NCBI GenBank assembly: GCA_003345545.1
Contig: PRDH01000039.1
Location: forward strand, 1 to 64,000
Direction: 5' to 3'
DNA: 64,000 nt
From: Candidatus Thorarchaeota archaeon
Lineage (GTDB): Archaea; Asgardarchaeota; Thorarchaeia; Thorarchaeales; Thorarchaeaceae
Shown in pieces: positions 1-64,000 of this stretch (its first letter is position 1; each line of letters starts with the position of its first letter). The notes under the pieces are model-generated. The model made no database searches. It worked only from the letters and a program-made list of their open reading frames with translations, and was not told where the DNA came from. Made by a program: the position numbers and the translations under genes.

Positions 1-177
1 GAAGGATACTATGTAAGAAATCCTGTAAGAACGAATGTGCGCAGCCTGGGGGTCCAGGATGTTGTTCTAGTCACAGAGAATGCTGTTGCCTTAATCGCCA
101 AGGAGTATATTCAGACACGCGGAGAATCTGCAGGACTTCGATTGCTCATGCAACAACTGAAAGTAGAAAACCATTAG
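1..177 (+). CDS. Partial CDS (3' end), probable paralog of the downstream membrane proteins
   Basis: Frame 1 is open from the window edge to TAG at 175-177 (EGYYVRNP...KEYIQTRGESAGLRLLMQQLKVENH). It resembles QVYIESRGGEDILDDVLQEV near the C-terminus of 220..1221. Confidence 0.6.
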   Translation, partial: EGYYVRNPVRTNVRSLGVQDVVLVTENAVALIAKEYIQTRGESAGLRLLMQQLKVENH

Positions 178-219
178 TGCATGGTTGGCTTCGTCTAGAC
201 CTGTCCAGAGAGGAACAAC

Positions 220-1221
220 ATGGATTCAGCACCGGTCACTACCAGGTCCACAGGCTTCTACCAAGTGCTGCTCTTCATAGTTCTACAGATTTCGGCTATC
301 ATGATTTATGATGTAGCTCAATACCAAATGGTGACACTGTACGAAACCCCTCTTGAATGGATTGGCTGGGCCTCTCTCTTCTTTCTGATACTAATACCAG
401 CAACGGGCCTCATCTCATGGAAGCTGAAAGGCCGGGTTCAATTAGGTACAATTCGCTGGGAATACCGAACTAGAGAGGTTGGATTGAGTGAATTTACCCA
501 AATGGTCAAAGACTACAACAAGAGCTATCGGTACATGATCGCGGCTCTCGATTACAGAATACTACCGCTGTTGCCAGTGTTGTACTTCGGCGCTCTCTTT
601 CTCCCGTTTCTGCTCATGAGAACGAGTCTGCTGGTAATACTGATGACTCCTGTTATCATTGCACTCTTGCTTGTGATGTTCGGTTCATTCTATGCCTACC
701 TGGTCTTCAAGTTAGTGTCGAATTCGGCTACTCATGAGTTCCCTACGCATAAGCCTCGGGTGCTCCAATCGTCTGTTAAGTTCCTGTCGCATGTGCCAGG
801 CGTCTACTGGTCTGGGGTGAGGGTCACCATTGGAGAATCAGGCGGATTCTATACCCTAAGAGATCCTTGCTCTGTGGCACGAATCGAGGGCATTGAGGGA
901 GCTGCAAGAATCGAATGTGTAGTCGACAACACTGGCAATATATCAAGCATGGCATCTCTTCTCGAGTCTGAGAAACCTGATTCTCCTCTGATTGTCGGAA
1001 AAGTAGATGCTCCTCTAACGACCATGAATGCTGCGCAATTGATCAGAAAGACGCTCCAAGTCTATATTGAATCAAGGGGAGGCGAGGACATACTCGACGA
1101 CGTGCTACAGGAAGTTGATGCGTTTCTTGAAGGAGTGACCTTGCCGGAGGCTCAGGGGATTTCAAACGATGGTCTTATTTCCTCTGGTGACAAAGGTCCC
1201 CCAGCGGAGGAGAGAACATGA
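220..1221 (+). CDS. Hypothetical membrane protein (about 4 TM plus soluble C-terminal domain)
   Basis: 333-aa ORF with GAGG upstream and two hydrophobic hairpins; overlaps the next gene by ATGA. Confidence 0.8.
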   Translation: MDSAPVTTRSTGFYQVLLFIVLQISAIMIYDVAQYQMVTLYETPLEWIGWASLFFLILIPATGLISWKLKGRVQLGTIRWEYRTREVGLSEFTQMVKDYNKSYRYMIAALDYRILPLLPVLYFGALFLPFLLMRTSLLVILMTPVIIALLLVMFGSFYAYLVFKLVSNSATHEFPTHKPRVLQSSVKFLSHVPGVYWSGVRVTIGESGGFYTLRDPCSVARIEGIEGAARIECVVDNTGNISSMASLLESEKPDSPLIVGKVDAPLTTMNAAQLIRKTLQVYIESRGGEDILDDVLQEVDAFLEGVTLPEAQGISNDGLISSGDKGPPAEERT

Positions 1222-2192
1222 GCGAAGGAAAGATCATTGACTATAGTCGCCAGGGGAAAGTCAACAAGGCTTTTGCACTGGCAGTTGTGCTCTTTGCTAT
1301 CGGTGGCATCCTAATCTACAATTTCTACATTGGAGAATTAATGCTGCTCATTGTTGACATTGCGCTCCCAATCCTACTTCTCCTGACATCGCTAGGCCTT
1401 GGTTATGGCTCAAAGAAGGCTATTGACTACATCCCCGGCGACTGGGAAAAACGCAAGACTTGGGTGAGCTTCTCCGAATATGATGTAATGTCTGATGAGT
1501 ATGAAGATGCCTATGGCGATCTCTATGCTCATCCCAATGATACCATCTCTTGCTGCTGCATACTTCCCGTTACGGTGGCGGTTGGTGGGGTAATCTTCCT
1601 CTTTCAGAGTTTCGGATCAGAATTGATCAACCCGTTCGTGGATTCAGTGCTACTCGTCGCAATCTTGTACAGTATTGTATCTGTTGCTGGCTTTGTGGTC
1701 GGCTTTCGAATTCCCCAGATTGATGCAGAGGATTTCTTCAAGGCTCCAATAAAAGGGGATACCTACAAGTTCGCCAGCGAACTCGAGGGAGTTCCGGGAA
1801 TTCGTGCTGGAATGAGTGTAGAGATGGGAGTCCGGGCAGGAGTGCAGACTATCCTTGGTGCCGAAGTGAAGTCGCATGTTCAGGGACTTCCCGATACAGT
1901 ACAAGTGAAAGTCCAAGTTTCTCACTCCGGATTCGCTTATCCCTACCTTGTGGGGACAATCTACAAGGGATATCCCGTCGCAGCAACGACGGAGAATCAC
2001 CGGATTCGTACAAAGTATCCAGCTCTTCTCGAATACTCAATGGATGATGATGTCGTGGTGATTGTTGCTCGTTTTGATGTCCCTGAGAAGTCGAGTGATG
2101 TGCCGAACATCTCAACAAGCGATTTCAGAAAACTGGCAGCACTCTTGGCAGTCAAACTCAAAGAGAATTACGACGCCTCAAATGCTCAATGA
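1218..2192 (+). CDS. Hypothetical membrane protein, paralog of 220..1221
   Basis: Same 2TM-loop-2TM-soluble layout; shared segments SEY..M..EY vs SEF..M..DY and VPGI vs VPGV. Confidence 0.8.
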   Translation: MSEGKIIDYSRQGKVNKAFALAVVLFAIGGILIYNFYIGELMLLIVDIALPILLLLTSLGLGYGSKKAIDYIPGDWEKRKTWVSFSEYDVMSDEYEDAYGDLYAHPNDTISCCCILPVTVAVGGVIFLFQSFGSELINPFVDSVLLVAILYSIVSVAGFVVGFRIPQIDAEDFFKAPIKGDTYKFASELEGVPGIRAGMSVEMGVRAGVQTILGAEVKSHVQGLPDTVQVKVQVSHSGFAYPYLVGTIYKGYPVAATTENHRIRTKYPALLEYSMDDDVVVIVARFDVPEKSSDVPNISTSDFRKLAALLAVKLKENYDASNAQ

Positions 2193-2257
2193 TATGACAG
2201 ACATCTTTAATTGGCACCAGTTTTGGGAAAGAAACAGTTGAATGTGGGTGTATCAAG

Positions 2258-2548
2258 TTGACTGGCGCAAACTGGCTTAACAAATGGATCATGATGCTCC
2301 TAGCAGGCATAGTGATACAGGCGATAGTCTACCCATTGGTTTGGTTCTTCGAACATTTCTCGCATCCTTTTTTCAATGAGGTCTTTCTCATAGGAGTCGG
2401 TTCTGTTGCCATACAACTGATAGGATTCTTTGTCATCATGGGAAAGACTCGTGAAGAAAACGCAGCAATCTACTGTCAAGGTCGGCCGTTTCAGCACAAG
2501 CTTCGGGAAGAAGATGAGGATCTCGCGACCCGCAAGCCCACTTTCTGA
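2258..2548 (+). CDS. Small 2-TM membrane protein
   Basis: 96 aa, TTG start, two hydrophobic segments and a charged tail. Confidence 0.6.
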   Translation: MTGANWLNKWIMMLLAGIVIQAIVYPLVWFFEHFSHPFFNEVFLIGVGSVAIQLIGFFVIMGKTREENAAIYCQGRPFQHKLREEDEDLATRKPTF

Positions 2549-2624
2549 AATGAAGAGCTTGTTGCAACTCCGCTTCACGGAGCATTAAAGACATTCGAAA
2601 GAGAGTCTTGTTTTCAATCGCTTT

Positions 2625-3548
2625 CTATTTGCGGTACGCTAAGTAGGATGCAATAACGACGCCAATGCCAATAATGCCCATAATGATGAGCACAGCCGTC
2701 GAATCCAAGGCGAGAGCTGGCCAGAGGCTCACGGGCGTGTGACCCGGGATTATTCCTGGATACCACACGTTCAGTAAAGGCAACATCGGACCAATGAAAA
2801 CTGTGGACAGCACAAGAAGTGAAAATGTCAGGGTATGAACTGCTGTGACGTATGTGTAGTAAGGACGGATGTAGCTGTAGAACGAAAAGGCTGGGATTGA
2901 TAGAGCGGCCATCGCCATGATCTCGACAGGGTCAAAGAACAAAGGCATGGTGATTGGCCATAGAAAGTAGAAGAGAGTGGTTATCTTTGCACTCGATGTT
3001 TCGTGATGTGCGACCTTGTGTATCCCATCAACGCCCTGTGCGAGGAAGAATACGGGGAAGAGGAGCCACCACTGGAGGCCGACAAAGAACATTGGACCGG
3101 CATAGAAGAGAAGGTCTCCAACGCTCTCAACACGCTCCCAGAAGGGATTCCTTGAGAAGAACTCTGTAGCCTCGGTCATGAAGTATCCGAGCATCTGCAT
3201 GGCGACGAGGACTGGCAACAAGAAGAATGAGATGATGATCATGATAGTGGCAGCCTTGGGAAGTTTGGGGATTTTTCCCTCGTGATAGTTGTCTAGGGGA
3301 TAAATGCCATGGAGCATGATTGCCACAACCAAGAGTAGTAGCCCGCTCGGCACAAAGACCAATGGTTGAAATAGATACATCCAGATCCCAAAGATCTCAT
3401 AGACATTTCCAGCGTAGAAAGTGACTCCCAGCGTTGGCATGAAATACCATACGCCAAAGACAACGAGTAGCTCTGGAATGAGCATCTTCAATCTGTAGTC
3501 CTGAACGAACTTCATCACCAAACCAGGTTCTTTTTTCGTTTCGTTCAT
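2625..3548 (-). CDS. Multi-pass membrane protein of unknown function
   Basis: 307 aa, about 8 hydrophobic segments. Confidence 0.75.
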   Translation of the reverse strand: MNETKKEPGLVMKFVQDYRLKMLIPELLVVFGVWYFMPTLGVTFYAGNVYEIFGIWMYLFQPLVFVPSGLLLLVVAIMLHGIYPLDNYHEGKIPKLPKAATIMIIISFFLLPVLVAMQMLGYFMTEATEFFSRNPFWERVESVGDLLFYAGPMFFVGLQWWLLFPVFFLAQGVDGIHKVAHHETSSAKITTLFYFLWPITMPLFFDPVEIMAMAALSIPAFSFYSYIRPYYTYVTAVHTLTFSLLVLSTVFIGPMLPLLNVWYPGIIPGHTPVSLWPALALDSTAVLIIMGIIGIGVVIASYLAYRK

Positions 3549-3556
3549 GCTATCAC

Positions 3557-3584
3557 AGTCTAGGTCGAGTGTCGAGCCTAGACT
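3557..3584. promoter_or_regulatory. Inverted repeat between the TATA-like box and the start of 2625..3548
   Basis: AGTCTAGG-TCGA-GTG-TCGA-G-CCTAGACT; CTTAAG at 3591-3596. Confidence 0.35.
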
Positions 3585-3618
3585 CTTTCTCTTAAGCGTA
3601 TCTCCACCACATCGGCAA

Positions 3619-4653
3619 TTAACGAGTTAGTCTCTCAAGAATGTCTGTGAATTCTGACCTGAAGTAAGCGCTCTGCTCATGTATTTCCCGCGTCAAGGAA
3701 ACGCTTGCTCCTGACAGACCGCATTGCGTTGAGAGCATTGTGTTTCTCTCCACGAGGTCGATATCGATTCCGGTTTTGACCATCTTGTCTAGGGTTGTGG
3801 CAAGGTTGACTCTGAGCGTTTCTAGTACCGAGCGCGTATAGCCCTCATCGACATTTGGAAGCAGTCCCAAGGCGAGTCCGCCCCCTCTTTTCATAAAGCC
3901 ATTCATTCTCTCTGTCTGTTCCTCGTCTATGTCTGGGGGATATCTTAGCACGTCAATGTGTGCCAACTTTGGCAAGCTGTCCCACAAGAGAAACCAATCA
4001 TCCTTTCTCAGCTCACGCCAGTCACCACAATAATGGAAAGCAGGCACTACTCCCGAGGGGTAAATAGCATCAGTCTTCTCAATAATCTGATCAAGAAACA
4101 CACCACTTGCCCGATCCGTTTCTATCATGTCTCTGACGAATCCGAGGCTCGGATCATCTTGGCACAGAATAATCGTTTCGCAGTGCTCTTTGAGGTGCCT
4201 CAATTGACCGAGTGCGATTCTCGACATCAGGTGTACAAAAAAGTGAAACATGCTTCTGTTAAACAACTGTTTCCCATCTGAACCCCTGATACTGAAGCAC
4301 ATAGTCGCAGGTGCCGTCTGTTGTGTCTTGAAATATGGATACTGCGTCCCATCCATCATCGAGTATAGGCTTGGCATATATGCACCACTTGGCAGGAGAG
4401 GCTCATCCTCACTCGTGATATCCCTGTAGGTGTCGATGTCAATATCAAGAACGAATTCTCCCTCCTCTTCATACCCCTCTACAATAGCTCCGAACTGCCG
4501 AATCATGTCTTCCTCGCGAAACGCAGGCAGTTGAAAAGAGTAGGGAAGAGCTAGCTTCTTCATGTATTGCATTGGTGAATCATGGTCTACCTCACCTAGG
4601 CTGCCAACACCGAAGAAGTGACCTGCAAGTGCTTCAGGCAAGATGCCGGTCAC
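3619..4653 (-). CDS. Core MetE-like (folate-independent, MesB-like) methionine synthase
   Basis: GVGSL, FQLP...EDMIRQF, QDDP, HYC Zn motif and C-terminal TQCGL. Likely GTG start at 4653, 2 nt after the upstream stop (the ORF track start 4731 overlaps the upstream gene). Confidence 0.65.
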   Translation of the reverse strand: MTGILPEALAGHFFGVGSLGEVDHDSPMQYMKKLALPYSFQLPAFREEDMIRQFGAIVEGYEEEGEFVLDIDIDTYRDITSEDEPLLPSGAYMPSLYSMMDGTQYPYFKTQQTAPATMCFSIRGSDGKQLFNRSMFHFFVHLMSRIALGQLRHLKEHCETIILCQDDPSLGFVRDMIETDRASGVFLDQIIEKTDAIYPSGVVPAFHYCGDWRELRKDDWFLLWDSLPKLAHIDVLRYPPDIDEEQTERMNGFMKRGGGLALGLLPNVDEGYTRSVLETLRVNLATTLDKMVKTGIDIDLVERNTMLSTQCGLSGASVSLTREIHEQSAYFRSEFTDILERLTR

Positions 4654-4655
4654 CG

Positions 4656-6380
4656 CTATGCACCTCTGGTTTCCCGGGCCTTTCGATGAATGACTTTGTT
4701 GCAGGATTGGGTAGCTGGGCAGCCCTCGCATTGATTAGGAACGTCTTCATTTGCTTGTTCTCCTCCCCCAAACAGCAGAACCTGCTCTGCTATCTCAGTC
4801 CCTGGGGATGCTACGGGCTCTTTCGCTGGTGCTTCCCTCTTGACCATACACTTCTGCTTTCGAAGGTACTCACTAAATAGACTCATGTCCCCAGTGACGA
4901 CCACCCCTGTCGGTCCGACTCTTCGGACGACATAGGTGTTGAATTCTGGCAACAGCATCAGCTTCTCGAGGTCTCTCGCACTGTGAGTCTCAAATAACTG
5001 TACTTCACTGATGCTCGTGAAAGTTGTCTGAGAAGTCCAGTCGATGATTGACCTCTTGACATTTTTCGGGAGTGGCTTGCTGCTCTCCTTCTCGAGGAAG
5101 CCTATTAGATCCTCCTCTCGAGCACCTACTTCAATTGCTTCGAAGATTGATTTGTCAGTGATTCTGAAGGTGCTCACCACATCAGTTCGGACCGGTTCTG
5201 TTAGAAGCATAAGACGATAGAGTTTCTGATACTCCATCTCGCTCGTGAATACTGTAATCTCAAAATTCGGTTGTACAAAGAAAGTCTCTCGATCTTTGGG
5301 CTCTGCGGGCACAGAGTAATTCTTGAGGACTCGGAGCCCTACATCAGTGAGTCTGACCCCTATGATCTTCTTGCCCTTGTATGCTGCTTCAACCAGACCG
5401 AGAAGCAATAGTGTTTCCAGGGCTATCTGTACTCTATCATTGTCCACTTGAATCCATTTCAGTGGCTGGTTCTCTATGAACAATTCGCTTCTAATCCAAT
5501 CACGCAGTTCTTCGATAGTGACCCAGTCCTCTCTTGTACTCTCTCTGAGTCGACATATCGCGAGATTCAGTGTGTATTCCGTTGGCTGATCGGGTGTCGC
5601 CCAGATGGCTCTTGTTCTACCTAGGATTGACTGGAGAAGTCGCCGCGCAACATGATGCTGCTCTCCATTGAATAAGAGGTCGATTCTCGAGGCCACCACC
5701 TTGTCTTCCTCAACAATCGAATAGGCACCGACCTTACGAGCCAGTTTCTGAACCAAGTCGAACCTCTCATCTGTCTGTTTAGTCATCCACTCTTTGACTC
5801 GGTCCATATCCCTCTTCGGAAACTCCCATGCAGAGGTCATGTGCACCTCGTTCTTGGCAATGTATGCGATAAGAAGGAGCATATCAACGATTAAGGCATC
5901 CCTCTCGTCCACGATGTTCTTGACCTTGATGGTCTTCTCAGGCTGTGGAATCGGCTTGTCCTCAAAATACTCTTTCAGGTGCGGGATGAAGAAGTCAAGA
6001 ACCTTGAACTCTGCCACTTCTCTACCATACTCTGTCAGTCTGCTCATCATGCGTCTGACAATCACAGCCTTCTTGCGAAGGTCTCTCTCAGTCTGGTTGA
6101 GTTGACCGTAGCTGTAAATCTTTCTGAAGGGCTTAAGTCTATCATAGCTCATTGCCCCCCCGCTAAGTGTCAGTATACCTAGGAGGTCCTTCTCCAGATC
6201 TGTGAATGTAGCAAAGACGCGCTCTCTCTGATTGCGATCTTTCATCCTTGCAGCGAGCATCTCAATCAGAGAAGAGCCTGTGTCCTTGCCGGTGACATCA
6301 ATTCCCCACAATTGACATGCTGAGAGCAAGTCTTCTCTGAAGACATGCTCCAACTCTTTCTCTAGCGATTCTCTTGGCAT
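4656..6380 (-). CDS. XPB-associated protein with Helicase_C_3 (clutch-type) domain, TFIIH p52/Tfb2-like
   Basis: FFVQPNFEI...FRITDKSIFEAIEVG...FLEKES..PLPKNVKRSIIDW motif; C-terminal CEGCPATQSC. Confidence 0.75.
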   Translation of the reverse strand: MPRESLEKELEHVFREDLLSACQLWGIDVTGKDTGSSLIEMLAARMKDRNQRERVFATFTDLEKDLLGILTLSGGAMSYDRLKPFRKIYSYGQLNQTERDLRKKAVIVRRMMSRLTEYGREVAEFKVLDFFIPHLKEYFEDKPIPQPEKTIKVKNIVDERDALIVDMLLLIAYIAKNEVHMTSAWEFPKRDMDRVKEWMTKQTDERFDLVQKLARKVGAYSIVEEDKVVASRIDLLFNGEQHHVARRLLQSILGRTRAIWATPDQPTEYTLNLAICRLRESTREDWVTIEELRDWIRSELFIENQPLKWIQVDNDRVQIALETLLLLGLVEAAYKGKKIIGVRLTDVGLRVLKNYSVPAEPKDRETFFVQPNFEITVFTSEMEYQKLYRLMLLTEPVRTDVVSTFRITDKSIFEAIEVGAREEDLIGFLEKESSKPLPKNVKRSIIDWTSQTTFTSISEVQLFETHSARDLEKLMLLPEFNTYVVRRVGPTGVVVTGDMSLFSEYLRKQKCMVKREAPAKEPVASPGTEIAEQVLLFGGGEQANEDVPNQCEGCPATQSCNKVIHRKARETRGA

Positions 6381-6561
6381 TCTAACAACCCGAACTAATA
6401 GTGTCCATTATGAGGCAAGCTCCGGGTTTCTTATCATTTAAGGAGCTTTTGGTTCTGATAGTCTTCCGTCTCACGAGGGTGGTTTCATACAAGTATGAAA
6501 CTCATCTTTTTGAAGAAACAAGCTTATCTTGTCCCGTTGAAACGCTCTACTGGGTGTCAAC

Positions 6562-7674
6562 TTGGAACCGCTCCTGTGGTGCATCAAATATCGACCTAAA
6601 ACGTGGGACGAGTTTGTGGGACAGACTTCGACCATCAATCACCTCAAGAACCTATCTAGATCCGGGACATTGCCCAACATGATATTCTATGGTCCGCCTG
6701 GAACAGGTAAGACTTCTGCGGCTGAAGTGTTTTCAAGGGCGATTCTGGGTTCCAGCTATGACGCTAATTTCAAGTCTCTGAACATTCGAGACGTCTGGGA
6801 CACCTCAATAACAGATGCAAAGAGGACAGTGCAGGACATCGCGAAACTCGATCGTGACAAACGTTCTGAACTCGACGAATACATGTCCATTGTCTACAGA
6901 GAGGCTCAATCTGCTTTGAAGCTGAAGGGGGACACAAGTCCGCCAAACCGCAGTCAGCTTCTCCAAGAGGCCATAAGACTCTTTGCTTCTACAATTACAG
7001 TCGCCGATGAGAAAGTCAAGATTCTCGTTCTAGACGAGGCTGATGCTTTGAGTAGTAGCATGCAACAAGCGCTTCGCCGCACGATGGAGCTCTACAGCGA
7101 CGCGTGTCGTTTCATTCTTCTGACTCCGACACTTTCAGGTTGGAGCCCGGCCGTAATCTCGCGATGCTCAGTTCTTCCTTTTTCAGTTCCTGATACTGAC
7201 ATCATTGCAGACTACATCCGCACCATAGCGAAGAAGGAGGGCGTCAACATTGACTTGGATGCGGCGTCAGCAATCGCTCGGGAATGTTCGGGCGACCTGC
7301 GACGTGCACTCAACATATTACAGATTGCTGCGGCAGCCAGTGACACCATAACCGAGGACACAGTATATGCACATTCTCAGACACATCTCAGTTCCAGCGT
7401 ACGCGAAGTAATCACCTTGACCATTGAAGGTTCCTTCGAGCCCGCGCGCAAGAAAATGAGAAATCTACTTGCTCTTGACGGCTACTCACCTCAGGAGGTG
7501 CTTCTTGAGATTCAACGCGATCTCGTGAGACGTCCCTTTGATCCGAAGATGCTCAGCAAGGTTCTGGCCAGGGTAGCTGAAATCGACTACCGCGTGACAC
7601 AAGGCAAGAACTCATTCATCCACCTGGAAGCCCTCCTTGCATCTCTGAGGGCATATGCGGCCGAAACTGTCTAG
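6562..7674 (+). CDS. rfc: Replication factor C small subunit (divergent, with insertion)
   Basis: WCIKYRP box, Walker A GPPGTGKT, LDEAD Walker B, QQALRRTME, SRC finger, GDLRRALN. Confidence 0.9.
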   Translation: MEPLLWCIKYRPKTWDEFVGQTSTINHLKNLSRSGTLPNMIFYGPPGTGKTSAAEVFSRAILGSSYDANFKSLNIRDVWDTSITDAKRTVQDIAKLDRDKRSELDEYMSIVYREAQSALKLKGDTSPPNRSQLLQEAIRLFASTITVADEKVKILVLDEADALSSSMQQALRRTMELYSDACRFILLTPTLSGWSPAVISRCSVLPFSVPDTDIIADYIRTIAKKEGVNIDLDAASAIARECSGDLRRALNILQIAAAASDTITEDTVYAHSQTHLSSSVREVITLTIEGSFEPARKKMRNLLALDGYSPQEVLLEIQRDLVRRPFDPKMLSKVLARVAEIDYRVTQGKNSFIHLEALLASLRAYAAETV

Positions 7675-8021
7675 TGGATCGGTTCGATGTCTTCGTTGAA
7701 CTGAACCTTGTCTAGCACCGCACACAACAGATTGAGAGGAAGCGACTGTTTATCGTATAAGAACTGTGCAAGAATGTTGTCATCTTTGAGAGTGACCATC
7801 CCATTCTTGACAGCTGCAGCGAGCATCTTCCTCACATCTGTGGGAGCTCCATACCTGCATTTGAATGACAGGAAGTCAACAGCCTCGACAACTGATATGG
7901 GGCTGCCTCTCATTCTGAAAAGGTATGCCAAGACCAAGAGCATGTCTCTCCCGTTCATGCATTTGGCAGGCGTGAACGCCCTTTTAGTAGTTATCGTGAA
8001 ACCTGGGACTGAGATGGTCAT
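7671..8021 (-). CDS. DUF2240-like archaeal protein
   Basis: LAYLFRMRG...FLSFKCRYGAPTDVRKMLAAAVKNGMV pattern; start uncertain. Confidence 0.55.
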   Translation of the reverse strand: MTISVPGFTITTKRAFTPAKCMNGRDMLLVLAYLFRMRGSPISVVEAVDFLSFKCRYGAPTDVRKMLAAAVKNGMVTLKDDNILAQFLYDKQSLPLNLLCAVLDKVQFNEDIEPIH

Positions 8022-8089
8022 TCATCCTGCTGGACTAATATTATCTGCTATCCATATGCTGAACTATCTCTTCTAGTCCAGTGCCTGAG

Positions 8090-9796
8090 CTAAGTAAAGA
8101 AACTCTCAGGTGGCTTTTCCCATACATTCTCATCAGCGGAGGCGATAACGTATTGATAGCCCTGCTCAGTGAGGAACAACTGTCGCTTCGCTGCAAAATC
8201 CATGTCTCTTGTATCCTTCGTAACAAGTGAGTAGAACCTGGCAAAGCTGCCATCAGCCTTCGGTCGGAGGATTCTGCCCAAGCGTTGCGCTTCCTCCTGC
8301 CGCGATCCGAATGTTCCTGAAACTTGGATTGCGACATTTGCATCTGGCAAATCGATTGCGAAGTTGGCAACCTTTGATACAATCAGTATCTTTTCCACTC
8401 CCTTTCGAAAGTCAGCGTAGAGTCGCTCTCTTTCTTCATTACTGGTCTTACCCGTGATTAAGGGAGCTTCAACATCTTTGGCAATGATACCAAGCTGGTC
8501 AAGATACATGCCAATGACAAGGACATTGTCATTCGTGTGATGTGCGAGTATCTTCTGGATGATGTTCAGCTTCTCTGGATTCTCTGCAGCTATCCTGTAC
8601 TTCTTCCTGTCTTCTGCAATCGCGTATTGTCTTCTCATATTATCTGGAAGGTCCAATCTTATCTCGTAGCAAATAGCTGTGGCAATCCATCCTTGGTCCT
8701 CCAGCAGTTTCCACGGCATATCAAATCGTTTTGGTCCAATTAGACTAAAGACATCCTCTTCCTTACCATCCTCTCGCACCAGCGTTGCTGTCAGACCCAA
8801 CCTTCGTGTGGCCTGAATCGAGGCTGTCGCTCTGAACACGGGTGCAGGGAGTAGGTGTACTTCATCATAGATCAAGAGACCCCAATTCCTTGCCTCGAAG
8901 ATCTTGAAGTGTTCGAACTCCAAATCCCGTGATCTGCGCCAGGTCAGGATTTGATATGTTGCAACTGTGACAGGACGGACTTCCTTGATATCACCGGTGT
9001 ATTCGCCAATATCCTCAGGTCTGAGCGTCGTCTTATCCAGAAGCTCCTGAATCCACTGCCTTACGGCGACAACATTAGGACACAGGATCAGTGTCGATGT
9101 CTGCAGCCTCTGCATGGCGCCAATTCCCACCATGGTCTTCCCAGCACCACAAGGCAAGACGACCACACCAGAACCTCCTCGTTCGCCTCCTCCTGCATAG
9201 AATGTCGCCACCGAGTCTTCTTGATAGGTCCTGAGCCTCCAAGGCTTGCCACTAAGGGTGTTAGTGCGAAGTTCGAAGGTGAGTTGCTCGCCCTCAATGT
9301 AACCCGCAATGTCTTCTACGGGATGACCAATCTCAATCAGAGCCTGTTTGATGAATCCTCTCTGTGTTTCATCTACCTTGAATGTGACCTCATTCACCCT
9401 GTCCAGTATGTACCGCGTAATCTTCGTGTTTGCCCAGATCTCTTCTGCGAGATCCTGATTCTCACACAGTAGCAGAAGGTCAGGTCCCTCCTTGTAGAGT
9501 GAGAGCTGCCCATACCTTGACATGTAGTCAACAATCTCTCTGGAGATGTTTGCTGGAATTGGATACTTCGCGAACTCCTCCAAGGCTGCTATAACCTCAT
9601 CAGGTGTCATTCCCATGGCTGCAGCATTCCATAGACTCAGGGGAGATATCTTGTACGTGTGCACATATTCCGGGCTTTTGACTAGTTCAGCAAAACGTGC
9701 CAGAGAGTCCCTTGCATCCGCGTAGAGTGGATTGTCTACCTCCAGCAGGACTGATTTGTCTGACTGGACTATTAGCGGATTGCTTGTTTTTGCCAT
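8090..9796 (-). CDS. xpb: XPB/Rad25/ERCC3 SF2 DNA helicase, long form with N-terminal domain
   Basis: PLIVQSD...YKISPLSLWNA N-domain, LPCGAGKT, DEVH, GLTATLVRED, QRLGRILR. Confidence 0.95.
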   Translation of the reverse strand: MAKTSNPLIVQSDKSVLLEVDNPLYADARDSLARFAELVKSPEYVHTYKISPLSLWNAAAMGMTPDEVIAALEEFAKYPIPANISREIVDYMSRYGQLSLYKEGPDLLLLCENQDLAEEIWANTKITRYILDRVNEVTFKVDETQRGFIKQALIEIGHPVEDIAGYIEGEQLTFELRTNTLSGKPWRLRTYQEDSVATFYAGGGERGGSGVVVLPCGAGKTMVGIGAMQRLQTSTLILCPNVVAVRQWIQELLDKTTLRPEDIGEYTGDIKEVRPVTVATYQILTWRRSRDLEFEHFKIFEARNWGLLIYDEVHLLPAPVFRATASIQATRRLGLTATLVREDGKEEDVFSLIGPKRFDMPWKLLEDQGWIATAICYEIRLDLPDNMRRQYAIAEDRKKYRIAAENPEKLNIIQKILAHHTNDNVLVIGMYLDQLGIIAKDVEAPLITGKTSNEERERLYADFRKGVEKILIVSKVANFAIDLPDANVAIQVSGTFGSRQEEAQRLGRILRPKADGSFARFYSLVTKDTRDMDFAAKRQLFLTEQGYQYVIASADENVWEKPPESFFT

Positions 9797-9971
9797 GGAT
9801 TTCGACTTCCAGACGTTGCTCTGTCCCTGCTAGTGGATTTGAACTAGTCAGAAATCGAAGAACAACGAATTTCAAACGTGATAAATCCTTCCCTAGGGGC
9901 CTTGTTTCGTGTCCTAACCTGTAGTTATATTAGCAGGGTGTAGCCGACAAAGTGCCTACGAGGCCGAGAAC

Positions 9972-11405
9972 ATGTCATGTACTGCCGAGACCGCCAGATC
10001 GCCGAGTCTCTATCGCAATCCTCGGGTGTTGGTCTTGGGCATCAATGCAATGCTAATCATGCTCGGTTTTGGTGTCGTGGCCCCATCAATGGCATACTAT
10101 CTCATCGCGCTCGAGGGAGGTCTCACAGAGCCTCCGGGACCTAGCTATATTGTGCCCGCTGAAGTTGTTGCTGAATTCTCATTAATCCTTGGAGTAATGA
10201 TGGCAGCTTTCATGGGGACAAGAACGCTATTGGCAAGGTATTGGGGCGGTCTTTCCGATACCTATGGGAGAAAACCAATAATCCTGATAGGTTTGGCAGG
10301 TTATTTTTTCCTTCTACTTTTCTTCGGCTTGGTGCAGGATTGGATTCAAATGCTTGCAGTACGCGCGATGCAAGGCGTAGTATCCGCTATGGTCTGGCCG
10401 ACGGCTCAAGCTGCATTGATGGACATCGTTGGTCCAGTCAGAAGGGGTGAAGGCATGGGCCTATACATGACTCTCTCAAACATTGGCTTTGTTCTTGGCC
10501 CCGGGGTTGGAGGATTACTCTACAATTATAGTCGCGACTTTCTGGTCTTGCCAGTGCCCGATGTCTTCAGAGTACCATACTACATTGGAGCCCTCATCGT
10601 GCTTCCCTCTGTTATTGCGACTGCGATAGTTCTCAAAGAAACCGCGCCGCGGAAACTTGAAGATGCCTCCCTGAGAAGGCAAGAGAGACACGACTTGACC
10701 GCGGATGAAGATGAAGAAGTGACTCCCCCGCCTCTTTTGGAAACTGGAGAAATGACTCCAAGAAGGCAGAAGATGATTTACGTGCTTTTTTTGATGTCCA
10801 CCCTCGATGGACTCGCCATGGGTCTGGGTCAGCCAGTACTCCAGCTCTTTCTCATGAGTCGTATCACCACAGATATTGGTTTCATAGGACTTGTCCTTTC
10901 AGGAGCAGGAGCTGTTGGTTTCTTGGTTTCTGTCCCTGCGGGACGGTATTCAGATCGCCGTGGAAGGAAGGGGCTAGCTATCTGGGGTGCATTCGGGTCC
11001 AGAATGAGTCTCGCTGTCTTGCCTCTTGCCGCCGACCTGGCACAGACAAGTGTGGTATGGATTGGGCAGAACGCCGCGATGGCCGCCTCCCAACCCGCGA
11101 TGGCTGCAATCCAAGCTGATATTGTGCCATGGAACCTTCGGGGCAAGTTCTTCGGAACAATCCAGGCCTTCCTTAATGCTGGTGCCACTGTTGGACCTAT
11201 AGTGGGCGGCGCATTGTTTGCGTATTTCTCCTTGATTCTCATCCCAATTGGACCATTGTTGATTGACGGTGTCGTCGTTCCATTTTGGTTGGCATCAAGC
11301 TTGGGAATGATTGGAGTCTTTCTGCTCTGGAGATATCTTGATGAAACCAAACCAGTAGACATAGTCAAGGCAGACGCTGAAGAAGTCCTTACCGACTCCA
11401 CCTAA
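9972..11405 (+). CDS. MFS transporter (DHA1-like)
   Basis: GGLSDTYGRK and GRYSDRRGRK motif A; about 12 TM. Confidence 0.9.
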   Translation: MSCTAETARSPSLYRNPRVLVLGINAMLIMLGFGVVAPSMAYYLIALEGGLTEPPGPSYIVPAEVVAEFSLILGVMMAAFMGTRTLLARYWGGLSDTYGRKPIILIGLAGYFFLLLFFGLVQDWIQMLAVRAMQGVVSAMVWPTAQAALMDIVGPVRRGEGMGLYMTLSNIGFVLGPGVGGLLYNYSRDFLVLPVPDVFRVPYYIGALIVLPSVIATAIVLKETAPRKLEDASLRRQERHDLTADEDEEVTPPPLLETGEMTPRRQKMIYVLFLMSTLDGLAMGLGQPVLQLFLMSRITTDIGFIGLVLSGAGAVGFLVSVPAGRYSDRRGRKGLAIWGAFGSRMSLAVLPLAADLAQTSVVWIGQNAAMAASQPAMAAIQADIVPWNLRGKFFGTIQAFLNAGATVGPIVGGALFAYFSLILIPIGPLLIDGVVVPFWLASSLGMIGVFLLWRYLDETKPVDIVKADAEEVLTDST

Positions 11406-11420
11406 ATGCTTTCAATTCTC

Positions 11421-11444
11421 GCTTTGACCGTAACGCCTATATAC
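11421..11444 (+). promoter_or_regulatory. Promoter with GCTTTGACC motif upstream of a TATA box
   Basis: GCTTTGACC-GTAAC-GCCTATATAC; same motif and spacing as at 52542 and 52980. Confidence 0.5.
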
Positions 11445-11498
11445 TTCAAGAGATGGCAGACATTTCGACCTAATGGAAACGGAGGTGTATGTGTATCA

Positions 11499-11555
11499 AT
11501 GACTGTAGTAGAGCTTAGTAGAGCGGATACCTGCACCGACGTCGATGATGTCTGA
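11499..11555 (+). CDS. Possible small peptide (MTVVELSRADTCTDVDDV)
   Basis: GGAGGTG SD-like at 11481-11487, downstream of the promoter; no homology evidence. Confidence 0.25.
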   Translation: MTVVELSRADTCTDVDDV

Positions 11556-11889
11556 GCAACATCCACTGCTTCTGTGTGTCTTCATCTGTTTCACGCATCA
11601 TGAGTGAAGGAACTCTGAAGCGTAGCGCATCCTGCAGGTTTCTGCTTTTCCGGTCTTTGTGAGCCACTGACAAATGATGCGTGCAACTCTTGAATGAGAT
11701 GACTAAGAAACGATGCAAAAACACAAACTTGGCAACCATAATTGCCCACATGCTCGTGCTACATCGGGCACTAACGCAGAGGAAGATACCGGTCGGATGG
11801 AGGACACATCTAAGCTTAGACGGTCCAGGCAGCTTACAGCCAAACACATCAGGGAGATGTATTCTCCGGGGCCTTCGAGGGTGATCTGA

Positions 11890-12708
11890 ATGACTGGCGT
11901 AGTGGAGAAGCTAAACCCCAGGAAGCCCAGCGCACTCTCTATAAAGAGGGACGGTCAGAGAGGAGACCAACGCGGGTGGACCGTTGAGATCAAGGAACTC
12001 ACACTGAGTGAGGTCAAGGAAGACGCCATTCGTTTCGCACTTGCGACCGATGTCGCCTATCAGATTAATGCTGGAAAAGAGGCATCCATCTATATTGCCT
12101 ACCATAGAGAACATCCGATAATTCTGAAGGCCTTCAGATTCTGGCAGACCTCTCAGGCGAAGAAGTCCAAAGGATTCTTTGCTCCGGGTAGAATGCAGGC
12201 CCTAGCGGCAAAAGAGTATGACCTCCTCCTAGCGTGTTTCAAGGCAGGGATGCATGTTCCTACTCCAATAGGACGGGTCGGCAACTACCTGACCCAGAGA
12301 TTCATTGGCGACAGACTGGAGCCAGCTCCTCAACTTAGAACTGTCAATCTAGATGATCCCGAAAGCGTGCTAGATCAGGTCCTAGATGATTATCTTGTGA
12401 TGTATCGAGATGTCCACTATGTCCATGGCGATCTGAGCGCATTCAATATTCTCTGGTGGAGAAACACACCTTGGATAATCGATATGCCTCAGGCATGTCC
12501 TGTCGACCCCTGGTCTGATATGAAACAGGTTGAAAATCTACTTCGTCGAGATATCAGCAATGTTCTCAACTACTTTGAGAGATATGGCATATCGAGAGAC
12601 CCTGATTACATTGTTCGGGTGTTCCTATCTGAATACGTTCCGGATAACCTAAGAAACTACTCAGAGGAAGTTGCCTCCATAGCTGAAGAAGGTGAGATCG
12701 ATGAGTAG
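11890..12708 (+). CDS. RIO-family atypical Ser/Thr kinase/ATPase
   Basis: GKEASIY, HVPTP, HGDLSAFNIL, IIDMPQ. Confidence 0.92.
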   Translation: MTGVVEKLNPRKPSALSIKRDGQRGDQRGWTVEIKELTLSEVKEDAIRFALATDVAYQINAGKEASIYIAYHREHPIILKAFRFWQTSQAKKSKGFFAPGRMQALAAKEYDLLLACFKAGMHVPTPIGRVGNYLTQRFIGDRLEPAPQLRTVNLDDPESVLDQVLDDYLVMYRDVHYVHGDLSAFNILWWRNTPWIIDMPQACPVDPWSDMKQVENLLRRDISNVLNYFERYGISRDPDYIVRVFLSEYVPDNLRNYSEEVASIAEEGEIDE

Positions 12709-13537
12709 AGTTGACAAGTTCAATCCTCTGGCCAAGGGCACAGCGATAGATCAAAAGCGTGATGCTCTTCGAGGATGCACCAGCGGCAAGGCTCTCATGC
12801 AAGAGCCAAAATACGCTGCTATTCGGAAGGATGCCATCAGCTATGGTCTTGTCACAGATGTCGTCTGCCCCATGAGTGCGGGGAAGGAAGCGACTATCTT
12901 CTTAGCGAAGTGGAATAGCCATCCAATAATCCTGAAGGCATACAGAATCTGGGCTACTCCTCACAAGTTGTCAATGGGTAAGGGGCATATTCGAGAAGCA
13001 AGTGGAAAGAAGACACGATTCATACTCGGTCTGATTGAGGACATTGCAGTCAAGGAGTATGATATTCTCCAAAGCTGTTTCAAGGCTGGTATCCAAGTTC
13101 CTACCCCGATTGGAAGAGTCGCGAATTACCTGACAATGCGCTTCATAGGCGACAACGAGACCCCGGCGCCTCAACTCCGAGAAGTGCAATTGGATGATCC
13201 TGAGTCTGTGATGAATCAGATCTTTGACCAGTACCTTATCATGTATCGGGATGTGCACTATGTTCATGGTGATTTGAGTGCATTCAACATTCTCTGGTGG
13301 AAAGACCTGCCCTGGTTTATAGATGTGCCACAGGGGGAGCCTGTCGGTGTTCATTCAGACATGAACAGAATTGAGTTGTTGCTTCGTAGAGATATATTGA
13401 ATGTCCTCAACTACTTTGAGAGCTATGGAATTGAAAGAGATCCTGAGCAGATACTTGATGTGTTACTAAAGGCATACATCCCTGACAATTTGAGAAACTA
13501 TAGAGAATTGCGAAAAGAGGGATTAGATCTTCTATAG
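12692..13537 (+). CDS. RIO-family atypical kinase, tandem paralog
   Basis: GKEATIF, QVPTP, HGDLSAFNIL, FIDVPQ; start may be the ATG at 12701. Confidence 0.92.
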   Translation: MRSMSRVDKFNPLAKGTAIDQKRDALRGCTSGKALMQEPKYAAIRKDAISYGLVTDVVCPMSAGKEATIFLAKWNSHPIILKAYRIWATPHKLSMGKGHIREASGKKTRFILGLIEDIAVKEYDILQSCFKAGIQVPTPIGRVANYLTMRFIGDNETPAPQLREVQLDDPESVMNQIFDQYLIMYRDVHYVHGDLSAFNILWWKDLPWFIDVPQGEPVGVHSDMNRIELLLRRDILNVLNYFESYGIERDPEQILDVLLKAYIPDNLRNYRELRKEGLDLL

Positions 13538-13677
13538 CCAAGGGGCTCTGGTTTCCTGCTATGACTTGCTCGAGCCTAATCCCGATACAGCCACTATGAA
13601 CCATTGCAGCCTAGCTGTGGTGGTCCGGATAATGAGAAACTTCTCTCTCTTAGTTCTTAGCTAGAAAATAAGGTAGT

Positions 13678-13699
13678 GAGCCTCATGCACCTGAGGCTC
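13678..13699 (-). terminator. Hairpin between convergent genes, probable terminator
   Basis: GAGCCTCA-TGCACC-TGAGGCTC, followed on the minus strand by a T-rich tract. Confidence 0.4.
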
Positions 13700-13774
13700 T
13701 CGATTCTCCATTGCGGACGGTTGCTTGGCTTGACCTATTTTCCTAGGCGCCCCATTTCCTCAGGATTCCTGAGC

Positions 13775-14191
13775 TTACTGTACCTTCCGCAAGACGACCC
13801 TGGATACTCCGGGAATCTTCTTTAGACTCTCTTCGAGTTCGTTGAGTGTTACAACCAGCTGATCTGGGATGAAGTAACATTCATAGTAGCAGCGCTCACC
13901 ACGCAGGCAAACTCCAGTCGTGAAGATTATGTCGCTTAGTTTGGCATCGTTGAACGCGAAGTTCAACTGCTTCAAGAAGTTCCGAGAGAGATCGCTGATC
14001 TCGATTCTCAGCAGATAGATATCCTCGCTAGCGACAGGGAATAGCTTTACGACCTTATCCTTGTGATGCAGCACTGTCAATGCGGCTTTCTCCCCGATGT
14101 CAGCTACGAATTCGGCTGGAAACTCCACTGGTTTCCCAGCAGTCAATCTCAAAATAATGGCAGATGTCGCGCCTTCCTTATCCAATACCAA
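13775..14191 (-). CDS. Putative regulator with AbrB-like N-terminus and ACT-like C-terminus
   Basis: C-terminal LRIEISD...ELEESLKKIPGVSRVVL is ACT-like; N-terminal beta-rich segment. Confidence 0.55.
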   Translation of the reverse strand: MVLDKEGATSAIILRLTAGKPVEFPAEFVADIGEKAALTVLHHKDKVVKLFPVASEDIYLLRIEISDLSRNFLKQLNFAFNDAKLSDIIFTTGVCLRGERCYYECYFIPDQLVVTLNELEESLKKIPGVSRVVLRKVQ

Positions 14192-14399
14192 AGATACAAC
14201 ACGTCCTTCTTGGTGGTTACATCGCTTTGATGCGTTCTGTGTATATATAACTTATCCGTTGAAAGGTCACCGCGGATTTTGGTCCACTTTTCCTCTGATA
14301 TTCCGCATTTTCCCCGAAAAGTGACCCCTCCGCATACGTGTCACGAGTCGGAATCTATAATTGGCATCATGCAGTCTGGCATCTCAGGAGTGAGAGTGC

Positions 14400-15110
14400 T
14401 TGAATTCTCGTCTGTCACAACTCTTGGGTATCATTCTTGTAGTCATCAGTGGTGCAATGACTCTGTTAGTCTATCAGGTAGTACGTACCATGCCTGAAGA
14501 TGATGTGCTTGTCCTTGTTACCTCTGGATTAGCATCGTGGGGTATTCTTGCTTTGCCTGAATTGATAATTGGGCTCTGGCTGATTCTAAGAGGAACTCAT
14601 GAGGCACGGATTGGCGATGTTTCAGGTGACCTCATTCCACTTGTTCAGCGAGAGGGACGAATCGGTGTTGCAGCAGCCGCACGAGAACTTGGTGCTGACC
14701 CCGAGGCTGTGGCCGATGCTGCAGAGAAGCTCTCTCGACGGCGACTCCCTCTTGTATACCTCGACCGACAGTCTTCGGAGATAGTCAGTCCAAGCTCTGT
14801 ATCATTGGAAGAGAGCCTTCTCCACCTGCTCTATGCACAGCGGAGAATGACCTTCGACCAAGTGTCCAAAGTGACGAATTCCACTGATGCCCAGATCATT
14901 GAAGCAGTCGCCAAGCTGACACAGCGTGGAAAGTTCAGAGGGACGGTTGATCGCAATTCGCGCGTAATCTATACGCAGGAGGCTGTTTCACAGCTTCGAA
15001 AGGCAGTGACGTCATGTCCCAATTGCTCAGGAAAGCTAGAAGCGCCGGTCCTACCCGGTGAAGAAGAGACTTGCCCGTACTGCGGCCACATGATCACGAA
15101 TAATGCATAG
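14400..15110 (+). CDS. 2-TM protein with tandem winged-helix (PCI-like) domains and C-terminal Zn ribbon
   Basis: Two N-terminal TMs; FDQVSK...KLTQRGKFRGTVDRNSRVIY; CPNC...CPYC. Confidence 0.7.
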   Translation: MNSRLSQLLGIILVVISGAMTLLVYQVVRTMPEDDVLVLVTSGLASWGILALPELIIGLWLILRGTHEARIGDVSGDLIPLVQREGRIGVAAAARELGADPEAVADAAEKLSRRRLPLVYLDRQSSEIVSPSSVSLEESLLHLLYAQRRMTFDQVSKVTNSTDAQIIEAVAKLTQRGKFRGTVDRNSRVIYTQEAVSQLRKAVTSCPNCSGKLEAPVLPGEEETCPYCGHMITNNA

Positions 15111-15161
15111 AGTAGCCTGAACCCAGATACTCAGCAGACGTCAACGAATGACAGGTTAGAT

Positions 15162-16283
15162 TCACATCATTCTCCATGTCTCTGAACACTTGTCCCCTCT
15201 TACAACAACATATTCGCTGAACAAGCTCGCAGAGAGGCATGAGTGATTCGGCAGTATTCGCACAAGCATCTTTGGAGAGAAGCTGATGTCTGCCTGTCTA
15301 GTTAGGGCAATCCTCCCATGCTCCTGTGAAAGCGAATCGAGGATAATCCCGTTCGCCAATCTGTTCTCATCGTAACCAGTAAAAACCTGACCAAAGCCAC
15401 ATTTCGGATTGATATGAACAGGGCCAATATCTTTTGAGAGAGCAGTAGCTCCTGCATCTATCACAATTCTATCTGGGTAAGTGCCAATTATACTTGCTAG
15501 GACGGTGAATGCACAATCACTCACTTTACACGTGCCAAGCGCCACTTGTGTATAGTCGAAAAATACGTAATTGCCAGGACGAATCTCAGTTATCTCCTCA
15601 TCGAATGAATCAGCAAGTACGACAGTAGGTGTTGATCCAATACTTACAATTTCTGGAGGGACCCTCTCTCTCCTCAAGGTCTTGGCGAACCGCGCCATCA
15701 CCTCTTGCTCCTGCTGTGCAATCCTCTTTATCTCATCAACGCTCTTCGCGTTGTAGGAATGCCCTGCATGAGTCAAAATGCCCTTGAATCTTAGATTGGA
15801 GTTTTCATTGATCTTCTTCACAAGACTCACTGCAGTATTGCTGGCGGGTTCTACACCACACCGGTGAAGGCCACAGTCGACTTTCACCATGACATCTAGC
15901 TCAGTCTGAGCTACTTGGCTAGATGCATCTAAGTCATCGACTATACGTGGATCATCGACTATGACCTTCAGAGATATTCTTGATGCAAGCTCCAGAGCCT
16001 TTGGAATCTTGTTCCTCGATATAGGGACTGCATATGTGATATCTTCAAACCCGGAATCAGCAAAGACCTCGGCTTCCCGCAGAGTGGAAACAGTAATCCC
16101 CTTGGCACCCTTGTCGATCTGCATCTTGCCAATCTCTACGCACTTATGCGTCTTAATGTGCGGGCGCAGATTGACATTGTTGTCTCTGGCAATCTCTGCC
16201 ATCCCATCGATATTTGTTTTGAGCCTCTTGTAGTCCAAGAGAGCAACTGGTGTCATCAGACGTGAGAATTGCTCCATTGACAT
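15162..16283 (-). CDS. DSD1 / D-threonine aldolase family PLP enzyme (fold type III)
   Basis: RPHIKTHK, HAGH, GSTPT, RPGNYVFFD, SQEHG, PNHSC. Confidence 0.9.
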   Translation of the reverse strand: MSMEQFSRLMTPVALLDYKRLKTNIDGMAEIARDNNVNLRPHIKTHKCVEIGKMQIDKGAKGITVSTLREAEVFADSGFEDITYAVPISRNKIPKALELASRISLKVIVDDPRIVDDLDASSQVAQTELDVMVKVDCGLHRCGVEPASNTAVSLVKKINENSNLRFKGILTHAGHSYNAKSVDEIKRIAQQEQEVMARFAKTLRRERVPPEIVSIGSTPTVVLADSFDEEITEIRPGNYVFFDYTQVALGTCKVSDCAFTVLASIIGTYPDRIVIDAGATALSKDIGPVHINPKCGFGQVFTGYDENRLANGIILDSLSQEHGRIALTRQADISFSPKMLVRILPNHSCLSASLFSEYVVVRGDKCSETWRMM

Positions 16284-16388
16284 TTAAGTCGCCATCGTGT
16301 TTCTCAAAGGGTGGAACTAATAACTCTCACGTTGGACGTGGGAAACCATTTTAGTCTCCTCGGTTTTTCTTAAGAAACGGTGTTCTAA

Positions 16389-16892
16389 TTGGATACGATT
16401 CCGAAAATTCTCATTCAAATGCTTGAACGTGAGAGCGCTCAGGCTCGATCTGTTCTCTCTGCAGCCGAAGGTATAGATCCTCATTATGTCCCTTGCAGTG
16501 GCATAAGACCTCTAGAGGATTTGGCGAATCACCTTGCTCAAATCCCAATCATTGATTACAAATTCTATACTACTAAGGAATTCAGTTCGTTCGAACAGGT
16601 CCATACCTTCGAAAAAGAGCTCAGGCGTTCAGCAATTGGAGACCTGCTTATAGTGTTCGATGAGGGCGTTGCGACAATCGTAAAACATCTGAAACGTCTG
16701 TCAGATGAGAGCGTCCTGAAGAAAGACTTGAAAGCATTTTACGAACAGGGCCCTAAGAAGAGCTGGGCTCAGTGCGCCCCTGAAATCACCACACATATCG
16801 CGATGCATAAAATGCAGCTCTGGATGTATCTCAAGATGGCTGGAGCTCCAGTGAGTATGTGGACCTATTATGGCATGTCCGAAAGCAAGTAG
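16389..16892 (+). CDS. DinB/YfiT-like metalloprotein
   Basis: LANHLA and THIAMHKMQLWMYLKMAG His motifs. Confidence 0.8.
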   Translation: MDTIPKILIQMLERESAQARSVLSAAEGIDPHYVPCSGIRPLEDLANHLAQIPIIDYKFYTTKEFSSFEQVHTFEKELRRSAIGDLLIVFDEGVATIVKHLKRLSDESVLKKDLKAFYEQGPKKSWAQCAPEITTHIAMHKMQLWMYLKMAGAPVSMWTYYGMSESK

Positions 16893-16898
16893 ATCTAA

Positions 16899-18323
16899 CT
16901 AGGTTATGCCATGTTGGTCCCCTCGTATTCGACGACTTAGATTCAACCTGACTTCAGCAATCCTCTCTGCTGCTCGGCTCTTCTTCGGCCAGAACTCCCT
17001 GATCTCATCGAAGCCATGTACATCCCAATAGAGCGGGCATGCTCCGTAGCAATACGCGAAGTGTTCGCACTCCTTGCACCCCTGAGGCGCGAAATCCTTG
17101 CCTCTCCAGAACCTGCTCGCCCTATTGTACCATACCTTCTCAAATCCTTCATTCAGGAGGTTTCCAACAGGTTCGCTGAAACTTGAACACGGCAGTAGAC
17201 CGCCTTCGGCATCCACTGAGATGAGACCATCACAACACGCACAGCTCTTGGCTCCCAGTCCACTTGCGATTGGGTTGAAGAGACAGACTGGAGTAGGCGC
17301 GTACCATACGAATTGAATTCCCTTCTTGCTTGCCCTGTGCTTCACGCGTTTCACGATCTCCGCGATTTCGGAGTATTTGATCTGCAACTCCTCGCGCAAC
17401 AATGCGGCAGTGCCCGTGTAGATCACCATATTCATGCTGAAGTATGAGAGGTTCAATTCATCAGCCAAAAAATCGACAAGGTCTTCTAGTCTGTCAAGAT
17501 TCGGACGGCAGATGGTTGAGTTGCAGTGAGTATAGATGTCTGTTTCTCGCAGGTTCTTGACTCCCTGAATCGTCTGTTCGAATGCGCCGGGAACACTGAC
17601 GATATGATCGTGTGTCTTTGCATCTGGACCTTCAATTGAGACCTGTGCACTGTTCAGACCCGCATCAACGAGCTTTTTCACAAACTCCTTGTCGCTGCAT
17701 CGCCGGCCATTTGTAATTAGATTGACTCGGAGCCCTTTCGTTCTCCCATACGCGATCAACTCGAACAGATCATCGCGGAGGGTGGGCTCACCTCCCGTAA
17801 AGGAGAGACTGGGCGCCTTAGCGTCATCCGCTATGATATCGATGACTCTCTTTACTTCCTCTGTTGTCATCTCATTTGTTTTTCTGTAGGGTGAGAAAGC
17901 ATAGCAGAACCTGCAGGCATTGTTGCAGCGATAGGTAAGAGCAATCTCACTCAGGACAGGGTACTTGATTTCATGCGTCCCGAATGGTACGATTTTGGCA
18001 GTCTTGTATGAGTAGATATTCTGATTTCCTGAAACCATGTTTCTCAGGTCATCTACAAATGAGGCCAGGTCATTCAGAACTACCTGTCTATCAGCGCCTA
18101 GGTCGACAAAATGGCTGACGAGCTCCTCGATGCTCTTACCCTCGAAGAGAAGCCTCAGCATCCGCATGGCTGTCTCGTTCAGGTTCATGACCTTGTTCGG
18201 TCGCAGGATCAAAAGATTGTCCTCGGGCCGCGGATAGAAGTAGTCCTTGACTTCTAGTATGAACTCAGGAATCCAAGCGAGGTCCTCAATGGCGTAGTCA
18301 TAGTGCGGAATCTGTTGAGACAC
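16899..18323 (-). CDS. Radical SAM/SPASM peptide maturase with N-terminal PqqD/RRE-like domain
   Basis: CNNACRFC, TGGEP, ITNG; SPASM SCACCDG..G.LLPC...CKEC.....C...CP; N-terminal LNETAMRMLRLLFEGKSIEELVSHF..DLASFVDDL is PqqD-like. Confidence 0.92.
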   Translation of the reverse strand: MSQQIPHYDYAIEDLAWIPEFILEVKDYFYPRPEDNLLILRPNKVMNLNETAMRMLRLLFEGKSIEELVSHFVDLGADRQVVLNDLASFVDDLRNMVSGNQNIYSYKTAKIVPFGTHEIKYPVLSEIALTYRCNNACRFCYAFSPYRKTNEMTTEEVKRVIDIIADDAKAPSLSFTGGEPTLRDDLFELIAYGRTKGLRVNLITNGRRCSDKEFVKKLVDAGLNSAQVSIEGPDAKTHDHIVSVPGAFEQTIQGVKNLRETDIYTHCNSTICRPNLDRLEDLVDFLADELNLSYFSMNMVIYTGTAALLREELQIKYSEIAEIVKRVKHRASKKGIQFVWYAPTPVCLFNPIASGLGAKSCACCDGLISVDAEGGLLPCSSFSEPVGNLLNEGFEKVWYNRASRFWRGKDFAPQGCKECEHFAYCYGACPLYWDVHGFDEIREFWPKKSRAAERIAEVRLNLSRRIRGDQHGIT

Positions 18324-18354
18324 TTCTATCTCGCTCTCGTTGAGTTCCTATCAT

Positions 18355-18412
18355 CTTAAGCATTCGGTTCTGATGAAGTGCACGCCCAAGAATCTGAAAG
18401 GCTTAAGTATTC
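18355..18412. promoter_or_regulatory. Divergent promoter region with two CTTAAG TATA-like boxes
   Basis: CTTAAGCATTC (18355-18365) and CTTAAGTATTC (18402-18412) in the 122-nt gap between divergent genes. Confidence 0.45.
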
Positions 18413-18445
18413 CCAGTCTTCTGTTAGAATCAGCGTTGTCGAGGA

Positions 18446-18850
18446 GTGTGTTCAATGAGCACAAATGAAATTAAGCTTCCATTTGGTAAAATCAGTCAAA
18501 AGAAGTTGATCATGCATTTCAGCGCATACGATATTGACCTCCCTATCATCGCTGCAGGCATCCGTGAGAGAATGGATGTCTTCCGCGAGCTAGGAGTGGA
18601 GTTTGCTGGGTTTGGAACCGACATCCCCGAGAGTATGTCTGAGCAGTCACCAGCTTTAGTGAAGTGTTTCTTCGAATATGTTGGTGAGGGCGGAGATGCG
18701 AACCTGGTCCTCAAGCGCGTCTACCACCTAGTCTGGGGTGGGATGATTGCGATGTTCCCTGACCTTGAGGAGTGGGCGACAGCTAAAGCTGACCTCTCTA
18801 ATCTGACGCTGGCACAGGCTGAGGTCATTAGAGCAAGGAAAGAGGACTGA
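18446..18850 (+). CDS. Hypothetical soluble protein
   Basis: 134-aa ORF (ATG at 18455 likely); no recognised motif. Confidence 0.75.
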   Translation: MCSMSTNEIKLPFGKISQKKLIMHFSAYDIDLPIIAAGIRERMDVFRELGVEFAGFGTDIPESMSEQSPALVKCFFEYVGEGGDANLVLKRVYHLVWGGMIAMFPDLEEWATAKADLSNLTLAQAEVIRARKED

Positions 18851-18914
18851 AGGAATCAACAACCTAGTGGAAGAGAATGACTAGTAATATGGACTATCAC
18901 TGCGAGGGTGAAAC

Positions 18915-21041
18915 GTGAGGAAGGGTCTAGGAGCGATTCTCCTTGTCTTGGTGCTTGCCTTAGGACTTGTCCCGATAACAGTAGTGGCACATATTCCAAG
19001 TGCCAATCCTAACTTGGACAGTGTATACGTTGATGTCATGGTCTTGCCCAATGGACGGATCAACGTGACGTATTGGATGACATTCACTGCGGCGAGTGGT
19101 GGTCTGGGCGGATTCGATTTTCAAGGAATTCAAGAAACAACTCTTGTTGACACGACACGTGCGTATGCTGAATGGGGTGGGAATCGATACGACCTGATTG
19201 TTGGATATATTTCAGAAGGCTACGCCCTTGACTGGACCCCGAGAACACCCGAAGGGCAGCAGGTGCTTGTCGTATTTGGTTACTTCAGTACAAATCGAGT
19301 AGTCGAAATGACAACATCACCGACCTACGGTGACCTTGGAGTCCTCAATTGGGCTCCTGTTCAATGGTCAATCGCTGTCGATTACGAACAAGTCCAGGTA
19401 ATATATCCCATCGAGGTCAATTCCTCATGGATCGAGCCTTCGCATGGAGTGACTCCTGAGGGCGCCCAGTATGCGGGGTATATCGAAGATGAGAATCAAG
19501 GTCTCTGGCGGGATTCTGCGAAGTATCCATTCGATAATATTGACCTACTTGCTTATCCCTATGACATTGCAGCAAGCCCTCGCTACTTCACTGTCAGTAT
19601 GGACTTTGCGAGCCTAAATGCCTATGACCGCTTCAGAGTTTTTCAATACACGAATTGGACATTCTATGCAGCCTTCGCTGAATCAGGAGCGCTCGACTAC
19701 ACTGTCAGCCCCTTCGTAAATGCACAGGCGGACACTCAGTTCCAACTAGAACTCGATGTCTTCAATTATGGTGACCTGCCGCTCGAGAATGTCACAATCT
19801 TGATGACGCTCCCTGAGAATCTCACGCTTGTGTCGGGATCGGTCTTGACCACGGTGGGCGCCCTGACAGGTGGCGATGTGTGGCGTGAGACCTATTTGTT
19901 CGTTCCTGCCAATGTAGCTGCTGTGCTCACAATCAACTTTCTAATCACTTCTTCGTCATTGAACTCTACCGACTGGCCGTCATTCTCGGTGGATATCTAT
20001 GTTCAGGAGTACATTCCGCCACTTATTCCGCCTTCTTACTGGATATTCATCATAGGCGGTGCATTTGCCCTGGGCATGGTCTACTACGGATATAGAAAAG
20101 TGACAGCATCATATGGTGCGAAGTGGGAGGTTGATGAGACAACCTACACGTATTCCACCCCTGAAATTGCTATACAGACATTTGGAGAGCCGGGCGCCGT
20201 AGCCGATCTTGACCCAATCGAGTCGGCGTTCTTCGTAAACACAACCCGACAAAAACTTGTATCCATGATTATGATGTCATGTGTTCGAAAGGGTGCAATC
20301 AGGGTCCTGTCAACGGATCCGTTGAAGGTTTCCGTTACCGGCCTCCAGTTCGAGGAACTGACGTACTACGAAGAGAAATTCATAGCCAGCATCACGGATG
20401 ATGAGCTGGACCCCGGAAAAATCGATGCAATGCTCGACGAGCTCGCGGACAAGGTCCAAGAGAAGGCCTGGAAAGCTGATTTTGAGGTCACAAAGGAACA
20501 CCATGATGAGATGGTCGAGGGTGCGTGGAGAGAACTGGAGGAAGAGCCCACGCTCGATGGACGTACTGATTACTACTTCAATCAGCAATACCATGACAGT
20601 GGGTGGGCTTGGTACTGGCTATACATGCACCCACGCCATGACACTGACATAGGAAGGGTCTTCAGCAGCCCCGGGACTGCAATCGCTCCGCCGCAAATTC
20701 CTGACTGGTTTTCTGATTTGTCGGCGGCAACCGGCAATGCCGTTTCAAGTGTTGGGCGAGTAGTAGGGGATGTAGCCACGACTACAGGTCAGATTATGAC
20801 AAACGTGACCAACACAATAGGTAGCGTCTTGCAGAGTGTGGGCAATATCATCACCGAGCCTCTGAAGCCACTGATTGAAGGGACAAGTAGATGTGTTTCC
20901 CACGATGCCTGCCACAGTGCTTGTGTTTCCCATGATGCCTGTCATAGCGCCTGTCACAGCGCCTGTCACAGTGCCTGCGTCTGTCATAGCGCCTGTCACA
21001 GCGCATGTCACAGTGCGTGTGTGTCTGGAGGCTTCAGGTAG
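18915..21041 (+). CDS. Signal-peptide, single-pass membrane protein (DUF2207-like architecture) with C-terminal Cys/His repeat tail
   Basis: N-terminal signal, beta-rich ectodomain, TM YWIFIIGGAFALGMVYYGY followed by RK, LDPIESAFF / LTYYEEKF cytoplasmic domain, (CHSA)n tail ending SGGFR. Confidence 0.88.
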   Translation: MRKGLGAILLVLVLALGLVPITVVAHIPSANPNLDSVYVDVMVLPNGRINVTYWMTFTAASGGLGGFDFQGIQETTLVDTTRAYAEWGGNRYDLIVGYISEGYALDWTPRTPEGQQVLVVFGYFSTNRVVEMTTSPTYGDLGVLNWAPVQWSIAVDYEQVQVIYPIEVNSSWIEPSHGVTPEGAQYAGYIEDENQGLWRDSAKYPFDNIDLLAYPYDIAASPRYFTVSMDFASLNAYDRFRVFQYTNWTFYAAFAESGALDYTVSPFVNAQADTQFQLELDVFNYGDLPLENVTILMTLPENLTLVSGSVLTTVGALTGGDVWRETYLFVPANVAAVLTINFLITSSSLNSTDWPSFSVDIYVQEYIPPLIPPSYWIFIIGGAFALGMVYYGYRKVTASYGAKWEVDETTYTYSTPEIAIQTFGEPGAVADLDPIESAFFVNTTRQKLVSMIMMSCVRKGAIRVLSTDPLKVSVTGLQFEELTYYEEKFIASITDDELDPGKIDAMLDELADKVQEKAWKADFEVTKEHHDEMVEGAWRELEEEPTLDGRTDYYFNQQYHDSGWAWYWLYMHPRHDTDIGRVFSSPGTAIAPPQIPDWFSDLSAATGNAVSSVGRVVGDVATTTGQIMTNVTNTIGSVLQSVGNIITEPLKPLIEGTSRCVSHDACHSACVSHDACHSACHSACHSACVCHSACHSACHSACVSGGFR
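20892..21041 (+). repeat. Coding tandem repeat, 12-nt unit encoding CHSA (7 copies) plus two CVSHDA units
   Basis: TGYCAYAGYGCN repeats; 11 Cys and 9 His in 49 aa. Confidence 0.95.
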
Positions 21042-21797
21042 ATGCCAAGACCTCACACAACGATCTTCCATGTCAGTGATGTCCATGTTGGCGAAATTGG
21101 AGTCACGCTCGACGATCTGAGAATGATTCTCGACCGCATTGAGAAAAAAGCAGCGAATGTGTCGTCACCCTTGCTTGTCGTAACAGGTGACCTCACAACT
21201 GAGGGTTTACGCGAGGAGTTCGAAGGCTTCTCATCTGCGCTGCAAGGATTCTCGGTGCCCCACGTTATCATTCCCGGAAATCACGATGAGCGAAACTATG
21301 GTTCAGCAGTCTTCGAGGAGTTCTTTGGAGAACGGTTCAAGACCTATCAGACTGAAAACATCGCAATCTACGCTGCAGACAGTGCAGAGCCTGACAACGA
21401 CGCAGGGCATGTCGGCCGCGTCAAGTATAATGAGATGCGTGATTTCTTCAATAGCTCCAAAGAGAAGGTCCGGATATTTGCACTTCATCACCACTTGGTT
21501 CCGGTGCCGCATACTGGGAGAGAACAGAACGTCGTTGAGGATGCCGGTGACGTATTAGCGGTTCTTGACAATACAAATTGCTCTATGGTTCTAAGTGGCC
21601 ATCGCCATGTTCCTTGGACATGGAAACTCGGTGATATGGTCATCTGCAATACCGGAACTCTTCTCTCAAGGAGAGTGCGAGGCGCGACAACTCAACTATA
21701 CAGTCGAGTCGAATTAACGAAGGAAGAAGCCATCATTAGCCTCTGTTACAAAGATGCTACTGAGCGAGTCTTTGCAAGAGCACCACTCAGGGCCTAG
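21042..21797 (+). CDS. Calcineurin-like metallophosphoesterase (CpdA/Icc-like)
   Basis: SDVH, TGDLT, GNHD, HHH, GHRH; ATG directly follows the upstream TAG. Confidence 0.9.
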   Translation: MPRPHTTIFHVSDVHVGEIGVTLDDLRMILDRIEKKAANVSSPLLVVTGDLTTEGLREEFEGFSSALQGFSVPHVIIPGNHDERNYGSAVFEEFFGERFKTYQTENIAIYAADSAEPDNDAGHVGRVKYNEMRDFFNSSKEKVRIFALHHHLVPVPHTGREQNVVEDAGDVLAVLDNTNCSMVLSGHRHVPWTWKLGDMVICNTGTLLSRRVRGATTQLYSRVELTKEEAIISLCYKDATERVFARAPLRA

Positions 21798-21816
21798 TGA
21801 GGGCTTCACTCTTCTA

Positions 21817-22170
21817 CTACAGCTGATTGAAGAACCACACAACATCCACAGAGGTCACATTTGCCAACATGGCAGGCAAACTTACAGCTCCTCTCACTAC
21901 GACTATTGAGTTGAGGGTCGATGCTCCTGCCCAATTTATCAGCACGAAGTTGCTCCCATCAGAAATTGTGATGATGTTCCCTATTCTTAGAGTCACTTCT
22001 CCTTTCACAGCGACCGCAGTGCCAAATGGTACTAGGCCATCATTGATATCATTGATACTGGTAAGTCCAAACAAGCCATCATGCCATGCGATTACGCCCA
22101 CAGCAATGACGACTATTACCACGATGCCAAGAAGAATCTTAGCAGCAGATTTTCCCTTCTTCTTCGTCAT
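21817..22170 (-). CDS. Small membrane-anchored OB-fold-like protein
   Basis: MTKKKGK, then a TM, then VAVKGEV...ISDGS...VVVRG beta pattern; ATG at 22170 preferred. Confidence 0.55.
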   Translation of the reverse strand: MTKKKGKSAAKILLGIVVIVVIAVGVIAWHDGLFGLTSINDINDGLVPFGTAVAVKGEVTLRIGNIITISDGSNFVLINWAGASTLNSIVVVRGAVSLPAMLANVTSVDVVWFFNQL

Positions 22171-22259
22171 ATGGATTCCTATCTTCGCCAGTGCAATCCA
22201 AGATAAAAACCATCTTGAATTGAAGGACAAGTACTAAAGAGGCGAAGGCTCTCGTCTGG

Positions 22260-23495
22260 TTGTTGGTAACTATGGATGTACCCGCGACCTATGCAAGGCT
22301 CTGTGGTGAGGTGTCCCACTTCACAAAGGAGAAGACAGGGACTAGTCTTGTTGATGCGTATTTTGGTCCAGAGGCATTAGACCCCATTCACCAGAGAAAA
22401 GGGAAATCACCAGAGGAGCTGGTCGGTGAAGTCAAATCCCTTATCGATGGGATTCGCGATGAGATTGACTCCCAGCTGAGAGCGGACCATTTGATTGGTG
22501 AGTGCGAATCGATCTGTGTCGTGGTCGAATGGCTTGCGGGAAGGAAAATCCCCTATGCAGACCTTGTACACGATATTTTTCACATTCCAATGAAGAGATT
22601 CTCCGATAGGGCCATCAAAGAGAGAATCGCGGTTCTCGATGATGCACTCACAGGATTTTCCGGTTCGGACCTGCGAGAGCGTGTTGCTTTCTTTGTCAAG
22701 CGAGGCGAAATCACAGGTGCCCAGCTTCAGCACCTCATTGAAGGCGAGCTTCAAACGAAGGCTGCACAAGTCGGTGAGATGTTCAAGAGGAGAATCCATT
22801 CCGTAATGGGAACAGATGTCACTGATAATGGCGTTGAATACCAGACTGTTAGGGGAGCTCCCTGGAGCGGGTACAATTGGTATCAACCCGGTTTCAAATC
22901 AATAAACCAGTTCAATCTTGACGTGACTTTCAATATTGACACGCTGTATGGCGTCATATTTCACGAATACGAACACCATGTTTCAAACCTCTGGCGTGAG
23001 AAGTACTATCGGGAGTCTGGCGATCTTGAACTTGCAGTTGTGCCTCTCCACACGGGAAGGTGCGTTATCTCGGAGGGAACTGCTGACACGGCAAGGGAGT
23101 TTCTGGGTGTCGTCGAGGACAATCCCAATATCAAGATTGCTGAAGCTCTGAACACTCTTCGCAGGATGACCAGCATCAACGCAGCTATCATGCTGAATGA
23201 CAGGGGGAGGACGGTGGATGAAGCTGTGGACTACATGATTGAATATGGATTTAGAACTCCCGAGTCCGCCAGGTCTGCAATAGGGTTCATAAGTCCAAGG
23301 ACTTCCACTGGCGGTCAAAACTTCTGGGCTCCATACATCTTTACCTACTACTTTGGCAAGACAGATTTCGTGCTTCCTGTTTTCAACAAGGCCGCAGGAG
23401 AGGGCGAGCTTACAAGGTTCTTTCAGACCCTGTATCTCAACCCGTACTCCGGTTCCAGTGTGACCTGGAAGCAAGCCTTTGATTGGCTGAATTGA
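22260..23495 (+). CDS. DUF885-like HExxH metallopeptidase-fold protein
   Basis: FHEYEHH, downstream ISEGTA, EAVDYMIEYG, YIFTYYFG. Confidence 0.7.
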   Translation: MLVTMDVPATYARLCGEVSHFTKEKTGTSLVDAYFGPEALDPIHQRKGKSPEELVGEVKSLIDGIRDEIDSQLRADHLIGECESICVVVEWLAGRKIPYADLVHDIFHIPMKRFSDRAIKERIAVLDDALTGFSGSDLRERVAFFVKRGEITGAQLQHLIEGELQTKAAQVGEMFKRRIHSVMGTDVTDNGVEYQTVRGAPWSGYNWYQPGFKSINQFNLDVTFNIDTLYGVIFHEYEHHVSNLWREKYYRESGDLELAVVPLHTGRCVISEGTADTAREFLGVVEDNPNIKIAEALNTLRRMTSINAAIMLNDRGRTVDEAVDYMIEYGFRTPESARSAIGFISPRTSTGGQNFWAPYIFTYYFGKTDFVLPVFNKAAGEGELTRFFQTLYLNPYSGSSVTWKQAFDWLN

Positions 23496-23562
23496 ATCTT
23501 GAAGAAGACTATTGCCGGAATCGAAGTGGAGGGCTCCTTTTCCTTCGCCTGAACAAGATGAG

Positions 23563-23588
23563 GTGTGATGGCCGACCGACCATCACAC
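23563..23588. terminator. Hairpin between convergent genes
   Basis: GTGTGATGG-N8-CCATCACAC, 9-bp stem. Confidence 0.45.
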
Positions 23589-23595
23589 TATGCTA

Positions 23596-24978
23596 TCAGC
23601 TCTGGCCACTTCCCTGTGCTCTGTCGTAGGCGCGGTCGAGCTCCTGAGTCATTGCACTCGGGATGGCAGTTTTACCAGCTATGTCACCCTCTTTCCGCCT
23701 AATGAAGACGTACAGAAGCGTGACATAGACAATGTCGAAGGTTCTTAACACGAGTGCACTTGGAATTGCGGCAAAGACTGTGAACACGATTACTACCAGC
23801 AATGTCGTGAAGATATCTCCTCCAGAATAGATCCAGCCAAAGAGCCCCCCAAATGCTGCAAAGCCAATGAACATCATGAATGCCAACACACTGAATCCCC
23901 AGCGGACTGCAGTTTCCTTGATCATGACATCGACGAAATTCTTTCGCACTAATCCGGCACTTCTCTTGATGGCTTTCGTTGCACTGAGATCTTCCGCCAC
24001 CATTGCTGGTATAGTGAAGTAGTTCACGAGCATCCAGACCCAAGCGATTATCCCTGAGGCAGCTGCTCCAGCCCCTCTGGCAAATACATTGGACGACCTT
24101 CTAGCTACAGCTGAAATGATCAACCTGACGAGTGCTATTATGACGCTCATAATGCTCAAGACAACGAGACCTCCGATGACGCCAAGTGATGCCTTTACGC
24201 CATCTCCGAGGCTCGGATCCTGTCCTCGCATGTAGATGTATGTGATGGCAGAGGTTGTTGAGTAGGCGAAATTGTAGAAGAATATGGTCACGAAGAGGTA
24301 CACCACAATGCCTATGATATAGCCCCAATCCCTTTCTAGGATGAATTCATAATCAGGCGCCAAGACCTGCGGCATGAAGAAGACAATAATACCTGCAAAG
24401 AGCACTGCTGAAACTAGGGTGAAAATCATTGTGAGCAGTGGCGGCACAAAGGTCCCCTTCTCATCAAGCGTGACTTGGCCGGTCAATTTGATGATTTCAC
24501 CAGCTCTCCGGACTCTGTCCTTGAACACTGTAAATAGAAGAACAGTGATGAGTAGTGTAAAGATGCCTGGTATCATGATAGGCCATGCTGTGCCCAATGC
24601 TGCCAAGGGAATCGCTCCGCTAATGACCAGGAATATGACAAGTCCCCAGGTCAGGAGATTCATAACACCTGCACCGATGTAAATGAGAGTCCCTCCCAAT
24701 CGCCTTGCAGCCATTGATGCCCCGAGACCCAAGCCAATGCTCAGAACTATTATGGCGCCGAGCCCCACTGCTAGTAGCCAGAGGTTATCAGCCAAGTAGG
24801 GTGAAATGCTCCCAATAATGCTCGTAATGTCGGCTTCATACACAAGCCATAGATTCCATAGTGCGTACATACCCAATCCAACGAATGCTCCGAACACAAT
24901 CAATAGTCCGGCAATTGCACCCTTATGACTCGGGTATTTCTGCTTCTCATGATAATCGATAAGATCAACACTTGTCAA
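23596..24978 (-). CDS. Multi-pass membrane protein, CTL/SLC44 (PNS1)/DUF6159-like
   Basis: About 10 TM; FKDRVRRAGEIIKLT and WMLVNYFTIPAMVAEDLSATKAIKRSAGLVRKN segments; GGAGG SD. Confidence 0.65.
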   Translation of the reverse strand: MTSVDLIDYHEKQKYPSHKGAIAGLLIVFGAFVGLGMYALWNLWLVYEADITSIIGSISPYLADNLWLLAVGLGAIIVLSIGLGLGASMAARRLGGTLIYIGAGVMNLLTWGLVIFLVISGAIPLAALGTAWPIMIPGIFTLLITVLLFTVFKDRVRRAGEIIKLTGQVTLDEKGTFVPPLLTMIFTLVSAVLFAGIIVFFMPQVLAPDYEFILERDWGYIIGIVVYLFVTIFFYNFAYSTTSAITYIYMRGQDPSLGDGVKASLGVIGGLVVLSIMSVIIALVRLIISAVARRSSNVFARGAGAAASGIIAWVWMLVNYFTIPAMVAEDLSATKAIKRSAGLVRKNFVDVMIKETAVRWGFSVLAFMMFIGFAAFGGLFGWIYSGGDIFTTLLVVIVFTVFAAIPSALVLRTFDIVYVTLLYVFIRRKEGDIAGKTAIPSAMTQELDRAYDRAQGSGQS

Positions 24979-25110
24979 GTGATTGCTCCTCCTTCAGACG
25001 CGTCAACAATCTCTGCCTATTCTGACATACGTGAATATTAACGTTGGCACTGAACAGGAAAACTGGCCATTATAACAAGTTATTTGAGAGAAAAGTGACT
25101 ACTCGTGTTC

Positions 25111-25584
25111 ATGGAAGAAATTCGATACTGTGCTGATGGGCATATCTTCTGCAATGCCAGGCGAATCATGCTTGCAGTTGATGGTAGTGAAGGTTCATCA
25201 CGAGCCGCCACTGTTGCTTTCGAAGTTGCTGAGATGACAAAGTCCAAGCTCTTCATTGTTCACGTAATTCCAACGCCTATTGTCAGACAAATCGCGTTAA
25301 TGTCAGAATCTGACCCTGAAGAGATTCTGATCAAGTATAAGGTCAAGGGTGAGAAACTCCTTGAGGGTGTAAGAAAGGCATCCACCAAGTACAAGATAGA
25401 AACCGAAGTCATATTGGACAGAGGCTCTCCTTCGGATAGAATCATTTACTTGTCAAAGGAAAAGAAGGTGGATCTTGTGGTTATTGGCGCTAGAGGTGCT
25501 ACAGGCGGCGGACGTACAGGCTTGGGAAGTTCAGCAGAACGAGTGACGTTCGGAGCTGATTGTCCTGTGCTTGTCGTCAAATAA
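25111..25584 (+). CDS. Universal stress protein (UspA family)
   Basis: IMLAVDGS, DLVVIGARG, GLGSSAERV, CPVLVVK. Confidence 0.93.
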   Translation: MEEIRYCADGHIFCNARRIMLAVDGSEGSSRAATVAFEVAEMTKSKLFIVHVIPTPIVRQIALMSESDPEEILIKYKVKGEKLLEGVRKASTKYKIETEVILDRGSPSDRIIYLSKEKKVDLVVIGARGATGGGRTGLGSSAERVTFGADCPVLVVK

Positions 25585-25628
25585 CCAGAATACCGAGGCT
25601 TTTTCAGAGACTTTTCCCTAGTATATGT

Positions 25629-26102
25629 ATGGAAGAAATCATGTATAAATCGCCAGATCGGTTTTTCTGGCGGACAAAGCGGATTCTTCTTCCGGTCGAC
25701 GGTAGTGGTGCGGCCGCCAGAGCTGCGACCGTAGCGTATGAACTAGCTGAGATTACAAAGGGCACCATATTGCTCCTCCATGTCGTCAATATCGGAATGG
25801 TGCAGCAAATAGCCACAATGTCGGACACCGACTCTCTCGAGTTACTCACACGATACATAGTGAATGGCGAACGTCTCCTCGAAGGATACAGGAAGGCAGC
25901 GTCTGAGTTCAAACTTGAAATCGAGCCCATCCTTGAACAGGGTCTGCCCTCCGACAAGATCATCACTATTGCCAAAGAGAAGAAGGTGGATCTCATTATC
26001 ATGGGCTCTCAAGGAATGACTGCTGAGTCCCGAGGCGGACTTGGGAGTGCAACAGAGAGAGTTGTCCGTAAGGCACCCTGTGCTGTACTCGTAATCAGGT
26101 AG
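25629..26102 (+). CDS. Universal stress protein (UspA family), tandem paralog
   Basis: ILLPVDGS, DLIIMGSQG, GLGSATERVV; ATG at 25629 parallels the MEEI start of the first copy. Confidence 0.93.
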   Translation: MEEIMYKSPDRFFWRTKRILLPVDGSGAAARAATVAYELAEITKGTILLLHVVNIGMVQQIATMSDTDSLELLTRYIVNGERLLEGYRKAASEFKLEIEPILEQGLPSDKIITIAKEKKVDLIIMGSQGMTAESRGGLGSATERVVRKAPCAVLVIR

Positions 26103-26382
26103 AGAAGGAGGGAGATGAATCCGACTCGTTCATCTCCATTGCCATCTTGATTAGGCTTCGGAATCTGAGAATATCATAAGCTGGCTGAGCATAGGCCACT
26201 GCAATCGCTCTGGCGTCTTCCTCGGGAATCCCTGCCTCTCTTAGGGTTTCGTAGAATGTTCGTGCTGACTTCCTTACTTCGCCACGGCCCTTTCGCAGTG
26301 CCCACCATGTCTTGGCTAGGAGCCTGGATCCTCCTCCTACGCTTGTGAGTATTATAGACCCGATGGCTCTCGCTGTTTGCAC
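26095..26382 (-). CDS. Hypothetical protein
   Basis: FYETLREAGIPEEDA motif shared with the upstream gene. Confidence 0.7.
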   Translation of the reverse strand: MQTARAIGSIILTSVGGGSRLLAKTWWALRKGRGEVRKSARTFYETLREAGIPEEDARAIAVAYAQPAYDILRFRSLIKMAMEMNESDSSPSFST

Positions 26383-26384
26383 TA

Positions 26385-26795
26385 CTACTCATACTCCTCG
26401 TCAGATTCTTCATCTTCGTTATCAAAGTCGACTTTGATCTTGTGTCGTCTCATCTTCCTGCCAGTTTCGTGAGATGCCTCGTCACTGACCATACTCACTA
26501 GTTTACCGAAGTCTAGCGCTCCAACAAATTTCTTTGTCATGTCTAGCGCGACGTCCTGAGGGATGCCCTCTTTGATCAGGTCGTTATAGAATTTGCCAAT
26601 GCCTGCGGCTAAGTTGCCAGCAGATTCCGGGCTATAGACACTGCCAATCAAGCCAGAGATCAGCTTTGGTATTGATTCATTCAACGCACCAAGCAATTGC
26701 GGAAGTACCTCTGCAACTTCTCGCAGTTCGTCAGCGTCACTAGACTTGCTCTTCTTTCTCTTCTCGTGTTCATCATTCGAGTATTCGTCACTCAT
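26385..26795 (-). CDS. Hypothetical helical protein
   Basis: FYNDLIKEGIPQDVA motif; ATG at 26795 preceded by GGTGA and a TATA box. Confidence 0.75.
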   Translation of the reverse strand: MSDEYSNDEHEKRKKSKSSDADELREVAEVLPQLLGALNESIPKLISGLIGSVYSPESAGNLAAGIGKFYNDLIKEGIPQDVALDMTKKFVGALDFGKLVSMVSDEASHETGRKMRRHKIKVDFDNEDEESDEEYE

Positions 26796-26800
26796 ATTAC

Positions 26801-26874
26801 TGTTCACCGAGTATGATATCGATTGGTCACTGAATATAGGAATTGTGAACAAAAGTGACCACTTCAAGTGTCAC
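26801..26874 (-). promoter_or_regulatory. TATA box flanked by repeated GTGA(A/C)CA half-sites, putative operator
   Basis: TGTTCAC 26801, TGGTCACT 26824, GTGAACA 26845 and AGTGACCA 26854 around minus-strand CCTATATTCA. Confidence 0.5.
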
Positions 26875-26919
26875 AAAGCACCAAGCATGACTTGAACTCT
26901 GAAATGCCGGTGACCTCCC

Positions 26920-27402
26920 TCACTCGGCTCGAAGAGAAAAGTATCTGGCCCTGTCATCATCATCTTCGATGACCTTTAGGATTCCACGGCCCACAAGTTC
27001 ATTGACACGCTCACGAATGATTCTTCTTGAGGCCGTTCCCCTCTCTGCTCTCACAGCAGCTGTTATCTGACTGATGTTCAACGGCCGAGATGTGGCATCC
27101 AATGTCTGAATGATTCGCCAACTGATATCGTCTTTTTTGAGGTCGCCAAATCTTGATTCAAGTCTCTCCGTCTTGGTGAACTTGGACATTAGCCTGACCA
27201 TTCCATCGTAGAAGTCGAATCCTTCCCTGATGACCCTAGCAGAGGTACGAACCTCCTCAATACCCGGGCTGACCCTCTCGATGAGCTCCTCCAGTCTTGC
27301 CAGCCTCATGGAGATCTCATCCAGTCGATTCTGCACCTCTTCGAGTGTGAGATTCGCTGACTGACTGGAATCTGCATCATCGACGGTTTTCTTCTTGCTC
27401 AA
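26920..27402 (-). CDS. Coiled-coil plus winged-helix putative transcription regulator
   Basis: PLNISQITAAVRAERGTASRRIIRERVNELVGRGIL wHTH; TTG start at 27402 likely. Confidence 0.75.
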   Translation of the reverse strand: MSKKKTVDDADSSQSANLTLEEVQNRLDEISMRLARLEELIERVSPGIEEVRTSARVIREGFDFYDGMVRLMSKFTKTERLESRFGDLKKDDISWRIIQTLDATSRPLNISQITAAVRAERGTASRRIIRERVNELVGRGILKVIEDDDDRARYFSLRAE

Positions 27403-27568
27403 GGGGCAGTCGCCGTTTTTGGATGACACCAGAAAGTGATAAGTCTGATGGAAACAGCCGCATTTGATGGGGAGGCGATGTGGCTTAAGGAAACGCAAAT
27501 GGAGCAGGTCTTATATGGATATCAAGCCATGCGGAAACAGCTACTACACAGATTAAAGGGTTGCCAGC

Positions 27569-27904
27569 ATGAAGCACGTGGGCAATTTCACGCTTAGGTT
27601 GGATTCAAAGAAAGAAATGCCAGTTGAAGTTCTGACTGACCAAGAGAACACAATTATCCTAATTGACTGCCATTGCTGTGAAGACTTTCTCTCAAGTCGA
27701 TTGCCGGGCGGCGTTCTAATTCCGATTGCTTCAGCCCTCAAGACCTTCTTTAGGACCAGCAAGATGCGGAATCTTGACGTCCATGTAAGTGGGTCGGTTA
27801 TGCGGCGGACTTACAAAGGCCTCATCGAAAGCGACCGGCTGGAAGAGCTGACTCTATTCTTACAAGAAGCTGTCTCGAAATACACTCGTAAAAAGAATAA
27901 CTGA
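27569..27904 (+). CDS. Hypothetical protein with CHCC motif
   Basis: 111-aa ORF, divergent from the wHTH gene. Confidence 0.7.
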   Translation: MKHVGNFTLRLDSKKEMPVEVLTDQENTIILIDCHCCEDFLSSRLPGGVLIPIASALKTFFRTSKMRNLDVHVSGSVMRRTYKGLIESDRLEELTLFLQEAVSKYTRKKNN

Positions 27905-27906
27905 GC

Positions 27907-27940
27907 AAAAAGAGAGATAAGGGGAGGGAATAAACCCTCC
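27907..27940 (-). terminator. Intrinsic terminator of serC
   Basis: Minus strand GGAGGG-TTTATT-CCCTCC followed by CCTTATCTCTCTTTTT. Confidence 0.6.
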
Positions 27941-27948
27941 ACTATAGA

Positions 27949-29031
27949 CTACTGGTTCTTTGCTTGGAAGTCTTTCATGAACTGAGCGAGTTTCTTCACT
28001 CCCTCAAGCGGCATTGCGTTGTAGACTGAGGCTCTCATGCCACCGACGGAGCGATGTCCCTTCAGACCGATCAGGTCCAATTTGGTTGCCTCATCGACAC
28101 ATTTCTGCTCAAGCTCAGGTGTTGCCAAGGTGAATGTGATATTCATCAGTGAGCGTGAGTCTGGTACAGCATGACCTTTGTAGAATCCCTTCGACCCATC
28201 GATCACATCGTAGATCACCTTTGCTTTTGCACGATTGCGCTTTTCAATCTCCTTGATCCCGCCGATGCCTTTCATGTATTCCAGGGCGATCTTGGCGATG
28301 TATATGGCGAATACAGGTGGTGTGTTGTACATCACATCCTTGGCGTGAGTACTGTATTTTAGCATGGTGGGCGTTTTCTCTGGCACTCTTCCGAGCAAGT
28401 CCTCTCTCACGATTACAAGTGTAACGCCAGCTGGGCCAAGATTCTTCTGAGCGCCGCCGTAGATGACTCCGAAGTCTTTCACATTGACCACTCTGGCCAT
28501 CAAATCTGAGGACATATCACAGACAAGAGGAACATCCTTTGGCACTTTTGGCCAATACTGCCATTCTGTCCCGTAGATCGTGTTGTTACTAGTAATGTGC
28601 CCAAATGCAGCCTTGTCACTAAAGCTGACATTCTTGGGTATGTACGAAAATTTCTTGTCCTCGGAGGAAGCAATGACTTTTACGTCCCCGTAGATACCTG
28701 CCTCTTTGATTGCCTTCTGTGACCATGAACCAGTGGAAACGTACTCCATTGGCTTGCCTGTGACCTGAAGGTTGAGTGGAGCCATAAAGAACTGCGATGA
28801 TGCCCCACCACCTAACCACATTATCTTGTAGTCTGAAGGCACGCCCATGACCTCTCTGACAAGACCGTCAACATCGGTCATGGCCTTTTCCCATTCCTTA
28901 GAACGGTGTGATATCTCAATCACAGACATTCCAGTCCCCGCAAAATCCAAGAATTCATCCCTTGCCTTTTCAAGAACCGGAAGAGGGAGAGTTGCTGGAC
29001 CTGCATAGAAATTGAATACTCTCTTTGCCAT
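27949..29031 (-). CDS. serC: Phosphoserine aminotransferase (bacterial-type)
   Basis: FNFYAGPA, EISHRS, CDMSS, GAQKNLGPAG, YNTPP, GHRSVGGMRAS. Confidence 0.97.
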   Translation of the reverse strand: MAKRVFNFYAGPATLPLPVLEKARDEFLDFAGTGMSVIEISHRSKEWEKAMTDVDGLVREVMGVPSDYKIMWLGGGASSQFFMAPLNLQVTGKPMEYVSTGSWSQKAIKEAGIYGDVKVIASSEDKKFSYIPKNVSFSDKAAFGHITSNNTIYGTEWQYWPKVPKDVPLVCDMSSDLMARVVNVKDFGVIYGGAQKNLGPAGVTLVIVREDLLGRVPEKTPTMLKYSTHAKDVMYNTPPVFAIYIAKIALEYMKGIGGIKEIEKRNRAKAKVIYDVIDGSKGFYKGHAVPDSRSLMNITFTLATPELEQKCVDEATKLDLIGLKGHRSVGGMRASVYNAMPLEGVKKLAQFMKDFQAKNQ

Positions 29032-29060
29032 ACTTTTCACCTACGCATTTTTTCCTTCGC

Positions 29061-30392
29061 TCACAGAAGCTTGTTCAATGTGAATCCAGTCCACACTTTG
29101 GGCTGGAAGAACGTGCTTTTCTGAGGCATGACCTCGAAATTCCTCGAAACTGCCTCGACTTCTTGTACTCGTGTCGGGTTCATAAAGAACACGGCTTGTG
29201 CACCTTTCTTCACACTCTGTATTGACTCATCGACTGTGTCTCCGATGCCCTTTATGTAGATAACATACCCTCCACCCTTCATGGTACCCTCAGCAAGTTT
29301 CTCTCTATCAATACCAAGCATCTTGTCGAGTATGAGTGCATGCAGAATCGCTACGTCGAGCTTTCTCAACGCCGGCGACTTATCGGGCAGCAACGAGTCC
29401 ATTACTCCTTGGCTCTTCAATGTAAGAACATGGAATTTTCCGTCATTGATGAATAACCCAAAGCAGTTCTTGCCCTCTTTGAACCTCCTATTCATTACTT
29501 CAAACATCTTCTCCTTAGCAGTGAAGGCTTCCAGATCAAAGTACTCCTTGATAGCTTTGAGCAACATGTCCTTTGAGAAATAATCCAGATTCTGAATGAG
29601 TCTATGTGTTGGTAACACAACTAGACCTGGATTGGACATATTCACAAAGGTCATCATCCTGTACTTGGCAGTCTGGAGTCCAGGATTTTCCTTGGAGAGA
29701 GCCAGTGCAGTCTTGTATCTGTGATGTCCATCTGCGATGATTACATACCTGTCTTTCATTAGTCTGGTGATTTCCTGTACGTCATACTTCTTTGAGATCC
29801 TCCAGAGCCTATGCCGAATTCCATCTCCGTCTATCACGTCTCCAACTGGAGTACTTTTCATATACTTCTCCAAAATCGTGTCAATCTTTCTTTCATGGTC
29901 CGGATAGATAACAAAGATCTGTCCGAAGTTCGTCATGCAGGTTCTACATAGATTAAGCCTATCCTCGATGTCCTTTGGGAGGGTTTCTTCATGCTGAAGA
30001 ACACCTGTAAACGCACCGGTACTCGGTGCCTTCTTGGCGAACTCCTCGAGTTCAATCAATCCGATGAAACCGAATCTAAACAACTGCTTGCCATCGATTT
30101 CAAAGTCTTGACCGTACACGTAGAATGAATCAGTATCATCCTGCTTCAAGATGCCATGCCGAATCCACTTGTCGAGATGGCCTTTGGCTCGCGTGTATTG
30201 ATTGTTTGTTGGCGTGTCACCTTCTTCTGGCTTGTTCTTGGTAATCCACGCCATATTGTATTCTGACAGAGATTGTAGTTTGTCAATCATATCGCCCTTG
30301 ATAATATCATAGGGTGGCGCTACGAGGTTTGCTAGCTTCCCCGCTTTGCTCTCATCAAATCTGTATGCTTTGAACGGCTTCACATTGACCAT
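29061..30392 (-). CDS. DUF1015 family protein
   Basis: APPYDII, HEETL, IADGHHRY, PTHR, MPQKSTFFQPK; ATG at 30392 likely. Confidence 0.9.
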   Translation of the reverse strand: MVNVKPFKAYRFDESKAGKLANLVAPPYDIIKGDMIDKLQSLSEYNMAWITKNKPEEGDTPTNNQYTRAKGHLDKWIRHGILKQDDTDSFYVYGQDFEIDGKQLFRFGFIGLIELEEFAKKAPSTGAFTGVLQHEETLPKDIEDRLNLCRTCMTNFGQIFVIYPDHERKIDTILEKYMKSTPVGDVIDGDGIRHRLWRISKKYDVQEITRLMKDRYVIIADGHHRYKTALALSKENPGLQTAKYRMMTFVNMSNPGLVVLPTHRLIQNLDYFSKDMLLKAIKEYFDLEAFTAKEKMFEVMNRRFKEGKNCFGLFINDGKFHVLTLKSQGVMDSLLPDKSPALRKLDVAILHALILDKMLGIDREKLAEGTMKGGGYVIYIKGIGDTVDESIQSVKKGAQAVFFMNPTRVQEVEAVSRNFEVMPQKSTFFQPKVWTGFTLNKLL

Positions 30393-30592
30393 AGAGATTA
30401 CTTCCTTGCTCGGCCCAGTGCCTGTACTGAAGGATTGCCTGATAGCGGGCACATATCTTCCTTTTCATAAGTCTTTCTTTTCGTCTACAAGTTTATCTTG
30501 GCTCATGCATATGCTACGTGAACCCAAGCGTCAACCTTAAATGAAGGTTGAGGCAGTCAGCGAGAAATTCAGCCATCAGGGGCGAGTCATAG

Positions 30593-30868
30593 GTGGAATT
30601 CTGCGAGAAATGTGGTGCATTGATGCTTCCTAAGAAAGAGGAAGGTCGAAAGTTGCCAATTCTGAAGTGCCGAGAATGTGGGCATGAGAAGTCGGTAAAG
30701 ACTAATCCTGCCTACAAGGTCGAGTACAGAATAAAACACTCTCCTCGTGAGAAGATCGTTGTCGTTGAAAAAGAGTCTAACTATGATGACGAGCTGTCTG
30801 AGGATGAGCGTCGTGAGCGCTGGAAGGAAGTTCTTGAGTACTACGAGACTGAGGGCGAAGAAGAATAA
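30593..30868 (+). CDS. RpoM/TFS-like protein with only the N-terminal Zn ribbon
   Basis: MEFCEKCGALMLP...CRECG; acidic C-tail without a second Zn ribbon. Confidence 0.8.
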   Translation: MEFCEKCGALMLPKKEEGRKLPILKCRECGHEKSVKTNPAYKVEYRIKHSPREKIVVVEKESNYDDELSEDERRERWKEVLEYYETEGEEE

Positions 30869-30982
30869 CCAACTGATATCTTTAATATTGAGTTGTCGTA
30901 TTATTATGCATAGTAAGAGTAAGAATCGTTAAACTATCCTAGCTTTGACTTAAGCTCATTTTCAAATCCCCGCTTTTTAGGG

Positions 30983-31885
30983 TTGCACACTCATTCAATG
31001 GAGGACTTAACAAAGATGGAAAGCGAACTCCACTATGATTTTCAGAGCTTCTTATTGTCGAACGGAAACATCGCTGACAAGGCGAGGCTAATCGCTGCTG
31101 GTAATAAGATACCATCAGGCATTCAGGAAAGTGTCATAGCTGACCTACAAACTCTTCAGAATAGTGATGGTGGAATCCCCTTTGGATTCAAGCTGGGCGC
31201 CCCGAGTTCTGTCAAATTGACTTCCGAACTCCTGACGCTTATCTCGAAATTCAAGGTGAAGGACAAGAAACTTGCAAAGACAATGATGGACTTCATCATT
31301 TCAAGGCAGAAGAATGATGGAGGGTTTGCGGAGTCGTTAAAGCTCGATCCGTATATCGAAGACACATGGAGTGAAGTCGGAAGGGAGTGGTATCCAGTTG
31401 GCATAAGCATAACATGGTTGACAGGCAAGGCACTAGAAGCGCTTTGTTCAGCTGGATATGACGAACAGAACCGTCTACGTCGAGCGAGGGACTTCTTGTT
31501 GTATACGCAATATGAAGACGGACATTGGCCGGATTTCAAAGGCCAGAAACTCTCTGACCCGCTCGGGACAGGCAATATACTCCTTGGTCTGCAATCCATG
31601 GGCATCAATTCTGACAACAAGGTGTTCGAAGATGGAAGGGCTGCCCTACTTCAGCATATGAAGAATAGCATCGAAGCTAAGTCCATCTTTGACGTTGTAG
31701 ATCTTACTGTGATTGGTAAACCCAAATCCGAGCTTGAAAAAGAAATTCTCAAGAGAGGGCTCGAGCTTATCATTCAAACCCAAAATACCGATGGGGGATG
31801 GGTCCCTCTTGGGGCGAAGAAAAGTGATCCCGAATTGAGTTCGAAATTGGTGCTTGAATTCAAAAGGGCAAGATCGTCACTATGA
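30983..31885 (+). CDS. Prenyltransferase/squalene-cyclase QW-repeat protein
   Basis: QNSDGG, QKNDGGF, QYEDGHW, QNTDGGW repeats. Confidence 0.8.
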   Translation: MHTHSMEDLTKMESELHYDFQSFLLSNGNIADKARLIAAGNKIPSGIQESVIADLQTLQNSDGGIPFGFKLGAPSSVKLTSELLTLISKFKVKDKKLAKTMMDFIISRQKNDGGFAESLKLDPYIEDTWSEVGREWYPVGISITWLTGKALEALCSAGYDEQNRLRRARDFLLYTQYEDGHWPDFKGQKLSDPLGTGNILLGLQSMGINSDNKVFEDGRAALLQHMKNSIEAKSIFDVVDLTVIGKPKSELEKEILKRGLELIIQTQNTDGGWVPLGAKKSDPELSSKLVLEFKRARSSL

Positions 31886-32155
31886 CAAGGTAATGGTGGA
31901 ATAGATGAGTGGGACGCCCAGAGAATTCTTCATGCTAAGGGAGTTGAGATTCAATGGATCTGTGATTACTAGCAAGATGAATCCTCGAGTCACACAACAT
32001 CATGAAGGTGCATCACAGATATATCGCGGGATTCATACACGGAGCTTGATACAAGGTCCCTCTTTTATTCTGGAGGGCTTTCGCGGATTGATTTCTCAGA
32101 ATCCTTTACATGTGGTTGTGTTTCTGTGCTAATGGGACTAGATAGAACTGGATGA

Positions 32156-32641
32156 GTGAGCCTAATGAACCTGAAAGTACGAAGAGAAGGCGAGATTGTC
32201 GAACTCCGCAAGGTGGAACTTGACACACTGAGTCCTCCTCTCTTCAGAACTCTGATTGGATACAACTCCCTGAAGCGCCTTGGCTACTCTATCTCATTTA
32301 TTCGTCCCAAGAAGAGCTCAAGCGGCGACTTTGAACGGATTCGGTACAACTTCATTGAACGTGGAGTCATGACGCGACAGCTCGAGGGTCAGCTTGAGCC
32401 TGATATGAAACGAGGCATACTGAATCAGCTTCCTCGTGGCAACTTTTCAATCATCCTTCTTCTAACACAGATACCGAGGCGAGGTGTCAATATTCGTCTT
32501 GACAAGTTTGAATACGAGTTCCTCGGCTGTATCCTTCTGAGAAACGAAGAAACATTAGATGTTGTCATGAATACGACTCCGACTCGTGATATCCTGTTGC
32601 CGATGTATCCAGACACTGAGACTACGCCTCTAGAGAGTTAG
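32156..32641 (+). CDS. Hypothetical protein
   Basis: 161-aa ORF, no motif recognised. Confidence 0.65.
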   Translation: MSLMNLKVRREGEIVELRKVELDTLSPPLFRTLIGYNSLKRLGYSISFIRPKKSSSGDFERIRYNFIERGVMTRQLEGQLEPDMKRGILNQLPRGNFSIILLLTQIPRRGVNIRLDKFEYEFLGCILLRNEETLDVVMNTTPTRDILLPMYPDTETTPLES

Positions 32642-32643
32642 CA

Positions 32644-32859
32644 TCAGATCTCTCTTGTAAAAGGCGTTGTCTTCTTCTCAAGTTGACGCAGTTCGCTCCT
32701 TTTCTTCCATGCCCTATACCCCGCAAGAGCAGCTCTCAAGCCAAGGAGTGAAATAGGTACTGCGTACCAGATGAACAGAATCGTAAGGTCATACTGAAGC
32801 ATTCTTGGTCCATCGTACTCCTTGGCGAAAGGAATTAAGGCTGTTGCATAGGGCATCAT
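32644..32859 (-). CDS. Small single-TM protein
   Basis: 71 aa, one TM followed by a basic tail; fills the intergenic gap. Confidence 0.5.
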   Translation of the reverse strand: MMPYATALIPFAKEYDGPRMLQYDLTILFIWYAVPISLLGLRAALAGYRAWKKRSELRQLEKKTTPFTREI

Positions 32860-32912
32860 TCAACTTCATTTTTATCTAGGGATTAGACATACTCATTTGA
32901 GAGGAAAGTTGG

Positions 32913-34610
32913 TTGTCAAAGATATCCAGAGATGTTCCCAAGGCGATTGCAGCTTTCGGAGAGAAGCAGTTCAATGAGACTGGTGCTGCTGCTGTTGAAG
33001 TCCTGAGGGTGAAGGAAGCCGTACTGAGGAAGCATTTCCGAGAGCTCAGGGGGATTCTATACCTCGTGGCAGTGGTGTCCACCGACCGAGTAAGAGTCTA
33101 TTTCTTCAATGCCGCTGGTGTGATGGTCATTGGTGAGAATCTAGGCCTGTCTGTCTATGACGATGTAAGAAAGAGCTCAAAGCTCGTGGCGAAGTATGAG
33201 AAGCCCAGGCCACTAACCCCCGAGGAGCTTCGTATTGAGGCCACTCAAGACTTGCGCGATGCTCTAGGGAAGGCAATCCGGCGAGTGTCACGTTTGCTGT
33301 CTCTGAAAGAACCAGAATTTCCCGACATCTTTGTCACTCGGTCAGAAACAGAGAGGGGAAGCCAGACCTTCGGAATTCAGATAACTGACGACAGTGAATT
33401 ACTGTTTGAAGAATCCATAATTGCGAAGATCTGGCATGAGGGTCTCTTGCTTCGGGTTGCCTACCTATTGCACCTAGATAGGTCACAATGGAAGAGCGAT
33501 TTTGCTGGTTCCGTGGGGAATGGCATAGCCTACTCCCTCCTCAAGGATGAAGCCAAGGCTGCGTGGTACAGTGAATGGAAGAAACGAAGCAAGGGGAGCA
33601 TTTGGGAGCCCATCGTCAACCACTTCACTAATCATGCTTTGACATATTCCTCAAAGGGTTATCTCTGGCTGACCTCTGTCCTGCGTGAACTGCCTTCAAA
33701 CATCGATTTTTCTGAATGGGTGACTTCAGTTCAGGCTGTTCACGACTCAGTATTGGTTTCCCTCGGCACAGAGGAATACCACATCATCGATGGTTTCTGC
33801 AAAACCCTTGCAAATCCTCAGCAGCTGATAAAGCGGCGCTATCTGTTAGAATCAATTCATCTGTCCCCTCGAGTTATGTGTGATCCCACGTCTTTAGGAT
33901 TCCAGCTTTCTCTGGAAGTGAGCGAACAAGCCGCTGGGAATACTTGGGCATCAATTCTGTATTTTGATGGTGCAATAGTGAGATCACTCGCCGTAGTCGA
34001 AGGCAGCAAGCATGCCATTGACTCGATTGAGTATTGGCTAAACCTGGAAGATATCTTCCCTCTGACTGGCGGTCCCATTTCACACGGTTTGTCTATCGTC
34101 AGACATGCCTTGGAGAAGGCCGGTTTCAAGAAACCAGTGAAGGGGACGTTCGAAGCTACACTAGAAATGAAGATAAGAACACAGCTGGAGCAAAAGGAAG
34201 CTGCAGTTCTCGGGCGACTCGTACTTGGTGAGTTGGCTATTCTATCGAACACTCTAGTAGGCTCGCCTCTGATCGTTAGAAATCTGGTAGAGCAGCGAGC
34301 TATTGTCCTTGTACCATCTTTCAGTCATCTAGGCATACAACCCGAATTCTTGATTGAGGGTCCGGCTGAGAGAGTCAGAGAACTGGCCCGCTTGGTACCA
34401 GAAGCCACGATATTCGAATCGGGAGCTCGCGCCAACGCGATTCTATCTGCTCCGACAAGTTGGAAGGCCAATCTCGTTGAGTCTATCGCAAGGGAGAAAG
34501 TGTCACTCTGGCCAATCATCTCTGCGAAATCATCACGACGACTCATTCGTGATGAGGTATTATTCCCCACTGGTGATGGTCCTCATACTTGGACCGCGGA
34601 CTCTACCTGA
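32913..34610 (+). CDS. Hypothetical protein
   Basis: 565-aa ORF, no motif recognised. Confidence 0.8.
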   Translation: MSKISRDVPKAIAAFGEKQFNETGAAAVEVLRVKEAVLRKHFRELRGILYLVAVVSTDRVRVYFFNAAGVMVIGENLGLSVYDDVRKSSKLVAKYEKPRPLTPEELRIEATQDLRDALGKAIRRVSRLLSLKEPEFPDIFVTRSETERGSQTFGIQITDDSELLFEESIIAKIWHEGLLLRVAYLLHLDRSQWKSDFAGSVGNGIAYSLLKDEAKAAWYSEWKKRSKGSIWEPIVNHFTNHALTYSSKGYLWLTSVLRELPSNIDFSEWVTSVQAVHDSVLVSLGTEEYHIIDGFCKTLANPQQLIKRRYLLESIHLSPRVMCDPTSLGFQLSLEVSEQAAGNTWASILYFDGAIVRSLAVVEGSKHAIDSIEYWLNLEDIFPLTGGPISHGLSIVRHALEKAGFKKPVKGTFEATLEMKIRTQLEQKEAAVLGRLVLGELAILSNTLVGSPLIVRNLVEQRAIVLVPSFSHLGIQPEFLIEGPAERVRELARLVPEATIFESGARANAILSAPTSWKANLVESIAREKVSLWPIISAKSSRRLIRDEVLFPTGDGPHTWTADST

Positions 34611-36270
34611 TGATTGCGACGATGGTCCCTATCGCCCTTGTATTCTCTTCCCTCAGAACGATTCTGTCATCGACTCCGACTGCCTCTGGTGTCACCATGA
34701 ATCTAAGCCGGACTCTTGCGAAGTCTCCCACACACAAATAATCGGCGTCGTATATCCTATCGAGAACGACTGTCTGCTGGATTGTGTGACACTGCAATAC
34801 GGGCGTGTAGCCCACAGCAATTCTTGTTGGATGTCTTGTGACCACTATGTTGGCTTCAAATTCCCGGCAGCCCTGAACCTGTTCTTCAGGATCGGCTATC
34901 ATCTGTCCTCGTCGAATCGTATGCTTGTCGACATCTTTGATATCAAATCCGAAGAGATCGCCTGCTCTCGCAGCACTGATTCGTTTCTTGAACATCTCAA
35001 TACTGAATAATCTGCCTTCTTGAAACTGATTGTTCTTTTCGGGACCAACCTTTACAGTCTGTCCTGTCTTGAAGATTCCCGATTTTACAGTGCCCGTCAC
35101 GACGACATTAGTTCCTTTGATTCCTCGGTATACTTTGTCAACGTACGCACACGCGGAATCTGTAGGACTGGCATGCTTTGTATTAGAAGGAACACTTCTG
35201 AGGAGATCTGTAAGCAGCGCTATTGACGTGGAATCCAGCGCAGAAAAAGGAACGACTGGCACGATCACTCCATGCTGAATCTCTTTCACAAGAAGTTGTA
35301 TCTCGTCCGGAGACCGGACTGTGATAGGTATCTTGCCAATGTCCTTGAGGCTTGTTCTTAGGACATTGTATACGAGTTCAAAATCCTCAGCACGTGTCTT
35401 GTCTACCTTGGATATCACAACAAAGAATGGAGCCTGCTGGCTGGACATGAGAATCAGATGTTCTCTTGTGATCTCATCGAGTCTGGGGATTCTTGTTCGG
35501 TCTTCCTCTTGGCGTATCAAGCGTGCTTCCTCAGGCCCCGGCACAAGTATGAGGCCGTACTGAGCATCAGCGCCCAGAATGCTTCTTATCATGGTCTTGC
35601 TAAATTCTCGATGACCCGGAGCGTCAAAGAATGTCACTATCTTTGTAGACTGGTCAAGAATCCTGGCAGACTCCTCCTTGTTGAGAGGATTCACAGGATG
35701 AATTGGATTTCCGTTCTCATCGAATCCTAGAAATGAAAGGTGAATATCTGCTGTCTGACCACGCGTAATCTCCTGTGGGTGTGTGAGCAGAAATGATCTG
35801 GATCTTCCTTTTCCGTCATCCGGCTTTCCGGTAACAAGTGCTCCGACTAGACTGGACTTTCCTGAGTTCACCCTTCCTGCTATATTCACGGAGCATGTTT
35901 CCTTGATCTCCGGTGCTGCTAGTTTCTTCAGCAGGTAGATTCCCACAAGTCCCTTTGGAGTTTCTACTTGCTCTTCTTCTACAATCTCTACTGCCGCTTC
36001 CTCACAGAGTTCCTTCAATACGTCTTCTGCAACCTTGAGAGCAGGTGCAGAGATGCCGAAGATCTCCCACTCCTTTCCTGCGATATCATCAATCCCCAAG
36101 AGGAAGAGACCCTCAAATGGGTTCTCACACGTCAAGTACTTTATCCTAGTGACAAGTTTCTCTCGTCTATCTTTCTTGAGGTCCGCCTTCGTCAGTCTTC
36201 TCTTGAATTCGGTATGATGGTCCTCCCCATTCTTGAGTATCTGCAAAATATCATCATGAGATGTCATCAA
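34603..36270 (-). CDS. GTPBP1/2-like translational GTPase (aGPBP)
   Basis: N-terminal TEFKRRL domain, GRVNSGKSS, HPQEITRGQT, DAPGH, SKVD, EF-Tu-like beta-barrel domains II and III. Confidence 0.88.
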   Translation of the reverse strand: MMTSHDDILQILKNGEDHHTEFKRRLTKADLKKDRREKLVTRIKYLTCENPFEGLFLLGIDDIAGKEWEIFGISAPALKVAEDVLKELCEEAAVEIVEEEQVETPKGLVGIYLLKKLAAPEIKETCSVNIAGRVNSGKSSLVGALVTGKPDDGKGRSRSFLLTHPQEITRGQTADIHLSFLGFDENGNPIHPVNPLNKEESARILDQSTKIVTFFDAPGHREFSKTMIRSILGADAQYGLILVPGPEEARLIRQEEDRTRIPRLDEITREHLILMSSQQAPFFVVISKVDKTRAEDFELVYNVLRTSLKDIGKIPITVRSPDEIQLLVKEIQHGVIVPVVPFSALDSTSIALLTDLLRSVPSNTKHASPTDSACAYVDKVYRGIKGTNVVVTGTVKSGIFKTGQTVKVGPEKNNQFQEGRLFSIEMFKKRISAARAGDLFGFDIKDVDKHTIRRGQMIADPEEQVQGCREFEANIVVTRHPTRIAVGYTPVLQCHTIQQTVVLDRIYDADYLCVGDFARVRLRFMVTPEAVGVDDRIVLREENTRAIGTIVAIIR

Positions 36271-36494
36271 GCGCTCTCCGATTCAATCAATTAGCTCTAT
36301 CAATGAGTTATAAGTGCTACCACGTTGCTTTTGGTATAGCTATCCATCGCCCTCAGTCCCAGTGGCAATCTTATTGGAGGTTTCGCGGTCAACGAAGATG
36401 GTCTGTCTGTGCGTACTCTATCATAGTGCCAAGGGCAAAAGCATATGAGTCGAAGACATGGAGCAGGAAAGGTAACCATCCTCGAGGGACACTG

Positions 36495-39400
36495 ATGTAT
36501 CGAAGCCACCTCATAGTTGCTCTACTCATAGTATCGATTCTACCCTTGTCTGGAAACTCGGTAGTGCAGCACAGCAGCTACTATAGCCCTATTGCGGATG
36601 GCTACTTGATTGAAGCAAGGCTCCAGATGGAGATAGCATCTGCACAAGAGAGTGGCGCGAGTGCGATCCTTGAGTTCAAGGGACCGCTGTCATCAACAGA
36701 AATAGCACAAGCAGAAGCTCTCGGGCTTGACTTTGCGAGACGCGGGTCCACAATCATCAATGTCGGTCGTATCTACTCTGCCATAGTCACCTCGAGAGAT
36801 GTCCTTGATCATCTCACCGATTTGGGGCTTGTCCGAGCCACCTCTGGTACAAAACAGTATGTTCCATCCCTTGACACATCCGTATCAGAGATTCGGGCTG
36901 ATGACGTGTGGAACAACCTGCATGCTGATGGTCAGGCTGTGAATGGTTCTGGCGTCACTGTGGCAGTAATCGATACCGGCGCCATGTGGACCCATCCGTC
37001 CTTTTGGCGACAGTATCCTGGCCAGTTTGACTTCCTCCTATCAGGACCCGATTACTTCATCGACCTCAATAACGATTCAGTTGCTGGCATAGGCGAAGGT
37101 CCAATTCGAACTGTCAACTCGCAGTCAGGACCTATGATAAGCTATGCTTTGGATTACATGTATGCCAATAATGATGGTGCAACTGGTTTCAACTACGCAG
37201 CTGGGGATAGATGGATTGGAGGAATTGATGCGAACGTAGACAATTCAATCGACCTGTCCTCTGAGAAAGCAGTAATTCTGAACATCTCAAAGGTTGCCTT
37301 GTTCTACGATCAGGAAGAGTCACTCGTCTATGCACGTGGAGTCAATCTGACTTTGGCTACTTCTGTCGGAGACACGAATGGTCATGGTACGCATGTAGCA
37401 TCAACAATTGCAGGGGGACAACCCGGTCTCACATCCTATGTGGGGGTAGCTCCCGGAGCTGACCTGATTATCGTTCGCAGCCCGCTCCAGTCAGCAGACA
37501 TCATCGACGGGATTAGTTTTGCAGTAGAAAACGGGGCAGACATCATTAACATGTCGTTCTCATCGTATCTGGGCTTTCTTGACGGAACTGATCCTGAAGA
37601 TCTTGCGATTACAGAAGCCTTTCTCAGTCATGGGGTCTTGTCAACTGCAGCAGCGGGCAATCTGGCCACCCACGATAAACATGCACGTATCAGCGTTTCC
37701 TCCGGTTCGTACAATACTGTCGGTCTAGATGTCTACAGTGAACCTAATTTTACCTTCTTGAGTCTACTGTGGCAGTCTACAGATCGTGATGAGCATGTGA
37801 TCTTAGGTTACTCCTCGGGTGAACCAATCGACCTTGGGAAGTACTCAGACATAGCAGGACGTTCTTTCTTCCTAGACACGGAGAATCTCTCTGCATATGT
37901 GTTCTGCGAGATTAGTCCACGCGGGATGAATAACATCATCATCCAAGTCTCGACCGCTGAGCATGATTGGCTTGATGGGCATTGGACTATCCGAGTCGAA
38001 AATCCTGAAGGAGATACAGTCTATGTTGATGGCTATGCATGGGATGGCGACTGGGGCACTTCTTACATGACCTTCAGTGACCATACTGAAGACCTGCACA
38101 CTATCAGTGGTCCTGCTACTTCAGACTTTGCCATTGCTGTCGCATCATTTGATGAGGACTCTGGAAGTATTAGTTCTTCATCAAGCAGAGGACCCCGCAT
38201 TGATGGTGCACCTAAGCCAGACATTTCAGCTCCTGGTGTGGGAATATCTGCCGCAAGAAATAGTGTATCTTCGCTCTGGATTTCAAAGGCAGGTACTAGC
38301 ATGGCTTCTCCGCATGTTGCTGGAGTCCTTGCTCTGATTCATCAGGCTGAAGGTACGTCCAGCAAATGGAGCGACTACACTGCCTTAGTCAATGGTGCTG
38401 GAGGCAGATCCTCGCACTATGACCTGTCCTCCGTGTATTGGGGCCATGGACTCTGCGACGCCGCTCTCTCCGTCATGCACGTTCTCAGTGAAGCCCTTGA
38501 GAGTGGCTCTTCACAATCAGATTGGGCACTCATTGAGGATTTGGTGAGTGACCCTGTGGATCCAGCAGTTTCGGGAGAGCTGGACATTCTCTCGGTCAAG
38601 GTAATGCAACAAATCGGGTCTATGGGCTTTGCAGCAACGACAAGGTCTGGCAGTGATTTCAGTGGTGCTGATATGTTGAGCATGGAGTGGGACTCTGACT
38701 CGAACGTTTCTACTGGAGTCAACGGTGCCAATCTATTGTTCAACCTGACTGGAAACACGTTCTCTATCTATGAGTGGTCTGGGTCATCCTATGAATCATC
38801 AGCATTGCTTGGTTTGTGGTGGCAGGATGGTGCAATGACCGTCCTGAAGATTGAGGGCTTCCAAGATGTGGAGCGAGGAAGCGTCATCTGTGCCACTCAC
38901 AATGCAACAGGACTCTACCGTGATCAGACCGGAGTCGGAGTCCTCTCTGATCAATGGCGACCACTGATTGATAGCTTAGCGATGACACCCATTGACAGTT
39001 CTCTCTCTGTCGAGCTCACGGCTGATGACCGAGACTCATCGGTGCGTACGATGACCATTGGCGCAAGTATTGTGGATGGATCGTATGAGGAGCTTCAATC
39101 ATCGACGGTGAATGGAAATGCAACAATCCAATTCCTCATAGAGTCCGATACTCTCTTGACCCCATACATCAATAGCCTCCTCTTCAATCTGACATCCGAA
39201 TCTGAATCACTCTTCTCACCACTGGTCATGCTCTCTGGACAGACTGGCGGATTCATGAGAATCGTGAGTGCATCATTGGATAGTTCAATAGTCCGCGTTG
39301 GCCTTCTCTATGATGAGCAGATATCCGGTCAGTTCACTCTTGAAGGATTTGCGCTCGCATCAGAGGTCTTGATTGGATTCCGCTATTCCTCTGGATTATG

Positions 39401-39656
39401 GTTCAATTTCACAGTTTCAGGCATCGATGGTCTCTATGAGTTTCTTATTGCCCCTGCGGGGTTTCCTGTAGGCAATTATGATGTCTACGCTATCGCCAGA
39501 GGTGCTACAGTCTCAGCGACCGAGTTGAACTTCGCCACACTGTCGATTATTGAGGACAATACAGCAATCATTATGGGATTTGCGCTGGTTGTCATTGTAG
39601 TTGTAATAGTCTTGGTCATGAGAAGAATGAGAGATAGAAGAGGTCTTGAATCATGA
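36495..39656 (+). CDS. Membrane-anchored S8 subtilase
   Basis: Signal peptide after ATG 36495; IDTG, HGTHVA, AAGN, GTSMASPH; C-terminal TM plus basic tail. Confidence 0.92.
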   Translation: MYRSHLIVALLIVSILPLSGNSVVQHSSYYSPIADGYLIEARLQMEIASAQESGASAILEFKGPLSSTEIAQAEALGLDFARRGSTIINVGRIYSAIVTSRDVLDHLTDLGLVRATSGTKQYVPSLDTSVSEIRADDVWNNLHADGQAVNGSGVTVAVIDTGAMWTHPSFWRQYPGQFDFLLSGPDYFIDLNNDSVAGIGEGPIRTVNSQSGPMISYALDYMYANNDGATGFNYAAGDRWIGGIDANVDNSIDLSSEKAVILNISKVALFYDQEESLVYARGVNLTLATSVGDTNGHGTHVASTIAGGQPGLTSYVGVAPGADLIIVRSPLQSADIIDGISFAVENGADIINMSFSSYLGFLDGTDPEDLAITEAFLSHGVLSTAAAGNLATHDKHARISVSSGSYNTVGLDVYSEPNFTFLSLLWQSTDRDEHVILGYSSGEPIDLGKYSDIAGRSFFLDTENLSAYVFCEISPRGMNNIIIQVSTAEHDWLDGHWTIRVENPEGDTVYVDGYAWDGDWGTSYMTFSDHTEDLHTISGPATSDFAIAVASFDEDSGSISSSSSRGPRIDGAPKPDISAPGVGISAARNSVSSLWISKAGTSMASPHVAGVLALIHQAEGTSSKWSDYTALVNGAGGRSSHYDLSSVYWGHGLCDAALSVMHVLSEALESGSSQSDWALIEDLVSDPVDPAVSGELDILSVKVMQQIGSMGFAATTRSGSDFSGADMLSMEWDSDSNVSTGVNGANLLFNLTGNTFSIYEWSGSSYESSALLGLWWQDGAMTVLKIEGFQDVERGSVICATHNATGLYRDQTGVGVLSDQWRPLIDSLAMTPIDSSLSVELTADDRDSSVRTMTIGASIVDGSYEELQSSTVNGNATIQFLIESDTLLTPYINSLLFNLTSESESLFSPLVMLSGQTGGFMRIVSASLDSSIVRVGLLYDEQISGQFTLEGFALASEVLIGFRYSSGLWFNFTVSGIDGLYEFLIAPAGFPVGNYDVYAIARGATVSATELNFATLSIIEDNTAIIMGFALVVIVVVIVLVMRRMRDRRGLES

Positions 39657-40933
39657 GAATAGTAATAGTCGGTTACGGCCCCGGCGGAGCAGCTGCAGCA
39701 ATTGCAGCAAGGATGTTCAATCCCGAAGCTGAGGTAAGAATCCTGACTGAGGAGGTTCTTGACGCCCATAAGAAACCAGGTGCCTCACTTGCTCTGGAGT
39801 TCCCAGATACAAAGGATCTATCAATCAATGACTGGTCCATAAGCTCACTGGCAAAGAAACGCATCGATGTTGTCACCGGTACAAGCGTAATCAGCGGAAA
39901 CCCGAAGTCAAGATCACTCAAGACAAAGAACGAGCAGGGCAAATCGACAGTGAAGTATGATCGTCTCATCTTGGCCACTGGAGGCATTCCGAATATCCCT
40001 GAGATACCAGGAACTGATTTGCCTGGCATATTCACGATTCAGAACATGACTGACACAAGCGAGATCGGCAGACAACTCTCAGAAATGAATGAGGTTGTCA
40101 TTGTCGGTGCTGGATTCAGTGGTCTTGAAGCTGCAGAGAGACTGATTTCTCTTGGCAAGGATGTGCATATGATTATCCGTTCTCGTTTCATGAGAAGGCA
40201 ACTTGAGGAACCAATGAGTGATGAGCTCCAATCGAGGCTGCCTCAGATTCTAAAGTTGCACTTTGGACTTGCTCCCTCCGCAGTCCTTGGTGACCAGCAC
40301 GTCCAGAGTGTTCTCCTTGGAAATCAACAGGTTGATGCGGATGCTATTCTTTTCATGACTGGCGTCAGACCCAACACCGCCCTTGCTCAACAACTTGGTG
40401 CCAAGATCGGAAGTCTTGGTGGAATCCTTGTTGACGAGCAGATGCAGACCTCTGTCAAGGGCATTTTCGCTGTGGGCGACTGCGTCGAGATGAAGGACTC
40501 ATATACAGGTCTAAATCTTCTTCTTCCGATTGGCAGTGTGGCAGCGAGAGCTGGAAGGCAAGCTGGCGTTGCAGCAGTTGGAAGTACCAAGATATACGGG
40601 GACACATCAAAGCGACTTCAGTATGACAGAATCTTTGGGAATGATGTTGTCTGTGTTGGTCATTCCTCGACTTCTGCTGAGGACTTGGGTGTCAAGACAA
40701 AAGTCCAGTATGTTGAGGATCCCAGTGAGTTCAGCAAGGTCGCGCTTGTTATCGGACCAAGGGGTCAATTGATAGGTGGACAGGTCATAGCCGCAAGACA
40801 GGGCGCTCGACTCGGATATGAGATTCTGGAGCGCGTTGAAGCCAGAGCCAAACTCAAGAATCAGCCGCTGCTGAAGCCGCGTCATGAACGGCTTCGTGAT
40901 TTTCTAGAGTCCACCTTCGGCCCTATTCAATAG
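39653..40933 (+). CDS. FAD/NAD(P)-dependent pyridine nucleotide oxidoreductase (Nox/CoADR-like)
   Basis: GYGPGG, LATGG, GAGFSG, FAVGDC. Confidence 0.85.
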   Translation: MRIVIVGYGPGGAAAAIAARMFNPEAEVRILTEEVLDAHKKPGASLALEFPDTKDLSINDWSISSLAKKRIDVVTGTSVISGNPKSRSLKTKNEQGKSTVKYDRLILATGGIPNIPEIPGTDLPGIFTIQNMTDTSEIGRQLSEMNEVVIVGAGFSGLEAAERLISLGKDVHMIIRSRFMRRQLEEPMSDELQSRLPQILKLHFGLAPSAVLGDQHVQSVLLGNQQVDADAILFMTGVRPNTALAQQLGAKIGSLGGILVDEQMQTSVKGIFAVGDCVEMKDSYTGLNLLLPIGSVAARAGRQAGVAAVGSTKIYGDTSKRLQYDRIFGNDVVCVGHSSTSAEDLGVKTKVQYVEDPSEFSKVALVIGPRGQLIGGQVIAARQGARLGYEILERVEARAKLKNQPLLKPRHERLRDFLESTFGPIQ

Positions 40934-43844
40934 AAGGTGGGGGTACCTCCCATTCATCCTGAGGCTCTTCCACTTTGGGCTTCGGTTTTCTCCCGGATCC
41001 ATACTTGAGCCATCCCACATATATCAGCCCGACGCCTACCACGCCTAGCAGTGTGTAGACAACAGCCTGAATGAATAGGTCATCTGCCGCATTCACGGGT
41101 ACAAGAATCGTCTTCTGGAATATCTTGATGTTGCCCTCTGTGTCAGACGCCTCCACCTGGATTGAGTAGAATCCTCCACTACTGAACACAAATATCGTTG
41201 AGAACTTGTAGCCCTGATTCTCTGTTATTGGGCCCGTGAGGTTTGTGTTTCCGGGTCCAATGATGTCAATCGATACACGCTCCAGATCATTATCAAAGAC
41301 ATATGCAGTGATGTTTGCAAGTTCGCCCAACTTACCCATATTCATTTCGACATCATAGATTCTGGGCGCGTTAGGAAGGATTGCCTCTGCGAGGTTTCTG
41401 AGCAACCTTAGGTTGTCTGCTCCATAACGAATTGCATCGAACAGAATATCATCATAGAGCGTCGAGCCATCCGAGATGACAAATACATGGCCGTTACCGT
41501 ACTCTGCGGTGGCCACAATCGCATGAGTCTTTGCTGAGTCAGCCCAGAACAGCCCGCGTGCGTTTGAGATGCTTGGTTCAACGTGCAGTGTGCTTCCTTG
41601 GACAATGTAAAGGCTCCTCACTCCTTCCATGAGTGTAACATTCTCTACAGCGCTTCCGACGTCGGCGTCATATATCAGCCCAGAGCCTCCAGGACCATCA
41701 CCTATCCCATTTTGTTCACACTGTATGCCAAACGGTTCAAGTATGAGGTTATAGGAATCTATTCCGAATGTCGCTGAATGTGTTGTAGCATTCCAGAACT
41801 CCGATAGTACTAAGAGGATTCCACCGTTTTCAACAAATCCGTGCAATGCGGCAATCTCTGCATCAGAATATGCGGTTTCAGTATCCATAATCATGAACAC
41901 ATCTGAGCTGGAGATTGTACCGAGGTCTATGTAACTTCGTCTAAGATCTTCAGGATTTCCGAACTCCGTAAGCAGCATGCCTCGCTCTCTTAGATATTCG
42001 GTGAAGTATCCAAAGTATGATGGATCATCGATGTCACCGGTCAGCCCCGTTGAGTGGTGCTCCATATCAACCATCAAGCTCCCACCAAAGAGAGTGATGC
42101 TGAACTTGATATCAATTGAAGCTAGCGTTGTGTTTCCCGCAGTCAAATTCAACGTTCCTGTGTAGAGCCCCGCATTGCTAAGAGGCAGGTCCTCTGGAAT
42201 GTTCAGGAGAATGGCAAAGTGCGAATAGCCAGAGATTACTGAAACCTGTTCAACATTTGTTTCCACATATTGGCTTGCATTTCCGATTATCGTGATGCCG
42301 GCTGTTCCTGCTTGCACAGTGGAAATGACAGTAATATTCTGAGGTGGTCTATCGTCTCCTACAATCAGAACCTGCGGGCCCCAAGGGAGGGTAGGGAAAC
42401 GTCTTGGTGTCATGATTGTTATGTCACGTGAAGAGTCAGCCAGAGCCTGAGAAGCACGAGTAACATTGACCAGACCCCACCCCTGAAGCATTGGGTCAAG
42501 GCCTAGGTCTGTGGATGACAACATCAGTGCTGTCTTTGCCTCTTCCGGAGTCAGCACAAGATGTTTCTGTGCCAATAGCGCAACAGCGCCTGCAACCATG
42601 GGAGCCGATGCCGATGTTCCTGACCAGACTGTATAATTGTTGGCATACTGTGAGGAGTTGTAGCTGGGATACTCACTTGGAATGGCATCTTCGCCCCTTC
42701 CTGAAACAACATAGTAACCAGGTGCGACGACATCTGGTTTAGCCATGTATCCTTTAGGCTGCGAAACAGTTCTCCAGACTGGACCAACACTACTAAATGC
42801 AATGACTCCCTCAGCTCCAGATGATGCTCCGACTGTAATGACCTCTTCTGTGATGCCTGGTGAGTTGATAGAGAACGCTTGTGGTCCTGAATTGCCCGCG
42901 GCGACCACTACAGAAATGCCCGCATCAACGGCGTTTCGACAGGCTACTACGGATGGTTCGACAACGAAAGTACTGTCTGTCCATTCGCCACCCAGACTTA
43001 GGCTTATTACATCTGCGTCGTTATCAATAGCAAACTCGATGCCCTGTGCAATGACTGAATCATCGCCAGAACCCTCATTATCGAGAACCTTGATAGAGAG
43101 AATGCTCGCACCAGGAGCCATACCTGTGAGATTGCCACCGCTTGCCGTGCCATCCCCTGCCACATTCCACGTGCAGGCAGTACCGTGACCATTGTCGTCG
43201 TATGCATCGATGCCATTCGCAGGTGTCATATCATCTCGTCCGTTGATGAGGTCCTTGAATCCAATCAGCCGGTTCTCAAGATCTGGATGATTTCCGTCCA
43301 CTCCGCTGTCCAATACAGCGACAACAATCCCGCTTCCGTTGAATCCTTGCTCCCACAAGCCATTAGCGTCCATGATTTCAGTGAAGTGCACATACTCATT
43401 TCCATTTGCTGCGAACACTGCCTGCGGGTCTGCTGTTTGAGAGGTGATCTGTCTGTTCATGTCTAGTGTTAGAGCAATCATCTTAGTGTTTTGAGCAAGC
43501 TTGGTGATTTCATCGCTCCTCACATACAGCGATACCATTGGCATGATATGAAATGCATGTCGAATCTGAATGCTGATAGCCACTGACATGTCAATCGAGG
43601 CAATCATCTCTTCGGGTGTGCTTCCTTCAGGAAACAACGCTATGAGTGACATCACGTCATCTGATTGAGACTCTGCTAATGCGGCAATCAGATCTGCACT
43701 CATGAAAGTTTCCTGAGATGAATCTGCGGCACTGGTATGCCACACAGGCACTGGTGAGAACATCAATGTCACAAGAATTATGAGAACGATGGTGGATCTA
43801 CGAATCGCTGGCATTACTGCGTGTCCTTCCATGTCGTCAGCCAT
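40923..43844 (-). CDS. Membrane-anchored S8 subtilase with GATase-like (DUF4350-type) domain
   Basis: LDSG, GHGTAC, AAGN, GTSASAP; EIAALHGFVENGG; C-terminal TM. Confidence 0.92.
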   Translation of the reverse strand: MADDMEGHAVMPAIRRSTIVLIILVTLMFSPVPVWHTSAADSSQETFMSADLIAALAESQSDDVMSLIALFPEGSTPEEMIASIDMSVAISIQIRHAFHIMPMVSLYVRSDEITKLAQNTKMIALTLDMNRQITSQTADPQAVFAANGNEYVHFTEIMDANGLWEQGFNGSGIVVAVLDSGVDGNHPDLENRLIGFKDLINGRDDMTPANGIDAYDDNGHGTACTWNVAGDGTASGGNLTGMAPGASILSIKVLDNEGSGDDSVIAQGIEFAIDNDADVISLSLGGEWTDSTFVVEPSVVACRNAVDAGISVVVAAGNSGPQAFSINSPGITEEVITVGASSGAEGVIAFSSVGPVWRTVSQPKGYMAKPDVVAPGYYVVSGRGEDAIPSEYPSYNSSQYANNYTVWSGTSASAPMVAGAVALLAQKHLVLTPEEAKTALMLSSTDLGLDPMLQGWGLVNVTRASQALADSSRDITIMTPRRFPTLPWGPQVLIVGDDRPPQNITVISTVQAGTAGITIIGNASQYVETNVEQVSVISGYSHFAILLNIPEDLPLSNAGLYTGTLNLTAGNTTLASIDIKFSITLFGGSLMVDMEHHSTGLTGDIDDPSYFGYFTEYLRERGMLLTEFGNPEDLRRSYIDLGTISSSDVFMIMDTETAYSDAEIAALHGFVENGGILLVLSEFWNATTHSATFGIDSYNLILEPFGIQCEQNGIGDGPGGSGLIYDADVGSAVENVTLMEGVRSLYIVQGSTLHVEPSISNARGLFWADSAKTHAIVATAEYGNGHVFVISDGSTLYDDILFDAIRYGADNLRLLRNLAEAILPNAPRIYDVEMNMGKLGELANITAYVFDNDLERVSIDIIGPGNTNLTGPITENQGYKFSTIFVFSSGGFYSIQVEASDTEGNIKIFQKTILVPVNAADDLFIQAVVYTLLGVVGVGLIYVGWLKYGSGRKPKPKVEEPQDEWEVPPPSIE

Positions 43845-43995
43845 CAGTGGAAAGATAAGGCTTTTCTTCCATGCCAGACTCCTCGGGCAAGCCGCCGCAC
43901 TCTAGCTCGGATATGCCGAGAAAGAAGAACAAATCCCTTCGGGTTCACTAATTGATTAGGCTGCATTAGGGCATCCCAAACAACAAGCGGAGCGC

Positions 43996-44292
43996 ATGAG
44001 AATGGCAACAAAAACATACACGTACGAGCGTCGACTTCAACTCAAACACTTCTTCGATGATCGTGGATCGGGTCAGACGAGAAGAACGTGGCTTGAGATT
44101 CAGCTTGCCATGCCTGAGAAGACAACAGAAGGATGGATCAATGATGGGAAGGTCCGACTATCGATCGGTGAGGATCGTGATGTCAAAGGTTCGTTTCTTC
44201 TGTCCGTCGATGAGGCAGTCAGATTGGTCAAGAGCCTCGATATGGCAATTGAAGATCACGAAGCTGAGAAAGTCAGACTCTGGAGAGAATAG
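43996..44292 (+). CDS. Hypothetical small protein
   Basis: 98-aa ORF, beta-strands followed by a C-terminal helix. Confidence 0.7.
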   Translation: MRMATKTYTYERRLQLKHFFDDRGSGQTRRTWLEIQLAMPEKTTEGWINDGKVRLSIGEDRDVKGSFLLSVDEAVRLVKSLDMAIEDHEAEKVRLWRE

Positions 44293-44413
44293 TCACAGCT
44301 GAGCCCCTTGTTCCTGGTTCTCAATGGGAAACAATCTCTCCTTACTTCTTGGCGCCCTCATAGTTTTGCCAGAATAGTTTTAACCTAGCATATGCCTATC
44401 CTATCGATATTAG

Positions 44414-45520
44414 TTGGGAGGCCCTCCAATGACTGTTTCGGCTCTTCTATCAGACTATCAATCGCTGGTCGCTCTTGGCGCACCGATGGATGATATTCTC
44501 GCTATTGGTATATTCGCGCTGCCACTCGCTGCTCTGGGTATCATTCTTCTGGTCTATCAGCGACACCTTCCACAGAATGAGCTCAAACGCAATCTCATGG
44601 TGGTATCTGGTATCATCTGCTTGGCAGCAACTTCTCTGGGCGTCCTCTTTGCGGCTTCCAGCGCACTTCCTTGGAGTTTTGGGTCGTGGGACACATTCTC
44701 ACGAGGGCTGCAACTGCTCGTAGATCTATTCTTCGGATCAGTTCTGTTTTCTCTCCTGTACCTCCTCGGATGCGTGGTCTTCTTTGCACTTCTGGCTCAC
44801 TTCATCATTGCGGCTCCAGAACCAGATCTGGTCAGTCTGAGAACAGAGATGAAGGCGGCCAAGGAAGAGGCCAAACTTAGCAAAGAAGCTGTTCAGCGGC
44901 TTGAGGTGGACAACAAACGACTCAACGAGTTCCTCTCTGAGAAAGAAACATCATTAGCATCTCTTGAGGGGGAGCTTGAAACAATTAGGGCCGAGATAAG
45001 CGAACGTGAAGGTTCGATTTCTCTGATGGAGGCGCAACTCAAGGCGAAATCGGGACCTTCAGGCATTGAGGACAATGTGCGGGCTCAAATCCAGCAGAAG
45101 GATTTGACTATTGGCTCTCTCCAATCTGAAATTGCTGATTTAAGACTCAAGGTGGAAGGCACCAAGGACAGACCGATGACCTCACGAGACGATCGCAAGC
45201 TTGCGGAACTTGAGAAAAGCCTGCAGAACAGTCAGGCAAGATGGATTGACTTGACTCGTCGTGCAGAAACTGCATCGCAGGTTTCTGACAGCGTCATCTC
45301 TGACTTGGTGGAATTGATTTCGCAGGTCAAATCCACTAAGAAGGAAGATTCAACCAAGCAGACCCTGATCTCTCTCATTGAAGGTCTCGGGAAATCCGTT
45401 ACTAGGGTGGCTCGAGAAGCCGGAGAAGCAAAGGCTGACGAACCGAGGGTTGAGCTGATTGGCGCGATTATTATGACCAACGAAATAGTGGATGCCATCA
45501 AGAAAGTGATTCGTCAGTAG
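44414..45520 (+). CDS. 3-TM membrane protein with long coiled coil
   Basis: Hydrophobic N-terminus followed by heptad-rich E/K/L region. Confidence 0.8.
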   Translation: MGGPPMTVSALLSDYQSLVALGAPMDDILAIGIFALPLAALGIILLVYQRHLPQNELKRNLMVVSGIICLAATSLGVLFAASSALPWSFGSWDTFSRGLQLLVDLFFGSVLFSLLYLLGCVVFFALLAHFIIAAPEPDLVSLRTEMKAAKEEAKLSKEAVQRLEVDNKRLNEFLSEKETSLASLEGELETIRAEISEREGSISLMEAQLKAKSGPSGIEDNVRAQIQQKDLTIGSLQSEIADLRLKVEGTKDRPMTSRDDRKLAELEKSLQNSQARWIDLTRRAETASQVSDSVISDLVELISQVKSTKKEDSTKQTLISLIEGLGKSVTRVAREAGEAKADEPRVELIGAIIMTNEIVDAIKKVIRQ

Positions 45521-45807
45521 AAATACGCGGCGGCATGCTCGGCCCATCGAATTGGGTTCCGCAAAAGTGAGTGATTCGTACTGAATTAGGAGCTCATTAC
45601 AAGAGAGGGCCATAGGCCCTTGCATAGGAGTATTTGAAGCACAGTAGAATCACACTCTGGCCACAAACTCTGAAGGGCTACCAGCATGATTCTAAGCAGC
45701 CGCTCATTTCATTCGCAGCACTCATGAAAAGGAATTTCCTCTATTGCGAAAATCTTGCGCAATGCTTAATAGCAGGGTTGTCGCAGCTCGAAACTAATCA
45801 CATTACC

Positions 45808-45945
45808 CGTGGAGAACGCTGAAGAGGAGATAGCCAGTTTCACAAGAACTGGTTTGGAAGTTTTGTTGCGTCCAGAGGACGTCATCTTTGTTGAGGTGAT
45901 GCTACTCTGTCCGTGCTTGTTCTCCATCGAAATCGTGAGGAGAAA
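45808..45945 (+). promoter_or_regulatory. Candidate structured 5' leader RNA
   Basis: TGGAGAAC (45810-17) pairs with GTTCTCCA (45919-26) and encloses two G-U containing hairpins; TTCTCC can alternatively pair with the SD-region GGAGAA (45939-44). Confidence 0.5.
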
Positions 45946-45953
45946 AATGAAAA

Positions 45954-48900
45954 ATGATTAACCTGAGAAAAACTATGGTTCTATTTGCGATCGGCGTGAT
46001 GACCATAAGCTTGGTCCTCGTCCCATTCGCGCCAATGACCAAGGTTGACTCCCAGGTAGCCGCTCCGACAGACTATGAGCGTGAGTTCGCCGAAAGATGG
46101 GCGAGTCGCTTGCAGCAGAATCCTGTGACGGAGCGAGTAGATCCGTTACTGGTTTCCTATATGGAAACTGGTGCTCTGGATGAAAAGATGGTCACCACAC
46201 GAAGTGGTGATGTCAAGCTGTTGCTTTATCTTGAGCCAGCGTTTGACACTGACACTTTGGCAGGAATCGCCAAAGTTCGGTGGCAGATTGACTTTAAGCT
46301 GATGCGCATAGCTTCAGTCGAGGTCAGCTCGGTCAAAGAACTAAGACAGCTCAAGGCTCTTGATGGTATTACTTACCTCCAAGCCGATATCTTCATTGAT
46401 CCAGAACCTTCCTATGAAGACGGAGACGACATATCACCCGATATGTTCCACATCAACGATGTTGTTGGTGCTACTCAGGCTAACGCTTTAGGCTACACTG
46501 GTGATGGTGTTATTGTAGGCATTGACGATACTGGCATAGACTTCAGCCAGTCTGACATGTGGAATACTGAATACCACAACACTACTCACCCAATGTCATA
46601 TGACCCATCAAGCTACGGTCTAACAGAGATGGTCATTGCAAACAATACGTATGTAGAGAATACAACAGCCTGGCTTGAGGCTGGTTACCTCCTGACCTAC
46701 GAGCTGGGTGGTAACTACTATCTCAATGTGACAGGATGGGATCCGGTCTGTAACAACGGAAACACTCACAGATACCTGATGGGCCTTCTGGCACCGTACG
46801 GTAATGGCTATCCCCCTGGACCGAATATTGGTTTCATAGGTCTCTATCAAAATGCTTGGGGCATCGACAATGCTTCTGAGTTCGTCTACAACGAGATGTG
46901 GAAGGACTGGCAGATCCCTGCCCCCGGAGCGCACAACTACACCTTTGGTTGGGCTCAGCAGCAACGCAATGCTGGGTACATGAAGGTGTTCGCTGCCTCA
47001 ATGATCTACGAGGGCGACCTCATCATCGACTGGAACGGCTCGCTTGCATGGACAGAGATGTGGATGGGCGCAATGTACTACGAGTACTATGACCTGAACA
47101 GCACTGCTGACCGTACAACAATCACAGGTATGATGGACTGGAGCTTTGTAGATGACTATGACTTAGGTTTCATCTATAATGCTGCAGATAATGTCCTCTA
47201 CGCAGATGGGCTTATTGGCGGTAGCTTGGCTATGGGTCTCGGCTCACTCAGCTGGGCCTATGACGAGGTAGGCTATCTATCATTTGATCCTGGCCTCTTC
47301 TGTGCTATCACAGACGATGGCATGGCATGGAATGCGCTGTATCCTGGTGGGACAACCACAGAGAGCAACCACGGACACTGGACTGGAGCCGCAATTGCGT
47401 CACAGGGTGTCTATGGTCATAATGTGTATGGTAATGGGACCCTCTACAACCTGCCCGGTGTTGCCCCTGGTGCAAGGCTCATAGCAACCAAGGGTATTAC
47501 CTCCGGTGGTGGCATCATGTCTGATTTCTGGGCCGCTGGTTTCCATCTCAATGAAACCTCTGGCTCTTGGGAATACATCGGTGATGGACCCTCGCATAGG
47601 GCAGACATCGTTTCCAACTCTTGGGGTTGGGGACCTGGTGGTTCTTACCTGCAGCTCTACTACTATGCTCTAATGTACGATATGGCATCAGTACCCAATG
47701 TACTTGGCACTGGATACCCTGGAACTCTCTTTGTGTTCTCAGCGGGTAACAATGGCAACGACTACGGTACATCTGGCACTCCCGCTGGTTCGTACTCAGT
47801 TGTTTCGGTTGGTGCTTCATACACTAGCCACTACTACGAGACTTCCTATGGCCCAGAACAGACTGATGGCCAGGCTGTTGAGTTCTCATCAGCTGGTCCA
47901 GCCTTCACTGGCGTTGTGAAGCCTGATATTATGGCTCCCGGTTACAGGGGTGTCAGTCCACAGCCATCACAGAACGAGTGGTGGGGAGCAGGTGCCACAT
48001 ATTACTGGTGGCAAGGTACAAGTCTCTCCTGTCCTCTCGTAGCTGGTGTCGCAGCTATCATCATTGATGCATACGTTACTGTGCATGCAGTGAAGCCCAC
48101 TCCGCAGATGCTCAGGAACATCCTTCTGTCATCAGCAACTGACATGGGCTACGATCCGTTCATACAGGGTCACGGTCTAGTCAATGCTTTGGCAGCAGTG
48201 ACTGCTATCGATGCCCAGACTCTAACTGAATACATCTTCGAGTCAGAGGGCTTTGGCAACTACGGAGCTCAGGTAGCTGAGGCTTGGAGTGTGTATGGAT
48301 ACAACGATGATCCGTTTGGTATCTACATGCCATCACCGACACCTGTCGGAATGGAGTCAAGCAGCATCTTCTTCGGTTCAGTCGAACGAGGTGAGACAGA
48401 ATTCGCGGACCTTACTGCTTGGGACTATGCCTTGAATGAGGTACAGACTGGAGCATTTGATACAATAACAGCCTGGCAATACACTCAGGGCAGCAAGTTC
48501 TCGTTCGGTCTGACAACAGGCCAATACAATGACACGAACTTCAGTCCCGTGATCGTACGTCCAAAATCATTCAACCTCTATGACTACATGGATGCTGGAC
48601 AAGAGGCTGCATTCCTGGCTGCAAAGTACGTGACAATCAACGTCGCGTTTGGTGCCGGGGACATCCCGATCTATGCGCGACTGTTCGATTGGAACGACCT
48701 CATCTTGCCGGGTGAACTGAACTACTGGAACTTCACGTCTGGCGTGGGCGACATTGTTGACCACGTTAGCCGCTACACAAGTACCTGCAACCTGCTAACG
48801 CTTAGGCTTGCAGATCCAGCTACGATGGCTAGCCTGTTCGACTATGTTCCAGCCCTACAACTCGAGGATACTACTGCGCCAACAACTGTGACTGTGACCA

Positions 48901-50765
48901 TCACCATCTGGCAGACTACTGTCGAGGATGACATTGTCATTGCTGATGGTGTCCCAGAAGGAATCAATGTCACATTGAATGTCAATGCTGCCGCAGAGTA
49001 TGGAATCCACCAAGGTTCCATCCTCTTCGTTGATGGTGCATGGAGTCACATGGTACCATACTCCTACATGGTTGATTTCAACATGGCATCGCTCTATGGA
49101 ACAAATCAGACCATTGTTAATGGTGCTGGTACCGTAACACCTTACGATACTGGTGCGGTGACAACCTCATTCATTAGGGGCTCGACCCGAACAGACGAGA
49201 GTGGTGGTATCGACGTATTCCGTGTGAACATCCCATATGACATTACCCTCAACGCATCTGTTCTTGTCATTCGAGCAGAATGGCAGAACCCGGGAACAGT
49301 TGTTGACTTCCAGCTACGTGATCTATGGAACGGTCTCATCACAACGACCAATGATAGACCGAGTTCAACCTCTGCATTCAATCCTGTCCCATTCGATGAT
49401 CTGTACAACATGATCATCTGGGACAATGAAGGCGGGCTGATCAATGGCAGCTACTGGTTACTCCTCTACACACACGTGTTTAACGGAACATCTGTACCTG
49501 AGGATATCAAGGTCATACTACAGCTCTACAATGCTACAACATTTGCTGATCTGGCCTATGACAACAAGTGGACCTCGAGAACCATGACCACTCCAACACC
49601 TTACTACAACGGCAATAACATCGTGGGTGACCATGTTGTCATTACAAACACTTGGAGCGTTCCAACTATCCCAGGTGTCCCTGAGTACGCACTTGCCAGT
49701 ACAAAGACTACTCTCCTGAGTGGCCTATACGTTGAGATGACAGGCAGCTATGCTAACCCAGGGGGTGTAGATGACTGGCCAATCTCAGTGTCTCTGACAA
49801 ACCTCTACACGTGGGAAACTGTTGAAGGCATCAATGCAGGCGATGTCGTCAGAGTTGTGTTGGATGCACAAAACGGCGCGGACCCATCGTTTGATGTCTG
49901 GACATGGGACGATGAAAACGATGATGGTGAGGTTAGTCTGGATGAGATAGGTGATGCCTCTCTGTTGAGCGTGGATAACGGCGGTGGCGGAGGGGTCGAG
50001 TCCGGCCAATACACGGCGGCTGATACTGGGGCTATCGCAATCCGTGTGTTCTGCTGGGATTATTCGTTCGCTGGTCAGAACTACAAGCTCACTGTAGACA
50101 CAAGGGCCTCGGCGATTAGTCTGAGCGAGGCTGGTACACCTGCGTACACTGAATACGATACCTACCTCATGTTGCGTAACGTTACCGTGGCGGTTATCTT
50201 CACGTGTTACACAACAACCAACCTGGTACACGTGGTTCAGTTCCCGGGAGTCACATTCAGCAACTACTTCAAGCCACACGTGACAGTGGGTGTTCCAAGT
50301 GAAACGACTGCTGATCACTTCAATCTCACCTGGTCCTCCACTGATCAGAATGCTGATGATGTGGCCTACTACTCGATCTGGTTGAGCAGAGACGGTGGTG
50401 CGACATACGCGTTGTTGCTGCAGAACACGACAGGTACCTTCTATGTATGGGACTCGACCACATGGGTTGAGGCGAACTATACCTTGAGAGTACGTGCCTA
50501 CAGCTGTGACTTCTCCCTCGGTCTCTGTGATGTCAGTGAGAATCCGCCAACCGGCTACTGGCCCGCTGATTTCACTGATGCGTTCACCGCGCCATTCGCA
50601 GCAGGTGGTATCCCACCACCGGTGACAACCACAACAACGACAACCACGACTCCACCCACAACGGGTCCAGTAACTCCAATTGATCCATTGCTGATCGGAT
50701 TGGTTGCTGGTATCGGTGTTGGTGTTGTAGTGGTCCTCATACTCTTCTTAATCAAGAAGAGGTAG
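45954..50765 (+). CDS. Very large surface-anchored S8 subtilase
   Basis: Signal peptide; IDDTG, NHGHWTG, SAGN, GTSLSCP; Pro/Thr-rich linker, TM and KKR at the C-terminus; many N-x-S/T sequons. Confidence 0.92.
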   Translation: MINLRKTMVLFAIGVMTISLVLVPFAPMTKVDSQVAAPTDYEREFAERWASRLQQNPVTERVDPLLVSYMETGALDEKMVTTRSGDVKLLLYLEPAFDTDTLAGIAKVRWQIDFKLMRIASVEVSSVKELRQLKALDGITYLQADIFIDPEPSYEDGDDISPDMFHINDVVGATQANALGYTGDGVIVGIDDTGIDFSQSDMWNTEYHNTTHPMSYDPSSYGLTEMVIANNTYVENTTAWLEAGYLLTYELGGNYYLNVTGWDPVCNNGNTHRYLMGLLAPYGNGYPPGPNIGFIGLYQNAWGIDNASEFVYNEMWKDWQIPAPGAHNYTFGWAQQQRNAGYMKVFAASMIYEGDLIIDWNGSLAWTEMWMGAMYYEYYDLNSTADRTTITGMMDWSFVDDYDLGFIYNAADNVLYADGLIGGSLAMGLGSLSWAYDEVGYLSFDPGLFCAITDDGMAWNALYPGGTTTESNHGHWTGAAIASQGVYGHNVYGNGTLYNLPGVAPGARLIATKGITSGGGIMSDFWAAGFHLNETSGSWEYIGDGPSHRADIVSNSWGWGPGGSYLQLYYYALMYDMASVPNVLGTGYPGTLFVFSAGNNGNDYGTSGTPAGSYSVVSVGASYTSHYYETSYGPEQTDGQAVEFSSAGPAFTGVVKPDIMAPGYRGVSPQPSQNEWWGAGATYYWWQGTSLSCPLVAGVAAIIIDAYVTVHAVKPTPQMLRNILLSSATDMGYDPFIQGHGLVNALAAVTAIDAQTLTEYIFESEGFGNYGAQVAEAWSVYGYNDDPFGIYMPSPTPVGMESSSIFFGSVERGETEFADLTAWDYALNEVQTGAFDTITAWQYTQGSKFSFGLTTGQYNDTNFSPVIVRPKSFNLYDYMDAGQEAAFLAAKYVTINVAFGAGDIPIYARLFDWNDLILPGELNYWNFTSGVGDIVDHVSRYTSTCNLLTLRLADPATMASLFDYVPALQLEDTTAPTTVTVTITIWQTTVEDDIVIADGVPEGINVTLNVNAAAEYGIHQGSILFVDGAWSHMVPYSYMVDFNMASLYGTNQTIVNGAGTVTPYDTGAVTTSFIRGSTRTDESGGIDVFRVNIPYDITLNASVLVIRAEWQNPGTVVDFQLRDLWNGLITTTNDRPSSTSAFNPVPFDDLYNMIIWDNEGGLINGSYWLLLYTHVFNGTSVPEDIKVILQLYNATTFADLAYDNKWTSRTMTTPTPYYNGNNIVGDHVVITNTWSVPTIPGVPEYALASTKTTLLSGLYVEMTGSYANPGGVDDWPISVSLTNLYTWETVEGINAGDVVRVVLDAQNGADPSFDVWTWDDENDDGEVSLDEIGDASLLSVDNGGGGGVESGQYTAADTGAIAIRVFCWDYSFAGQNYKLTVDTRASAISLSEAGTPAYTEYDTYLMLRNVTVAVIFTCYTTTNLVHVVQFPGVTFSNYFKPHVTVGVPSETTADHFNLTWSSTDQNADDVAYYSIWLSRDGGATYALLLQNTTGTFYVWDSTTWVEANYTLRVRAYSCDFSLGLCDVSENPPTGYWPADFTDAFTAPFAAGGIPPPVTTTTTTTTTPPTTGPVTPIDPLLIGLVAGIGVGVVVVLILFLIKKR

Positions 50766-50792
50766 GTGTAGGAATGTAGCTTTAGTAAATTT

Positions 50793-50827
50793 AGGGGGCT
50801 TTTGCCCCCTCCCTTCTTTTTCTGTTT
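50793..50827 (+). terminator. Intrinsic terminator
   Basis: AGGGGGC-TTTT-GCCCCCT followed by a pyrimidine/T tract. Confidence 0.7.
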
Positions 50828-50958
50828 CTATGCCAATGAGCGAGAATCAGGTCAATGAGCATCATAGAAGACAGCCCGGACTTGAAGTAGACTTAATCTG
50901 AGCGGGGATGTCACGAACGTGTCTAGATTCTAAAATGACTCCTTGATAACGACTTCTT

Positions 50959-51459
50959 TCACTGCTCTGCGAACGGGTTGAGCGGCATATTTCCCATTGC
51001 CTTTCCTACTGGAACGATAGCCACCGGACGAATCTCTTTAGGAATGCTCAGTAGTCTGACGACCTGTACTTCATTGAAAGCACCAATCCAGCAGGTGGCA
51101 TAGCCCAGAACATGCGCTGCCAAAAGTAGGTTCAGTACGAGTGCAGCAGCGTCTTGGATAGCGCAGAGCCTGCGTCCTCTCTCACCATATCTCTCAGCTG
51201 ACTCCTCAGGGACTGCGCATATCACAAAGACAATGGGCGCCTTTGCAAGGAAGGTCTGACCCCCAGCTGCCGCTGAAAGCCGTTCTTTGAAATCTTGACG
51301 CCTTACTAATACTACTCTCCAAGTTTGTCTATTTCCAGCACTCGGAACACTAAAACCCGCAATGAGGATCTCCTCAATGTCTGCATCCGGAATAGCTTCA
51401 TCTGAATATCTCCTGATTGACTGTCTCTCTCGAATTCTCTTCAGACAATTGTCACTCAT
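50959..51459 (-). CDS. Nitroreductase family protein (apparent frameshift near C-terminus)
   Basis: RQSIRRY, PSAGNRQ, QDAA, GYATCWIG; canonical tail RRAVKEVV lies in another frame ending at 50930. Confidence 0.88.
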   Translation of the reverse strand: MSDNCLKRIRERQSIRRYSDEAIPDADIEEILIAGFSVPSAGNRQTWRVVLVRRQDFKERLSAAAGGQTFLAKAPIVFVICAVPEESAERYGERGRRLCAIQDAAALVLNLLLAAHVLGYATCWIGAFNEVQVVRLLSIPKEIRPVAIVPVGKAMGNMPLNPFAEQ

Positions 51460-52446
51460 CTATAGCACCTCTGGATTAACGATGTTTGGAGGTCTTGCAC
51501 CTGATAGGGCAGCTCGAAGATTCTCTGCACACATCTTTGCCATGGTGGACCTTGTCCGAGTGCTTGCACTGCCAATGTGTGGAAGTAGGACAACATTCTC
51601 TAGCTCAAGCAGCGGACTATCTAGCCTAATTGGCTCTTCAGCAAAGACGTCGAGACCTGCTGCTGCCAGACGTTTTGATCGAAGTGCTTGGTATAGTGCT
51701 TCTTCATCAACCACCGGACCTCTTGATGTGTTCACTAGGATAGCACTTGGCTTCATTTTTGCGAGTTCAACCTTGCCAATGAGATGCCTGGTTTCGGGCG
51801 TAAGAGGTACATGAAGGGTCACAACATCTGATTCTCGAAGAAGAGTGTCCATGTCGACGCGTTGTGCGCCTAGATTCTCGGGCAACGACTTGTCTGACTC
51901 CCTTGTGCTGCGTGAAGAATATAGAATCTTCATATCAAAACCGCATGCGCGTCTAGCAACAGCTGCACCAATTCTACCCAGCCCTATGATGCCTAGAGTT
52001 GCTCCATGGATGTCTGAACCTAATAGGAGTTCTGGACCCCAAGCAACTCTCCAGTTACCCCTCCTGACGTACCTATCTGCTTCGACGATCCTTCGTGATG
52101 CTGCCATGATCAGAGCCCAAGTCAAGTCAGCCGTGGTTTCTGTTAGGACTCCTGGGGTGTTAGTTACAATGATTCCTCTCTTTGTGGCATACTTCAGGTC
52201 GATATTATCATATCCTACAGCATACTGTGCTATCACCCGCAGATTTGGCAGCCGCTCAATGATGTCTGCTGATATCGGGTCCGACAGGAGGGTCACGATG
52301 CCTTCACAGTCCTTTCCGTTTTCGATTATTTGTTCCTTTGATGGGGGCATCTCATTCTCCCATACTGAAGCATGGAACTCCTGCTTGATTATCCTCAGTC
52401 CATCCATTGGTATCTTTCTGGTCACGAAGACGTGTTTCTTCAACAA
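51460..52446 (-). CDS. gyaR: Glyoxylate reductase / D-2-hydroxyacid dehydrogenase
   Basis: AVGYDNID, TNTPGVLT, GLGRIG, NTSRGPVVDE, LDVF..EP, PHIGSA. Confidence 0.88.
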   Translation of the reverse strand: MLKKHVFVTRKIPMDGLRIIKQEFHASVWENEMPPSKEQIIENGKDCEGIVTLLSDPISADIIERLPNLRVIAQYAVGYDNIDLKYATKRGIIVTNTPGVLTETTADLTWALIMAASRRIVEADRYVRRGNWRVAWGPELLLGSDIHGATLGIIGLGRIGAAVARRACGFDMKILYSSRSTRESDKSLPENLGAQRVDMDTLLRESDVVTLHVPLTPETRHLIGKVELAKMKPSAILVNTSRGPVVDEEALYQALRSKRLAAAGLDVFAEEPIRLDSPLLELENVVLLPHIGSASTRTRSTMAKMCAENLRAALSGARPPNIVNPEVL

Positions 52447-52541
52447 TTACACCGACCTTAGGTTGAGTAATTCATCATTATACTGTTTTGCTTCCCGAAT
52501 GCCGCTGTGTAGATATGAGGATACAGAATGATGCTGACAAG

Positions 52542-52567
52542 AATGCTTTGACCCTGCATCTTATATT
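52542..52567 (+). promoter_or_regulatory. Promoter motif, copy 1
   Basis: AATGCTTTGACCCTGCATCTTATATT; 22 of 26 nt identical to copy 2. Confidence 0.6.
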
Positions 52568-52606
52568 CACGGATTGTTGATGCCCCCATGTGGTTGTGAG
52601 TCTGCA

Positions 52607-52918
52607 ATGCCCGTCGAACTTCCAAACAGTGCACTGATCGTCTTAAGCAGTCTTGGCTCCGAGGGTCCTATGACTCCCAAGACAATCATAAGTCGCATCG
52701 ATTTGCCCTCCCGTACGATAACGTTTGCTCTTCATCTACTCCTCGAAGAGAATATAGTTCGAAGAGTGCCCAACTTGCTTGACATGCGGCAGCCCTACTA
52801 TCATATAAATATGGAGCGAATCAAGGAGCTGCAACTCGCATTCATGGTCGACCGCGTGACACGTCTCCAGCCCGAGATACGCCATGGCAGTCTTCAAGGA
52901 AGCACATTCAATAAATGA
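52607..52918 (+). CDS. Small winged-helix (MarR/ArsR-like) regulator
   Basis: EGPMTPK..LPSRTITFALHLL...PNLLDMRQPYY; ATG at 52607 likely. Confidence 0.85.
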   Translation: MPVELPNSALIVLSSLGSEGPMTPKTIISRIDLPSRTITFALHLLLEENIVRRVPNLLDMRQPYYHINMERIKELQLAFMVDRVTRLQPEIRHGSLQGSTFNK

Positions 52919-52979
52919 TGGCCAGTGCTTTCGAAAAGGATATTATTCAATATTGAGTAGGCACTCAAAAATGTGCTTT

Positions 52980-53005
52980 AATGCTTTGACCTTATCTCTT
53001 ATATT
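52980..53005 (+). promoter_or_regulatory. Promoter motif, copy 2
   Basis: AATGCTTTGACCTTATCTCTTATATT. Confidence 0.6.
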
Positions 53006-53070
53006 ACTATCAATGCAAGTATGTGATGGGAACAGAAAGACCCGATTAGTCTAGGGATGGTACAAAGCAC

Positions 53071-53337
53071 ATGTCTATTGAACTTCCTCGTAGTGCAATC
53101 ATTGTTTTGGACCGTCTGACTTCAGAAGGGCCAATGACTCCAAAGGCAATCAGCAGCAGGGTCGATCTGGCTCCTCGAACTGTTAGTTTTGCGCTCAGAA
53201 AACTCATGGGTCAGAAACTCTGCAAGAAGATACCCAATCTCAATGATATGAGACAACCTCTCTATGCTGCTGATATGGAGCGAGCGAGAGAACTCAGGGC
53301 AAGGTTCGAGCACGTCTTCAGGCAGGTGCTGGTATAA
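53071..53337 (+). CDS. Small winged-helix regulator, tandem paralog
   Basis: EGPMTPK..LAPRTVSFALRKL...PNLNDMRQPLY. Confidence 0.88.
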   Translation: MSIELPRSAIIVLDRLTSEGPMTPKAISSRVDLAPRTVSFALRKLMGQKLCKKIPNLNDMRQPLYAADMERARELRARFEHVFRQVLV

Positions 53338-53464
53338 GCAGCTCAGGGGCTGCTGCTGCAGAGATAGCTATCAAAGCCTTCTATCATCATACCCAAAGTT
53401 GAGCTGAGAAGTGATGACTAGGTTAATATTCTGGCATTTTAAGCGCAGTGGCGAGTGACTACTG

Positions 53465-53650
53465 ATGGCGCACGAGGGATTAGTCCTGTTCATGATTGCC
53501 TTGGGCATACTCCTTCTGTTGGCGTTCTATCTTGGACCAGACAGAGAAACAAGGCTCGTCAAGCGAAATGAGGGGAGAATTATGCTCGTCCCTTCTGCGA
53601 TGATCATGTTAGTCCTCGCCATCATTGTTTTTAGCGGCGTGCTTGGCTAG
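53465..53650 (+). CDS. Small 2-TM membrane protein
   Basis: 61 aa hydrophobic hairpin. Confidence 0.6.
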   Translation: MAHEGLVLFMIALGILLLLAFYLGPDRETRLVKRNEGRIMLVPSAMIMLVLAIIVFSGVLG

Positions 53651-54618
53651 AATTCTGGATATGCGAGACCGACAAGCCTGCAGAAGACTGCAGCTGATAT
53701 GATGTCGGCTGTTGTCCCAGGGTTGAGCAAGTTCCCCTCCTCCCGCAGGGTATCATCTAGTCTGACTATCAGCTCCACAGGCTCGCACACATCAGACCAA
53801 TTCTCCACGGTCTTCTCTGCCAGTCTTCGGATCTCTTCTGCTCGTGCTCTTCCAGCTTTCTTTACGATTAATCCATCAGGTCGCTTTGATAGAAGCCAGA
53901 TAAAGGAACGAACAATCGCTTCTTCTAGGTCATCCAAGGATTGGGATATCTCAGCAATGAATGGATAGACCTCTCCCAGAATCAGTTCGAAATTACTTGC
54001 CCACTCTCGACTTATCTCATCGATGTCTGAGGACAAGCTGAAAAGCTCTGCGAGCTTCAGGTCATCCTTCATGACATTATCAATTGCGGCAGGATTGTCA
54101 AAATCGTATCTCCTATGGATATCTGACCATTGAGAATCCTCCTTGATCTTGCGCCCCCCTGGTGTGGAACGGGCGAAGGCCCGGTACAGCCCGGCTGTAT
54201 CTTCTACTGTCGTCCCTTGGATGATTCTCTGAAGCCAACTGCGTACATTTCCCGTTGAAAAGTGCCTGTCTTCGACTAGACTGGCAGCTATTGCCACAGT
54301 CAGAGGCACGTATAGAAGAATCGAGCCAAGGATTGTGTTTCTCTTATTGAGACCACTCAAGGACTCCGATACACAGGTTTCAATGAGTGCGCCAAGACCT
54401 GCCTCCTCTGGAGCTAACTTGCTTTTTCCGATTCTTACCCCCTTTGACGCACACATGTGGAGTCCTCTCGACATCATTGAGGCGCTAGCAAGAAAGTGCC
54501 TGTATTCAGTGTCTGAGAAGCGAGCACTTCGATTCACATTTCCAGGTTTTGGGGCACTAGCCTCCAGGAGCAATGAAAGCTGACCCAGTTCTGTCAATCT
54601 CCAATTGATGTCGCTCAT
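53647..54618 (-). CDS. citG: Triphosphoribosyl-dephospho-CoA synthase family (archaeal CitG)
   Basis: LLEASAPKPGNV, NTILG, PDGLIVKKAG, NPGTTAD. Confidence 0.88.
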   Translation of the reverse strand: MSDINWRLTELGQLSLLLEASAPKPGNVNRSARFSDTEYRHFLASASMMSRGLHMCASKGVRIGKSKLAPEEAGLGALIETCVSESLSGLNKRNTILGSILLYVPLTVAIAASLVEDRHFSTGNVRSWLQRIIQGTTVEDTAGLYRAFARSTPGGRKIKEDSQWSDIHRRYDFDNPAAIDNVMKDDLKLAELFSLSSDIDEISREWASNFELILGEVYPFIAEISQSLDDLEEAIVRSFIWLLSKRPDGLIVKKAGRARAEEIRRLAEKTVENWSDVCEPVELIVRLDDTLREEGNLLNPGTTADIISAAVFCRLVGLAYPEF

Positions 54619-54692
54619 TGCGGTGGCATTGTATCATACTCCGTTTAAGATTCGCGGTGGCACGCAAATGGAATAAGTGTAAATAGGAGATT

Positions 54693-55046
54693 ATGTCAGA
54701 CCCGTATGGTTGTACAATGAGTCTCCCTGCCCGTATCTCATTTGCGCAAATTGGTGTTCTAGTTTCTATCATTGTCTACATTGCAGTAAGAGTATTCTTT
54801 GCGCTGATCAATTTCGGTCTACTATGGACTCATCTCGGTGGGTGGTGGGCCATCATACTGCCCTTGCCGCCTGTTATCGTTTTGGGCTTTACGGCCTGTG
54901 TTGTTTCATATGCTTTCACATACCTAGGTCTCTGGATGATGGACAGTGACTACTATATCTTAGGGGTGATTACAATCATCCTCTCTGCAATCGTCATTCC
55001 TGGGGGGCTGGGTGTGTACAGTTGGTTCGGATTTACAGTCGGTTAG
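54693..55046 (+). CDS. Small multi-TM membrane protein
   Basis: 117 aa, strongly hydrophobic. Confidence 0.6.
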   Translation: MSDPYGCTMSLPARISFAQIGVLVSIIVYIAVRVFFALINFGLLWTHLGGWWAIILPLPPVIVLGFTACVVSYAFTYLGLWMMDSDYYILGVITIILSAIVIPGGLGVYSWFGFTVG

Positions 55047-55789
55047 TATTTTGTGATTAGAGGGACTAGCTCAGTTGCTCTGCCAGTCAGAATGATGTCC
55101 GCAAAGTCTTCTCTATTGACACCCCTTAAGTTGACAAGAATCACTCTAGCTCCGGAATTCTTGGCGATTTTGGGAAGAATTGCAGCAGGGTAGATTGAGA
55201 GGCTTGTACCAATTACCAGCATCAGGTCTGTATCTCGACAAAGAGCCACAGCATTTTCCATCGGAGTTTCTGGGAGTGGCTCTCCGAAAAGGATGGCCTC
55301 CGACTTGAGAACACCTCCACACTTGTCACACTTGGGTGGTATTTCACCCTTAGCTACTCTCTGATGTACTTTTTTTCCTACATATTCTGCCTTGCATCGA
55401 GTACAGCATGCCCTGAGATAGTTGCCATGTAGTTCAATGACTTTCTTGTTTCCGGCCAGTTGATGGAGATTGTCAATATTCTGTGTAATAATGCCCTGGA
55501 GTTTTCCATCTGCTTCGAGCTTAGCAAGAGCCCGGTGTGCGGCATTGGGCTCTGCTTTGATGATGGTCGCTGCCAATTCACGCCCCATTGTCCAGAACCT
55601 AGTGGGGTCCCTGTTGAAGCTGTCCAAGGTGGCATATTCGTGAGGATCATATCTCTTCCAAAGACCCCCCTCAGATTTGAAGTCTGGAATTCCTGAATCC
55701 ACGCTTATTCCTGCTCCAGTGAGAGCAGATATTCTATTGGACTTGGAGATGAGATTCTTTGCTCTCTCGATATCGGTATTAATAGTCAT
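55043..55789 (-). CDS. cobB: Sir2-family NAD-dependent protein deacylase
   Basis: GAGISVDSGIPDF, TQNIDNLH, ELHG, CTRC..CDKC, IGTSL; ATG at 55789 with GGTGA SD. Confidence 0.92.
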   Translation of the reverse strand: MTINTDIERAKNLISKSNRISALTGAGISVDSGIPDFKSEGGLWKRYDPHEYATLDSFNRDPTRFWTMGRELAATIIKAEPNAAHRALAKLEADGKLQGIITQNIDNLHQLAGNKKVIELHGNYLRACCTRCKAEYVGKKVHQRVAKGEIPPKCDKCGGVLKSEAILFGEPLPETPMENAVALCRDTDLMLVIGTSLSIYPAAILPKIAKNSGARVILVNLRGVNREDFADIILTGRATELVPLITKY

Positions 55790-56020
55790 TTCACCTTGCA
55801 CAGATTCATTCCAGCTAGATGATGTTTTCAATCTTTGGCTACTTACCTTCCCCGTACTTCCGCTGTCGAAAGGTTTTTCTTGGCATGACCAAGGTGTTGA
55901 CTGAGTCATCAAGGGGAATTGTGGTCAAGGAGCCAGTCCCCGACCGGCAGTCGTGTCGGTTTCCTTTCTATATAGTCCTGCTAGTCATCTTCACGCAAAA
56001 ATAGGCAGAGTGGACTTAAC

Positions 56021-56635
56021 ATGTCTGAAAAAGAGAATGAGAATCATGAGACTGATATTGACATGTCTGATGAGGGTCTCGACTCTGAGGAAGCCATTGA
56101 AATCATTCCAGAGAATCCTGATGAGAGGAATTTTGCGAAGGAATGCCAGAGGTCAAAGGACCTGTTTGACAGGCTGCAAAGACTCCAAGCTGAGTTTGAC
56201 AACTATAGAAAGCTAATGGAAATGCGCTTCTCTGAAGCTACGAAATTCGCCAGCGAGGGCATACTTCTGAAGATGCTGGACGTCTACGACAATCTGCTTC
56301 GTGCCCTTCAGATTGACTTCAGGAAAGACACGAAGGGCGCTGAAGCTGGTATTCGAGCAATCCGCCAGCAGATGGACAAGATTTTGGCTGATGAAGGTGT
56401 TAGACCAATCAAGTCAGTCGGACTACCGTTTGATCCCTATTATCAGCATTCTGCTGGCACACGTAACGATCCAAAGGTACCCGATGGAGTCGTTGCTGAA
56501 GAATACCAGTCTGGGTATATGTTAAGAGAGAAGGTGTTGAGACCGGCTATAGTATGCGTGAATAGACACGAAGCTCCTGACAATGATGCGACTGAGAGTA
56601 AGAGTGAGAAGACACACAAGGATAGTGAAGTATAA
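56021..56635 (+). CDS. grpE: Nucleotide exchange factor GrpE
   Basis: [26 protein letters not shown]. Confidence 0.96.
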
Positions 56636-58524
56636 TGGCGAAGGTTGTAGGTATCGATCTCGGAACAACATTTAGTGGCATTGCGTATATGCTGGCTGGA
56701 AAGCCAACAATGATTCCTAATGCGGAAGGACAACGGATAACCCCGTCAGTCGTTGGAATCACACCCAAAGGTGAAGTTGTTGTTGGCGAGATTGCAAAGC
56801 GACAAGCTATATCAATGCCTGATAGAACTGTACGCTCAATCAAACGTAAGATGGGACAAGACTACAGGATCAAGATAGGTGACAAGGAGTATACTCCTCA
56901 GGAAATCTCAGCCATGATTCTCGCCAAGATGAAGCGCGATGCTGAGGCATTCCTAGGTGAGCCGATCAAGCAAGCCGTGATTACAGTTCCAGCTTATTTC
57001 AATGACAGTCAGCGACAAGCGACGAAGGATGCTGGAAAGATTGCTGGCATGGAAGTCCTACGTATTGTGAACGAGCCGACTGCATCAGCACTTGCCTATG
57101 GTTTGGATAAGAAGGAAGAGGCTAAGATTCTTGTCTATGATCTCGGCGGCGGAACATTCGACGTTTCGATTCTTGATATTGGTGAGGATGTCTATGAGGT
57201 TCTAGCAACCAGTGGAAATACACAGCTCGGCGGAGATGACTGGGACAAACGAATCATTGATTGGGTTGTGAGAGAGTTCAGGAAGTCGACAGGAATTGAC
57301 ATAACGAAAGACCTCTCTGCAATGCAGCGTATCCGTGATGCATCGGAACAGGCAAAGATTGAACTCTCTACAGTCCTGAAGACAACAATCAATCTACCCT
57401 ATATCACAGCAGATCAAAGTGGTCCGAAGCATATCAACCTTGAACTGACCCGATCCCAATTAGAGAAGATGACTGACGATTTAGTCCAAGCGACAATGGG
57501 TCCGATTCGGCAAGCTCTTAGCGATGCGAAGTTGGAGCCTGAACGTCTGGACAAGATCCTGCTGGTCGGCGGCGCAACAAGAATGCCGATGATTCAAAAC
57601 TCTGTGAGAGCAATATTCGGAAAAGAAGGTGACAAGAGTATCAATCCTGATGAGTGTGTTGCTCTCGGAGCCGCAGCTCAGGCAGGTGTTTTAACTGGTG
57701 AAACCAAGGAGGTTGTGCTTCTTGATGTCACTTCCCTGACACTCGGCATTGAAACTCTGGGAGGCATATCGACCCCGCTGATTGAACGCAATACGACTAT
57801 TCCTATTTCCAAGAGCAAGATCTTCTCGACAGCTGCTGACCATCAGACGGCTGTCGACATCCATGTGACTCAGGGTGAGCGCAAGATGGCTGCTGATAAT
57901 ATGACTCTTGGTCGGTTCCAGCTCGTAGGAATTCCACCTGCGCCTAGAGGTATACCAAAGATAGAAGTGTCATTTGACATCGACGCGAACGGTATCGTCA
58001 ATGTAAAAGCAAAGGACCTTGCTACAGGTAATGAGCAGTCGATAACCATCACTGCAAGCACGAACCTGTCAGACTCTGATGTAACTAGAATGGTCAAGGA
58101 CGCAGAGAGATATGCTGAGGAGGATGCAAAGCGATTTGCCCAGACTGAGACCAGGAACAATGCTGACCAGATGGTCTACCAGGGCGAGAAGCTTGTCAAG
58201 GACATGGGCGACAAGGTTCCTGCCAATCTCAAGAAAGAGATTGAAGCTAAATCTGAAGAAGTCCGAAAGGCTATCGAAGCCAATGATTATGCAAAGATGA
58301 AGTCTGGAACTGAGGAGCTTCAGCAGATAATCTTCAAGATATCAGAGAAGGTCTACGGTTCTGCAGGTCCTGGCGCCCAAGCTGGGGGAGCTGGTTTTGA
58401 TCCCTCCCACATGGCTGGTTTCGATTCGTCAAAGAGGAGTGGCAAGAAGGGCAAGAAGGGGCCGAAGCCTGATGAGTCCTCAGACGAGGATGTAGTTGAT
58501 GTGGACTTTGAAGATCTAGATTAA
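56635..58524 (+). CDS. dnaK: Chaperone DnaK (Hsp70)
   Basis: [31 protein letters not shown]. Confidence 0.99.
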
Positions 58525-58538
58525 TCCTTCACAGAGAG

Positions 58539-59585
58539 GTGAGCTTCTTGGCTGAGCATGACTACTACGATATACTTGGCGTTGGAAGAAATGCAACCCA
58601 AGATGAAATCAAGAGAGCATATCGGGAGCTTGCTAAGAAGTACCATCCTGATCGTAATCCAAATGACAAAGGAGCAGAGTCAAAGCTGAAAGCCATCAAC
58701 GAGGCCTATGGCGTTCTTGGGGATCCTGAGAAACGCACCAAATACGACCGGTGGGGAACAGCTGATGAACAAGGTATTGATATGGATAACTTCGGTGACA
58801 TATTCAGCTCAATCTTTCGGGGGTTTGGTGGCTTTGGCGGATTTGGGGGTCGAGGTGAGCCCTCAGGGCCCGAACCGGGTCAGACACTTCGAATTTCAAT
58901 CGATTTGACCTTCGAAGAAGCTTTCTTTGGCATTGAGAAAGAGATTGCATTCAACAGGAAAATCCATTGTGAGACCTGCAAGGGATCCGGAGCCGCGCCA
59001 GGCAGCGCACCTAAGACTTGTCCGACGTGCCGTGGCCAAGGCCAAGTCGCTCGGTCGATGGGATTCTTGAGCGTCGCCCAGACATGTCCTACATGTGGCG
59101 GAATTGGGGAGACTGTCGATACACCTTGTCCTGATTGTAGAGGCCAAGGCCTACAAAATGAACGTCGGAAGACCGCTCTCCCGATTCCTCCTGGCGTTGA
59201 AGATGGACAGGGTATAAGAATTTCAGGTGGCGGAAATGCAGGTGCGCGAAGAGGACCATATGGCGACCTCATTGTCATGTTCAATGTGAAACCTCATGAC
59301 AACTTTGTCCGGCGAGGTCTGCATGTCTATATGGAGCATGAGATACCGTTTTCTCTTGCAGTGCTAGGTGGCGAAGTAGAGGTGCCCACGATGAGGGGAT
59401 TGAGTAAGATGAAGGTTTCTCCCGGCACCGAAGGTGGGACATTGTTCCGAATGAAGGACAAGGGTGTTCATGCAGAAGACGGTCGTCGGGGTGACCAGCT
59501 TGTCCGCATCAAAATCCAGATTCCTCGGAAGCTCTCAAAGGAACAGAAGGAATATCTCAGCAGGTTCTCAGAGGTCTTTGATTAG
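58539..59585 (+). CDS. dnaJ: Chaperone DnaJ
   Basis: HPD J-domain, G/F region, four CxxCxGxG repeats. Confidence 0.98.
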
Positions 59586-60151
59586 AATTCTAGAGGCTTG
59601 CAGAGGCAGGCCTTCATTCTGAGTTTCGGAAACGTCTGAGTGTATGCCGGTTGTACGACCCATGCCGTATCTGCCCCTCTTCCTGTTCCAGCGATGCACA
59701 CCGCATCGTGGTCTGTGGGAACTAGTCCCGCATCAGCAGCCATCATTGCAATCTCAGCGCATACCTTTGTTCCCTGACCAAAGGTGCGAAATGCTACTGC
59801 GATAATCTCAGTGGGCTGCCACCCACCCAGTTCCACTCTGATTCCTCTGGCAATTCCTGCAAATGCGTGAGTTGCCGTGAGAACATGTGCTCCTTCATTG
59901 ATAATTCTCTCTCGTTGATCATCCTTCAATTCATTCTCATTTGGGGTGGCGAAGCCTGCCTGGTGTGACACAACAATGACAGTCTTGTTCTTGAACCGCT
60001 GTGCTGCCTCTAGTCCCGTTGTTCCTTCGGTCGATGCAACAACAATGTGCTCAATTGATGGATTTGCGGCGAGGTACTCACTCACAACTGAGAGGACTTT
60101 CTGCGTTTTTGCTTGTGACAGCTCATCGAAATAGTAGGTTTCGACTCTCAT
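59582..60151 (-). CDS. Pyruvate-kinase C-terminal-like alpha/beta domain protein
   Basis: [44 protein letters not shown]. Confidence 0.8.
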
Positions 60152-60190
60152 GATGTTACTGGTGCAGCTGCTTGTACTTGAGGCTTCCTT

Positions 60191-60637
60191 CTAGGACTCC
60201 CCACTCTGCTTGGCTCGTACAAACCACTCGATGACAGCGAACACCATCAATACAACAACTGCGAGAGAGAAATTGACTGCTCCATTTGTGATAGTTGAAA
60301 CAATCCATGCTGCTAGGACAACGACAATAAGAGCTGCTACCAAACGAATTGCATAGTACCGGACTCGACCAGAACTGCGCGCTTGCTCAGGTTCATGGAC
60401 TTGCTCGATTGCATATTCTTCTGCTATTTCCTCAGGTGTGCCAACGTCATCAAGGACCTCTTGAATCAGCTTAGATTGGCTTTCATCTGGATTGCCCCTG
60501 ATCTTGTTGTTCAATGCTTCATGAATATGAGATCGGAGATCTGCTATCAGATCTTCGGCGGCAAAGTTGTCAGGAAGAAGCCGCGACGTCTTCTTGATGA
60601 AATCCTCAATCATTCTCTCAGTCTCGCCACTAATCAT
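60191..60637 (-). CDS. HAAS-domain membrane protein (PadR partner)
   Basis: DLRSHIHE...DVGTPEEIAEEY followed by 2 TM. Confidence 0.8.
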   Translation of the reverse strand: MISGETERMIEDFIKKTSRLLPDNFAAEDLIADLRSHIHEALNNKIRGNPDESQSKLIQEVLDDVGTPEEIAEEYAIEQVHEPEQARSSGRVRYYAIRLVAALIVVVLAAWIVSTITNGAVNFSLAVVVLMVFAVIEWFVRAKQSGES

Positions 60638-60986
60638 GTCCTAGAACCTCCAGTTTTTGAAAGATATCTCTGACAAGCACAGTCAGTTGTCGGTAAACTC
60701 GGTCTCCCTCTCCAGTCAGGACGTATACCTTTCTGCTCGGCCCCGAATCAGACTTCTCATCGTATACATTGAGGAGTCGCTCCTTGCGAAGTCTATGGAG
60801 AATAGGATACAGGGTTCCTTCCTTTACTTGAAGCAGCCCGTCTGTCTTCTCCTGCAATTCGCGGGCAATACCATATCCATGAATCCCTGACTCGTGGTTC
60901 TTCACTATCGCTAGGACTGCATATTGAAGAACGCCTCTTCTGAATTCTACTCTCCATGCGTCTTCAAAGCTGGGTCCTCTTTGCAA
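60630..60986 (-). CDS. PadR-family transcriptional regulator
   Basis: HGYGI, EGTLYPILHRL, RKVYVLTGEG. Confidence 0.93.
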   Translation of the reverse strand: MQRGPSFEDAWRVEFRRGVLQYAVLAIVKNHESGIHGYGIARELQEKTDGLLQVKEGTLYPILHRLRKERLLNVYDEKSDSGPSRKVYVLTGEGDRVYRQLTVLVRDIFQKLEVLGHD

Positions 60987-61048
60987 TGGATGCAGTCCTC
61001 TCAGGTCTTGAGAAGGTGTTTCTGTACGTGTCCTTAAGGTTGTCTATC

Positions 61049-62440
61049 TCAGACAGTGTCTGCGTCATGGCGTCTACGGTGGACAAGTGACCGGAACTCT
61101 CTCCATAGCGTCGATGAGTACTGCCTCGGTTCTCTGATTAGCAGGTAGAGGAATGAAGCAACAAGCCTTAGAATCCCGCTCAGCATGAGCATTATAAAGA
61201 CCGTCAGTATGGGGTCGAAGATGATAATCAGGATTGCTTCTCCCAGAAGACCGGCAAGAAGCGAGCCTAGTAGGTATACGATACCCGTGAAAGTATTGAA
61301 TACTGCAATATGGGCTCCCCTCTCCGATTCTGGAGCGATATCATAAATGTACGCAGTGATGGCATTGACTGCCGATGCTGTGCAGAATCCTGCTATTACA
61401 TTGGCAAGGTACACCAACCAGACATTCGTTGCCAAGGCATAGAGGACTGGGACCAAACACAGAAAACCCCGCCCCAGAAAAATCAGGGGTCTCCTACCAA
61501 TTCTATCGCTCAGTCTACCGAATGGCACAGTGAAGATGACTGTGGAAGCAGTCATAATCGCTGAAGCGAGCGCAATTTCGAATATTGTATTATGTAGCCA
61601 CTCTCGCTGGACAACAATGAAATACGGCCATGCCATGGACATCGAGAACGAGTAGAAGATAGCAACAAAACTGAAACGACGGAAATCGCCAGGTCTTGAG
61701 AGTAGCTTGAGCAACGGAGGGAAGCGTCTTGGTCCGTCACCCTTTCGAGCTTTCTCGCGAAGTCCAAGAGAGAGTATAGAAGCTGAGATTCCAATTACAG
61801 CTGTGAGAAAGAACGGAATATAGTATGCTTCCCGCCAAGCATCTACGGATGGAAATAGAACGGTGCCTATGTCACCAAATGAGGCCCTCAAGAAGGGAAG
61901 GATGCCTGGCACGCCTGCAAGGAATCCGGAGATAAGGGTAGCAAGAAGCGAGGCGATATTCGTTACTAGTCCCAGTTTTCCTAGTTCGTCGCCTCTATTC
62001 TTCTCACCCATGAGACATCCGATTAGAGATAACCACGTCGGAATCTGAATGCTAAACAGAATGGACTGAATTGCATACATGGCTATCATATCAATTGGAG
62101 TCGCTGCCCACAGGAACAAGTAGACAAACGCAAGTCCCCACATTGTGCCAAATGCTACGAATGCCTTCGCGTGTCCCGCTCTGTCCGATGCTGCTCCCCA
62201 AGCCGGTTGTAGAACAGTGGGCGCGAAATTCCCTACACTCCTGAACGCGCCAAGTTGTGCGAAATTCAATGAACCGTACAAGTTCGTCTGCATATCGACA
62301 AGATATGTCTGCAGGAAAGGTGCATGAAGACCTAAAGCAAATTGAGTCATGGCTCCAACAGCGACTGCTCTCTTGGGGAGCTTCTGTTCCTCAACTGCTT
62401 CACAAGTCTCTTCAGTCAAAGGAGATTCTCCTTGAATCAC
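61049..62440 (-). CDS. MFS transporter
   Basis: GAASDRAG and GRLSDRIGRR motifs; about 12 TM. Confidence 0.9.
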   Translation of the reverse strand: MIQGESPLTEETCEAVEEQKLPKRAVAVGAMTQFALGLHAPFLQTYLVDMQTNLYGSLNFAQLGAFRSVGNFAPTVLQPAWGAASDRAGHAKAFVAFGTMWGLAFVYLFLWAATPIDMIAMYAIQSILFSIQIPTWLSLIGCLMGEKNRGDELGKLGLVTNIASLLATLISGFLAGVPGILPFLRASFGDIGTVLFPSVDAWREAYYIPFFLTAVIGISASILSLGLREKARKGDGPRRFPPLLKLLSRPGDFRRFSFVAIFYSFSMSMAWPYFIVVQREWLHNTIFEIALASAIMTASTVIFTVPFGRLSDRIGRRPLIFLGRGFLCLVPVLYALATNVWLVYLANVIAGFCTASAVNAITAYIYDIAPESERGAHIAVFNTFTGIVYLLGSLLAGLLGEAILIIIFDPILTVFIMLMLSGILRLVASFLYLLIREPRQYSSTLWREFRSLVHRRRHDADTV

Positions 62441-62547
62441 GTTGGCACGCGGTCCCCCTCTTAACTGTGATTCTGATTGCTAATACTTGAAACATCAAAA
62501 ACCGTCAGACTATTATTGCGTCTAGCTCAACCTGTGTGCGTTGAAAG

Positions 62548-63657
62548 ATGCTCGGAGAGTCATTATACAAGTCGAGACTGGAACAAATCCAGAAGCAATT
62601 GGAGACAACCGGTGCGGATTTCGCACTTCTGACTCCTGCAGCCAATTTCCAATATATTACTGGATACACATATCACATGAGAGAGCGTCTAGTGGCTCTT
62701 GTCATTCCGAAAGGTGCCGAACCTGAGCTTGTTGTTCCAGCTTTTGAGGCGTCTGATCACTCCTCGCACACCTGGGTCAAGGAAATAAGATCCTGGACGG
62801 AGGATGAAAATCCATACCTGATGATAGCAGATGCCATTGGAAAAGGTGGCAATGCCTCCACAGTCATGCTTGATGACAGTCTTCCTCTGGGTGTCTATTG
62901 GTCACTGGAGAAGGCCTTTGGCGGCTTCAAGAAGGCATTGTCGATTACACCTGCGATTGACGCTTTGCGAATCTCGAAATCCGAGGATGAGGTTGCTTTG
63001 ATGCGAAAGGCAGGCCACATCATTGACGAGGCGATGATGAAGGCTTTCAGAGAGGCTCAGATTGGGATGACTGAGGTGCAGGTTAGTCAGATAGTGCAAG
63101 AAGAGATTCTTCGTCAGGGTGCTGCTCCCAGTTTTAGTGCTGTACTTTTTGGAAGAAATAGCGCCCTGCCTCACGCGGACTCGAGCTCGAGAGAGCTGAG
63201 GCGAGGAGATGTTGTCCTGATGGACTGCGGCTGCTCCACTGATGGATACAACACTGACATGACTCGCGTTGGAGTCGCAGGAAGACCATCGCCTGAGATG
63301 GAACAAATCTACTCTATCGTGCGGAAAGCCGAAGAAACTGCGATTGAGAGTATATGTTCCGGAATGGTCTGTGGCATAGCAGATGGAATTGCTAGACGTA
63401 TCATAGAGGCGGCAGGATACGGTGACTACTTCACTCATCGTCTAGGTCATGGGATTGGACTTGAGGTCCATGAACCCCCCTATCTTGTCCGCGGTAGTTC
63501 TTCAGTGTTGGGACTGGGAATGTGCCACAGCGTTGAACCTGGCGTCTACTTCGAGGGCAAGTTCGGCATGCGAGTAGAAGACCTTGTATGCATCCATCAA
63601 GATGGGCTTGAGGTCATAACCTATTCCCCCAAGGAATTGATCACAATGAGCCTCTGA
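62548..63657 (+). CDS. pepP: Xaa-Pro peptidase (M24 family)
   Basis: MDCG, DMTR, HRLGHGIGLEVHE, EPGVY, GMRVED. Confidence 0.9.
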   Translation: MLGESLYKSRLEQIQKQLETTGADFALLTPAANFQYITGYTYHMRERLVALVIPKGAEPELVVPAFEASDHSSHTWVKEIRSWTEDENPYLMIADAIGKGGNASTVMLDDSLPLGVYWSLEKAFGGFKKALSITPAIDALRISKSEDEVALMRKAGHIIDEAMMKAFREAQIGMTEVQVSQIVQEEILRQGAAPSFSAVLFGRNSALPHADSSSRELRRGDVVLMDCGCSTDGYNTDMTRVGVAGRPSPEMEQIYSIVRKAEETAIESICSGMVCGIADGIARRIIEAAGYGDYFTHRLGHGIGLEVHEPPYLVRGSSSVLGLGMCHSVEPGVYFEGKFGMRVEDLVCIHQDGLEVITYSPKELITMSL

Positions 63658-63660
63658 CGA

Positions 63661-63999
63661 TTAGTCATGGGTTTCACTATCAGATGGTGATGGATGGTCC
63701 TTGGGACCCTGCGACGAGTCCTCGCCAGTTTCCTTCTTTTCTTCTTCTGAACGTTTCTTCATGGCTTCAGCAGACTGTCTAATGAGTTCAGCCATTATGA
63801 CGGAGTAGACTGCTGGAAGTGCAGCGTCTGTTTCGGTCCTCTCCCTGAACTCCTGTTCGGCCAGGTCTCTCGCCTCTTGGAGAACCTCCTTGCTGACCTC
63901 TCCCTGTCCAACGCCGGGGCAGTCCTTGCTACTCAGATAGTATTTCTCTCCGTTGTACTCAAGCGGATAAGTTCGGCATGAGATGGGTCTTGAGTATCT
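63661..63999 (-). CDS. Partial CDS (3' end), YkgJ-type Cys-cluster protein
   Basis: Minus-strand frame RYSRPISCRTYPL...DCPGVG...THD ending at TAA 63661-63663; open at the window edge. Confidence 0.7.
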   Translation of the reverse strand, partial: RYSRPISCRTYPLEYNGEKYYLSSKDCPGVGQGEVSKEVLQEARDLAEQEFRERTETDAALPAVYSVIMAELIRQSAEAMKKRSEEEKKETGEDSSQGPKDHPSPSDSETHD

Positions 64000-64000
64000 G

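Follow-up and report, generated by a model that had tools for sequence, protein, structure and literature searches.

Can a radical SAM enzyme equipped to recognize peptides act on the tail of a whole membrane protein? The question is raised by a locus in a 64,000-nucleotide stretch of DNA (hereafter the window), whose host, originally predicted to be an Asgard-like archaeon, is indeed an Asgard of the Thorarchaeota type. Here, a radical SAM gene is divergently oriented to a cluster that includes a gene for a membrane protein ending in a strict Cys/His repeat. Neither Pfam nor NCBIfam has a model that names this pair, and we found no paper in the searched literature that treats the pair or describes a modification of the tail.

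Organization of the locus

The original prediction, made from the letters alone, called four ORFs at this locus, for the radical SAM enzyme, a small protein, the membrane protein and a metallophosphoesterase. All four were verified (Table 1), as were the 122-nt divergent gap (18324-18445) between the radical SAM gene and the small ORF and the reading of the tail. The ATG of the metallophosphoesterase gene immediately follows the TAG stop of the membrane-protein gene.

Table 1. Features of the locus, in window positions
Feature	Position	Strand	Remarks
RRE-radical SAM-SPASM enzyme, unnamed family	16899..18323	-	474 aa; Pfam PqqD, Radical_SAM, Fer4_12, SPASM
PqqD-like RiPP recognition element (RRE), residues 39-95	18039..18209	-	PF05402
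Radical SAM core, residues 129-286	17466..17939	-	PF04055; CX3CX2C motif C133, C137, C140
SPASM/auxiliary-cluster region, residues 347-430	17034..17285	-	PF13186; invariant Cys 347, 361, 379, 416, 419, 425, 429
Small soluble protein, function unknown	18455..18850	+	probable ATG start 18455 = 131 aa; 134 aa from GTG 18446
Cys/His-tailed single-pass membrane protein, 708 aa	18915..21041	+	remotely DUF2207/TIGR04222-like
Signal/anchor helix of membrane protein	residues 5-24	+	precedes beta-rich ectodomain
Beta-rich ectodomain, residues 32-364	19008..20006	+	AF2 pLDDT mostly >90
Transmembrane helix, residues 373-399	20031..20111	+	AF2 helix
Globular cytoplasmic domain (predicted), residues 434-582	20214..20660	+	DUF2207_C-like, GOLPH3/Vps74-like fold
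Cys/His repeat tail, residues 660-708	20892..21038	+	presumed enzyme substrate; 11 Cys, 9 His
Metallophosphoesterase, 251 aa	21042..21797	+	PF00149; abuts tailed gene, probably not core
Membrane-anchored winged-helix + zinc-ribbon protein, 236 aa	14400..15110	+	tentative additional component
HEXXH protein, 411 aa	22260-23495		conserved Thorarchaeota neighbour

The enzyme belongs to no characterized thioether-synthase family

The identification of the enzyme as a radical SAM protein with PqqD/RRE and SPASM domains was upheld by Pfam: PqqD is matched with 30.9 bits (cut-off 23.4), Radical_SAM with 97.5 bits and SPASM, over residues 364-420, with 21.3 bits, marginally below the cut-off of 21.5. 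The Cys triplet of the radical SAM motif is invariant across 62 orthologues, the seven Cys of the SPASM/auxiliary region are likewise invariant (alignment A4), and in the bacterial orthologues the N-terminal RRE region can be aligned along its entire length. Orthologues share 77-99% identity within the genus and 40-51% in many bacterial phyla.

No NCBIfam equivalog model comes near its cut-off, and the enzyme lies outside every characterized thioether-synthase family, scoring 57 bits with TIGR04463 (cut-off 525), 86 with PapB (340) and 100 with StsB (625); the AlbA model is matched by orthologues only (72-93 against 850). Its best NCBIfam scores are with the cofactor enzymes AhbD, NirJ2 and PqqE, all far under their cut-offs, and the tetraether lipid synthase Tes gives 81 bits. 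SkfB is its second-best solved relative, behind PqqE (E 1.5e-18), and SbtM, a thio(seleno)oxazole maturase model, is among the weak matches of one orthologue.

Enzyme and tailed protein are inherited together

Of 85 enzyme loci in Asgard archaea and some 20 bacterial phyla, 76 have a homologous tailed protein next to the orthologue. The module is hence not restricted to the Asgards, and the observation that would have refuted the original prediction, close radical SAM homologs without Cys-tailed membrane proteins, was not made: near and remote orthologues alike occur with such proteins. Four of the nine loci lacking an adjacent tailed gene are contig ends and five are true exceptions, four of which have it at another site in the genome. 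The divergent order is that of Thorarchaeota, while in bacteria the tailed gene lies directly upstream of the radical SAM gene, in one operon with it and with gaps mostly of 0-110 nt. In two genomes (G028 and G029) the two genes overlap. One cultured carrier of the module is Desulfobulbus alkaliphilus DSM 24258 (locus L091).

Across 201 Asgard genomes, 68 have both genes, 2 the tail only, 16 the enzyme only and 115 neither; within the genus, two genomes (G003 and G012) lack both together. The linkage is not universal: in one Asgard family (f12) the enzyme is present in 19/19 genomes and the tailed gene, unlinked, in 8/19, and one genome listed as 100% complete (G069) has the enzyme with no tailed protein detected. 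When tail type is mapped on the enzyme tree, 6 changes are required, against a minimum of 5 and a mean of 32.9 for shuffles. Spirochaetota and Acidobacteriota each fall in two enzyme clades, with the tail type going with the enzyme; the clades thus follow tail type rather than host taxonomy. Taken together, the co-inheritance of the two proteins from Asgard archaea to bacteria makes it likely that the enzyme modifies the tail of the whole protein.

The tail is under selection

The tail comprises the last 49 residues of the membrane protein, its coding sequence being an imperfect repeat of 12 nt, and runs in the order of two CVSHDA-CHSA units, (CHSA)2, CV, (CHSA)3 and CVSGGFR. A single Phe-to-Tyr change aside, 21 species of the genus share the same 49 residues, even as 22-29 of its 147 bases differ (15-20%), nearly all synonymously and with synonymous variants at every codon, whereas the remainder of the protein is merely 67-89% identical. 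Thus, the tail is no chance low-complexity run and its residues are under selection. Related tails are present in all bacterial and Asgard relatives of the protein. The sister (CA)n tails contain only Cys, Ala and Gly, with no His. If the chemistry is common to both kinds of tail, the side chains of Asp, Glu or Thr, which PapB or CteB use, can play no part in it, nor can His be essential. Since the AF2 pLDDT of the tail is below 50, no fixed structure is predicted for it.

The original prediction further stated that no free precursor peptide lies nearby, and would have failed had a separate small precursor been conserved with the enzyme. We found no small Cys-rich ORF recurring beside the enzyme, and a search of 5.8 billion proteins for small free precursors returned only two matches, fragments of 88-102 aa from contigs shorter than 730 bp.

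The carrier is a single-pass membrane protein

The AF2 model of the membrane protein has a mean pLDDT of 82. Its ectodomain resembles Ost1/ribophorin I and other beta-sandwich ectodomains only weakly (TM 0.2-0.3, Foldseek). Family-wide, the 15 residues before the transmembrane helix contain on average 1.3 Lys and Arg and the 15 after it 3.4, with the C-terminal side richer in 55 of 65 members; a second hydrophobic stretch in some relatives corresponds to a helix within the well-modelled globular domain. Based on the one transmembrane helix, the structure models and the positive-inside rule, the tail is predicted to be cytoplasmic, in agreement with the topology first proposed.

The cytoplasmic domain is modelled with pLDDT 89 and pTM 0.87. 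It resembles DUF2207/DUF2207_C clusters of the ESM Atlas (TM 0.66-0.68) and, by VIA-align, GOLPH3 (3kn1_A; Z 6.3, rmsd 4.4, 160 aligned) and Vps74 (Z 5.6; next best 3.5). The early guess of a DUF2207 or TIGR04222 affinity held only in part, as remote homology: the window protein has no DUF2207 sequence match even at E up to 1, while relatives match the DUF2207 N domain below threshold, 13/65 match PF20990, likewise below threshold, and 24/65 match TIGR04222 (top score 37.4 bits, cut-off 43). The ectodomain, transmembrane helix and cytoplasmic domain are all conserved jointly with the tail, which suggests that it functions as part of the whole protein.

A proposed mechanism and its alternatives

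We propose that the enzyme and the membrane protein constitute a two-gene protein-modification module. The membrane protein would cross the membrane once, its beta-rich domain facing outwards and its DUF2207_C-like domain and Cys-repeat tail lying on the cytoplasmic side. The enzyme would dock on this carrier and direct 5'-deoxyadenosyl radical chemistry at the tail, the most likely products being several short intramolecular thioether crosslinks from Cys sulfur to a nearby carbon. By inference the product would not be cleaved off but would remain on its carrier, a rigid extension studded with His that may bind metal. The tail as substrate is the probable reading, inferred without biochemical or expression evidence; thioether formation, for which there is likewise no biochemical evidence, could as well be wrong as right, and we give the explanation as a whole no better than an equal chance. 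If true, it would mean modification of the tail of a whole membrane protein, in Asgard archaea and about twenty bacterial phyla.

The alternative that survives best, and remains possible, is that the enzyme does act on the tail but converts its Cys to some other metal-chelating or redox-active group, such as heterocycles comparable to the MNIO thiooxazoles in bufferins, epimerized residues, or oxidized or desulfurized Cys, so that the membrane protein would carry a metal site made by covalent modification. In its favor are the carrier's remote relationship to TIGR04222 proteins, whose Cys-bearing tails are proposed MNIO substrates (PMC12452194), the richness of the tail in Cys and His, the weak SbtM match, and the absence of the usual thioether acceptor side chains from the (CA)n tails. 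However, most characterized RRE-SPASM enzymes make thioethers on Cys-rich cores (PMC13692751, PMC5682303), no conserved cyclodehydratase, MNIO enzyme or oxidoreductase was found in the module across the 85 loci, and the sister-clade tails have no His.

It is unlikely that the enzyme leaves the tail untouched and acts on something else, such as a cofactor, another protein or a lipid; the tail would then bind metal or an iron-sulfur cluster, or dock the enzyme at the membrane. Repeats of Cys and His are well-known metal ligands and can bind metals or Fe-S clusters unmodified, the enzyme's top scores are with cofactor enzymes and it also scores with Tes, and the two genes are unlinked in family f12. 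Against this, its PqqD-type peptide-recognition domain exceeds the Pfam cut-off, the enzyme clades co-vary with the tail type, the near-total invariance extends to Ser, Ala and Val, which is more than metal ligation needs, and the cofactor-family scores are all far under cut-off. Finally, the idea, part of the original prediction, of a tethered precursor whose modified tail is cut off as a free RiPP-like peptide is very unlikely: the architecture does look like a core preceded by an unusually long leader, and the 411-aa HEXXH neighbour could be a metalloprotease, but none of the genes conserved across the 85 loci encodes a protease or an exporter, the HEXXH protein, without a family match, is limited to Thorarchaeota, and a cytoplasmic tail would have no way out.

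Relationship to known systems

The nearest precedent for the proposed module is CrpC/CrpA, which uses a different enzyme family. CrpC of Methanococcus voltae (TIGR04463) installs ranthionine crosslinks on the 28.8-kDa Cys-repeat protein CrpA (PMC13692751, Sept 2026); it has seven auxiliary Cys, and its three-Cys AuxI cluster could bind substrate Cys (PMC13692751). CteB shares this build. Both CrpC/CrpA and the window pair are archaeal, come from a small gene cluster, and bring together an RRE, radical SAM and seven-Cys SPASM enzyme and a protein, not a short peptide, that has Cys repeats at its C-terminal end. In contrast to the window enzyme, whose TIGR04463 score is far from the cut-off, and its membrane-bound carrier with a 4-residue repeat, CrpA is soluble, with 17-residue repeats and C-X-X-Q/D motifs; the wide bacterial distribution also sets the window module apart.

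SkfB, AlbA, CteB/SCIFF and PapB/freyrasin share the domain order RRE-radical SAM-SPASM and work on closely spaced Cys, but their substrates are leader-bearing peptides of 40-60 residues that are processed and exported, whereas the window module lacks the protease or transporter of sactipeptide and ranthipeptide systems. In the MNIO/TIGR04222 systems, too, a RiPP-type enzyme that modifies Cys is genetically linked to a related kind of membrane protein, whose C-terminal tail is of low complexity and contains Cys, and the whole protein is the proposed substrate, untested both there and here (PMC12452194). However, their enzyme is a non-haem iron MNIO, their tails, predicted to be periplasmic, are rich in Ser and Gly with Cys interspersed, unlike the strictly repetitive, predicted cytoplasmic window tail, and the window protein falls below the TIGR04222 cut-off.

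In TIGR04117, the CXXX-repeat radical SAM target, Cys also recurs in tandem units of four residues and the partner is a radical SAM maturase, but the model describes small targets (model length 98) rather than membrane-protein tails. The window tail does not match it, the sole match in the genome lies elsewhere (14.4 bits, cut-off 50), and 6/65 relatives of the tailed protein match weakly. DUF2207 proteins (PF09972 and PF20990), of unknown function (PMC10457818), share the plan of signal/anchor, beta-rich ectodomain, transmembrane helix, helical C-terminal domain and low-complexity tail, but are not known to have Cys repeats or a radical SAM partner; no paper in the searched literature combines the two.

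Neighbouring genes

The remaining members of the predicted cluster are present but not core. The small protein, without a family match in Pfam or NCBIfam, occurs in all Thorarchaeota loci and, at 37-41% identity, in the bacterial loci L069 and L103, where its gene immediately precedes the tailed gene. None of its 496 homologues is named, and we regard it as a lineage-restricted accessory. The metallophosphoesterase (Metallophos, 58.6 bits) is likely a variable neighbour: of the 12 other Thorarchaeota loci only 6 have it next to the tailed gene, and none of the bacterial loci does.

The 236-aa protein, with weak HTH and zinc-ribbon Pfam matches, is conserved in position in 8 Thorarchaeota loci. 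An HMM of a bacterial TM-wHTH-Zn-ribbon gene located downstream of the radical SAM gene matches it (E 2e-4), a likeness that may possibly rest mostly on CPxCG motifs, and has matches in 34/85 loci. In two genomes (G025 and G168), the gene immediately preceding the tailed gene combines a transmembrane segment and a zinc ribbon.

Gene organization of the locus

The four-gene layout put forward in the original prediction, namely an enzyme combining RRE, radical SAM and SPASM regions, a small protein, a single-pass membrane protein (hereafter the carrier) and a metallophosphoesterase, held in full, with all four ORFs confirmed by ORF listing. A 122-nt gap parts the enzyme gene on the minus strand from the small ORF on the plus strand, and the ATG of the metallophosphoesterase comes immediately after the TAG stop of the carrier gene. 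Pfam and NCBIfam yielded no match to the carrier, to the small protein or to the neighboring genes at 21817-22230, 22260-23495, 16389-16892, 13775-14191 and 23596-24978, and the winged-helix/zinc-ribbon neighbor lacked an NCBIfam match. Several short ORFs lying on both strands over the tail repeat of the carrier (e.g., 20745-21086, 20851-21006 and 20875-21120) were rejected as frame artefacts of that repeat.

Features of the enzyme–carrier locus, with the carrier domains as modeled by AlphaFold2 (AF2)
Feature	Position (nt)	Strand	Carrier residues	Remarks
Membrane-anchored winged-helix/zinc-ribbon protein	14400-15110			Weak sub-threshold HTH and zinc-ribbon Pfam matches
PLP enzyme, alanine-racemase-N/D-serine-dehydratase-like	15162-16283	-		PF01168 and PF14031
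RRE-radical SAM-SPASM enzyme	16899-18323	-		474 aa; ORF listing and Pfam
Small protein ORF	18446-18850	+		Probable ATG 18455, 131 aa; start as annotated in homologues
Carrier membrane protein	18915-21041	+		708 aa; ORF listing
Signal/anchor helix of carrier			5-24	AF2
Beta-rich ectodomain of carrier	19008-20006		32-364	AF2, confident
Single TM helix of carrier			373-399	AF2; followed by disordered linker
Globular domain of carrier	20214-20660		434-582	AF2
Cys/His tail of carrier	20892-21038	+	660-708	
Calcineurin-like metallophosphoesterase	21042-21797	+		251 aa; PF00149, 58.6 bits vs cut-off 21.5
HEXXH protein	22260-23495	+		411 aa, cytoplasmic; HEYEH motif

Extreme selection on the Cys/His tail

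The carrier of this Thorarchaeota-type Asgard archaeon ends in a tail of CHSA repeats that contains 11 Cys and 9 His; its coding sequence is an imperfect 12-nt repeat. Across 21 genomes of the genus this tail is unchanged, bar one Phe-to-Tyr change, with the carrier outside the tail being just 67-89% identical within the genus. At the DNA level, 22-29 of the 147 tail bases differ from the window in these genomes, with synonymous alternatives at every codon; the Ser codons are always AGY in the CHSA units and always TCN in the CVSHD units. Since the residues remain fixed despite this synonymous change, the constraint is on the peptide and extends to every residue, including Ser, Ala and Val. 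The tail is thus under extreme selection.

The tail did not match TIGR04117 (Cys-Xaa-Xaa-Xaa repeat radical SAM target; cut-off 50 bits), the genome's sole match to which lies elsewhere at 14.4 bits; among 65 carrier relatives, six match this model, with E-values no better than 0.012. When free tail-like peptides between 35 and 112 aa long were sought, nothing came up but two fragments, one on a 578-bp and one on a 728-bp contig, and the repeat sequence CHSACHSAC finds no mention in the full-text literature searched. The fragment on the 728-bp contig (P0008) bears the precomputed Pfam accession PF27846, which is neither in the Pfam copy used nor mentioned in the literature searched; conceivably, Pfam has recently modeled this tail or its flank under that accession. 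Separately, in one genus member (L023, G018:C156) the tailed gene has an in-frame TAG 68 codons short of its end, which leaves the tail in a 68-aa frame of its own; sequencing error, pseudogene and natural split are all possible explanations.

Conservation of the enzyme–carrier pairing

Within the genus, the enzyme and tailed genes adjoin wherever contigs permit, and two members (G003 and G012) are without both genes. A pattern-based scan, restricted to a single genome for each species, yielded 80 loci with full-length enzyme orthologues at 40-51% identity. Their bacterial hosts belong to the Chloroflexota, Planctomycetota, Spirochaetota, Myxococcota, Thermodesulfobacteriota (including the cultured Desulfobulbus alkaliphilus DSM 24258), Acidobacteriota, Verrucomicrobiota, Gemmatimonadota, Calditrichota, Cloacimonadota, Omnitrophota, Sumerlaeota, Hydrogenedentota and Abditibacteriota, and their other archaeal hosts are one Heimdallarchaeota and one Thermoproteota bin. 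In the scanned loci the enzyme gene lies 0-110 nt downstream of the stop of a 500-1000-aa ORF, whose product has a (CH[SD]A)n tail closed by CVSGGxH, CVSxF or CVSSCAGxF. All-against-all BLAST with low-complexity masking places the carriers in one homologous family in 76 of 85 loci. The nine loci without a carrier include four with the enzyme at a contig end; in four of the remaining five, the tailed gene is found elsewhere in the same genome.

Among 201 sampled Asgard genomes, counted by hand with a 172-bit match in one genome (G037) treated as a paralogue, 68 have both genes, two the tail protein only, 16 the enzyme only and 115 neither; these figures are descriptive only, because related genomes are not independent. 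The weak spot of the pairing evidence is one Asgard family (f12), with the enzyme in all 19 of its genomes and the tailed gene found in only eight, on other contigs.

In a maximum-likelihood tree built from 62 enzymes, the clades separate according to tail type: six changes are needed, as against a minimum of five and a shuffled-label mean of 32.9. Further, the Spirochaetota and the Acidobacteriota are each found in two enzyme clades, and in both the tail type goes with the enzyme. Hence the enzyme and carrier genes move and diverge together. The original prediction was to be abandoned if close enzyme homologues failed to co-occur with Cys-tailed membrane proteins or if a separate small precursor were conserved with the enzyme; on both counts the outcome favored its interpretation.

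Two oddities of the public records are likely to be binning or labeling errors: a contig labeled Propionibacteriaceae (L068) matches one from Anaerolineae (L067) in its ORF layout and is identical to it in the sequence of the tailed protein, and the enzymes of two "Rickettsiales" bins group with those of Myxococcota.

A sister system with (CA)n tails

Other Asgard families have homologous carriers with a distinct type of tail, e.g., GGGG-CACACA-G-CACACA-GGGR. At these loci an RRE-rSAM-SPASM enzyme, 30-34% identical to that of the window, is directly downstream of the carrier or overlaps it. The sister-system loci are L041 (genome G025), L042 (G028) and L135-L139 (G089, G102, G161, G168 and G191, respectively), all with tails of the form (CA)n-G-(CA)n-GGGR. 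In family f12 the two genes are not linked. The (CA)n tail is commoner than the CHSA type: in a census of the best 150 representatives of the cytoplasmic domain in a library of 1.8 billion proteins, 55 had (CA)n and 22 CHxA tails, four had other Cys-bearing tails, one had a Gly-rich tail and 68 were fragments without a recognizable tail.

The (CA)n tails consist of Cys, Ala and Gly only; therefore, any chemistry shared by the two systems acts on Cys and the backbone or the Ala/Gly carbons, and His would not be indispensable to it. From this we infer that side-chain links of the PapB or CteB type would be less likely than either S-to-C-alpha (sactionine-like) links or a transformation of Cys alone. 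The sister system narrows the possible chemistry ahead of any experiment.

The enzyme falls in none of the maturase families searched

In Pfam searches the radical SAM core (PF04055) was recovered at residues 129-286 with 97.5 bits against a cut-off of 29.5, and the CX3CX2C cluster motif (C133, C137 and C140) is unchanged in 62 orthologues. A PqqD-like RRE (PF05402) at residues 39-95 scores 30.9 bits against a cut-off of 23.4. The SPASM domain (PF13186) at residues 364-420 scores 21.3 bits, falling 0.2 bit below its cut-off of 21.5. The SPASM subfamily (PF13186/TIGR04085) is defined by a C-terminal extension with seven or eight Cys that serve two auxiliary 4Fe-4S clusters, and seven Cys are invariant in that of the enzyme (347, 361, 379, 416, 419, 425 and 429); membership is thus satisfied by the Cys motif and borderline by the Pfam score.

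No NCBIfam equivalog came anywhere near its cut-off, the best scores being to the generic AhbD, NirJ2 and PqqE models; among solved structures, PqqE and the sactisynthase SkfB come nearest (E-values of 1e-19 to 1e-18). The enzyme lies outside the CrpC family (TIGR04463, rSAM_vs_C_rich; 57.2 bits vs 525, with the core alone covered), the PapB ranthipeptide maturases (NF047865; 85.8 bits vs 340) and the sactipeptide maturase StsB family (NF045574; 100 bits vs 625). AlbA (NF012164) matched orthologues only, at 72-93 bits against a cut-off of 850. Neither partner is covered by any model of NCBIfam (June 2026 release) or of the Pfam copy used.

Architecture and remote kinship of the carrier

The AF2 model of the carrier, built on 65 homologues, has a mean pLDDT of 82; beyond the globular domain it shows two helices and then the unstructured tail (pLDDT < 50). 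Family-wide, the mean count of Lys plus Arg is 1.3 in the 15 residues before the TM helix versus 3.4 after it, and 55 of 65 members have more of these residues on the C-terminal side; the C-terminal half is therefore predicted to be cytoplasmic, an inference made from sequence alone. The alternative, a second membrane span leaving the tail outside the cell, was suggested by crude hydropathy, which flags a second hydrophobic stretch in 15 relatives; it was rejected, as this stretch is helix 445-458 within the confidently modeled globular domain.

Modeled alone, the globular domain reaches a pLDDT of 89 and a pTM of 0.87, and it superposes on DUF2207/DUF2207_C clusters of the ESM Atlas with TM-scores of 0.66-0.68. 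The original prediction had suggested a DUF2207/TIGR04222 protein, an idea that held as remote homology rather than as demonstrated family membership. In sequence, the relatives match the models below or near threshold and the window protein nowhere: in the family, the DUF2207 N domain (PF09972) reaches 23.7 bits vs 24.4, DUF2207_C (PF20990) is matched by 13 of 65 relatives (best E-value 3.7e-7) and TIGR04222 by 24 of 65 (best 37.4 bits vs 43), whereas the window carrier has no match to PF09972 or PF20990 at E-values up to 1, and none to TIGR04222 (cut-off 43 bits) at E-values up to 0.1. Nothing linking DUF2207 with radical SAM enzymes was found in the full-text literature searched.

Among solved structures, the globular domain is closest to GOLPH3 (Z 6.3), then to Vps74 (Z 5.6), and no other match exceeds 3.5. 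The ectodomain's best structural matches, which are weak, are to Ost1/ribophorin I of the oligosaccharyltransferase; like GOLPH3/Vps74, these are proteins of the eukaryotic secretory pathway. Given the modest scores and the mainly bacterial make-up of the family, we make no evolutionary claim from these matches.

A putative modification of a membrane-anchored tail

We propose that the tail is likely to be the substrate of the enzyme, an inference that we consider well supported, albeit without support from expression or from a model of the complex. Thioether crosslinking would be the most likely chemistry, although as an inference it might as readily prove wrong as right. A canonical RiPP pathway is characterized by a short precursor with leader and core, a leader protease and export; these criteria are not fulfilled, the presumed substrate being the end of a 708-aa membrane protein, and no protease or transporter conserved across the 85 loci was found. 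We infer that retention of the modified tail on the protein is more likely than its release.

Almost all that is known of radical SAM/SPASM maturases concerns short exported peptides. Proof that such an enzyme acts on a full protein first came in September 2026, with CrpC of Methanococcus voltae, which installs ranthionines on the 28.8-kDa CrpA (PMC13692751); CrpC belongs to a different family from the window enzyme (57 bits vs 525). For TIGR04222 membrane proteins, modification of their Cys-bearing tails by MNIO enzymes has been proposed (PMC12452194). If our proposal is true, the module, which ranges from Asgard archaea to about 20 bacterial phyla, would bring radical SAM/SPASM chemistry to a large membrane protein, at its cytoplasmic tail, and would offer a first functional handle on the widespread, unexplained DUF2207/TIGR04222 membrane proteins with odd low-complexity tails. 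More speculatively, the module might equip its receptor-like membrane protein, at the cytoplasmic end, with a hitherto unknown structure made by the enzyme. Such a structure could consist of Cys-derived crosslinks or chelating groups arranged like a ladder, each rung bearing a His in the CHSA form, and might perhaps serve in metal, redox or iron-sulfur sensing or storage. The invariance of the tail, the wide distribution of the module and its presence in a cultured organism make it directly testable.

Neighboring and accessory genes

The small protein is present at every Thorarchaeota locus, and in two bacterial loci a homologue with 37-41% identity immediately precedes the tailed gene; the small protein has 496 unnamed homologues and belongs to no family, and a protein-atlas search returned no usable match. 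The metallophosphoesterase is beside the tailed gene in six of 12 other Thorarchaeota loci and never in bacterial loci, and is thus not conserved with the module. In many bacterial loci a TM-winged-helix/zinc-ribbon gene like that of the window lies downstream of the enzyme; in two genomes with (CA)n tails (G025 and G168) a gene of this type directly precedes the tailed gene. The sequence link among these proteins is weak (E ~2e-4).

In ~30 bacterial loci the enzyme gene is followed by one for a ~400-aa protein without a family match (e.g., L058:7371-8567). After it, in 24 loci by BLAST clustering and in 34 of 85, Asgard loci included, by HMM, stands a gene for a ~165-aa TM, winged-helix and zinc-ribbon protein (e.g., L058:8589-9077). 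This order suggests a four-gene operon in bacteria. HMM matches of a ~415-aa bacterial gene downstream of the enzyme that fell inside the enzyme itself, one of them in the window, were discarded as artefacts of a BLAST cluster contaminated by ORFs overlapping the enzyme gene. The 411-aa HEXXH protein, possibly a metalloprotease, is encoded two genes downstream of the tailed gene in eight Thorarchaeota loci and is absent from bacterial loci; its equivalence to the ~415-aa bacterial protein was rejected, the two being unrelated. The PLP enzyme is kept just downstream of the radical SAM gene in eight Thorarchaeota loci and in one bacterial locus (L084).
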